Assembly (NCBI RefSeq): GCF_009914755.1
Contig: NC_060935.1
Length of the DNA: 64,000 nucleotides
Origin: the human T2T-CHM13v2.0 reference genome, Homo sapiens
Strand: one strand, 5' to 3'
A program made the position numbers and the translations under genes. Positions within the stretch are counted from its first letter, which is position 1. Each line of letters starts with the position of its first letter. Below the pieces are notes generated by a model that saw only the letters and a list, made by a program, of their open reading frames with translations, was not told the DNA's origin and searched no databases. This document shows, one piece after another, positions 1 to 64,000 of this stretch.

Positions 1-2071
<2,071 letters not shown>

Positions 2072-2134
2072 TATGATGTTAGCTGGTTATTTTGCTCGTT
2101 AGTTGATGCAGTTTCTTCCTAGTCTGGATGGTCT

Positions 2135-3151
2135 TTACATTTTGGCATGATTTTGCAGCAGCTGGTACCGGTTGTTCCTTTCCATGTTTAGTGCTTCCTT
2201 CAGGAGCTCTTTTAGGGCAGGCCTGGTGGTGACAAAATCTCTCAGCATTTGCTTATCTGTAAAGTATTTTATTTCTCCTTCGCTTATGAAGCTTAGTTTG
2301 GCTGGATATGAAATTCTGGGTTGAAAATTCTTTTCTTTAAGAATGTTGAATATTGGCCCCCACTCTCTTCTGGCTTGTAGGGTTTCTGCCGAGAGATCCG
2401 CTGTTAGTCTGATGGGCTTCCCTTTGAGGGTAACCCGACCTTTCTCTCTGGCTGCCCTTAACATTTTTTCCTTCATTTCAACTTTGGTGAATCTGACAAT
2501 TATGTGTCTTGGAGTTGCTCTTCTCGAGGAGTATCTTTGTGGTGTTCTCTGTATTTCCTGAATCTGAACGTTGGCCTGCCTTGCTAGATTGGGGAAGTTC
2601 TCCTGGATAATATGCTGTAGTATGTTTTCCAACTTGGTTCCATTCTCCCCATTGCTTTCAGGTACCCCAGTCAGATGTAGATTTGGTCTTTTCACATAGT
2701 CCCATATTTCTTGGAGGCTTTGCTCATTTCTTTTTATTCTTTTTTCTCTAAACTTCCCTTCTCGCTTCATTTCATTCATTTCATCTTCCATCGCTGATAC
2801 CCTTTCCTCCAGTTGATCGCATCGGCTCCTGAGGCTTCTGCATTCTTCACGTAGTTCTCGAGCCTTGGTTTTCAGCTCCATCAGCTCCTTTAAGCACTTC
2901 TCTGTATTGGTTATTCTAGTTATACATTCTTCTAAATTTTTTTCAGAGTTTTCAACTTCTTTGCCTTTGGTTTGAATGTCCTCCCGTAGCTCAGAGTAAT
3001 TTGATCGTCTGAAACCTTCTTCTCTCACCTCGTCAAAGTCATTCTCCATCCAGCTTTGTTCTGTTGCTGGTGAGGAACTGCATTCCTTTGGAGGAGGAGA
3101 GGCACTCTGCTTTTTAGAGTTTCCAGTTTTTCTGTTCTGTTTTTTCCCCAT
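2135..3151 (-). CDS. L1 ORF1p (RNA-binding/chaperone protein), full-length 338 aa, open
   Basis: Translation MGKKQNRKTGNSK...QNHAKM; REKG, ARR and YPAKLS motifs are intact. Confidence 0.95.
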   Translation of the reverse strand: MGKKQNRKTGNSKKQSASPPPKECSSSPATEQSWMENDFDEVREEGFRRSNYSELREDIQTKGKEVENSEKNLEECITRITNTEKCLKELMELKTKARELREECRSLRSRCDQLEERVSAMEDEMNEMKREGKFREKRIKRNEQSLQEIWDYVKRPNLHLTGVPESNGENGTKLENILQHIIQENFPNLARQANVQIQEIQRTPQRYSSRRATPRHIIVRFTKVEMKEKMLRAAREKGRVTLKGKPIRLTADLSAETLQARREWGPIFNILKEKNFQPRISYPAKLSFISEGEIKYFTDKQMLRDFVTTRPALKELLKEALNMERNNRYQLLQNHAKM

Positions 3152-4049
3152 CTTTGTGGTTTTATCTACTTTTGGTCTTTGATGATGGTGATGTAGAGAT
3201 GGGTTTTTGGTGTGGATGTCCTTTCTGTTTGTTAGTTTTCCTTCTAATAGACAGGACCCTCAGCTGCAGGTCTGTTGGAATACCCTGCCTTGTGAGGTGT
3301 CAGTGTGCCCCTGCTGGGGGGTGCCTCCCAGTTAGGCTGCTCGGGGGTCAGGGGTCAGGGACCCACTTGAGGAGGCAGTCTGCCCCTTCTCAGATCTCCA
3401 GCTGCGTGCTGGGAGAACCACTGCTCTCTTCAAAGCTGTCAGACAGGGACATTTAAGTCTGCAGCGGTTACTGCTGTCTTTTTGTTTGTCTGTGCCCTGC
3501 CCCCAGAGGTGGAGCCTACAGAGGCAGGCAGGCCTCCTTGAGCTGTGGTGGGCTCCACCCAGTTGGAGCTGCTTTGTCTACCTAATCAAGCCTGGGCAAT
3601 GGCAGGCGCCCCTCCCCCAGCCTCGCTTTCGCCTTGCAGTTTGATCTCAGACTGCTGTGCTAGCAATCAGCGAGATTCCGTGGGCGTAGGACCCTCTGAG
3701 CCAGGTGTGGGATATAATCTCGTGGTGCGCTGTTTTTCAAGCCCATCGGAAAAGCGCAGTATTCGGGTGGGAGTGACTCGATTTTCCAGGTGTCGTCCGT
3801 CACCCCTTTCTTTGACTCGGAAAGGGAACTCCCTGACCCCTTGTGCTTCCCAAGGGAGGCAATGCCTCGCCCTGCTTCGGCTCGCACACGGTGCACGCAC
3901 CCACTGACCTGCGCCCGCTATCTGGCACTCCCTAGTGAGATGAACCCCGTACCTCAGATGGAAATGCAGAAATCACTGTCTTCTACATCGCTCACGCTGG
4001 GAGCTGTAGACTGGAGCTGTTCCTATTTGGCCATCTTGGTTCCTCCCCC
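3152..4049 (-). promoter_or_regulatory. L1 5'UTR with internal sense promoter and antisense promoter; YY1 site at 4029-4038
   Basis: CpG-rich UTR; GGCCATCTTG (CAAGATGGCC on the minus strand) is retained. Confidence 0.85.
3599..3907 (+). CDS. L1 antisense ORF0-like peptide, 102 aa
   Basis: ATG at 3599 gives MAGAPPPASLSPCSLISDCCASNQRDSVGVGPSEPG..., matching the primate L1 ORF0 N-terminus. Internal donor CCAG|GTGTGG at 3704/3705. Confidence 0.75.
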   Translation: MAGAPPPASLSPCSLISDCCASNQRDSVGVGPSEPGVGYNLVVRCFSSPSEKRSIRVGVTRFSRCRPSPLSLTRKGNSLTPCASQGRQCLALLRLAHGARTH

Positions 4050-4054
4050 AAAAA

Positions 4055-4400
4055 GCCAGTTTGTGTTAATTTGATTAGGTCACATGATCCAGATAGTCAA
4101 ACATTATTCTAAATGTATTCGTGAAGGCCTTTTTTAGATAAGATTAACATTCAGATGAGTAAACTTTGAGTAAAGCAGGTTATCCTTCATAATTTGAATA
4201 CCCATATCTAAGTAGTTGAAGGCCTTAATAGAACAAAGACTGACCTTCCTTGAACAAGAAGGAATTCTACCAGAAAATGGTCTTTTGATTCAAACTGCAA
4301 CTCTTCCCTGGATTTTTAACCTGCTGGTCTACCCTGTGGATTTTGGATTGCCAATTTCCATAATCATATGAGCCAATTCCTTAAAATCTCCCTCTCTCTG

Positions 4401-4445
<45 letters not shown>

Positions 4446-4538
4446 ATACCTACCTACGTACCTACTATCTGTCTCTATTTGCATACACATACACATATCC
4501 TATTGGTTCTGTTTCTTTGGAGAACCCTGACTAATACA
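4055..4538 (+). mobile_element. ERVL LTR, MLT2D-like, with internal (TC)n tract
   Basis: Contains gttgaaggccttaatagaacaaa and ends ctattggttctgtttctttggagaaccctgactaataca. Confidence 0.8.
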
Positions 4539-4562
4539 GATGTATAATCTAATCCTTGGCCC

Positions 4563-4569
<7 letters not shown>

Positions 4570-4612
<43 letters not shown>
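4570..4612. repeat. (TA)n microsatellite
   Basis: About 20 perfect TA units. Confidence 0.95.
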
Positions 4613-4619
<7 letters not shown>

Positions 4620-4712
4620 CTCTAATGTGTATTTTGTCTTAGCCTTTGGTAATGAGCATCCTGAGGCTTTGAATTTTTTTCACGATTTTGTCCTCCATAA
4701 TGCCTGACACAG

Positions 4713-5038
4713 CAGCAGTCCCCAACCACTTTGGTACAAGGGGTCAATTTTGTTGAACACAATTTTTCCATGGATGTGGGGGTGGGAGGGCAGGGAGATG
4801 ATTTTGGGATGAAACTGTTCCACCTCACAGCATCAGGCATTAGATTTTCCTAACGAATGCGCAGGCTAGATCCCTCCCATGCACAGTTCACAATTCACAC
4901 TCCTGTGAGAATCTAATGCCACCTGACAGGAGGCAGAGCTCAGGTGGTAATGCTCCCCTTACATGCCGCTCACCTCCTGCTGTGTGGCCCAGTTCCTAAT
5001 AGGCCTCACATCAGTACCAGTCCATAGCCTGGGGGTTG
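4713..5038 (+). mobile_element. MER1B-like hAT-Charlie MITE
   Basis: Starts cagcagtccccaacc; contains ggatgaaactgttccacctca and gagaatctaatgcc. Confidence 0.8.
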
Positions 5039-5399
5039 TAGAGATGTGTAAATTCAAGAAGATAGATTGTTTTAAAAAATCGGTGTTCTTAGTAGAAATA
5101 TTGCCTTTGTTTTTATTCTAGGTTTTTAATTGAAAGCTGGAATACAGAAAGAATAATAAACACTGGAGTTTAAAACAGTGGGTTGATATGATAAGGAAAG
5201 TTTTGTTGTTGTTTGTTCTCCCTACCATCAAATAATTTTTCTTTATGCTTAAGTTTTGAAGGATTATTAAGAATTTGCTGTTTGAAAAGATGAGTAATGC
5301 ATTTTGCATAGTGAAAATAGCACATATGCATCACAGGGTAGTAAAATAGAGACAATCGTGTAAACTTGGTGCCTAGAGAAATATTTTTCAGACTTGCCT

Positions 5400-5605
5400 G
5401 ACAGCCACCTGCACCAGAATCCCACAGGGTAAACTGTGGGATTTAAAAATGTAATTTTGAGGGCCTCATTTTAGACCTATTCAGTCACAGTTTTAGAATG
5501 CACCAGCCAGGGTTTGGTATAAAAATAAACAAATAAATAAACAAAACCTCAGGAGATTCAGGTGAGAGTGGTTTGTATATATTCTCAGGTTTGAGAACCA
5601 CTGCA
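5400..5605. mobile_element. MER5-like hAT fragment
   Basis: Ends gtttgagaaccactg. Confidence 0.5.
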
Positions 5606-6089
5606 TTAGATTTTTGAGATTATTAGAATGCTTTGGAGGGAGCCAGGTTATGCAGAGCTTAGTTTGCCACGGTCAGCAATGTGGACTTTGTCCTGTGGGC
5701 TGTAAAAATCTATGGCAAAGGTCTCAACAGATAAAGATTTTCACCAAATTTGCCTTTTGAAAGATCACTGAGCTAGGCATGCCAATGGACAGCTGGAGGT
5801 TTTTCTCAGGCTTTTGGTCCTTCGATGTGTCTGTTTCCTTTTGTGTTTTTTTTTCTATATTAAAAAAATGCACAATGTTCAAATATATATTCATTTTATA
5901 ATAAAATACTAAATGAAAACTTTGTGCTAAATTATCCTCATTTTAAATGCCATAATAGACACGGAACCAGAAACAAATGAGCTTGATGAAGCATGAGGTA
6001 AGAAGAAGACTCTCAGGCAAGGCAAAGTTACCTGAAACAATTCCTCAAATAGTCTGCCATTACCACAGCTAGGGAAGAAGATCCATTTT

Positions 6090-6420
6090 ATGATTTTGTC
6101 GAAAAAGATATTATTCTGACTCTTGTTAAATGGTAAGGCAAACTATTCAGGACTATTGAGGTATGTACAGGGACTCCTGCAAGGGGATTTTGCAGTAGGC
6201 AAGAGAAATTGGACTCAACTTCAGAACAGCAGGGAAACTGGGGATTTATAGCTATGGAGCAGAGTGGGTGTGTCGGTGAAAAGAAAATTACTAAAAGGAA
6301 ACATGAAGAGAAGGAGGAATTCTGGGTCAACTGACTTGACAATTCCCACTAACACTTGGCTCTTAAAGACATGTCCAATGGGCCCGCCTACAGCTTGGTT
6401 AAGGAGGGCATCTTTGTCAA
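6090..6420 (-). mobile_element. ERV1-class LTR fragment (MER31-like)
   Basis: ttattctgactcttgttaaatggtaaggc...ggggattttgcagtagg...gggatttatagc. Confidence 0.45.
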
Positions 6421-8999
6421 CATGTGAAGAAGCATTTAGTTAGTTATACAATTGAAAAAGTGGAAAGTGATAGAATGGGAACCAAGGGTGGCCAAAGGAA
6501 AGTTAAGAAATTTTCTAAAATGTAACTAAAAATATGAGCTGGAGAAAATGCAAAGAAAAAAAAGACCAAAAAAAGCCCTGATTGGATTCCACGTAGCTAA
6601 ACCTTTTATTTTTCTTAATTTTACTATTTTTTCTAATGAGCAGTTGGCCTACTTCCTTCAAAGACTATTCTATTTGTTTCTTTCCAAGTTGGAAATAACA
6701 TTCATGAAGGCAATAACAGGAACAGGCATAGAAACAATCAAGCTAGGAAAGGATGAACATTCTTTTGCTAAGTATTTATCAAGTTAGTGTGGCTGCTAGA
6801 TAATAAGACAAGATGTAAAACCATGCTTTTTCACCCTCATCTAAACAAAGTGTGTTGCTATCATATTAATTATGTACTTGTATTCTTGAGGGAGTAGGAT
6901 GTCAAAAGAACAAATATGTTTGAATTAGTAATAACTATTCGCAAACCACTGGAATCCCTCTCCGTAAAGTTAACTACATATTTAGATGTCAAATGCAATT
7001 TTTTCACTTTTTTATAATCAAAAGTCAGTGTTCTTCTGTAGGCTATTCCCTCTTGCACAATCAGTGCTGCTTATTTGATGTGATTGCTTTGCTTTGCCCT
7101 TCCCTAAGAACTAAATGATTAATTGGCAGTGTGATCTATTGGCCATTATTTTTCTAAATTTTCTTATAAATAGCTCTTACCAAATATCTAAGCATTACAG
7201 AATTTAGTACATTCACAGAGATAGAAATACCTAACAATATTGGCTGAATCATAGCAACTCAAACACTAATCCCTGTTTATCAGATATGCTTGAAAAATCT
7301 AACTTCTAGCTCTAGTCAAATTTAGACAGCTATCTCCATCGGTAAACATTAATGTAAGAAGAAGTTATGAGTAACAAAAAAATAAACAGAAAGTGAAGGA
7401 AAAGAAACATGTGGAAGGTTGAAAATTAAAACTAAACCTAAAAATTAAGTAATGTATGATGGTCACAGAATCAGCCTTCTCTTTATCCTAGAGGGAGCTT
7501 TCTATGTATTTGTTATTTTAAAACTGACATTTCAATGTATACAGAATTGAACTAATTCCAAACATTGTTGGTAGGAAGAAAAATGGAAAATTGCACAAAA
7601 TTATGTGTATATTCATTTCTTTGAATATTAATAGTAAATTTAAAACATAAACAAAAATTAGACTATGAGCAATTGTCTGCCAAACACAACAGTGACTTTT
7701 TTTGTGCAAAGAAACAATTTCAGCATCAGAGTCACCTTTTTATAAAAGTATTTTATGTTTAAGACAGCTTGCTGCATTTCAAACTGTACAAATGTGGAAA
7801 ATGCTCCCCCATGTAAGCCTGTTGAAATCTTATTATATTGCATCCCCATCTTTCTTCATGTTGCACTGAACTTGTAGAGAGAGATGTATTCCTATCCACA
7901 GTGCAGCTTATATTTAATGCACTCCATAATTGAGTCTTTATTCCTTTCTTTGTAGGATTACTTATAATTGCAGAGGAACTCTCAGTCATTTTGTGTAGAC
8001 CTAAAGAAGAAACCATGCATCCAATTGAATTAAGCAAAATGTGCAATGGCAAGAAAATTAAGTAGAGAAATTAAGCAGAAAATGGATAAAACATTTTATT
8101 AATGCTATGCATGCACTCTCAGTTTAGATCATTGTATAAATGACAAACTTAATGAGTAGCATCACACAAGTATGAGAAAATAAAATAATTGGCTGCTTTA
8201 TTTAACACAGTCTTCTCCAGTAGACATCCATGCCTTTGGGCTAAAAAGTAAAAATTTGGGGGAAGGCTGGATCTCAAAGTGAAAGCAACATAACATCTTT
8301 ATTATTCTATGTATGTGATGTTAGATTTGCTCCATGGCATTCTATAAATCTGTTGAAGGTCAAGACTGGGACTCTGCAGGCCTAAGTTTCAACAACCAGT
8401 TAAGAGAGCAATCCCTCTTTTCTGTGATTCCTTTGATCTACCTTTAGTGGTAGGTGTTTTGGAAGTTTCTCCCATTCCCACAAACTTGAGAAAAAAATAA
8501 GGCTTTGAGTTAAAACTTCTTGCTCTTCTTAATCAGTTTACTAAAAGGCGCAGATGGAATGAGTATTTCCTTTATTTGTTCACTTAACATAAGTTTATTG
8601 ATGTGTACTATGTAGTAAGTACTATGCTGGGGACTGACAACATGGACATGAAAGACTTGCCCTCAAGTTGCTCACAGTCTAGTAACAGTAACTAAATTCT
8701 AGGTTGCAAATGTTATGATAAAGGGAAATACAAGATCAAAGACAGCACAAAGGCAGTTCAGGGAATCAGCTTCCACCTGGACTGCTGCTTTGGTCCTCTT
8801 TCTTAAAGCCAAATGATTATGCATCAATTTGCTAAAATTATAAATCCAGTGCCTCAAACAATACACATTTCTAGTGCTCAGTGTGTTGCTAATGGCTTCC
8901 ATATTGGGCAGTGTAGAATTGGACGTTTTTTTTTTATCATCACAGGAGGCTCTTTTGAACAGCGCTTGTTTAGCTGTTAAAGCAAGGGTTTGAAGTCCA

Positions 9000-10430
9000 A
9001 GCAGAGCGCAAGATTTTGTTTGAGTTAAACTGCAAGGGTGATGAATTCTAGGCTGGTGAAGCAGCTAGTGTTAACAGGGCATTGTATAAAGAGAAGAGAG
9101 CTATGTAGAGAGATTATAAGATATGTCTGCATAAGAAAGAACTTCCTGAACACTAGTCTGCACTGAGTATACACACAGTAAGACTCCACAAAGATAGTGG
9201 CTACTGTGTGACTGAGATCTCAACAGACACTAGCGGTCATACCGTGCTGGGAGACATTAGAGTTAAATAGCAGTCAGAGTAATCTTGGTGAGAACCTCAA
9301 ACATTCAATTGAGGCTATAGAAAATCCCCACCTTGACAGTAATGACAACACCCTGGAGGAAGGGATATGCTCTTAAGACTAAGGACAAAAATCAATGTAG
9401 CTCCATATTAATAAGCCTGAAATGCTGAACTTTTTAGTTGTGAAGTTTACTGATGCTTGCAACTCACCTTGAAATGTATCAACAAATGACATATGGATGG
9501 ATAAACAGATGTAAAACCAAATCAATGTAGCAAAGTTTTGACAATTGTAAAAGATGGTGGTATATGAATTTTCACTCACATGAGCGGTATATGAGAGATT
9601 GTTGCCAAGAACTATCTCAAAATGATGGGATTTGAGTTTTCACTCATACTACCATCACTGTATAATTCTTTCATTATTTCTGTCTATACCAATTTTCTTA
9701 AAATATTGCCAGGGAAAAACAAAAAAAAAGTGTGAAAGTATAGAAAAGACTTGCTAGAACTAGTTCTGCTGGCCAGACTAAAACATAATACTTTTTAAAT
9801 AAAGACAGTATAACAGATGCTCTAAATGTAGTATCTATATTGTCTAAGTATATGATAATAAATTCATAAGTATATGACAAAGCAGAAACATGTAACACAA
9901 AATACAACATAAGAAAAGCAGTAGTCAATATAAATAGATCCTGAGATGCTCCACCTGATAAAATTAGAAGACTAGAAATTTAAAACCCCATTGTAAACAT
10001 ATTTAAGAAATTCAAGGAAAAGAAAATGGGGAAAAAATGTCCATCACTATAGGAATAAATAAACTATTGTGTAATGTATTCATATATTGAAATGTTGTTA
10101 CCAGCAATAGATATAACACCATGACTGAATCTCAAGAACATGATATTAAGGAAATAAACCATTCAAAAAAAGAGTACTAAATATGTGAGTCCTTTTATAT
10201 AAAATCTGCAAACAAAGCCATTAAGATGGGCATTAAAACGGCGATTTCTTTTGGAATGTGAAGATTGACAGGAAAGGGCTATGAGAAAACTCTCTGGGAT
10301 GATGGTACTATTCTATATCTTCACTGAAGTGTTGGCTTCACAGGTTTATACATGTATCAAGACCCATCAAATTGTGCACTTAATATCTGTGATTTCCAAA
10401 TGTATATAAATTTTGTCACAGTAAAGTTAA
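9000..10430 (+). mobile_element. Old L1M (L1ME-like) fragments
   Basis: 3'-end motifs such as tctgggatgatggtactattctatatctt and attgtgcacttaatatctgtg. Confidence 0.6.
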
Positions 10431-10539
10431 AAAATTAATGCATGTATGTACAAATAATGGCAAGTAGAAAATTGACTGTTTTCTTGAAACTTATTTAGAT
10501 AATGTTTCAACATTAAAATCAATAACAGTATTTCTCTAA

Positions 10540-10827
10540 TTTTTTTTTTTTTTTTTTTGAGTCTGAGTCTCGCTCTGTCGCCCAGGCTGCAGTGCAGTGG
10601 CGTGATCTCGGCTCACTGCAAGCTCCGCCTCCTGGGTGCACGCCATTCTCCTGCCTCAGCCTCCTGAGTAGCTGGTACTACAGGTGCCCACCACCACACC
10701 CGGCTAATTTTTGTATTTTCTAGTAGAAACGGGGTTTCACCATGTTCTCGATCTCCTGACCTCATGATCCGCCTGCCTCCGCCTCCCAAAGTGCTGGGAT
10801 TACAGGCGTGAGCCACCGCGCCCAGCC
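10540..10827 (-). mobile_element. AluY with a 12-bp left-arm deletion (Yd-like)
   Basis: AluY diagnostics gcaagctccgcc and cgccattctc; caccatgtt^ctcgatc lacks agccaggatggt. Confidence 0.9.
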
Positions 10828-10899
10828 TCTTATCTCATATTTCTATTTAAATTTGTTACATTAAAATGACAAAGTAATCTATGAGGACAGATTCATACT

Positions 10900-11150
10900 G
10901 ATTGAACATAACAGTGATATTAACATAACTGTATACTTATATACCTACAGAAAATACTAAGAACTTTACATGTGTTAATCCCTTACAACAACTTTAGAAA
11001 ATAAATAATAATCTCTATTTTAGAGATTAAAAGACGAGGGTAGGGTGAGAGATAAATTATGTTGTTTAACGTCACACATCTAATAAGAAGTGGAGCAAAA
11101 ATGAAATCTTAGCTGTTCTGATCCTCAAACCTATACTAATAACCTAGTAA
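10900..11150 (-). mobile_element. MIR
   Basis: aatcccttacaacaac...tctctattttagag. Confidence 0.55.
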
Positions 11151-11202
11151 TTTTATGCTTTCTTTTTTTTAAGAAAGGCAGCCCTTTAATAAAATTGAAT
11201 TT

Positions 11203-11268
11203 ATTTTGTGAATATATATAGATTTTGTGAATATATATATATATATATATATTTTGTGAATATATAGA
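11203..11268. repeat. Compound repeat: ATTTTGTGAA(TA)n x3
   Basis: Three copies of attttgtgaa, each followed by a TA run of variable length. Confidence 0.85.
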
Positions 11269-12830
11269 AGTGAAGACTTTGTATTCTTTATGTAGGGCAA
11301 CCAGATTATTCAGCCAAATTTCATATCACATTTATTTCCAACCTGCTGAAGGCTTTAAGTGATATCTTTCTTTCTTGACATCTATGTAGCAGGACCACGG
11401 CTAGTATCTAAAGTGAGAGAAGACAACATAATACACATTCGATTAATGGTTAATTATAACAGTAGTAATGATATAAAACTATCAATGATAACAGTAAACT
11501 TCTGGGTAGAGATGACCATAAACATTTACTCAGAGGCCTATGCCAAGAGCTATCTCAAAGTGATTGGATTTGAATATTTTATTTTAATTATTTTATGATT
11601 TAACTAGGTTAAATTATAATCAAATTGAACTATTTTATGTCTTTTTAAATTCAATTGGAGCTCCATTTTCTTTAAATATTGCAGTGTTTAAAAAGATGTT
11701 ATGCAGTATTGCTCTGGCCCTAAATCTTTTCTATTCTCTCTCCTCTAATTCTCTCTGAAAAAGGTTAATATGTTTGTAATTGGAGTATCTTTGGTGAAAA
11801 ATCATCTCAAAATTTCTTATCTTCCTCCAGGACTTGACAAAAAGTGAAAATTTCCAGAGACATCATTTAAATTCTTTGAGATTTAATTCATATAGAAAAT
11901 GTTCTCAATAGAACATGTAGCTGGTCCTAAGCATATTTTACCTGTGTGATTCTCTTCCAATAGTTACACAGAGCTAGTTTATACAAAGTAGTTAAATATT
12001 CACCTAAAACGTAAAGGGTTAAGCTGAGAACACATCTTTAAATGGCAGGAAAATTTTGATAATTTTCTCAAAGAAACTTGTTCCCAAATTCCATAACTTC
12101 CTCTTCTGATGTTATATTGGGAAAATTATTTAATCTTTTAAAGTTTCAATTTCCTTTTTTTGAAAAATTTGGAACCAGCATTAAAGGGTTTGTGTGAGGA
12201 TTGTCAGGTAAAACGTGTGACATAGTTGATGGTGAATGGAATTTGTTACTAAATAGTAAAATATGCCATGACATTTTATTCCTATTACAGAAACAGAGGA
12301 ATACCATGTTAAAGGATATAAAATTCAACCTAGAAACCTAGGCACTAACTGTGTTATAATTTTGTACCTTAAAAGCTCATGAGAACTTCTGTATTTCCAC
12401 ATATGTCAAGTACCAACTTTTTTGCTTGACTTTTATAACTCGCCGTACTTTACTCCCTCTCTATATATCTGCTGTCATTTTTTTAACCTCCCCAAAAAAC
12501 TCCAGGATGCCTATCATTCTATTCAAGTCAAAAATATTCTCCAATTTTCTTTTATTTATCCATTTACTAAAAGTGAATCAGTTTATTGATTTATTCATCT
12601 GTATATTTATCAACAGATTTTTATCAAAGCTATTTTAATCCAGCAACTCCACTAAGCAGGATGAATAAAAAGGTGAAATAGATAAAACTTACTTTTTGTT
12701 TTCCTGGAGCTGACACTATAAAAGTGGAAAGAAATAGCAAAAAAGGTCTTAAATAATTAAACATAGTCATGCTAGAAGGAGAAATGCAAGGTGTTCTCAG
12801 TGTAAACACCAAAGCAAATAAACACAACAT

Positions 12831-12978
12831 TAGGACTGGCCATGTAATTTCAAGGGCTCCATGCAAAATAAAACTTCAGCCTCTTATTCAAAAATTACTA
12901 AGAATTTGAAGATGATGACAATGGAACAAGTACAGGACTTGGAAATGTAAAGGTTGTATGGCCAGGAAGCCAGTTCTG
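12831..12978 (-). mobile_element. MER45A-like hAT-Tip100 MITE inside an L2 fragment
   Basis: aggactggccatgtaattt...ttcaaaaattactaagaattt...gaagccagttctg. Confidence 0.65.
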
Positions 12979-14009
12979 CATACTATAGAGGACCAGGGAC
13001 AGCTTTCATGTGGAAGTGTTCATTTCACCCGACACCTAAAGGATGAAGGGGGGTTAGGTCGAACATTTCAGACTTGCATTTTCATTTGTCATTTCCCTTT
13101 GGCGATAATGTACTGTCCAGAGCTACGAGCCTGATGTGTTAATACCAATGGATGATTCAGCTTTTTCTATCTTGCTTTGGCTGTTTGTGAAAGATGGATA
13201 GTTATCCTGCTAGGTCAAGTTTTATCACATGTATGAATCAAAAAGCAAAAATTAAGGCTAGAATTTTATTATTCAGAACTTAAAATAAAAATTTTAAGTA
13301 TGTCTCAGTCATTGTTCCTTAAATATTGATTGGCCTACACTGGCTTGGGAATTTGGAGATCTGTGTTCTTGTCTTGGATCTGCCTCTGACCTTGAACAAG
13401 GTACTCTTTGGATCAAAGCTTTCTAATCTGGGAAAACATAATTGATACCTAAGTTTTATTTTAGTCTGAAGTTCTAAACTACTGGCAATAGAATTTTCTA
13501 ATTTTCTTTAGTAAAATATACAGTAGTTCATTTTATTTTGGTCTACATTTTTGGAACATAAAATCGCAGTGTTGGCTGAATTGCTGATAGCATAAATACA
13601 GCAATAGCTGCCAAAGGCCACCTTCAACAGGCAATCTCTTTTTTTAAACAACCACATTAAATCCCTAAGGTGACCAGTGCTATACCATTCTTCTGTTAGT
13701 TAAAGGTCACCACTACTAGCAACCAATTTTTGTACCTCCCTGGAGTAGCTACTTAAGACTACATTCATTGTCTATATTAACTTCTCTACTTCATCTGTTA
13801 AATATCAAGGTAATTAAAGACTTATATAGACATTGAGCCACTTTATGCTGAAGAAGAGACTCTTTTTAGACTAAAAATCTTCAGGCAATGCAGTCTCAGA
13901 AAGGTGAAAAGAGAGTACTTTCAGATTTCTGGAAACTTTCTCTACCTTGTTAAGTTTACTATTGCATTTGGGCAATTTGAGTACCTCTGGTAATTGCAAA
14001 TTTAAGCTG

Positions 14010-14400
14010 TAATAGTCCTAGTTTAGGTTACTTTGTGATTACAAAGACCCCCAAATCTCAGAGACTTAAAACAACACAAGACTTATTTGTTATCAGAAGC
14101 TTTGTAGTTATAGACCAATGTCCTCCATGACACCACTCAGTAATACAGACAAAGAGAATCATTTCTTCCATCATGTAGTATGTACTATTAAGATTGTGGG
14201 AACTCCTTGATGCATCAGGAAAACAAAAAACAAACAAACAAAAAACACTCTTACTAAAATTAACTATTTAATCTTTTAGTGACACATATTACATTTGCTT
14301 ACAAGCCATTGGCTATAAATACTTATATAGCTGAGCCTAAGTTTATGGGTTTAGAGATGTGTAAACCTCCAAGTGCTCAGAAAAGAAGGTGAACTCTAAG
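14010..14400 (-). mobile_element. Old MaLR LTR (MLT1 family)
   Basis: acaaagacccccaaatctcagagacttaaaacaaca. Confidence 0.5.
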
Positions 14401-15304
14401 AAGTCTTTACACATTTCCATGCAACAAAAGCTGTTATCAAAGAAAATTCTGTCTGGAACTTTTAGTTTTCTTATAATTAAGTTTAAATTAAAGCATATTA
14501 GCCTACATAGATTCCAGTAGTCTAGACGGCCAAGAACACACACATCAGTTTTTCCAACTCTTAATATGGTATCGTTGGTTTATGATTCTGGCACTTGATT
14601 TAGCTGTTATTGTATGTGTATGTGTTTCTGTTTCTGTATTTCTGTGTTTCCTTCTTTCATTGTGTGAACGCAGGTTGAATTCTCACTGTTTTCTAAGAGA
14701 CTACAATTAAAGTATAATCCTTTTCTTCAAGGAGGTCACAATAGTCTTTGAACATCAGTTAGGCCCATAAATAAACATAGTTCCCCAAATTACACATTAT
14801 AGAGGTACTATATTCAGTTTCAATCATTCACAAATTGGCCTTTTGGTAGCATGTCTTAAAATTTTGAGGTATGCACAAATTGTATTTTCCACACTTTATG
14901 GCATATGAATATATCATCTCAGCTGAATATTTGCCAAGATACTAAAGCAAATTCAAAGCTCTTGAATGATAAAATAAGCTTTAGTATTATTTATGGACAA
15001 CTCTGTAACCCACTGCCACGAACGAGTAGGTAGTTTTGTATATCACAGCAAAATTTCACAGCTAGTTTTTTGCCATTACTAAGTATGGTATCTAAAGCAT
15101 TTGAAGTGCTTTTTGATTAGCAACATGGAATATTATGTCTTTAGTAGATTAGAAATATGGCATACAAGGTGTTTAGGCATTTGTGCACAAACTCATTTAT
15201 GCATTATCCACAGTTTATTATTGGTTGAAACCTTATGTAAGCCATGTGTTATTTAAGACGGTCTGTCTATGGGATGTATTAAGGCACCACCTCTGTTTGC
15301 TATT

Positions 15305-16270
15305 TTATTCAGTACCTTTTGATGCCTACCACACAGCAGGCATTTTTATAGGCATTCAATAAGTAATTAGAAATAAAACACAATTCCCAACTTTCTGAAA
15401 TTTTGCTTATTGGAGGAAATACACATTTAAAAACACAGTATAGTAAGTTGTGTGCTAGAGGTAGCAGAAGGTATTACAGAAGCTCAGAACAGAGGACCTT
15501 CTCTATCTTGGAGGACAGTATATATGTTTGTGTTGTGTGCACATGCAAGCATGTGTGTAAGAGATAATCATGGAATGCATAAATAAACCAAATTAATGAG
15601 GGGGAGTAAGAAAGTGTCCATAGGAGGAAACAAGATATGAGAAGGCCTTTTATGTGTGACAGAGAATGACATGGACCAAAATGGAGAGAAATTCGGTGAA
15701 GATTGTAGAATACCAGAGAGAGGCTTGCAAGATAAGAATGTAGACAAAGATGGGCAAGATCACAAAGGTGTTATGAAGTCATTGGAAGTTAAATCTAAAA
15801 GGCAGTGGCCTTGGAAGTGTTGAAGGAGGAGGGTTACACAATCGTATTTGTGTTTTCTGGATATGGTAGGTTGGAGGAGAGAAAAGAGGGAAAGTAAGGA
15901 TATCAGCTGAAACACATTAATCGAGGTGGAGAATGATTATCTTGGACTAGAATAGAAGTAACAGACAGTGAGAATGAATGGATCAAAGAGACCTTCAGGA
16001 GACAATATGAGCACAACTTAGTGATTGATTTCATGTAGATGACAGAAGGAAAGAAAGGTGGAATTCAAGAATAGCTCCCAGATTCCTAACGTGGGTAATT
16101 GGGTAGATGGTAATGCAACTTACCAATATGGGGACAATAAAAATATATGGAAATATAGGAAGGTGTAGTAAATAAAAGCTTTATTTTGAAAAAGTTTAAA
16201 TGGAGGTACTTCTGATATGCAAATATCCAGAAGCTCAGTGGGGAAGCTTTGGCAATGGAAATAGATATGG
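15305..16270 (-). mobile_element. L2 fragment
   Basis: L2 3'-end reverse complement followed by a purine-rich L2 body. Confidence 0.6.
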
Positions 16271-17182
16271 TAATATTCAGAATGGTTCTAAATCTCACCT
16301 ACGATTAATTCCCACTTAAAAAATATTTTTCTTGGTTGTTTTGCAATTTTCAAAGTAATTTTTCATTATAATTTTATATTTTAATATTACTAAATGTAAA
16401 AATTATATTCCTATTCAGAAAAATAGATCAAAAATTACAATAAATCTGTCGCCAGTAAAAACACATAGGCTACCGAAAGAAATTCAGAAATACCTGAAAC
16501 TGAGAAATATTGTTTCAGGGTGGAATTAACTTTTTGTAGAATTTTAGTGTAGAATACTTAAAGCTAACTCAAAAAAAAAAAAAAGGTGATAAAGCATGAT
16601 CCCACTATGATTGATTTGGTAAAGTAACACAACTATATAAGAACCATGATTTCTTCCTCTTTGCTAGTTTGAAATGTTTTATTATTTTAGAGATTCAAAT
16701 GGGCCTAACATTTGATGTTAATGTTTGGAAGGGGAAAGCAATTTTGTAAGGAAATAGACATGAATACTTACTTAGATTAATATAGTTGGAATTGTATGCA
16801 AAGTGACTTTAACACCTGCCTCAGCTGGATGGGAAGGTCTTGGTTGGTTTTCAAACCCAAGGTAGGATTTGCATTCTTTGTTCATGAAAGAAAGAAGAAG
16901 TGAATGCTTTTCTTGTTTACTCTGTAATGAGAAGAGTAGTTTACAAATTAACCTATTGTGTATGTTCTGTTTTTAATAGGTTCTTTCAATGAGTAACTGC
17001 AAACTCAAACTGGATGTTTCATAGCAAATAGCAAAACCCTTACAATACAAAGGTGATTTGAAGCCTGGATTAAGAGAGATGTTTAGGTACATTATTTAAT
17101 CATTTTCATTTCTTTCAGGGGGTGATTGTATGATAATGGCACTGATATTGGTAAAAACAAAAGAGACTGGTTTAAATGCCAT

Positions 17183-17385
17183 GTATCAGTTAACTTTTGC
17201 TGTATAAACAAACTATGCTAAAACATAGGACTTCAACAACGACTATTTATTTATTCAGGATTTTCTGAGTCAGCAATTTGATTAGGGCAATTATTTTCCT
17301 AATCTTTTCTGCCGTACTTATTCATGTGGCTGCAGTCAGCCGGCAGATTAATGGGAGGCTGGTTGGCCTAGGATCCCCTCTAGGC
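17183..17385 (-). mobile_element. Old MaLR LTR fragment (MLT1H/J-like)
   Basis: tgtatcagttaacttttgctgtataaacaaac...tcatgtggctgcagtcagc. Confidence 0.5.
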
Positions 17386-19569
17386 AACAGAAGAATATAA
17401 ATAAGTAATTTTATTGGACATTGAGAACTAGATTACCTAATAAACTTCTCAGTTTCCCTAATTTGTCAAGAAGTTCTGAACTAAATATGATGATGAATGA
17501 AGCAGCAACTAGCTTATTCCAGAGAAAGTATATTAGTTATAGACCCTTTAAAATAAGCTTTAAAACAATATTTTTAAAATGTACTTTTTCCTTCTTTAAT
17601 TCAGTTTAGAGTGGGTTATAATTATAAAAAAATAATTATAATCAAACATTGCAGAGTTCCACACCTTTCTGTATTATATTCTGGAAATTTGTTTTTTTCT
17701 TTTGAAAATAGCAGGGAGTTAGAATTGATTATGTAAGTAGGTTTCTATAACATCTCAGCTGGCAGGTGTATTTTTTAGTATCAAAGGAAAAAAACAGAAC
17801 ATCAGAAGGGATTAAAAACTTGTTCGGGAAAAGAGAAGAATAAAAAGCAAATGTGTACTTTTTAAAGCTCATCTCTTCATTAAGATTTAAAATGTTATCT
17901 GATTATTAATTCCTTATTGTATACTCAAAAAATAATGACTCATAGACTTTAATTTTTACCCTGAAATTCTTTCTTTTTCATTCTGAATTTTGCAACGTTA
18001 TTTTGACAAAGTTAGGCATTGCTTTATGGCACATACATGATGGGAAATGGATCTTTAGACAAGTCTATCATCAGTGCCTTTTGAAGTCAAATAAACATCA
18101 TGGAATGTTGTTCCAAAAGAAGATGTAGTTTGAGACCTGTGGAAAAACGTTTTCTACCTTGTAGTTACTTTGAATATCTTATATGGGTCTAATAGTGAAG
18201 CTACAGATACCTTAAGAGATTTCTCCTTAACGCTGTCTTCAGAAGGACTAGCAACACTCAAAGCTACCCAACTATCAACCATTTCAAAAGAATTAAGACA
18301 AAAATGAATATATTCAATTTCAGTATATGCCAAGATATAAGGAATGTGAGATGTATTATTCAGGGTTATAAATGACAGGTGCAGCCATGGTGTACCAATT
18401 GCAGTACAATTATTTCCTTCTCAGATGTTTGCCTCTCAAAGCTCTTTTTTTGCTGATTTATTTTCTGGAATCTGGGGAAAACAAGAATGAATGATTTTTT
18501 TCCCTTATCATTACTAAGCTTCTTAATTTCAAGAACTCCTTCCAGCTAAGGTATCCAGCTGGGCTACACTGGATGATAAGGCTTACACTAATCATCTGTA
18601 GCATCTTGATAAACAATCTTTAATAATGGATGAGGGGAATTTAGTTTTTACCTGACAAGAGAAGCAAGTCTTCAGGCTGTTAAGAAGTGTTACACAAACT
18701 AAACTAAAGTTATACAGAACTGTGAAAATAATACCTGGTATATATCTCAGAGCCAATGTGTTCCTGGAAGCTTACAGAAAAAAAATTTCTCTTAATTCAA
18801 TGATTATGTCTGACTTAATATCTTACTAATTCACACCAAATGTGCAATAAATTTGTGAAAATAAAACTGCTATGAGACTTTAAGCAAATAGTCTTTTAGT
18901 ATCTATAGCACTGCTATAACTCAAATTAGACTAACAACATTTTATCAGGTATATGACTTTTAGAGATCCTGCTTTAATCAAGTGAAGCATTTGTAGCTTG
19001 CGTATGAAATGTTTATAAAGGGCATGAAAACTAGTGGGACAACCTGTTTCATAATCATATTTACCCTTTATTTTGCTCAGTAAAAACCTTTGTTAAGGAG
19101 AATGCAAAGATAAACATAGATGGGGGCTAAATTATCCTTTTAAGTCTAAAATAATGGTTCTTCACTTTTTAGGGAACCATGTACAATTTTCATGTCGTTT
19201 ATTACATCCTGACACTTCCAATAAAAGGTTGAAATGATTGACCAAAAATGGCAACAAAAAAGCTTGTTGCCAGCTAGCATTGCAGTTTAAGTATAAAAAT
19301 ATAAATATAGTAACGGTAGGAGCCATATAATTGCTACTGATGGAACTTAAAACCTTTAGAGCTTTTGGTAATTCAGAGAGATTCAGAAACTGATGAGTTA
19401 TGCACTAGTAAATGGGAAGCAGAAATTTAACAGTTGTTTAGGAAAGACAAATGGTTTTCTGAAATAGGAAATAGACTTCCAATAAGCAGCACTGTTGTCT
19501 AGGGCTTATTAAGTAATAAAAAGGAAAATATTCTCAGTTGTAAAACAAGTGGAGATATGAAAGAGATGC

Positions 19570-19850
19570 AGAAATGAATAATAATGATATTTACCATTTA
19601 TTGAATACCTTCTGTGGGTCAGGCACACATTACATATATTGCATTCTTCGTAACATCCCACACAAAGCATTTTGGCTTTACTTTTTGGTTGAGGAAAGTG
19701 AAGTTCAAGAAGTCAAATTTACAGCTAGTGAGTTTTGTTTTTGTTTTTGTTTCCCACTGTCATACGAAGTCCTCAATGATCTATATGAGTAGTTGAACAC
19801 AGGTATGGTGAAAGTCCACGTTCCTTTAATCACACGCTAGCTCTTACTGC
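19570..19850 (-). mobile_element. MIR
   Basis: aataatgatatttaccatttattgaatacc...tgaggaaagtgaagttca. Confidence 0.55.
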
Positions 19851-20674
19851 TTTTTAAGAACAGTGAATCTTTGAGTCACTAGAGGTTCTATTAAAGGGCT
19901 TGCGTTTAAACTGTTGGGAATCCTGTAAAGAAGAATCATAGATTGGATGAGAATTTAGAAAACATGATTTCAGGTTAATTCTACAGATGAAGACTTGATT
20001 AAAATAAAGTCAAGCAGAGGGATGTATGAGGGTAAATGGGACATTGATTGTCACTGAAAACACAAAACATAAGTGGCTACCTAATTTGCCAGCTTATTTA
20101 ACTGGGTATTATTTGATTACATCATACTATTTTTGTTTCCATAACAGAATTGCAATACTTTAATCAACCTCTGTATTTTAAGCTTTTGCTAAGCCAACAT
20201 GCAAATTCATTATAAAATCTGTTTTCCTAAGAGTAAATCAAGCAATACTGTTTCATAAAACCAAAACATCACCAACATGCAAAACAAACAAGCAAGGAAA
20301 GCAAACACTAGACACCGATTCAGTGTTTAATATATTTCCACTATTTAAATGGAGAAGTAGAACTGCATGCCTTTGAGAAACAGTCAAAATTTCAAAAATT
20401 TATAACAAAGATATAATAAAAAGATAACTTAGGCCTTCTGTGTTTAAAATAAAAGGTAAAAGGGAGCTCTTCTTTTAGTGTGTTTTTTTTTTTCAATAAT
20501 TGTGATGGCTTTCCAGATATTTTTTCTTGAAAATTTAGAACATGATTTCCTTGATGATGTATCATTTCATATTGGAATTTGAGATATTTTATAAGTACCC
20601 AACTATTCATCATTCTAACTTAATAAAATAAAAATATATTATGTAAGAGCATCTAAACGTGTGTGTATCTTTGA

Positions 20675-21028
<354 letters not shown>

Positions 21029-21229
21029 AGTGTTTTCTTTCGTGTGACTGTAGATCTCGGCCACCAAGATTATTAGTTTTATTTGTCTCCACTTTCACTC
21101 TAATTTCACAATTATCTATGTAGAAATACTCACATAAACACGTTTCCATAAAAATAAATAAATATAAAATTTCTCAAGTATAAAAAAAATCACTGGATAT
21201 AAACTAGACTATGAATATATAAAAAGCAA

Positions 21230-21630
21230 AGTCATGTCCAATGAACATGATAGAAATTTAGTCCTTCAGGGAGTTTGCATTCTAGCAGAGTAACACAGAC
21301 AGTAACAACATCACATAACATATAAGTAGATTATATAATATTATATAAGATGATAATTACTGTAGGAAAAAAGTTAGAGCAAATTAAACGGGGTAGGGAA
21401 CTCTTGGACTGTGAAAAATAGAGATGAGTCAACAGTGATTTAGAGGCTGGAGAATGTGCTACTGTAAAGATAGAGTTGCCATCAACTGAGAAGAGAAAAC
21501 AGACATAATAAATGTTTCCAGGAAATGGAAAATCAAGCATTCAGTTTTGAGCATGTAAAATTTGAAGTGCCTATTAAACATCCAAATAGAGATGTGTAAT
21601 CCCCAGCTGGAATATAAGTTTGCAGTTAAA
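21230..21630 (-). mobile_element. L2 fragment
   Basis: gagttgccatcaactgag...tttgaagtgcctattaaacatccaa. Confidence 0.6.
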
Positions 21631-21654
21631 AGTGTTTTTTGTTCTTTAATTTTC

Positions 21655-22020
21655 ATCTCAGAATCAAGCTCCGAGGCAAGGATTAAAGTGCAATTAATTT
21701 ATCTTGGGATATAAACACAGAAATAGTGGAAAGGAAGTGGGAAAGTGAGAGTAGGATGGGAAGATGGCCAGTAAAGAAAAGTTATTAGGCAAATTAACAT
21801 TGTGGGCAACTAAAACTTGATGCTATAAAGAGGCTCTGGGAGCCACTGTAAATGTGTATTTTAGAGTATCCAACAAGAAGAATGAGAAAGCTTGGCTATT
21901 CATGGACCACCTCATAACAATAATTAGATGAGGCTTGCTTTTAGGTCATATTCATTCTTAGGCAATCCAGGCTGCTATGGGCATAGGTAGAGCAGAATTA
22001 GAGGCAGAGAAGGTATCGGA
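21655..22020. mobile_element. Old ERVL LTR (LTR33-like)
   Basis: ggaagtgggaaagtgagag...cattgtgggcaact. Confidence 0.4.
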
Positions 22021-23754
22021 GTTATAGCTTGGAACCTGCCCAAGATGAATCTCCAATGCCAAGCTTAAGAATAGGTGCTTTCTTCCATAGTCATAGAGAG
22101 CCAAGACACTTTACCCCTAAATCTGCACACTGAACGCATCCTGGCTGAGAAATAGGCTGGTCTCTCCCTTCAGATTAGTCTGATAGTTGAATCACAAAAG
22201 TCCACTACATGGAAGACAAGTGAAAGAATAAAATTACAAAACAGATGGCTTTGCCATTGTAGTCTGGCCAGGAAAGGAGCTCAGAGTCAAGCCTTGCAGG
22301 AAGGAGTGAGGGGGAGTGCCGGAGATGATCTCATTGTGTGATCATATCCCGTTGTCTTGCTTCATGTGCGTTTAGAGTAATAAAATAGCATAAGGACAGG
22401 AGACCCAGTTCTAGTGTTTAGCCTTCACCTTAATCCTTGCATGTGGAGCCTTTGGGGAAGCTATGCAACCTCTTTGATCATATAACTAAGAAGATAGGAA
22501 GTAGAGAAAAGAAGACAAATAAATATAGTTTTATTTCTCTTTTTTAATATGGTAAATATAATTTGTTTATATGTTGATGGAAAGTGTCTCATAGAGATGA
22601 AAACTATTGATTATTTTAATAAATACCCTCAGAGAGTCCCATGAGGAGACAATTTTAGAAAAAATAATTGGGCTCCATTATGAACTAAACTTTTAAAAAT
22701 TAGATCAGGCTAGTGAAAGCTTATTTTTTTCACATTTTCATCCTGCCTTTCTTTCTCCCATTCCTCTCATCCCTCCTTCTTTCCATAATAATATATGAGT
22801 GCATACTATGAAGTAGGACCTGTACTAAGGATTAGTACATGAAAGGACCACTATGACAGTTGTTTCAGGAGCTTGAAGTTCTTTCAGAATAAGAACCAAG
22901 CAAACAAATAATTGAAATAAGCAATTGAAATAAGTGATTAGTGCCCCGACAGCCAGAGGATGACAAACAACTCCATTCAGAATATATGCACTATGGAATT
23001 TCTTCCTGGAGGACTTTACTTTTTAAACAACAATGTTTAACACTTGATGGGAATTACTATTGGTCATCTATGAAATCAGATTTCTTTCAGTAGTGTTTTT
23101 GGATAGATGGAACATAGCTAATATAGGTTTTGTTTCAAAGCATCTGTTGTTCTTCCATTGTAATTTGTATCCAAGCTTAATAAAATGATCTGATTTTAAT
23201 AATCTCCATTTTCAAAAGACTAATTGGTCATCTTCTTGAGCAGTCTTGATTGTAATGCCATGTTTTTTTTTTTAATATAAAAAAGGCCTATTCCAAAGTG
23301 TAGCATTTTTAGGAAAAGCATCAAGTCATAACCAAACAATTCCCAGAAAACTCAGCCAAGAGACTGCACTCAAGTCAATTAAGGAAGACTTCAAAACCCT
23401 CAGAGTTTTTTAAAAACTTCCAAACAACACTTTTATGGAATGAGGATAATCTTAATGGACATTGTTTCATACATTGAATGTTTCATTCATTTGTTGTGCA
23501 TAGTTTATCCTGCCTTTCATGCCAATTAGATTCCGAAAGTGCTTCATGTGCGGTCTGGGAGAGGTATAAAGGAATTAAATGCAGGTTTGATTGTACTATG
23601 GTAATTGGAGTTTTGCACCTCACATAGGCCTCATCATGGGCATGCATATTTTCTGAAAGCTTGCATATTGAATAGACCTATTCTTTTTGGAGTTGCACTT
23701 GATTATTCTCAGGTATAAAATATGTGCTTTCAAAGAGCAGTAAGTTCAGAAATG

Positions 23755-23755
<1 letters not shown>

Positions 23756-23782
<27 letters not shown>
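23756..23782. repeat. (GT)n microsatellite
   Basis: Read directly from the sequence. Confidence 0.9.
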
Positions 23783-23785
<3 letters not shown>

Positions 23786-23986
23786 TTTTGTTTTTAATTC
23801 AATAGTACATAGATAACAAATGGATAATCTAGAAGGCTTGTGATGATGGCATACATCTGAGCTGTTGAATATTTTTCAGTTTCCATTTGTAATGATGCAG
23901 CCAGAAGACTAGCTATGTTATATTAGTTTGGAGCATGTTTCTTTATATAAGTCAAATGGTAATAAGTAATCTATCCAGGGGGTGTC

Positions 23987-24340
23987 TGTCTTAGTTTGTT
24001 TAGGCTGCTGCTGTAACAAAATGTATTATTCTGGGTGGCTTATAAACAATAATTTATTTCTCACAGTTCTGGAGGCTGGGAATTCCAAGATCAAGGCACT
24101 GGTAGATTTGTCGTCTGGTAAGAACCAACTCTCTGGTTCACAGGTGGTGCCTTTGTTGTGTCCCCACATGGTAGAAGGGGTGAGAGGTCTCCCTTGAGCC
24201 TCTTTTGTAAGGACACTAATCCCATTTGTGAGGGCACTGCCCTTATGGACCACTCACCTCTAAAAGGCTCCACCTCCTAATACCATAACCTTTGGGGTTC
24301 ATATTTTAACGTATGAATTTTGAGACATATTTAGACCCCT
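23987..24340 (-). mobile_element. MLT1A-like MaLR LTR
   Basis: tgtcttagtttgtttaggctgc...tttatttctcacagttctggaggctggg. Confidence 0.8.
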
Positions 24341-24449
24341 GAACTAAAACAACTAGATATATTCTCATACTTTATTGAAGGTCATATTTTATTTCTCATT
24401 ATGTCAAAGCATATAAAATTTTGATAGAAGGATGTTTGCTCATTTTGCT

Positions 24450-25260
24450 CTGTGTTTTTTATTGTTTTCCCAGCACCTAGTCCAATGTTGAATAGTGAAG
24501 AGAGTGGAAATATTTGCATTGTTTACAGTCTTAGATTGAAACTTTTAATGCTTCTCGCTTAAGAATAATGTTAGCTTTAGTATTTTTGTAGATGTCCTTC
24601 ATCAGTTTCAGGACATTTCCTTCTATTACTAGTTTGCTGGTAATTGTTTTCATGAATAGATGTTGAATTATTTCACTTATTTTACTGTATCTATTGAGGT
24701 GATTATATGGCTTTTCTGCCTTACTCTATTAATATAGAAATCACATTAATAGATTTTCATTTGATAGATAAACTTTGTATTGCTGAAATAAGCTCTACAT
24801 CGTCATGATGTATTATTCTATATACAAATTACTAAATTAATTTGCTGTATTTTATTAAGGATTTTGTGTTTATGCTCATGAGTTGTTGGTCAGTAATTTT
24901 GTTTTCTTGTAATGTATTTATGTATTTGTCGTATTTTGGTATTAGAGATTCAGAGGCCCAGTCCCTGTTTTCTGGGAGTTCTTTTATATGATGGACATTA
25001 TTTCCTTTTCCAATATTCAACAGAACTCACTGTTAAAGATATTAAGGCCTAAGCATTTTTTATGTGAAAAATTTTAATGATGAATTTAATTTTTCAAGTA
25101 AGTGTTAGGGCATTTTGAATTTTTATTTCTTCTCGTGTCAGTTTTAGTAACTTGGGTTTTTCTTTAAGAAATCTGTACATTTCCATGTAAGTTGTCAAAT
25201 TTGTTGGCCTAAAGTTGTTCATAGTGTTCTCTCATATTCTTTTAATGTCTGTAGGATCAA
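24450..25260 (-). mobile_element. Old L1M ORF2 fragment
   Basis: aatgttgaatagtgaagagagtgg...; degenerate RT-region sequence. Confidence 0.7.
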
Positions 25261-25541
25261 GAGGCATGCAGTAAAAATATGTTGCATTGAATAAATTACT
25301 AAACCATAGAAATTGACCTAGCTCTTTTCCAACTCATTCACTGATTTTCAAACTTCTAAAACAAAAAAAATCCATTTGATTTAATAAAGACTTCCTCAGA
25401 AGAATTAAGACACATGAAATTAAAGAAATATGGGTATGAATAAAGTGAAGATAATTTTGGGAAAACATCAGCTCCTTTAACTTGCCCTTATTCTCCTACT
25501 GTGACAACTCAGAAGTTTCCATTTTATAAAAACTTGAGTTC

Positions 25542-26670
25542 TTAAAGATCTTTGAGTTTGATTTTAGAGCTCAAAGTAATAATTATTTGTCTATCTAGTG
25601 GGTAAACAGAGAGTAAAGAAAGGCTAATTAGTCCCCATGCAAATAAAATTACAACATTTTAGAGCTGGAAATATTTTTATAAACCCTTTAAAAGAAACAC
25701 AGACATAATCATGACCATATTGAAAGGTAAGCATAAAATATTTTGTTTATTATTATTATTTTTTATCTATAAAAACTTGAATTCTTGTTTATTATTGTCT
25801 AAATATTTTATCTATTATTATCTAAATATTTTGTTTATCTATTATTACCTATTTGTTATCTATAAAAACTTGAGTTCTATTGAATACATTTTGAGAAATC
25901 ACTTAAAGTTTATTAAATGGAGTGAAATTGTATTCATTTTTGCGTTCTCCATAATACTTAGCACAGTGATTTGCACATAGTGTTCACTACGTGTTTTATT
26001 AATGAATGGAGACAAATATCTTTGACCCATGTCAAAGGAATAAAAATAATCAATTTTTGAAATAAACTAGGCTTTCAGCCATATATAAAATTTAAATTAG
26101 AGCCTTTATATAACTTTCAGAGCTGAACAAGAACCCAGCATGGTAAATTTACTTTAATATTTATATTTGTATGAAGAATATTTGATGGAGTGTAATATTT
26201 ATGCTTTGAGGTATGACCTATATTTATGCTAATTTTCAGACACTATAACCAAACAGTAATTAGGCAGGTAGGGGGCCATTAGAAGATAGTGCATTTCTCT
26301 TTCTTCTTATAAATTTCTGATGTGATCAGTTTGTTTACTGAATGAGAAGCCAGGGTTTTCTGCATTATTAATATTCTACTTCTGCTTTTATCACAGCATG
26401 AACCTTCTTTTCTTCAGACATATGCCAATGACAATGACTGAAGAAAAGACTTGCAGTCGTAATAGATAAAATATTTTATGCTTACCTTTCAATATGGTCA
26501 CAATTATGTCTGTGTTTCTTTTAAAGGGTTTATAAAAATATTTCCAGCTCTAAAATGTTGTAATTTTATTTGCATGAGGACTAATTAGCCTTTCTTTACT
26601 CTCTCTTTACCCACTAGATAGACAAATAATTATTATTTTGAGCTCTCAAATCAAACTCAAAGATCTTTAA
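25542..26670. repeat. Inverted repeat, 211-bp arms (25542-25752 and 26460-26670), 707-bp spacer
   Basis: Manual alignment is ungapped with 8 mismatches (~96%); the arms do not resemble a repeat I recognise. Confidence 0.95.
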
Positions 26671-27278
26671 AGATTATTCTTTTTTTTTATTTCACTGTAT
26701 TCTCAAAATCAAAAGTACAGTGATTTCCAATGGCCTGGTAGTCACAAAAATAGATAGTTTTAGACTACAAAACATGTGTAGTTCTCTGAGTTAAAATGTT
26801 GGGAAGAGGTCCCCTTTACCTATTCTTCACCTTGCTTTCAAGATGTAGTTCTGTTGTGATTCAAGCATGTTTGAAAGACCTTTTTGTTGATTTCATTGTA
26901 AAAATTTAGGCTCCAGAAAAAATTTTGGCAGATTTTCTACTCTTAAAACAGTTCCTTCCAGAATGCAAATGTGAAGAATTAAAACAGCCACACAAGGCTT
27001 TTTTTTTTTTTTTTTCTGGTCATCCTGGTAACTAATGGCTTTCACTATAGCAGATATAGCAGAAATAAAACTTCAAACTGAGCGCTATAGGCAATGATAG
27101 AATGGATTTTTTGCATATGTTGACCAATGTTGTTAATCTCGTGATTCAGTGATTGGCCTTATAATTACAATTAGCATAGATATACTCATTGTGGTAGAAA
27201 CACTATTTGCTACATAACTATAACTCATCTACCCTAAAAACTTGCCTATGCTTCCTGCTTCATTTTATTGTTGCTTCC

Positions 27279-27618
27279 TGTCTGTTTTCATGCTGTTGAT
27301 AAAGACATACCCAAGACTCGTCAATTTACAAAAGAAAGAGGTTTAATGGACTTACAATTCCACATGGCTGGGGAGGCCTCATAATCATGGTGGAAGGCAA
27401 GGAGCAGCAAGTCACCATGGATGGCAACAGGCAAAGAGAAAGCTTGTGCAGGGAAACTCCTCCTTATAAAACCATCAGGTCTCATGAGACTTAATCACTG
27501 TAATGATAACAGCACAGGAAAGACCATCCCCATGATTCAATTACCTTCCACCAGGTCCCTCCCACAATATATGGGAATTCAAGATGAGATTTGGGTGGGG
27601 GGACAGCAAAACTATATC
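27279..27618 (-). mobile_element. THE1B-like solo LTR
   Basis: gataaagacatacccaagac...gagatttgggtgggg...actatatca. Confidence 0.85.
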
Positions 27619-27727
27619 AACTATCATTGCTATTATCATTTTCATCATCCCTATTATAAACAACCTGCTGAGGATTCCTAAATTGATAAATTCCTCCAAC
27701 ATCCAGGTTTAGAAGAGTACAGCTAAG

Positions 27728-28070
27728 ATGTTGCCCTAGATCTGTTTTCCCACGTAGACTCTGAAATGAAAATTTGTATGGAGGAAGATTATTGAGGAGT
27801 GCTATGAGCAACAACACCTGTGAGGAAGTGAGTGGATGGAAGAAGAATTTGAATACAGACACAGGTGCCTCCAACTTCTGACTTCAGTTGGACTTCTGGC
27901 AAGTTCTGAAGCTGTGATTGACCTTCAAAGTTGACTCCAATTGAGGGAAGGGAAGCTTGTATTTATGTTCTCACATTGACCACTTATTAGATACGGACTG
28001 CCTGTAAGGGGAGGGAATGAAAACTTGGGTGAGATAGCTTTGTTTATTTGAAAGTAAATCCTTCCCATTT
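27728..28070. mobile_element. Old ERVL LTR (LTR16-like)
   Basis: agactctgaaatgaaaatttg...caacacctgtgagg. Confidence 0.4.
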
Positions 28071-28257
28071 GTCAAGGGAGGAATTAGGTAGAGCATCATA
28101 GTATTCATTATAGTGGTCCAACCACAAATTTATCAACTGTGTAATAATGTTGTAACCATTCACCACTTAAACTCATCTGTAAGGAAAAGAGAATAAATCA
28201 TTTATTTTCTGACTGTTTTAGCTGTGTGGTAAGAGCCTTGTAAAAATCACATTCATT

Positions 28258-29290
28258 TACTTTATTTTGGTATTGTTATAGATTTGGTGGTACAAGGTCC
28301 ATATATTATGTATTGATGAAGTTTGAGATTTTAATGTAATAATAACACAAAAGTATACATTGTAACCATTAGGTAATTTCTCATCCCTCAACCCCTCTCA
28401 CCCTTCTATCTTCCAAGTCTTTAATGTCTATCATCCCACCCTACATGTTTATATGTACACATTATTTAGCTCTTGCTTATAAATGAGAACATAGAGTATA
28501 TGACTGTTTCTGAGTTATTTCACTTAAGATAATAACCTCCAGTTTCATTCGTGTTGCTGCAAAACACATATGAAACCGAAGCAGAGCCCAAATAGCAAAA
28601 GCAATCCTAAGCAAAAAGAACAAAGCTGGAGGCATCATATTATTTGACTTTAAATTATGCTACAAGGCTGTAGTAACCAAAACAGTGTGGTACTGGTAGA
28701 AAGATAGACATATATATTAATGGAACAAAATAGAGAACCCAGAAATAAAGCCACATACTTACAGCCAACTGATCTTTGACAGAGTTGACAAAAATAAACA
28801 ATGAAGAGAGATAGTTTCTTCTGTAAAGCGTTCTGGGAAAGTTGTAGAGCCATGTGCAGAAGAATGAAACTAGACCTATATCTCTTACCGTATTCAAAAA
28901 TTAACTAAAGATGGATTAAAGACTTAAATGTAAGAATTAAAATTGTGGAAATTCTAAAAGAAAACCTAGAAAGAAATTCTTCTGGACATTGGTCTAGGCA
29001 AAGAATTCGTGACTCAGGCCTCAACAAAACAAAATGCAACGAAACAAAATAGACAAATGGGACTTAGTTAAACTGAAAAGTTTCTGTATCACTAAAGAAA
29101 TAATCAACACAGTGAACAGACAACCTACAAAATGTGAGGAAATAATTGTAAGCTATGCATCCTACAAAGGGCTAATATTCATTCTCTACAGGGAACTCAA
29201 ACATCTCAGCAAGAAAAAAAAAAACAACAAAAAACAAGTAAGCTCATTAAAAAGTGGCCAAAGGGCATAAACAGACATTTTTCAAAAGAA
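28258..29290 (-). mobile_element. L1PB-like insertion with inverted 5' part
   Basis: The 3' end lies on the minus strand (28258-28570) and directly abuts ORF2 sequence on the plus strand (28571-29290). Confidence 0.75.
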
Positions 29291-29769
29291 TAAATTACAG
29301 TAACTTTCTAAAAGGACAGTTCTAAACTAGCATAACCAATTCGATGAGACCTCAGTGCTGGAGTTTCAGCTGAGTAAAAACCCTAGGTTTGCCAGTGGCC
29401 TATTAATCTCCATCTATTCAAGAGGTGGGAATCAACTCATGTCAGCAGGCAGTAGTGTCACCCTAAGAACTCCAGTGAAGAGGCTTGTATATCTTCTTCA
29501 TTGATTTGTACCAATGTGATCTAGTTCAACAGTCAGGTTTTTTTCTCTTTAAGAAAAGCATTCCTGACCTTGACAATAAGTAGTTGCCCAGTAAGGGTTG
29601 TATAGAGAGATTTTAATACAAGAAAACTGACACAGATATGTGTGGGAGGGGGATGGGTGTGGGGAAGTAAAACACCTGAGTTAGATTGATTCAAAAGATA
29701 GACTTTATAATTTAACCACCTAAATTTAGATGTAAAACATTTTCCTCATGATGAAAATTTACGTTCAGC

Positions 29770-29975
29770 AATTGTGAACACACTTTACAATGGACCCCCA
29801 ATTACTTCCACAGACTGGTATTCATGACCTGTGTAATCCCATCCTCTTGAATGTGGGTAGGGCCTGTGACTTGCGTCTAACTCATACACTATGGAGACTG
29901 ATAAGATTTTACTTCTGTGATTACATTACACAAGATTGTAACTTCTGTCTAGGTATCAGACTCTCTAGCTTGCTC
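29770..29975 (+). mobile_element. MLT1F/G-like LTR fragment
   Basis: tgtgtaatcccatcctcttgaatgtggg...cctgtgacttg. Confidence 0.55.
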
Positions 29976-30014
29976 TCTCTCATATATTCACTTTCCGAAG
30001 AAATTGTCACCCTT

Positions 30015-30076
30015 CAATTTTGGTATTTGCAGGGAATTTTGGAAAAAATCGCCCATGAATATCAGGGGATGACTGT
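30015..30076 (-). mobile_element. MER2-like Tigger terminal fragment
   Basis: ttttggtatttgcaggg...atatcaggggatgactgta. Confidence 0.5.
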
Positions 30077-30399
30077 AATTGATTATTAGTTTTTTTGTTC
30101 ATTTTTTCAGATTTACTGTATAAACAACGTCATCTGCAAACAGAGACAGTTTTACTTCCTAATATGTGTATCTTTATTTACTTTTTTTGTCTTATTGCAT
30201 TTACAAAGACTTCCAAAATGATGTTGAAAAGGAGTGGTGAGAGGAGGCATCCTTGCCTTGTTCCCAGTCTTAGTGGGAAATCTCATTTCTCACCATTAAG
30301 TGTGATGTTAACTATAGGCTTTCTGTAGATGGGTGTTTATCAAGTTGAGGGAGTTCCCCTCTATTCTTAGTTTGCTGAAGTTGTTTTTTTCTTTTTTAA

Positions 30400-30863
<464 letters not shown>

Positions 30864-32685
30864 TTAATCATGAATAGATATATTTTTTTTCTAATGCTTT
30901 TTCTGCATCTATTGATATGATTATGTCATTTTTCTTCTTTAGCTTGTTGATATGATCAGTGAAATTAATTAGTTTACAAATTTTAAAGCAACCTTGCATA
31001 ACTGGAATAAATTATACTTGGTTATGGAGTATAATTCTTGTTATAAACTGTTGAATTTGATTTTCTAATATTTTGTGGAGGATTTTTACATCTATGTTCA
31101 TGAGACATAGTAATCTGTAGTTTTCTTTTCTTGTAGAGTCTCTGTCTTTTTTTGCTTTTGTTTTTGTGTTAGAGTAATGCTAGTCTCATAGAATGAGTTC
31201 AAAAATAGTCCCTTTGCTTTTATCATCTGAAAAAGTTGTAGAGAATTGGCATAATTTCTTTCTTAATTGTTTGATATAATTCACCAGTGAACCAAACTGG
31301 GCCTGGTGCTTTCTGTTTTTGAAATGTGTTAATTATTGATAATTTCCTTAAAAGATATCGGTTTATTCAGATTGTTTTTGTCTTCTTTTGTGAGTTTAGC
31401 AGATTTTGTTTTTCACAGATTCAGTCTATTCCAGGTTTGCAAATTTGTGGGTGTAGGTTTGTTAATAATATTTATTTTTTTCAATGTCCTTGGTATCTGT
31501 AGTGATGCTCACTTTTTTATTTCTTATATTAGGATTTGTGTCATCTCTATTTTTTCTGTTAACCTGTCTAGAGGATTATCAATTTTATTAATCTTTCAAA
31601 AAAACTAGCCTTTGGTTTTATTGATTTTCTATATTAATTTCATTGACTTACATTCTAGTATTTGTTATATTTTTTCTTTTTTTACTTTGAATTTAATTTT
31701 CTCTTTTTCTAGTTTCTAAATATTTAATCTTAGATTATTAATTTTTGGGTCTTTCTGCTTTTCTAATACATTGTTCAATGCTATAAATGTCCCCATAAGT
31801 ACTGCTTTCATTGCATTTCACAAATTTTGACAAGTTGTGTTTTCATTTTCATTTAGTTTGAAATACTTTTAATTTTTCTTAAGATTTCTTCTTTGACCCA
31901 TATTTTATTTAGAAGAGTGCTGTTTAATCTCTGAGTGTTTTGGGCTTTTGCAGCTATCTTTCTGTTATTGATTTTTAGTTTAATTCTATGGTGGTCTGAG
32001 AAGAGACATTGTATGATTTTAATTATTTTGAGTTTTTAAGGTATATTTTATAGACTGGAAAATGGTCTACTTTGGAAAACGTATTAGGTAGTTTGAGAAT
32101 AATGTGTATTCTATTGTTTTTGGATGAAGTAGTTGATAGATGTCAATTATATTCAGTTGATTGATGGTGCTATTGGTTTAAACTAGGTCCTTACTTATTT
32201 TCTGCTTGATGCATTTGATTATTTTCTGATAGAAAGGTGTTAACATCCCCAACCATAACAGTGAGTTCATATATTTCTACTTGTTGTTCTATCATTTTTT
32301 GCCTCATTTATTTTGACACTTTATTGTCAGGCATATACAACAGGAAGGATTGTTATATCTTCTTATAGAATTGACCCCTTTATCATTATGTAATGCCCCT
32401 CTTTATTGCTGATAACTTTCCTTCCTCTGAAATCTGCTCTGCCTGAAATTAATATAGCTATTTCCACTTTCTTTTCATTAGTGTTGAAATGGTATATCTG
32501 TCTTCATTTCTTTACTTTTAATCTATATGCACTTTTACAATTTAAAGTAGTTTCTCATAAACAACATATAGTTGAATCCTTTTTTTTAATCTATGTAACA
32601 GTCTCTGTTTTTTAACTGGTGTATTGAGATCATTAATATTTAAAGTGATTAATGATATAGTTAGATTAATAGCTACCTCCCATAT

Positions 32686-33915
32686 TGTAAAATACGTATT
32701 TGGACTTTGTCCCTGTTTTCTGGAATACAGCTAAAACTGTTGGAATCTCTTAAGTGATAAGTGCCTTTTTGTATAGTAATGAGATGACTGATGGCCAGGG
32801 ACTCTTGCATAGCCTCAGGATGGGGAACTGGTTGCCTGGGGAAGCAAACATATGATTAGAAGGTTAAAGCTTCCTATCCTAACCCCCAACCTCCAGAATG
32901 GAGAGAAAGAGTAAAAGTTGAGGTGATCATCAATGGTTAGTGATTTAATTAATCATACCTATGTAATGAAACTGCCACAAACCCAACAAGAACAGTTTAG
33001 AGAGCTTCTGAATAATTGACTATGTGAAGTTGCCTAGAAGGTAGCATGTGCGGTGAGATGGTTAGGCTCTGTTTCACTCTAATCTCATCTTGAATTGTAA
33101 TCCCCATAGTCTCCACCTGTCACTGGAGAGACCAGGTGGAGGTAATTGAATCATGGGGGGCGGTTTCCCCCATGCTGTTCTCCTGATTGTGAGTGTGTTC
33201 TCATGAGATCTGATGGCTTTATAAGGGGCTCTTCTCTCTTTGCTCAGCAGTTCTCCTTCCTACCACTCTGTGAAGAAGGTGCCTTCTTTCCCTTTGTCTT
33301 CCACTATGATTGTAAGTTTCCTGAGGCCTTTACAGCCACACGGAACTGGAAGTCAATCAAACCTCTTTCCATTATAAATTACCAAGTCTCTGGTATTTCC
33401 TTATAGCAATGTGACAACAGACTAATATACCTAGTGAGGGCATAGAAACTCTATGTACTTTTCCTCCCAAAGATTACCCTATGTATTTCCACAATCTGGT
33501 ATTTATCTATATCCTTTGTAATATCTTTTATAATAAATGCATAAATGTAAGTACAGTATTTCTCTGAGTTCTCTGAATCACTCTAGCAAATTAATCAAAA
33601 CTGAAGAGGGTGTTGCATGAACTCTAATTGACATTAAGTCAATCAGAAGCACAGGTCACAACTTGGGGCTTGTGACTGCCATCTGAAGTGGAGGGAAGTC
33701 TTGTGGGACTGAGCCTTTTGCCCATTGGATCTGACACTACCTCCAGGTAGTCTCAGAATTGAATTGAATTAAAGGATATCCTATTAGTGTTCACTGGAGA
33801 ATTAAGTGGTTGCTGTTGAGGAGAAATCCCTATACCTTTTGGTGATTAGAGGTGAAGTATTCTGTGTTGACTGCACAAGAGTGGGAAAAATAGGTTAATT
33901 TTTCCAATCTCTTCA
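32686..33915. mobile_element. MER21-like LTR interrupted by a THE1/MST LTR
   Basis: aatgagatgactgatggc...ctctagcaaattaatc...gagccttttgcccattggatctgac. Confidence 0.7.
33054..33429 (+). mobile_element. THE1D/MSTA-like solo LTR
   Basis: tgagatggttaggctc...atctcatcttgaattgtaatccc...gactaata. Confidence 0.85.
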
Positions 33916-34238
33916 GACTACCATGTTTGTTATTCTGTTTGTTGCCCTTGTTCTTTGTTCCTATTTTGTTTTACACTTTTTTCTGCCTTTTGTGATTTCG
34001 GTTGAACATTTTATATGATTTCATTTTCTCTAATTTCTCAGCATAACTCTAATAGTTCTTCTTTTTCATGGTTACCCTAAACTTTGCAATATACATTTAC
34101 AAATAATTAGTCTATTTTCAAATAACACTGTACCACTTCATGGGTAATGCAACTGTCTTATAATAACAAAATAATTTTAATTTATTCATTCTGTCCTCTG
34201 TATTGTTGCTATCCTTTATTTCACTTATTCATAAGGAC

Positions 34239-34315
34239 TGTGAAAGAAAGATAAAATCTTGAGACCCCAAGTTTCCTGTGCCAAAAGGGAAAAGTTAAAC
34301 TTAGAAGCCAAGTCT

Positions 34316-34354
<39 letters not shown>

Positions 34355-34869
34355 CTGCCTTGCTTTTTGTTCCTAAACCGATAGCTACAGATAGAAGGCC
34401 ACATGTCTTCACAGGGGGCCCTCCTCACCTTGACAATGTAAATTAATGGCTTATCTTCATGGCATGAGACAAGGGAGATGAGAAATTAATTTCTGTTAAC
34501 CCTGATATAAATGCATTTTTAACTGCTTCCTTTACTCTATGTTTATTTTGTAGCATGTAAAGTGCAGATTTGCTGAGTGCAAGATGAATACATAATTGAC
34601 TATATTTCCATCACCCCTCCTTTTCACATGCCAGATGTGGATTCACAAGAGGTAACCATACCTTTGCTCTTTTTTCACTTTCTCGTTTCCCCTCCTTCCT
34701 TCTTTTTCCCTTTAAATATTGAAAGTTTCAAAATCCTCTTCCAAAAACACATGAGCCACTGATCCTACTTTGGCTCTTGTCTCTTTTTCCCAGTTGCATC
34801 CTCAACTTTGGCAAAATAAACATTTAAATTGACTGAGACTTTTCTCAGATACTTTTTTTTTTGTTTACA
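34239..34869 (+). mobile_element. MER4-group ERV1 LTR with (AC)n at 34319-34352
   Basis: tgtgaaagaaagataaaatcttgagacccc...ggcaaaataaa...gtttaca. Confidence 0.7.
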
Positions 34870-35555
34870 GCACATATAAGCATGCATACATATATACATT
34901 CACACACACAGACACCCCATATGCTATATACCTATGTGTGTATTTATATATACATACACACAAACACATAGTCAAATACATTGTTGCTTTTATTTTGAAT
35001 AAACTGTTATCTGTTACATCAATTAAGAATTTTTAAAAAGTTTTAATTTACTTATTCCATCTCTGATACTCTTTCTTTCTTTATGTAGATTTGAGTTTCT
35101 CACATATGTTATTTGCCTTCTCTTTAAATAACTTATTTTAAAATTTCTGACAAAGCAGGTGTACTGGCAATAAACGCCATTTATTTGTCTGAGAAAGTAT
35201 TTCTCCTTCAATTTGTGAAGAATTAGGGCACAGAATTCTAGTTAGTGTTTTGCTTTTATTTTCTCTCAACACTTTTATTCACTCCACTTTGTTCTTGCTT
35301 GATTTCTGAGGATGAGTTGGATATAATTCTTATCTTTGCTTCTCTATAGATAAGGCATTTTTTGTTTGTTTGTTTATCCCCTGCATTTTTTCAGGACTTG
35401 ATTTTCCACAGTTTGAATATGATGTGTGTGTGTGTGTGCGCACGTGCATGTATTTTACATTTATCCTGCTTGTTTTTCTCTGAGCTTCCTGAATCGGTGG
35501 TTTTGTGTCTTGCATTAATTTGGGTAAAATTATCAGTCATTACTGCTTCAAACTA

Positions 35556-35625
35556 CCTTCTTTCCTTCCTTCCTTCCTTCCTTCCTTCCTTCCTTCCTTC
35601 CTTCCTTCCTTCCTTCCTTCCTTCC
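35556..35625. repeat. (CCTT)n tetranucleotide repeat
   Basis: About 15 perfect units. Confidence 0.95.
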
Positions 35626-35662
35626 TCTCTTTCTCTCTTCTCCTTCTTATATCCTTATTATA

Positions 35663-35742
35663 TTAGGTTGGAGCAAAAGTAATTGTGGTTTTTATCATTA
35701 CTTTCAATGACAAAAATCATAATTACTTTTGCACCAAGCTAA
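35663..35742. mobile_element. MADE1 (Hsmar1 mariner MITE)
   Basis: 80-bp near-palindrome ttaggttggagcaaaagtaattg...aattacttttgcaccaagctaa with TA on both flanks. Confidence 0.92.
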
Positions 35743-37223
35743 TATGTATGTTATACCTTTTATTGTTTGTTCCAAAGTTTTTGGATATTCTGGTCTATTT
35801 TCTAAGTCATTTTTCTCTTTTTTTTCAGTTTTGGACATTTTTATTGAGATACCCTACTCAAGCTCAGAGATTCTTTTCTCAGCCATGTCCGTGGCTGAGC
35901 CCACCACAGCCATTTGTCATTTATGTTACACTGTTTTTGATCTCGGTATTTCTTTTTGATTCTTTCTTAGGATTTTTATCTTTCTACTTGCATGGCCATA
36001 TGATCTTTAATGCTGCTTACTTTATCCATTAAAGCTGTTAGCATAGTAATCACAGTTGTTTTCAACTTCAAGTTGGATAACTCTTATATCCGTTCCATAT
36101 CTGAGTTTAGTTTTGATGCTTGCTTTGTCTCTCTAAACGGTGTATTTTGCCTTTACTGTGCCTTGTAATTTTTTCTTGGTAGCCAGACGTGAGGTACCAG
36201 GTAGAAGGAACTGCTGTATATAAGTCTTCAGTAAAATGTGGTGAGGTGTGGGATAGGGAAAGCATTCTGTACTCCTGAGATTAAGTCTGAGTCTTTCAGT
36301 GAGCCTGTGCTTCAGAAATCTCAACCTCACAAGTGCTTGTCAATTATCCTTCACCCCACTTGGTTGGGACAAAATGGCGAAAGTGAGCTAGAATGTGGTA
36401 TTTTCCTTCCCCCAGGTCAGTTAAGCACTGAAAAATTCTAATAGTTTAGGCTCCAGTAAAATAATTTCTTTGAGGGCAGGACTTATGAAGAAAAACCGAA
36501 TGCTCTGGTCTATTTCAAAAGGCTACTTTTCTTCTCCTCCTCCTAGAAGCATGAGGGATTTTTCTTATTTGCTGTGAGAACCTGGTTGAGCTCCTAGAGA
36601 TAAAACTCACAAAAGTATAGGAACTCCCCTATTATTTGGTCCCTTGGGAGTTTTTAACTCTCAGACTTGTCCACACTCAATCTCTAGGAATCCATCAATT
36701 ACAATTAAGGGTTTCCTACCCCAGTAATGGTTCCTGCAGAGGTGGGTTTCTGCTCCGTTAAGTTGTGACTATCTGTACTTGCCTGTCTGCCTCTCCAGCT
36801 TTTAGGGTAGTGGTTTGCCCTGCAATCTCATTTCTCTGACAGATGTGAGAAGAGTTGATTTCTCAGTTTGTTCAGCTTTTTACTTGTTGGGAGGAGATGG
36901 TGACTTCTAAGCTCCCCACTTACCAGATCGGAAAACTGGGGGAGGGGCAGCCTTCCAAATGTGTGGAGTGATAGAAACAATCTGGCAACAAATTGCCTCC
37001 CAAAGTGCATTCATTCAGTGCTGTCTGTGTTAGTGTCCCAGCTGCTCTCCCTCCCATTTGCGTCATACCTGGTGCTGACAGTGATTGTGGCTTTTGAAAA
37101 TTTGATAAAAATTGATTTGCTTATCTACTTTTCTCACCAAAATTCCAGGGTTTGGCTTTCAGGCTGAAAGATAAGTTACGACACATCCATCCACCTTCTG
37201 GCTGGCAGGTTTTACTGATATTA

Positions 37224-37602
<379 letters not shown>

Positions 37603-39051
37603 TTAATAAAGATTCAGGAGGAAGCAAGTTAAATGGGTATACTCAGTCTGCCGTTTTAACTCTTATTCCTTGAGACCCATGGGAAGAATCTTTCTAGTCT
37701 GTCCGCAGTGAAAATAGAACAGTTGTTCACAGTTCTCTCTACAGGCTGTTCCCTTGTGTCTGTCTGCAAGAGATTTATGAAATAGCCCAACACACCCTGT
37801 TCTCTTGGTGAAATATATTAATAGAAACCCTCTTAAGTTTTTTAAGGAAGCAGCTATTAACAACTTCACATAAAGGAGTTCTTACTGGGGAAATGGAAAA
37901 TTATGGACATAAAAATAGAACTTAAAATATTTGATATACCAGATGGGTAAACTTTATAAGCATGAACTTTAGGTGAGGATTTTATTGTCATTTTAATTCT
38001 TTAACCTTTCTTTAGAGTTCAGGACTAGACAGAGAAACTCATGAAGAAAATAAAGTTAAGGGCCTCTTTTCCATTTTCAAGAAGGCCCTTACAGTGATCC
38101 AGAAACCTCAAGATTCCTTCTCTCTTCTGTATCTTCACCTCCCCCTTTTGTATCCATGTATTTCTATGACTACGTGGAGACACATGCACATATACACATG
38201 AATGGATGATTGGTTAGATACAGATGTACATACACCAATGACAGAGAGCTAGATATACATATATACCTTAATAGAAAACAAATTTAAAAGTCTATACCTG
38301 AGATCCTTTGTGATTGATAAATATGATTTTTAGGCAAATGGCTGCTATGATTGACCTTAAGTTCAGGAAAAGGAACCCCTCTGAAAATACTGACGGAATC
38401 ACAATGAGTGAACTTCCTAATACATGTCTTTGTTCTTCCCTTTGACTTAGGAGGATTGTATGTAATATTTAGTCTTTGCTGAAGGGACTTACCAACTTCA
38501 AAAGTGGAGAAAAAAAGTAAGGAAATCCTGGCATCACTTTGTAATAGCCATAATAGGTGAGATAGCAGGAATGGGGATAAAATTACAAGTAACCTTAATA
38601 CTTTATATTAAATAAATCTTGAGGAAATTTATGGTAGATTTATTGTTATTTGCTATTTGCATTATTTTACAAATATAAATGAAATATTTTTTCTAGTACT
38701 ATACTAATCATTGTGGGGAATACCATTATATAATTTAGTCTTTGTCATGAAAATGTAATAAAGAATTCATGAAAACAAGGTATGTATACTTAAAAGTTCT
38801 AAAATAATGTTAGGTAATATATAAAAGAACAAAAAAGATGTAGTAACAGATGTGATTTTTATAAACACCACGGAGCTGAGATGGAAGGAATTTGTGGTAA
38901 TTTGAGACAGAAGGAAACTCACCCCTACACTTTCAGTGGGAGTGAGATTTAAGACATGTTTTTAAGAGAAATTGACATGGGCAGACAGTCCAGATTAGCA
39001 GGTTATATGAGTATGGTACCTAGATGGGGGTAAAATGGGTTGGTGATGTAG

Positions 39052-39356
<305 letters not shown>

Positions 39357-40129
39357 GATGTAGTTATTTTTAAATAAACATGCATAGTTTTATTGTGCAA
39401 ATTTAATAATCAGTATATATTGTTGAGGATATTTTAAGCTCCCTGAGACAAACAGATAAATAAAAATAACAAAAACAAACACAACTACTAAATCAGGATA
39501 GATCATGTCCCATTATATCCCTAACTGAAAGCAGTGACAGTAGGTCACCCTCTTTCCAATATCCAGCAAAATGTCTTTTCTATAATTGATAGTAAGAAAA
39601 AAATTGTCTCATGGAATAAAATAGGAGAAACTGATGTCTGCTTAGTATTTAGGATTATAAGTGCTCATGAGCTACATGTCAAGTAATTAGATTAATCAAG
39701 ATGCAGCCACTGACTTTAATTAAACTTTACAGCACTGAGTGAAGAGTAATAAACTTATATAAAATAAAATGGGTAGGATTTAGGGTCAATCTGCATTGCA
39801 TATTAATCAGATGTTGAGTGTTCTCTCTCAAAACACATACTCACAAAGAATATATTCAAAAGCTGCCTAAACATCTTGTCAGTTTCAGTTATGACAGTAG
39901 CCATCTGGACACTCCTGAACAGCTGCAGGTGTAGCATCACATGGCCATGGTGAAACTTAATGAAGAATGAACATATGATTTAATTCATTTTGACTTTGAA
40001 TTAGAATTAGAAGTCTAACTCCTGGAAATATGGGGCCAAGCCCACTGATGGTATTTATTTTGTTCTCTTGAAGAAAAATCTTCTCCAAATAGGAATTAAG
40101 AGCTTTGTTCTAAGATAATATGCTGTGTA

Positions 40130-41050
40130 CTCATTTACTCATCAACCATTTATCGAGCATCTGTTATGTGCTAGGCCTAGCAAAGCACTTGTGAAATTTG
40201 AAGTTCTTATCCTCATGAAACACAGAGGCTAATGGAGGAACAGAGAATAAACCAAGTACACAAATGTGCAGTTGTAAATTGTATTTAGTACTAGGCTGGA
40301 GGAAAAAATGAAGTATATAAGGTACATGTGTGGTAGTGGGGGATGCTTATTTAGGGTGATGAGGGAAAACACCTCTAGAAAAATAACCTTTCAATAAATG
40401 CTTAAACATTAAGAAGTTGGCCAATGAAAATCCAAGGCAGAAAAGGAGGTAGGGAGGAGAATATTCCAGGCAGAAGGAATACCATGTGAGAATGCCCTGA
40501 TACAGAATAGAACTTAGCATATTTACCCTTTGAAAGGAGTCCATTAGGTTTGCAGTAACATAGGCAATAGGAGAGAGGGATAAAATGAAAAGGAGGGAGA
40601 GAGAGAGTTGGGACACATAGCTATTTTAGGCCCTGGTTAAGAGTATAAGTTTTATACTCTATTGTAACAAAAACCAATAAAATTATTTTAATCAAAAGAG
40701 TGACATAAATTCTTTTCATTCAAAAATATTTATTGAGATCCTTAAGGTGTGCCTGGAACTGTTTTTCGGTTTTTGATATATATTAGTGAGATCACACACA
40801 CACACACATTCTAGCCTGTTTTGGACATGAGTTTGTATCCTACTTGTATACAGGGGATGGAGACAGACAACAGACAGTAGGAATTGTAAATAATTAAACT
40901 TTATAGTGTTAGGAAGTGATGAATCCTCCAGATAAAACAAAACACAGAACTAGAGAAGAAAAGTCAGGAATGTCAGGAATGGGATGTGAAGATAACAAAC
41001 CTGCAATTTTAAGTAAAGCAGTCAGAGTAGCCTTATTTATTAAATTATGG
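40130..41050 (-). mobile_element. L2 fragments
   Basis: catttactcatcaaccatttatcgagcatc; cattcaaaaatatttattgag. Confidence 0.6.
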
Positions 41051-42259
41051 ATCATAAAGAACTCTGTTTTAGATATTTGGGTTTTCTTTAGACTGTGAAA
41101 CTGAGACAATGAAAATGCTTTTTTCTCTCCTTAATATAAAACAAACTGTGTTTATATCAAGATTGCATATAAGTGTGATTGTTTGTAACTGTGACCATTG
41201 TTTCATCGACATTAAGCCTCCTGTTGGGTTTTGCATGGCTGTGATTGATTGACTGAGTGAGCGCTATTGTTTTGTGCTTGCATTTGGTTCTTGCCACACT
41301 GTTTGAATGTAAGATAGTTTAGAAATATATGCTTTTGATTATATGGTAGAAAAAATAGTTTTGTTATTATACTCAATGGATTACCCAAGTCACCAATCAG
41401 ATCTCAAAAAATTGGCTAATTCAGTAAATAACAGCAGAAGGGAGTCAATTGCTTAAACATTTTAGTATGTTTTATTACTGAATATTGGTTGTGCAATCAT
41501 GAATTCAGGTCTGATTAAGAAACAGCAAGACTGTTCTGCAGAAAATTTTAAACTACTCTTTCCTAAATTAAGATCAATTCCTATATTGAGGGCAATGTTT
41601 GGTTAAGAATTTCATATTCCATATCATTTGGCTTTTCTTCACCAATTACATGTGCTTATCAGATGGTTATTTTTGTGATACAACATGATTCTATGGATGA
41701 ATTTTAAATATTTGTTTTGTTATGGTATTATGAATATTTAAAATGAATTCCAGCTGACAGAATTTATCAGTTGAAGCCTAATTTGAATTTTAAGTCAATA
41801 AAATGGCATGCCCTTTTTGTTATTAATTCACTTATTCATTCATTTATTAAGTTTCCATTACAGAATAAGTCCATGGCTAGTGCTCAGGAATCTAACATTT
41901 AAAAAGACAAAATCTTTACTTTGGGAGACCACCTCCTTTGTTTTGAGAGCATTTTAATTGATCATGGGAAGCCCAACTCCTTCTGAAATCCTTAAAATGA
42001 TGAAGGAAGGGAAAAGGAAAGGAATCAGCGTGATTGAAGTAGAGAAGAAGAAAGCAAGGTCAGTTCTAGGACCAACGGAACTCTGTTCAAGCATGCTCAG
42101 CTAAGAGGGGGATTGCGGGCTAAAATACAGTTCATGTTTCACTCATGAAGCTCTACACAGCATTGTTTCCCCTGCCAAAAGGGGTGACTTTTTCTAATTT
42201 TCAAAAAGCTCCTCTGGGTTAATGATGACCCTGTTCAGTCCTTACATTTGATAGTATTC

Positions 42260-42500
42260 ATATCTAGTATTTATAGGGCTTTAACATGTGTCAGGAATTG
42301 TGTTTTGTGTATAATATCTCATTTATTTTATCTGAACAATCTAACAAGGGAGATGCTGTTGTTATCCCCATTTGACAGATGAGAAAACTGTACCTCAGGG
42401 AGAATGTAATTTGCTTAAGCATATCCAGCTCCTAGAACCAAATTTGAAGCTAGGCTTTTTGTTTCTAGGACTCATTGATTTTATTCACCATGCTAAAGCA
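42260..42500 (-). mobile_element. MIR
   Basis: atccccatttgacagatgagaaaactg. Confidence 0.7.
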
Positions 42501-43999
42501 TGATGTACACAAACATGCACACACAAATATATATATTAACTTGAATTTGGTAATTATTTGCAGCTAAAGAGTATTTATGCAACAGCTATGACTAGCAGAG
42601 AATGCAAATAGCCAGGAATCCTGTGTTTAGAACTCAGTAACACTGAGCAGGAATAAATTGCTGTTATGGGATTCTTGGTTACACTGCTCTATTAATTTAA
42701 TAGCAGACTCTGACTTTATTACAGTAAATAACATATTCATTAAAATGTTTAAACACTCATGAATGAAGAGAAGAGGCATTAGAAATGCACTCTGCTAGCA
42801 TAACCAACAAAGCAATGCAATCATTTCATTGCATTAGGGAATGCTGGGGAGGTGATCTCCCTGCTTTCAGACTGACTCTTTCAGCTTGTTTTGTCTTTGG
42901 CAGTCAAGCCCCCTATCCATACCACTGAGGGTAACTAAAGAGAGCTATTTATTTGGGATAGAAAAACCAGTAACCTCTTGGTGGAATAAAGTGATCAAGA
43001 AGTAATGTAAGCCTTCAAGAAGAAAAAGTTTGTTCTAGATTGGTTTAGGTTAATCCACCACAGGGGAATATTGAATAGTTCTTCATTCCCAATGCATGAA
43101 AAAGTCAACTACATTCTGAGCAGAGGAATGAAAATGTGCATGTTTTATGAATGTCAGGTAAGGCCTGGTGGTTCAGAGAATTTTTATTTGAGATTCTAAT
43201 TCCATATGTTTAAGATCATCTGCTCTAGTGAAGGGTAGCTCCTGGGTGTTCCTGACATCAAAATATTGGCATTTTTTTTTTGGCTGGCAAGTTAAAAATA
43301 CACAAAATGGAGGTAGTTTTAGAAAATAAGACATTATCTTTAGCTAATTTTTAATCACCCTTTGAGGTCTTTGAGTAGTACTCTTGACGGTAATATGGCT
43401 ATAGATGCACAATGAGTTGTATAAAGCAGAGAACATTTAGGTCACTATAATGATGTGGGCTATAAGAACCCAGTGATGACAGTGGTAACAGAGAGAAGAC
43501 AGATGTGAGAGAAATGGTATCTCATACAGGGCTTGACAATCCTTAATTGGATGTAAGAGACAGGGGAGAGAAAAGAGGTTTGTTTTTTTTTTTTTTCTGG
43601 TGCATCCACTCATTTATTTAAGAAGTAAGTATTTACTACCTATTATGTCCCAGGCACTAGGATGCAATGCCTGTCCTATTGCTAAATTTTCTGAAACTTC
43701 CATTGACTCAGTTGGAGCTACCATCATGTGCTATTGTCAATTTCCCCACTGCTTTAATTGCCTCCAGAATCAAAATTAAATGGTTACTCCTTTTCTATCA
43801 TCTGCAATTCTCTTTTCAGTGTTTCTCACCGGGAGAAGCTGACAAATACTCAGATGGCCTTGGGGGTCTGGTATGTACTTTGCAGGCCTTCAACTCTGGT
43901 GGTACAAAAACACATAGGAAGGAGAATGTAAAACTTAGGCCAGTGAGAACTACTGGACAAAAAGGTATTGTGATCACATCACATTTTGGTGGAAATCAT

Positions 44000-45310
44000 T
44001 ACTCTTTTGATTTTTCTCATACCTCATTAACTGTTCCTCCTTGGTTCTCTTGGCTGGTTCCTTATCTTTATTCTGACTTCCAAATATGGTAGTTCCCTAG
44101 CACTCAGACTGCAGAACTACATTCTTTCTACACCTATACTTGAGGGTGTCTTCTCCAGTCTCCTGGTGATAAATATGATTTGTAAATAGAAATGTTTAGA
44201 TCTTCAGTTCCAACACTCCTCCAAAACTGCACACTTCTACATCCTATCAGCTACTTGAACACTCCTAATGGGAGACTAATTAGTACTTCAAACCTGGCAT
44301 ATAAAAAAACAGATCTCTTGACTTTCGTTTCCTCCACAAACCACCCTGATTACAAGCACCAGTAACAACAAAAACCCACAACAAACGACTCTGATCCTCC
44401 TCCAGTATTATAGAGTCAAAAAGGCTAGTAGTGTCATCCTCCCAGCTGCTGAGGCTGAATACCTTGCGGTCATTTCCAATCCCTCTATTTTCCTCACAGT
44501 CTGCAATGTATATGTCATATGTCAGCACATCCTGTCTGCTCCACCTTCAAGATAGAGCTAAAGTCCTGGAGGTCTATCCTCTTTCAGCTCTCCACAATGA
44601 CCCTATAGTTCAAGCTGCACACACCTTTTGTCGGGGCTATTTCAAAAGACTCATACTGAGTTTCTCTTTTTTCACTCTTAATAGTACCTACGAGGTCTGC
44701 TCTATGCAACAGCCAGAGAGTCCTTCTCAAAATCTGAAGTGGTTCAGTAACTTTTCTGCTCGACTTCCTTTAATGGATTCCCATCTCACTCAAAATAAAT
44801 TTCAAGACCTTAATATGGCCTATGAAGTCCTCCGTCTTCTGCTCCCCTGCCACCATTACTTCTCTGATTTAACATTTTACTGCTCTCTTAATCACTCATG
44901 ATATTCCAGTCACACTACTTTCTTGCTGTTCCTCAACATAATAAGTATATTTAGGGCTCTTGCAATTTCTCCTCCTTGTCCCTGGAATGTTCTTTCCCCT
45001 GTTCTTTATAAGTCTTGTTCCATTATTTCTTTAGGTTTTGGCTCAAATATCACCTTATTCAAGAAGCTTTTCTTGAATATTGTATCAAAAAAGGCTTTCC
45101 CTAAATGCTCTGTTTTCTTCCCACTTTGTTCACAGCAGTTACTATTCTTGACTTTTGTTTATATATCTCTGTTTATATAACTCTGCATAATTCTGTTTGT
45201 TGTTCATATCCCCAAACTAGAGTGCTAGCTGTATAAGTATAGAAATTTGGTTTATTTATTAATATTTTCCACTGTCTAGAATAACGTCTGCCCCTGAGTA
45301 GGTGCTCAAT
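44000..45310 (+). mobile_element. L2 3' part; its terminal TGAA repeats continue at 47986-48025, after Tigger1
   Basis: agtaggtgctcaat | Tigger1 | ttgaatgaatgaat. Confidence 0.7.
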
Positions 45311-45311
45311 G

Positions 45312-47983
<2,672 letters not shown>

Positions 47984-50900
47984 TATGTACTTGAATGAAT
48001 GAATATATGAGTGAATGAGTGAATGCCGTATAAAAGATGCGTTAATTTGGAGGGATTACAGAATGGGTGCATCTTGAAATGAGAAGTTATTGATGCATGA
48101 TGTTTGCTTGAACTATGTGGTGGAAGGAAGGAGGTATATGTTTTCAAGAGGTATTTATAACATAATGGGCAAACATTTGGTGGTCAGTTGAACAAAAGTC
48201 GCAAGGAAGAGTGCAATGTTAAGGATGCCACCTAGATTTCTGGCTTCTGCAGCTAGATTAATAATTATGTATTTTTCTAAAAAAAAGGAATGAAAGGGAA
48301 ACACATTTTAAAGGAACAATCATAATTTCAGTTTTAAATGTTTAATTTTAACTTTGTGTATCCAGACTCAACCTCTACACATAAGGAACAATTACCTGAA
48401 TAATTCAAACCCCTAGATTAATCTCAAAACACTGATAATGAGGAAGCTATTTTTGTTGTTGGTCTCTAGGGTCCTTGGCAAAATTAGAAACAACTACTAG
48501 AGGCATCCTTCTTACTCTTGATTACAGAATCTGTTTTTCTTCTTCTAACACACCCAAGACTCTTTCCTCTCTCAAAGTCAGCTTTAAGAACACATCTAAA
48601 AAAAATCAGTTACACCATACTGTGAATTTAAGTCAATGAAACATTATCAGCCTCATTTCTGACTACATAATACAATTCTCTACCCCTATTTTTACCCAAA
48701 AAGACTTCAAGCAAGAGTGAGCAGATAGGTAAGATCACTGTAGGGGTAGAAGCCCATCTGTTATATAGGGTGTTACAATTATTGAATGACTATTTAAACC
48801 TTTGTTTAACATAGAGGATCAACTCTAGGTCCATCTTGATTAATTTCAGAGAGATGAATAGCATGTTTAGCCTCATTTTCAGTTGCCCAACAAATAGACC
48901 CTCAATCCCAAGAATTCCAAACTGGAACATGCAGGTGTATAAAATCATTATAGAAATAAAGACCTATCCACCATCCATGTGATTATATCAATCTGCAGGA
49001 CAATTTAAACCTTTATTTAATACTTAGGATAAACCCTAGGTTTATTTTAATAATCTCAGCTATGTACGTATCTGGTTGCCTGGGAGATATATTGTGGCTT
49101 CCTCTGTCGGCAAGTCAAGAAAGAAATTGCTTAGCAATAAAAGTTTGAAAAGGGTGAGGACTGATGCAGTAAAGCTTTTATGATAAATCTACCTTTGCAA
49201 TGTCTTTTTGAAATGAGGAGTTGCGTCCCAAAAGGAATGGCTATGCTAGAAATGAAAACTACCATTCTGATTAAAATAGTGTAATAGAGAAAATTGAATT
49301 ATTTTGGACATTAATTATGTCCAAACTAAACAAGTACTCACATAGCAAAAAAGCAAAGATAGTTCTCTTCTGCCCCCACCACCCCCACACTTTAAGCCAA
49401 AATATTTATTTGTGTATCTGAGAGATATTTATTTAGCCTCTACCTATTTGATAAGTTTGGGGCTGATGCTATGGGAGATACTGAATGTGAATATTCTATA
49501 TTTGCTACATTTGAGAGCCTCTTAGGTTATTGCCTGAAACAATATATTTCTATAACTTCAATATAATATATAATATAGTAAACATCAAGAGAGTCACACA
49601 GTCCTGTGGGAATTCAGAAAGAGAGATTACTTCTGACTGGAGTAGAGTGGTGAGGAAAATTTATATGATCTTAGAAAAGGCAGCATTGGAGCTGAGTTTT
49701 GAGAGATAAATAGTGTAGACAAGCATTAATGGAAAAGGCACAGAGCAACTGATGAGAGTATTATAAAGAAAGTCATGGAGGCAGAAAATCATTGTACACA
49801 TATAGGGTTACATAAGGTCACTTTGGCTGGACCTCAGAGTACATAAAGAATAATTTGGGAGAAAGTCTGCAAGAATGCTAAAGGTGGAATGATAAATGAC
49901 TTCACTTTGTAGTTTAGACATTTCGTCTTAACTTTTTATGAAGCTTGGAATTAGATAATTTAGTTTCCTGATTTAATTCAGACCTATTATTAACTACTTG
50001 TTGGGAATTTGGTAAGATCTCATTATTTTGGGACATGAAAATATTTATCTACAAAATGAAGAAGCTAAGTTGGAGTGTCCTTCCAGTTTAAGATTCCTTC
50101 AAGCATTCATACCCAGATTTGATTTTTTCCCCTCACCCTCACATGAAATGTATTACCAGTTTAATTTTGTAGACTCTCCTCAAAAATTGCATTTTCTTCA
50201 GTGCATACTTTATGCTCATTCCCGCTGACCTTCCCCTGGTGTAAAATTTAGATTCTTTGGCTTTGGCTCCCACCTGTTTCCTCAGTGTCATTGACCTTTA
50301 GGACCTACACCCGAAATGCAGTCATAAGAGAACATTACTAGAAGTTACCTAAATCTCCATCCTTATCCATGCTTTTGCAGCATTACTCATACTTTGCTTA
50401 GAATGCCCTTTCTGCCAGTCTCTTTCTGTGCTTAAGAAAGTCCTTATCTACTTCCAAAAACACAGTTCAAATACTATTATTTTCCTTGTGTCTCCCTTCC
50501 ACTCCAGCATTTTTTCATGTTAATATTTCAAGAAAACTTTAAAACTACCATGTTTAGTTTTGCTTAACAAGTGTGTGTGTTTTCACTAAATGATAAATTT
50601 TTCAGTATATTTATCCTTCAAAGCACCGAGTTTAGTGATGTGCATGAAGGAGGTGCTCAAGCTAATGTTCGAGTGAATAAATAAATGGCAAACAATGCAA
50701 ACCGATACAAAACACTGAAGCTTTACAACCATGACAGAGACATACATTTTAGTATACACTATGTCAGTTTGCTTTCTAATCTGTGAACAACACTCTACTA
50801 TGGAGTGTTATTGCTTTGCACTTTATAGCCCAAGAAGCCAGAACAACACATTATAGTATTATTAACTGTGTGCACGTTGTTGTACAACAGATCTCTAGAA

Positions 50901-51188
50901 CTTTTTCATTTTGGATAACGGACACTCTACACCCATTGAAACGCAAATGCACATTTTCCCCTGCCCCATTCCCTGATGACCACCTTCCTACTTTCTATGA
51001 TTTTAGATACCTCATATACATGGAATCATGCAGTATTTGTCTTTCTGTGATTGCTTATTTAACTTAGCATAATGTCTTCCAGGTTTACCATGTTGCAGCA
51101 TATGATATGCATAGGCCACATTTTCTTTATTTGTTCTGTTGATGGACATTTAGGTTGCTTACACCTCTTACTATTATGAATAATGTTG

Positions 51189-52453
51189 TGTAGGGGTGAA
51201 AAAGAAACATATTTTCCATAGCCAGGGCAAAATCGTGGCTGAGATCTTATGACAAAAGACAGATTAACAAGAGGAAAGCATAACAAATTTATTTAATGTT
51301 TTATGTGACACAGGAGCCTTAATAAATGAAGACCCAAAGAAACAGGGAGAACTGCATATTTTTTTTCTTCAACTTCTGTTTTAAGTTCTGGAGCACACGT
51401 GAAGGATGTGTAGGTTTGTTACATTAGTGAATATGTTTCATGGTGGTTTGCTGAACAGATCAACATATCACCTAGGTATTAAGCCCAGCGTCCATTAGCT
51501 ATTCTTCCTGATGCCTTCCCTCCCCACTCCCAGCATGCCCCAGTGTGTGTTGTTCCCCACTATGTGTTCTCATTGTTTAGCTTCCACTTATGAGTGAGAA
51601 CATGCAGTGTTTGTTTTTCTGTTCCTGTGTTAGTTTGCTGAGGATAATGACTTCCAGCTCCATCCACGACCCTTCAAGGGACGTGATCTCATTCCTTTTT
51701 ATGGCTGTATAGTATTCCATGGAATATATGTACCACATTTTCTTTATCCAGTCTATCATTGATGGGCATTTGGGTTAATTCCATGTCTTTGCTATTGTGA
51801 ATAGTGCTGCAATGAACATATGTGTACATGTATCTTTATAATAGAATGATTTCTATTCCTTTGGATGTATACCCAATAATGAGATTGCCGGGTCAAATGA
51901 TATTTCTGCTTCTAGATCTTTGAAGAATTGCCACACTGTCTTTAATGATGGTTGAACTAATTTACGTTCCCACCAACAGTGTAAAAGCATTCCTTTTTCT
52001 CTGCAACCTCAATAGCATCTGTTGTTTCTTGACTTTTTGATAATCACCATTTGACTGGAGTGAGATGGTATCTCATTGTTTTGATGTGCATTTCCCTAAC
52101 AAATCTGAGTATTTCTATGGACAGTCATGCAGAAGTATGATTAGGGGACAAAAAGGTGAGATCTAATGGTAATAATTAGAGGGTCAGGAGGGGAGAGGGT
52201 GAATAGTAAGGCAAGTTTGGTTTCTTCTTAGGGCCCCTGTGTGACATTCCTTCCCTCTGGGGATAGAGGAAGACATGAGTCACATGAGGATCTTCATGGG
52301 AGAAGAAAGAGAGAAGGTTAGAGATCAACTTCCTAGGTTTTATGGCCTGCTTCATGGGAGAAAGGGGGAAGAGATCAGAGAAACCATCCAGTTTCTGTTG
52401 TTTTTTCAATTTTCAAAGTGCCATATTTTGGGTGTAGTGTTTATTGTACCTCA
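51189..52453 (-). mobile_element. MER39/MER34-like LTR split by an L1PA
   Basis: aaaagacagattaacaagagg...aaatttattt; ends gccatattttgggtgt. Confidence 0.6.
51359..52100 (-). mobile_element. 5'-truncated L1PA (about PA8-PA13)
   Basis: ORF2 C-terminus WIKKMWYIYSMEYY and a 3'UTR with tcacctaggtattaagccc. Confidence 0.85.
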
Positions 52454-52935
52454 TTGGCTACAAGGAACATGGAAGTGCAAATATTTCTTCAAGATACTGC
52501 TTTAGATTCTTTTGGATAAATATCTGAAAGTGGAATTGCTGGATCACATGGATCACATGGCAGTACTATTTTAAATATTTTGAGATACCACCAGATGAAT
52601 TTTCATAGGGTCTGACCCATTTTACAGTCCCTCCAACAGTGTATAAGGATTCAAATTTCTTTACAGCCTCACCAACTCTTGTTATTTTCAGTTTTATTGA
52701 TAATGGCCACCCTAATAAGTGTCAGAAGATACCTCATTGTAGTTTGGTTTGCATTTCCCTGATCAATAGCAATGTTGAACATCTTTTCATACACCTTTTG
52801 TTCATATGTAGGTCTTCTTTGGAGAAACATTGGTTCAAGTCCTTTGTCCATTTTTAAATTGTGTTAGTTTTTTTGCTATTAATTTGTAGGAGTTCTTTAT
52901 ATATTTTGAATACTAAGTCCTTATCAGATGCATGG

Positions 52936-53290
52936 TGATGTGGTTTAGCTGTGTCCCCAACAAAATCTCATCTTGAATTGTAGTCTCCATAATCCTCATG
53001 TGTGCGAGGGACCAGGTGAGAGGTAATTGGATACCCCCATGCTACAGTTTTTGTGATAGTGAGTTCTCACAAGATCTGATGATTTTATAAGGGGCTTTTC
53101 CCCCTTTTGCTTGGCACTTCTCCTTGCTGCCACCATGTGAAGGATGTGTTTGCTCCACTTCTGCCATGATTGTAAATTTCCTGAGGCCTACCCAGCCCTG
53201 CTGAACTGTGAGTCAATTAAACCTCTTTCCTTTGTGAATTACCCAGTCTCAGGTATATCTTTATTAGCAGCTTGAGAACAGACTAATTCA
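52936..53290 (+). mobile_element. THE1C/D-like solo LTR
   Basis: TG...CA ends; perfect TSD CATGG (52931-52935 / 53291-53295). Confidence 0.9.
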
Positions 53291-53424
53291 CATGGTTTGC
53301 AAATCTTCTCCCAATATGTAGGATGCCTTTTCACATTTTTGATTGCCTCTTTTACTGCATAGAAGCTTTCTAGTTTGATGTAGTCTCACTTATCTATTTT
53401 TCCTTTGGTAATCTGTGCCTTTGT

Positions 53425-53572
53425 GAACTAGGAAGTGAGCTCTCACCAATCATCGAATCTGCTGGCACATTTAACTTGGATTTCCCATCCGCAAGAACTG
53501 TAAGAAATTTCTGTTGTTTTTAAACCACCCAGTTGTGTTACTTTGTCATAGCATCCTTAATCAACTAAGATA
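53425..53572 (+). mobile_element. MLT1A-like LTR 3' fragment
   Basis: aatctgctggcac...agaactgtaagaaatttctgttg...actaagata. Confidence 0.65.
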
Positions 53573-54295
53573 GGTAGTACTGACATTTTAACAATATTTT
53601 CTTCCAGTCCATGAACACCAGATATCTTTCTATTTGTGTATTATTTAATCTCTTTCAGCAGTGTTTTGTTGTTTTCAGTGTAGAAGACTTGTGCCTTTTT
53701 GGTTGAGTTTATTTTTTATATTTTTTTACTGCTATTATAAATGGGATTTTTTTAAACTTTCTTTTTGTATTGTTCATTGTTACTGTATAGAAATGCAACT
53801 AATTTTGTTGATTTTGGATCCTACAACTTTGTTCATTTCAATTATTTTCACAGTTTTGTGTTGAATCTTCAGATTTTTCTGTATAAGATTAAGTCACTGT
53901 GAATAGGGAAAATTTTACTTCTTTTTTTCTGATTTAGATGTCTTTTCTTTCTTTTTTTATCTAGCTGCTCCAGCTAGGACTTCCAGCACTACACTGAATA
54001 GAAGTGATGAGAGTGGGCATTATTGCCTTATTTCTGATCTTATAGGAAAAGCTTTCAGATTTTCACTGTTGAGTATGATGTTAACTGTAGACATTTATTT
54101 ATAACCTTCATTATGTTGAGACAGTTTCTCTCTTCCTAGTTTTTTAAGCATTTTTATCATGAAAGGCTGTTAAATTTTGTCAGATGAAAATTTTTTGCAT
54201 CTCTTGAGATAATCATAAGATATTTATAGATTTTTTTTTCTGTTAATGTGATATATTGCTCAGGGTTCTCCAGAAAAATAGACCAATAATTTATA

Positions 54296-55356
54296 CAGTC
54301 AGCCCTTGAACAATGTGGGGTACAGGCCCTCTTACAGAGTCAAAAATCCACATACTACTTTTGAATCCTCCAAAACTTAACTACTGATATGCTACTGTTG
54401 ACTGGAAGCCTTACCAATAACATAAACAGTCAATTAGTACATATTTTGTATGTTATATGTATTATATACTGTATTCTTACAATAAAATAAGCTAGAGAAA
54501 AGAAAATATTTAGAAAATCATAAAGAAGAGAAAATACCTTTATAGAGCTGTAATGATTGATACTATAAGTTTACATCATTGGTTTACAAAATGAATCATA
54601 TGTCTGAAATGATAGGCAACTGCAGCTGTAGACCTCAATCTAAGGTACATATCAAGAAGTTTAACTTTTTGGGGCTACTGTCATGACTTTTCTCTGCTTC
54701 TTGTAGCACTTCCAATATCACTAGAGGTGCTTCATATGTGCACCTTGGTGTTATTTGAGGTTTACCATATTGGACTAAACATGATGAAAAATACACGAGA
54801 ACTGCAATAGGTCACTTTTCACTGTGATACACAATTTTCTGGAGAGACAAACTGCTCATGTGGAGTGACTAAGGTCATGTGGGGTTTTACGTAGATACTC
54901 ATGACACTTAAGCTCATTGCAATAGCAGCAGGAGGTGGCTACAAAATTATTACAGTAGTACAATATGCACTGCAATGAATTTTATGCAGTTATGATTTAA
55001 TGCTGAATATTTACATTTGTTTACATTTCTCTTGAGTACATAGGATGCCATGCATGGTCTATAAGTGTTTGTATGCATAAGTTTTGATAACTTTTAACTT
55101 TTTATAATAGAATTGTATTTATTTTATAGTTATAAATGATAAAATAGACTAGTATTCACATATATTTTCTGTAGTTATTGCATATCTAACTTTATTATTA
55201 TTTGCTATTTCTAGACTACATTGTCCATCAGTGGGTTTTCTTTCAAATTGTTGCAAACCTCCAAGAAATTTGCCAATTTGCCAATATATTTATTTTAAAA
55301 ATCTGCATATACTTGGAACTGTGCAGTTTAAACTCATCTTATTCAAGAGTCAACAG
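54296..55356. mobile_element. Tigger2b-like non-autonomous element
   Basis: TA-cagtcagcccttgaacaa ... ttcaagagtcaacag-TA, about 1.06 kb. Confidence 0.8.
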
Positions 55357-55395
55357 TATGTATGTGTATATATACACACACCACATACACACACA

Positions 55396-55684
55396 CAATC
55401 GTGTGCTGAATAATGACATTTCACTCAACAACTAACTGTATATATTGCTTTTAGGTATACAAACACTTACCATTGTATTGCAATTTTCTACAGTATTCAA
55501 TACAGTAACAAGCAGTACAGATGTATAGCCTAGGAACAATAGGCAATACCACATAGCCTATGTATATAATAGGCTATACCATTTAGGATTGTGTAAATAC
55601 ACTCTATGATATCAACAAAACAATGAAATTACCTAACAACATATTTCTCAGGCCATATCCCCATTGTTAAGCAATACATGACTG
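55396..55684. mobile_element. Tigger3a (MER7)-like element
   Basis: tagcctaggaacaataggc; ends ccccattgttaagcaatacatgactg. Confidence 0.75.
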
Positions 55685-55823
55685 TTTGTATATACACATA
55701 CAAACCCACAAAATAGGGATTGGCTGATGCAATTATGAAAGCTGAGAAGTCACACAATCTGATTCTCCAAACCAGAGAACGTGGAAAGCCAATGGTGTAA
55801 TTCAGTATGAGACTGAAGTCATG

Positions 55824-55955
55824 AGTTAAAAGTTATCAAAACTTATGCATACAGACGCTTATAGACCATGCATGGCATCATAGGTACTCAAGAGAAATGT
55901 AAACAAATGTAAATAGGCAGTATTAAATCATAACTGCATACAATTAATTGCAGTG
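55824..55955. repeat. Inverted 132-bp copy of 54968-55099
   Basis: Ungapped reverse-complement match with 9 mismatches. Confidence 0.93.
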
Positions 55956-56157
55956 GTGAGGAGCAGGGGTTAGAATGATGTAAGTTTCAGTCTGAGTCTG
56001 AAAGCCTGAGAACCGGGAGTGCTGATGTTCCAGATCAGGAGAAGGCAGATGTCCTAGCTCAAACAGAAGCAAATTTCCTCTTCCTATGACATTTTGTTCT
56101 ATTCAGGCATTTGAGGGATTGGATGATGCCCTCCTGCACTGTTGAGAATGATCTTAA

Positions 56158-56551
<394 letters not shown>

Positions 56552-57980
56552 TAGCCCAGTCAAGTTGACACATAAAATTCACCATCAAATATGGAGTGTC
56601 ACATAGATGGTTATTTGTGTGATGGATTTTCTTTGCATCCAGGGATAAATTTTACTTGATCATGGTGTGTAATGATTTTAATGTTTTGTTTGCTAATATT
56701 TCATTAAGAATTTTTCCATCTTTATTCATCATAGATATTGTCATATATTTTTCTTTTCTTATACTGCCTTTGGCTTTGGTGTCAGAGGAATGCTGACACA
56801 GAACCCCAGTTTGGAAGTATTCTCTCTTCTTCAGTTTTTTGGTTTAGTTTGAGAATGATTGTGTTAATTCTTTAAATGTCTGGTAGAATTCACTGGTGAA
56901 GCCATCTGGCCCTGGGTTTTTCTGATTTTGTCTCAATCTTATTACTAGTTATAAGTTTTGTTTTTTCTTTTTATTTCATCATCATTTAATCTTGGTAAGT
57001 TGTATGTTTCTAGGAGTATTTCCATTTCTTCTAATGTGTCCAATTTGTTGGTATATAATTATTTATAGTGGTCTCTTATAATCATTTATATTTCTGTGGA
57101 ATCAGTAAATATGTCTGTTTTTCATTTCTGTTTTTATTTATTTGAATCTTCTCTTAGTCCAGCTATATTTTGTCAATTTTGTAGATATTTTCAATGAATA
57201 ACTCCTAGTTTTATTTATTTCTCTCTATCATTTTTCTATTATCTGTTCTATTTATTTCAACTGTAATCTGTATTATGCTCACTCTTCTGGTACCTCTTGG
57301 CTTAACTTCTTATTGAGGTTTTAATTTGTTTTGAGGTTTCCTCTTCTGGTGTCTCCCTGACAGACCTCCCACCATCGCACTGCTCCCCTATGGGATATTT
57401 ATTTATTTGACTTAATATGCATGTGGGCTCTGCTTTTGGTTGAATGAGGAAAATACATTTGGATACAAGGCAGGTAGAAAATAAAATAAAATTATTAGAA
57501 AATGCAACTGATGTAATGGTATATGTCATCCTGGTCCCCTGGACTGGTTTAGTCCTCTGTGAGGAGGGGTGCCAGATCTAGATAATAAAGAGGTTTTAAG
57601 AAACATTTGTGAGGTTTAAGATATAATGGTATCATTTAATCAATATATTACTGCAAGCTGTAAGTAATAGAAAAAAAATTCAGTAAGTTTAAGGAAACAG
57701 AGGTTTTATTACATGATTACAGGATCTTGCATAGAACCCAAGAATGATGTCATAGCTAGGGTTATGACATGTTAAACAAACATGGTTTCTGGTGGCATAT
57801 GCCTACATAATATGAAGGTCTTTGCAAAAGCAGGGGAATCATTGTGGATTGACTAGAAACATCAAAAATATCCACTATTGGGTCACTAGTGATATAATAA
57901 TTATGATTGCATAAAGAGTACAAACTTCTTACTCTCCCATAGACTATTGTGGAGGTTTTGCCCAGAAGACTCATTATAAC

Positions 57981-59620
57981 TGTAACATGTATCTTAGCCT
58001 TAAACCATATTTTGAAATGTTTTTCTCTAGTCAAAAATGTGGCCTTTATTGGGGGCCCCACCCCCAATATTTCAGTGTAGGTTCTTTCTATTTTTCATAA
58101 GTGTCGGCTGGCTGAGAAATAAAGAGAGACAATACAAAGGGAAGAATTTTACAGCTGGGCTGCCAGGGTTGACATTGCATATCAGTAGGACCATGATGCC
58201 TGCCTAAGTCTCAGACCAGCAAGTTTTTATTAAGGGTTTCAAAAGGGAGGGTGTGTAAGAACAGGGAGTAGGTACAAAGATCACATGCTTCAAAGGGCAA
58301 AAAGCAGAACCACTAATAAGGGTCTAACAAAGATCACATGCTTCTGAGGGAACAGGACAAAGGGCAAAAGCAGAACCACTGGTAAGGGTCCAACAAGGAT
58401 CACAGGGCAAAGGGCAAAAGCAGAACTACTGATAAGGGTCCATGTTCAGCAGTGCATATATTGTCTTGATAAACATCTTAAACAACAGAAAACAGGGTTC
58501 AAGAGCAGAGAAACAGTCTGACCACAAATTTACCAGGGTTGAGTTTTCCCAACCCTAGTAAGACTGAGGGTTCTGCAGGAGACCAGGGCTTATCTCAGTC
58601 CTTATCTCAAATGCACAAGACAGACGTTCCCAGAGCAGCTGTTTATAGACCTCCCCCCAGGAATGCATTCTTTTCCTAGGGTATTAATATTAATATTCCT
58701 TGCTAGGAAAAGAATTTAGCAATATGTTTCCTACTTACATGTCCTTTTATACACTCTCTGCAAGAAGAAAAAGATCGCTCTTTTTGCCCAATGCCGCAGG
58801 CAGTCAGACCTTATGGTTGTCTTCCCTTGTTCCATAAAAATCGCTATAATTCTGTTCTTTTTCAAGGTTCACTGATTTCATATTGCCCGAACACACATGT
58901 TTTACAATCAATTTGTACAGTTAACACAATTATCACAGTGGGCCTGAGGTGATGTATATCTTCAGCTTCCAAAGATAACAGGATTAAGAGATTAAAGTAA
59001 AGACAGGCATAAGAAATTATAAAAGTATTATTTGAGAACTGATAAATGTCCATATGAAGATGAAATCTTCACAATTTATGTTCCTCTGCCACAGCTCCAG
59101 CCAGTCCCCTCTGTTCGGGGTCCCTGACTTCCCATAAGAGGCCTTTGAATGTACTTTGAAACTCTTTGTTTCTCTGCCTTTCCCACCAGCCACTCTCTGG
59201 CACCCTGCACACTTATCTAACTATATGCTTGCTTAGAAATTCCAGGGGCTAAATTTGAAACAAATCAGGCACAGAGCCCCCATTATGGAATCCTCCCACT
59301 TAGGGGGAGTCATGAACAATTAGTCCACTACCACTGGGCCAAAGTCAGGATAATGCCAACCAGACCTCTGGACACTCAAAATAGCTATTAAAACAAGACA
59401 TGCAGACCTGCACCCTGTACAAACTTCATATTTCCCATACAAATTTTTCTTTGTTAAACCTCACAATCAGCCCCAGAATTTGAGATGGTTTCTCTGTGAC
59501 TTGAGTCTGGCCATTGTTCCAACTTTTGGCATTGGAAATAAAAATTCCTTTCCTTTCACCAGACTTTGCCTCTAGTGTATTCAACTTGACAGGCAGTGAG
59601 CAGCCACACCTAACTTCCCA
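57981..59620 (+). mobile_element. MER66-like ERV1 LTR interrupted by MER11
   Basis: cttagaaattccaggggctaa...ggaatcctcccac. Confidence 0.55.
58047..59139 (-). mobile_element. MER11 solo LTR (HERV-K11/HML-8)
   Basis: The minus strand starts ...gggaagtcagggaccccgaac; perfect 6-bp TSD GGCCTT (58041-58046 / 59140-59145); three internal tandem units at 58291-58440. Confidence 0.92.
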
Positions 59621-60105
59621 TGTAGAATTGCTGTGCCACTCAGTGCTGGAGGAATGATGCAGTACAGAGAAGAGCAAACTACTCATAGAAGGAACTGGCA
59701 ATGATGACAGTAAAAAGACATCTCCCCAAGTGGCTTGCATATAGCTGACCTTGAAGAGGCAGCTAAGTATGTGTGAACCCTCTTGAGGATCTGCTACTTA
59801 TAACTGGAGAGGCTTGAATGGAGGTGACATAAAATAGGAAAGATGAGGAAAATAGCAAACACAGCCTAGGCAATGGTATCCCTAGCCATAGTATAAAAAA
59901 TAATGTGACCTAGTTTATGTAAATGAGACATGGAGCCAAGAATAAGATGGGAATCACATCAAATATAGAACAAGTAATAAATCTGAAAAAGAAGGATTAG
60001 TGATATCCTCAAACTCTAATGAAATATACTTGCCTGTTTTTAATCAGTCAGTGGTTATGAAAAGTATTGGTTGTGTCGATGAGTTCAAAGAAAATATAGA
60101 CAAGC

Positions 60106-62760
<2,655 letters not shown>

Positions 62761-62796
62761 GTAGGATATTCTCAAACATGTTCCTCCTGGGAAAGT

Positions 62797-63270
62797 GTTG
62801 TGTGCTGAATTTTGTCCCCTAAAAGTTATGCTAAATTACTAACACCTAGTAGTTCAAAATATAATTTTGTTTGAAAATAAGGTCACTACACATGTAATTA
62901 GTTAAAATTAGACCATATAACAGTTGGGTGGGTCCTACTCCGTACTGGATTAAGGAATCCAATATGACTGGTACCCTTTTAAGAAGAGTGAAAGAGACAC
63001 AGAAACAGAGACCGAAGGAGAAGGTGGCCATTAATGAGACATAGACATTGGAGTGGAGCCTCTTCAAACTAAGATTTTCAGGGAGTGCTGACAACACCAA
63101 AATCTAAGGGAAAGACATGGAACAGATTCTCCCCCAGACTTTTCAGAGAGAGCATGATGCTGCCAACACCTTGTTTTTGGATTTCTAGACTCCAGGGCGG
63201 TGAGAGAATACATTTCTGTCATTTTAAGCTCTTCTAGATAGTGAAACTGTGTTACAACACTTTTAGGAAC
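62797..63270 (+). mobile_element. MLT1B/C-like LTR
   Basis: gctgaattttgtcccc...atccaatatgactgg...ctgccaacaccttg. Confidence 0.8.
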
Positions 63271-64000
63271 AAGCATGGATGATAATGCATGCTGCAAACA
63301 AGATATAAAGCAATTAAGAGATGAGAAATTAGATGAGAAGCACCAAGAAGAAAACCGACTGGAAAACTGATCACAAACTCTTATCAAGTGAGATGAATTG
63401 TACACCTCCAGGCCAATCATAGCAGCACACAGTGCATTTCACTCTGTGGGCTGCTGAACACAAAGAAATTTGTTAAGTCATCAGTCATTCTCAAATGTAC
63501 AGTTATGGAAGCAAAAGACAACGTGCTATTTACTCAAAAAATGCTCTTTAAATTGAACAATGGAGGAGTTACATAACAGCTTTTGTGTTCCTGCTTCCCA
63601 CTCTTCTGCTTAATTTCTCTTTCTTATAACACTATAATATTACAAGCCTATTGACACTATTGATAATGGCGATAAGACTCAAGGAAAAATACACAACTAT
63701 AAAATAGAAAGAAAAAAGAAAATTAAAAGTACTCATACAAAACATGCCCCAATAGAATTTATCTGTGTTTTACTGGTTTCTAAACCTATATGCAAGAGTC
63801 TGCTTACACAGTCTAAAACCAACTGGAAGAAAGGTGAAATATGCCATACACCACAGAAAGATTTGTTTTCCATCTGCAACAGTTGAGTGTTTGGATATCT
63901 GATAGCATCTATTACATCTTTATACTTTTGATTAAGCTAAATTTACATCACTGATAATTGGATCAAGTCCTGAAAAGTAAATTTATACCTGGAATTTTTA

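What the first reader, a model, noticed from the sequence alone, without database searches (positions are those of the whole stretch)
25525..26670. 211-bp inverted duplication of non-repeat DNA with a patchwork junction: templated insertion and possible inversion substrate
Seen: 25542-25752 is the ungapped reverse complement of 26460-26670 (8/211 mismatches), with a 707-bp spacer. The left arm is bracketed by an 18-bp direct repeat TATAAAAACTTGAGTTCT (25525-25542 and 25861-25878), with a third near-copy at 25768-25785. 25753-25860 is built from re-copied junction pieces (aaatattttatctatta at 25801-25817 equals the end of the right arm). One site reads CA in one arm and TG in the other, consistent with an ancestral CpG decaying separately after duplication. 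Inference: ~336 bp were inserted at a break by iterative template switching (polymerase-theta TMEJ or MMBIR/FoSTeS), using the right arm as donor. The arms could now mediate inversion of the spacer or fold into long dsRNA if transcribed.
Basis: partly seen in the sequence, partly recalled or inferred. Interest (0 to 1): 0.8.

Follow-up and report, generated by a model that had tools for sequence, protein, structure and literature searches.

The report
Old templated inverted insertion, gene desert
A 211-base stretch of unique human DNA was copied backwards into a spot about 0.8 kb away millions of years ago, a known kind of replication or repair scar with no sign of function.

Summary
Window 25542-25752 is the ungapped reverse complement of 26460-26670 (203 of 211 bases, 707 nt between the arms). 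The arm occurs only at these two places in the 3.1-Gb assembly. A transposon arm from the same window, used as a control, gave 594 candidates.

The left copy and 108 nt of AT-rich filler lie between two identical 18-mers. So the left arm is the insert and the right arm is the donor, which lay 581-792 nt downstream before the event. The donor tract stops 10 nt short of a 16-bp hairpin, one of only two such hairpins in 64 kb. Both returns to the target use the same 3-nt TAT overlap. Arm divergence suggests an age of roughly 10-40 Myr, with wide limits.

Best reading: a templated inverted insertion made by template switching (MMBIR/FoSTeS type, switch-point order 4-1-3-2). It is a long-range member of a described class and is probably neutral. 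A second single-copy local inverted pair lies in the 264 kb I scanned, so such pairs are not rare here.

No orthologue or human haplotype data were available. Absence from outgroups, inversion of the spacer and any dsRNA therefore remain untested.

The parts
25525..25542 (+). Target 18-mer, copy 1. Its last base (T at 25542) is shared with the start of the inverted copy, a 1-nt overlap.
   Evidence: identical (18 of 18) to 25861-25878.
25542..25752 (-). Left arm: the inserted reverse-complement copy of 26460-26670.
   Evidence: 203 of 211; a direct repeat brackets this arm only.
25753..25860 (+). AT-rich filler ('patchwork') between the inverted copy and the second 18-mer. It contains re-copied donor-end and target pieces.
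   Evidence: 25736-25785 aligns to 25824-25878 (48 of 55 columns, 5 of them gaps, E 1e-8); parse against shuffles.
25768..25785 (+). Internal near-copy of the target 18-mer. It is entered through the same TAT overlap and left at the same base (..TTCT|T) as copy 1.
   Evidence: 17 of 18. The 19-nt family D2 shows the same following T.
25801..25817 (-). Second, exact copy of the donor's last 17 nt (reverse complement of 26460-26476).
   Evidence: (I5), 9: 17 of 17.
25861..25878 (+). Target 18-mer, copy 2, the duplicated target site. Its first three bases (TAT) overlap the donor end.
   Evidence: 25856-25863 equals the reverse complement of 26462-26469.
25879..26459 (.). Ancestral single-copy DNA that lay between the target site and the donor. 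It now forms most of the 'spacer'.
   Evidence: no other place in the assembly at E<=10; 0 Pfam families in the 5 open frames of 50 aa or more overlapping 25400-26800 (window 25337-26791).
26406..26449 (.). Hairpin (16-bp stem with one mismatch, 12-nt loop). It lies 10 nt beyond the point where copying of the donor stopped.
   Evidence: I10; 1 of only 2 such hairpins in 64 kb.: -13.5 kcal/mol as DNA, z -4.8, 0 of 200 shuffles fold as well.
26460..26670 (+). Right arm: the donor (template) of the inverted copy.
   Evidence: no flanking direct repeat of 8 nt or more.

Best explanation
This is the fossil of one old germline rearrangement, a templated inverted insertion made by template switching.

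Inferred course of events. A growing + strand copied the target as far as the last base of the 18-mer (25542). It then left its template and re-primed about 792 nt further on, on the opposite (+) strand at 26670, with one base of overlap. It copied backwards for about 210 nt to 26460-26462 and stopped a few bases short of a stable hairpin (26406-26449). After one or more abortive cycles that re-copied the donor's last about 17 nt and the target 18-mer, it returned to the original template 18 nt upstream of where it had left, through a TAT overlap. That return duplicated the 18-mer.

In the four-point notation the switch points are ordered 4-1-3-2. The process is of the MMBIR/FoSTeS kind: a replicative or break-induced template switch onto exposed single-stranded DNA.

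The two copies then diverged by ordinary point mutation for roughly 10-40 Myr. The element has no detectable function. It is an inverted repeat that could in principle pair or recombine.

What is shown: the anatomy, the single-copy status, the direction (left arm is the insert), the overlaps, and the hairpin next to the stop point. What is inferred: the order of switches, the single-event origin of the filler, the enzymes, and the age.
For: - The arms match at 203 of 211 bases and the homology ends abruptly on both sides.
- The arm occurs at only two places in the assembly. The donor region and the junction are unique.
- The same search finds 594 candidates for a transposon arm in this window. 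It finds 764 candidates at 69-80% identity for old repeats 270 nt to the left of the target. It therefore detects repeats when they are there.
- An 18-nt direct repeat brackets the left arm plus filler and abuts the arm exactly. No such repeat brackets the right arm.
- Both entries into the 18-mer use the same junction: donor end ..TTATC, then a shared TAT (25761-25770 and 25856-25863 both match 26462-26471/26469).
- Both the first and the internal 18-mer copies are left at the same base (family D2). This points to a fixed discontinuity at 25542/25543.
- The donor tract ends 10 nt from one of only two stems of 16 bp or more in 64 kb. The other is a TA microsatellite.
- The mismatches are 6 transitions and 2 transversions and include a CA/TG pair typical of CpG decay. 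This fits long independent divergence and not an assembly error.
- The class is described in print. Walker et al. 2021 (PMC7954356, passages read) report events where point 4 precedes point 1. These give a direct repeat plus a single large insertion carrying an inverted copy.
- Osia et al. 2021 (PMC8421209, passages read) describe germline inverted templated insertions with junction microhomology. [quoted passage not shown]
Against: - No orthologous sequence was available, so the empty site in outgroups is not shown.
- The overlaps are short (1 nt and 3 nt) and close to what an AT-rich sequence gives by chance.
- The filler is low-complexity. Apart from two pieces it is no better templated than shuffles. 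It could be later slippage and not part of the event.
- The hairpin association was noticed after the fact, and the hairpin's age relative to the insertion is unknown.
- The copied tract (about 210 nt) and the jump (about 0.8 kb) exceed the ranges the published detectors search. Those ranges are a template within 100 bp and +/-100-140 nt. Membership therefore rests on topology and not on those operational limits.
- An 18-bp target duplication is also what L1-type insertion gives.
Confidence: 0.62

Rival explanations
1. This is double-strand-break repair by polymerase-theta-type end joining (TMEJ/SD-MMEJ) with snap-back synthesis. The 3' tail of the right-hand break end, ending in ..ATA, folded back about 0.6 kb along its own strand and primed at the matching ATA at 26463-26465. 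It was extended to 26670, dissociated, went through further abortive rounds, and was joined to the left end.
For: The geometry fits: the TAT/ATA overlap lies at the priming end and the 1-nt overlap at the joining end. Repeated short re-copied pieces at a junction are typical of iterative, low-processivity synthesis.
Against: - A continuous tract of about 210 nt, primed about 0.6 kb from the end, is far longer than foldback insertions reported at breaks. Most are about 5-34 bp in yeast (PMC11724301, abstract as shown in the search listing only).
- Both ends would have to keep the same 18 nt. That needs an 18-nt staggered break whose complementary tails failed to re-anneal.
Confidence: 0.17
2. 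A simple templated inverted insertion (arm plus 18-nt duplication) came first. The AT-rich filler, including the internal 18-mer copy, arose later through separate slippage or small template-switch events.
For: - Removing 25745-25809 (65 nt) leaves a left arm whose end matches the donor exactly.
- The filler is a 23-27-nt periodic, low-complexity array (family D1), a kind of sequence prone to slippage.
Against: - The two junction copies (25736-25785 and 25824-25878) differ by 2 substitutions in 50 aligned bases. That is the same level as the arms, so they are not visibly younger.
- They are separated by 38 nt that match neither flank. No single tandem duplication produces the observed order (my own reading).
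Confidence: 0.3
3. This is an L1 ORF2p (target-primed reverse transcription) insertion of a cDNA copied from a local transcript. The + strand was nicked after ..TTCT, primed on an RNA running through 26460-26670, stopped at the RNA hairpin, and produced an 18-bp target-site duplication.
For: - The 18-bp duplication lies in the usual range for L1-type target-site duplications (range recalled; the duplication itself is).
- There is a small overlap at the far junction.
- Truncation at a hairpin would also stop a reverse transcriptase.
- L1 activity is reported to leave inversions and templated insertions at its insertion sites (PMC11702581, passages read).
Against: - There is no poly(A) or A-rich tract at either end of the insert.
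- The nick site reads TTCT/AT, not the TTTT/AA-type cleavage motif (motif recalled).
- A retro-copied RNA has no reason to land 0.6-0.8 kb from its own source in a 3.1-Gb genome.
- No gene or transcript is annotated here (hub annotation).
Confidence: 0.05
4. The whole of 25542-26670 is a DNA transposon with 211-bp terminal inverted repeats. Alternatively, the structure is an assembly artefact.
For: The shape (two inverted arms around about 0.7 kb) resembles the real transposon-like element at 54968-55955 in the same window.
Against: - There are only 2 copies of the arm in the assembly, against 594 candidates for the control.
- No duplication flanks the whole unit.
- The 5 open frames of 50 aa or more overlapping 25400-26800 (window 25337-26791) gave 0 Pfam matches.
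- An artefactual fold-back would have identical arms. These differ at 8 sites with a mutation-like spectrum.
Confidence: 0.02

Closest known systems
[quoted passage not shown]
   Same: A reverse-complement copy of nearby sequence appears as a single large insertion. A direct repeat is created because the return point lies upstream of the departure point. The result is a new inverted repeat.
   Different: Their search covers only about +/-100-140 nt around a mutation cluster, and their events are short. Here the jump is about 792 nt and the tract about 210 nt. There is also 108 nt of extra filler with repeated visits to the same two points.
Microhomology-mediated templated insertions, MMB-TI, attributed to MMBIR (Osia et al. 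2021, PMC8421209; passages read)
   Same: The insertion is in inverted orientation to a nearby template and has junction microhomology. Such insertions are found as germline or evolutionary variants in normal human genomes. Complex cases are copied from several templates.
   Different: Their detector requires the template within 100 bp and an insert no longer than a sequencing read. This case is larger, further from its template, and old (3.8% arm divergence).
L1 target-primed insertions and twin-priming inversions (Porubsky et al. preprint 10.1101/2021.12.20.472354, abstract and passages; PMC11702581, passages)
   Same: There is a target-site duplication of typical length, an inverted segment under 2 kb, and a small overlap at one junction.
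   Different: There is no L1 sequence, no poly(A) and no endonuclease-type target motif. The source is single-copy DNA next door.
Inversions flanked by inverted repeats and formed by non-allelic homologous recombination (same preprint, passages)
   Same: The arms just reach the 200-bp flanking-repeat length that the authors count as consistent with this mechanism (132 of 183 resolved balanced inversions).
   Different: The arms are only 211 bp with at most 74 bp of unbroken identity. No inversion is known here, and this assembly carries the original orientation.

Membership tests
Templated inverted insertion by template switching (MMB-TI / four-point event 4-1-3-2) | The inserted tract is the reverse complement of a nearby sequence. 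| tested here: met
   203 of 211 bases, ungapped. The donor lay 581-792 nt from the target before the insertion.
Templated inverted insertion by template switching (MMB-TI / four-point event 4-1-3-2) | The template is local unique DNA, not a copy of a dispersed repeat. | tested here: met
   The arm has 2 of 2 matches at this locus. The donor region is unique at E<=10. Positive controls gave 594 and 764 candidates. No repeat library (Dfam) was available.
Templated inverted insertion by template switching (MMB-TI / four-point event 4-1-3-2) | There is microhomology at the switch junctions. | tested here: inconclusive
   There is a 1-nt overlap (T at 25542) and a 3-nt overlap (TAT, used twice). 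These are present but short enough to arise by chance in 27% G+C sequence.
Templated inverted insertion by template switching (MMB-TI / four-point event 4-1-3-2) | A direct repeat is created by returning upstream of the departure point (point 4 before point 1). | tested here: met
   The 18-mers at 25525-25542 and 25861-25878 match 18 of 18 and abut the insert exactly.
Templated inverted insertion by template switching (MMB-TI / four-point event 4-1-3-2) | The ancestral (outgroup) allele lacks the insert and has a single copy of the target. | not testable with these tools
   No primate or other human assembly was reachable. The assembly has no relatives in the search tool (header).
L1-mediated (target-primed) insertion | Target-site duplication of about 7-20 bp (range recalled). 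| tested here: met
   The duplication is 18 bp.
L1-mediated (target-primed) insertion | There is a poly(A) tail at the 3' end of the insert. | tested here: not met
   Neither end of 25543-25860 is A-rich on the relevant strand.
L1-mediated (target-primed) insertion | There is a TTTT/AA-type endonuclease site at the target (motif recalled). | tested here: not met
   The site reads ..TTCT/ATTG on one strand. On the other reading it is ..ATTT/TATAAAAA.
DNA transposon with terminal inverted repeats | Multiple dispersed copies exist in the genome. | tested here: not met
   There are 2 candidates, both at this locus. The real element at 54968-55955 gave 594.
DNA transposon with terminal inverted repeats | A target duplication flanks the whole unit, and transposase remnants lie inside it. 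| tested here: not met
   No shared flank occurs outside 25542 and 26670. There are 0 Pfam families in 5 of the 11 open frames listed, those of 50 aa or more.
Inversion substrate for non-allelic homologous recombination | Flanking inverted repeats are at least about 200 bp long. | tested here: met
   The arms are 211 bp at 96% identity, with a longest perfect block of 74 bp. The threshold is the one used in 10.1101/2021.12.20.472354.
Inversion substrate for non-allelic homologous recombination | Both orientations are observed among haplotypes or species. | not testable with these tools
   No pangenome was available. The preprint's supplements are closed and its main text has 0 mentions of chr11. 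The published version is not held.

The most novel reading that the evidence does not exclude
The locus records a kilobase-range, multi-cycle template switch in the primate germline that was arrested by a hairpin. The nascent strand shuttled at least twice between two fixed stop points: a discontinuity at 25542/25543 and the foot of the 26406-26449 hairpin. If orthologues date it as one event, it would be a natural example showing two things. Germline MMBIR-type synthesis can use single-stranded template about 0.8 kb ahead. Secondary structure in the template sets where the copied tract ends. A bolder addition is that the resulting 211-bp inverted repeat toggles the 0.7-kb spacer in human populations, or yields edited dsRNA.
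Probability: 0.12. Interest if true: 0.5.

Novelty: new member of a known kind. Interest (0 to 1): 0.25.

Why it matters
As one locus in a gene desert it matters little. No gene, RNA family or protein domain is involved (hub annotation).

Its value is as a clean, fully readable example of a large, long-range templated inverted insertion. The donor, target duplication, junction overlaps and a candidate stalling structure are all preserved.

Published detectors search only about 100 nt around an event. Cases like this one are therefore systematically missed. I found a second single-copy inverted pair in the 264 kb examined, which suggests the long-range class may be commoner than those catalogues imply. 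A genome-wide census against ape T2T assemblies could test that.

Tried and rejected
- Rfam, E<=1, over 24500-27700: nothing in the arms or spacer. The only hit is a sub-threshold mir-4922-like match at 24972-25030 (33 bits against a gathering score of 82).
- Pfam on 5 of the 11 stop-to-stop frames of 40 aa or more, namely those of 50 aa or more: 0 families.
- Transposon reading: rejected on copy number.
- L1 reading: rejected as the main explanation for lack of poly(A) and of a target motif.
- A 20-nt imperfect inverted match, 25888-25907 against 26690-26709 (16 of 20, I6), considered as a guide for the switch. Rejected because it is not coaxial with the new arms, and 16 such pairs occur in 3.2 kb.
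- A 7-nt word (TTGAGTT) shared by the 18-mer and the arm start. This is about chance level by my own rough estimate, and it lies at the wrong position to explain the junction.
- A single tandem duplication as the source of the internal 18-mer copy. It does not fit the observed order of pieces (reading).
- Inversion catalogues. The published paper is not held. Those supplements could bear on whether the spacer is polymorphic.
- Literature searches for 'dispersed/local inverted duplication' terms and for long inverted repeats: nothing specific to this locus or to this size class.
- A second 200-kb sample of flanking sequence, wanted for the frequency estimate, was not obtained. The estimate therefore rests on 264 kb.

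Full report
**1. The observation**

The region was read directly and scanned for repeats. Window 25542-25752 and 26460-26670 are reverse complements over 211 nt without gaps. They differ at 8 positions: arm positions 23, 34, 65, 93, 168, 169, 203 and 205, counted from 0. Homology stops abruptly at both ends, and neither the outward nor the inward extension exceeds chance. BLAST E-values are 3e-95 within the window and 9e-93 against the 3.1-Gb assembly.

The 18-mer at 25525-25542 recurs exactly at 25861-25878 and with one change at 25768-25785. Window 25801-25817 is an exact reverse complement of 26460-26476. The dinucleotide that reads CA in the left arm reads TG in the reverse complement of the right arm.

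**2. Is it a repeat family?**

The arm has two matches in the whole assembly, both at this locus (2 first-look candidates, 2 scored). The 1022-nt donor region 25879-26900, searched at E<=10, matches only itself, the left arm and a 44-nt local hairpin. The junction stretch 25736-25900 matches only itself.

The search tool warns that a blank does not prove rarity, so I ran controls:
- The arm of a second inverted pair in this window (54968-55099) gave 594 candidates. Of the 40 scored, 38 lie elsewhere at 79-85% identity.
- The 842 nt to the left of the target (24700-25541) gave 764 candidates at 69-80% identity. All fall within 24700-24955 and 25056-25268.

The tool therefore detects both middle-aged and old dispersed repeats here. 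It finds none in the arms, the spacer or the last 270 nt before the target. No Dfam or RepeatMasker library was available, so a very old, highly diverged origin of the donor DNA cannot be excluded. That would not change the argument, because the two arms are 96% alike and match nothing else.

**3. Direction and anatomy**

Only the left arm is bracketed by a direct repeat. A search for shared 8-mers around each arm finds the 18-mer around the left arm and nothing around the right. The left arm is therefore the insert and the right arm the donor.

Removing 25543-25878 (336 nt) restores a sequence with one 18-mer. In that sequence the donor lies 581-792 nt downstream.

The left junction has one shared base (T at 25542). 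The right junction is ..TTATC-TAT-AAAAAC.., where TAT belongs both to the donor end (26462-26464) and to the start of the 18-mer. The same junction occurs twice, at 25761-25776 and at 25856-25868.

The first and the internal copies of the 18-mer are both left at the same base and followed by T (family D2). The donor's last about 17 nt appear three times: 25736-25752 (15 of 17), 25801-25817 (17 of 17) and 25834-25844 (11 of 11). Each copy ends at the same donor base, 26460.

**4. How far is the filler templated?**

I parsed 25753-25860 greedily into exact matches against the reconstructed ancestral sequence. It needs 13 pieces with a longest piece of 16 nt. In 500 dinucleotide shuffles the mean is 15.2 pieces (minimum 14) and the longest piece is at most 15 nt. 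None of the 500 shuffles reaches either observed value.

The signal comes from two pieces, the donor-end copy and the near-copy of the 18-mer. The remaining pieces are 5-10 nt of AT-rich sequence and carry no information.

The two junction modules, 25736-25785 and 25824-25878, align over 55 columns with 2 substitutions and 5 gap columns (E 1e-8). Their substitution level (2 of 50) equals that of the arms. They are separated by 38 nt that match neither flank, so a single tandem duplication does not produce the observed order. I therefore prefer one complex event. A simple insertion followed by later slippage remains a live rival, at about 0.3.

**5. A candidate cause for the stop**

Ten nucleotides beyond the donor's end, in the direction of copying, lies a hairpin at 26406-26449. 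It has a 16-bp stem with one mismatch and a 12-nt loop. As single-stranded DNA it folds at -13.5 kcal/mol, z = -4.8, and 0 of 200 shuffles fold as well. The predicted structure extends to 26454.

In the whole 64-kb window only two stems of 16 bp or more with at most one mismatch and a 3-20-nt loop exist. The other is a TA microsatellite. A polymerase reading the + strand from 26670 downward would meet this structure just after 26460.

The association was noticed after the fact. Even allowing 8 flank positions of 20 nt, the chance is about 0.003 by my own estimate. It depends on the hairpin being older than the insertion, which is untested.

**6. Age**

Eight differences in 211 give a Jukes-Cantor distance of 0.039 (95% limits 0.017-0.077). 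Without the CpG pair it is 0.029. At 0.5-1.0e-9 substitutions per site per year (rates recalled), the point estimates under the four counts of differences I tried span roughly 10-40 Myr. The binomial limits run from about 3 to 77 Myr.

Error-prone synthesis at the event would make the true age younger, and gene conversion would make it older. The spectrum (6 transitions, 2 transversions, one double CpG decay) is that of ordinary germline mutation and argues against an assembly artefact.

**7. Mechanism**

The topology is that of a four-point template switch with the points ordered 4-1-3-2. The strand leaves at 25542, enters the opposite strand at 26670, leaves at about 26460, and returns 18 nt upstream of the departure point.

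Walker et al. 2021 (PMC7954356, passages) describe exactly this subtype. It produces a direct repeat and looks like one large insertion. They liken the return step to strand invasion in break-induced replication. Osia et al. [quoted passage not shown] Both detectors look only within about 100-140 nt, so this case lies outside their range (a jump of about 792 nt and a tract of about 210 nt).

I favour a replicative or break-induced switch at 0.62. End joining by polymerase theta with snap-back synthesis fits the geometry. However, it would need a very long tract and an 18-nt staggered break whose complementary ends failed to re-anneal (0.17).

An L1 ORF2p event copying a local RNA shares the 18-bp duplication. 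It lacks poly(A) and a target motif, and it does not explain why the source is next door (0.05). A transposon or an artefact is essentially excluded (0.02).

**8.

If the stretch were transcribed, the arms would pair. In the minimum-energy RNA fold of 25542-26670, 205 of 211 arm positions pair with their mirror partner. As DNA the figure is 206 of 211.

Nothing shows transcription. No gene is annotated (hub note). Rfam gives nothing in the arms or spacer, only the sub-threshold miRNA-like hit outside them noted in section 11. The five open frames of 50 aa or more have no Pfam match.

As a recombination substrate the arms just reach the 200-bp flanking-repeat length used in the inversion survey I could read. 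There, 132 of 183 resolved balanced inversions have such repeats (preprint 10.1101/2021.12.20.472354, passages). The longest perfect block here is only 74 bp.

The second 18-mer and the filler lie inside the inter-arm interval and are still in direct orientation next to the left arm. This assembly therefore carries the original, un-inverted state. This is an inference from the anatomy.

**9. How unusual is it?**

I scanned 264 kb, made of the window plus 200 kb fetched to its left (a second 200 kb was not obtained). The scan looked for local inverted pairs with arms of 80 nt or more, identity of 88% or more and a spacer under 5 kb. Three were found:
- this one;
- the transposon-like element at 54968-55955;
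- a pair at contig C11 37194816-37194950 / 37197217-37197351 (124 of 135, spacer 2266). It is also present only twice in the assembly but has no flanking direct repeat of 8 nt or more.

Single-copy local inverted duplications are therefore not rare in this region (2 in 264 kb). What distinguishes the finding is how completely its junctions are preserved.

**10. Verdict**

The feature is real and correctly described, and its origin was largely correctly interpreted. It is a new, unusually large and long-range member of a known class of mutational scars. It lies in a gene desert and shows no evidence of function. Interest is low to moderate. The hairpin-adjacent stop and the repeated use of two fixed switch points are the details worth following with ape orthologues.

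**11. Noticed in passing**

- A transposon-like element with 132-nt inverted ends at 54968-55955.
- Old dispersed repeat pieces at 24700-24955 and 25056-25268.
- An 86-nt self-complementary stretch at 35660-35745.
- An Alu-sized inverted pair at 37254-37583 / 39044-39374.
- A sub-threshold miRNA-like hit at 24972-25030.
- The second single-copy inverted pair outside the window, described in section 9.

Noticed in passing
window 54968-55955: A 988-nt unit with 132-nt inverted ends (93% alike, 724 nt between them). The arm is multi-copy in the assembly: 594 first-look candidates, and 38 of the 40 scored lie at other loci at 79-85% identity. It looks like a non-autonomous DNA transposon with long terminal inverted repeats. 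It is not among the masked stretches of 100 nt or more listed by the hub. The family is not named because no repeat library was available.
   Followed up: partly
G000 C11:37194816-37194950 and 37197217-37197351 (L003:8816-8950, L004:1217-1351), about 190 kb left of the window: A second single-copy local inverted duplication: 135-nt arms, 124 of 135 identical, 2266 nt apart, and only these two copies in the assembly. There is no flanking direct repeat of 8 nt or more. From memory the arm resembles a MIR core, but the two arms are far too alike to be independent MIR insertions.
   Followed up: partly
window 26406-26449: A stable 16-bp hairpin (one mismatch, 12-nt loop; -13.5 kcal/mol as DNA, z -4.8). 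It is the only non-microsatellite stem of this size in 64 kb. It may itself be the product of a short template switch.
   Followed up: partly
window 24700-24955 and 25056-25268: Pieces of an old dispersed repeat (764 first-look candidates; scored matches at 69-80% identity on many chromosomes). They end about 270 nt before the insertion target.
   Followed up: no
window 24972-25030 (- strand): A weak match to the Rfam mir-4922 precursor family (33 bits against a gathering score of 82, E 0.0028). It is below threshold and most likely chance.
   Followed up: no
window 35660-35745: An 86-nt stretch that is its own reverse complement at 81% identity. It looks like a small palindromic, miniature-transposon-like element.
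   Followed up: no
window 37254-37583 and 39044-39374: An inverted pair of about 330 nt at 78% identity, 1.5 kb apart. Both copies lie in masked stretches. Their size fits two Alu elements in opposite orientation (family recalled, not tested).
   Followed up: no
window 4569-4614: A (TA)n microsatellite. It forms the only other long perfect hairpin in the window.
   Followed up: no
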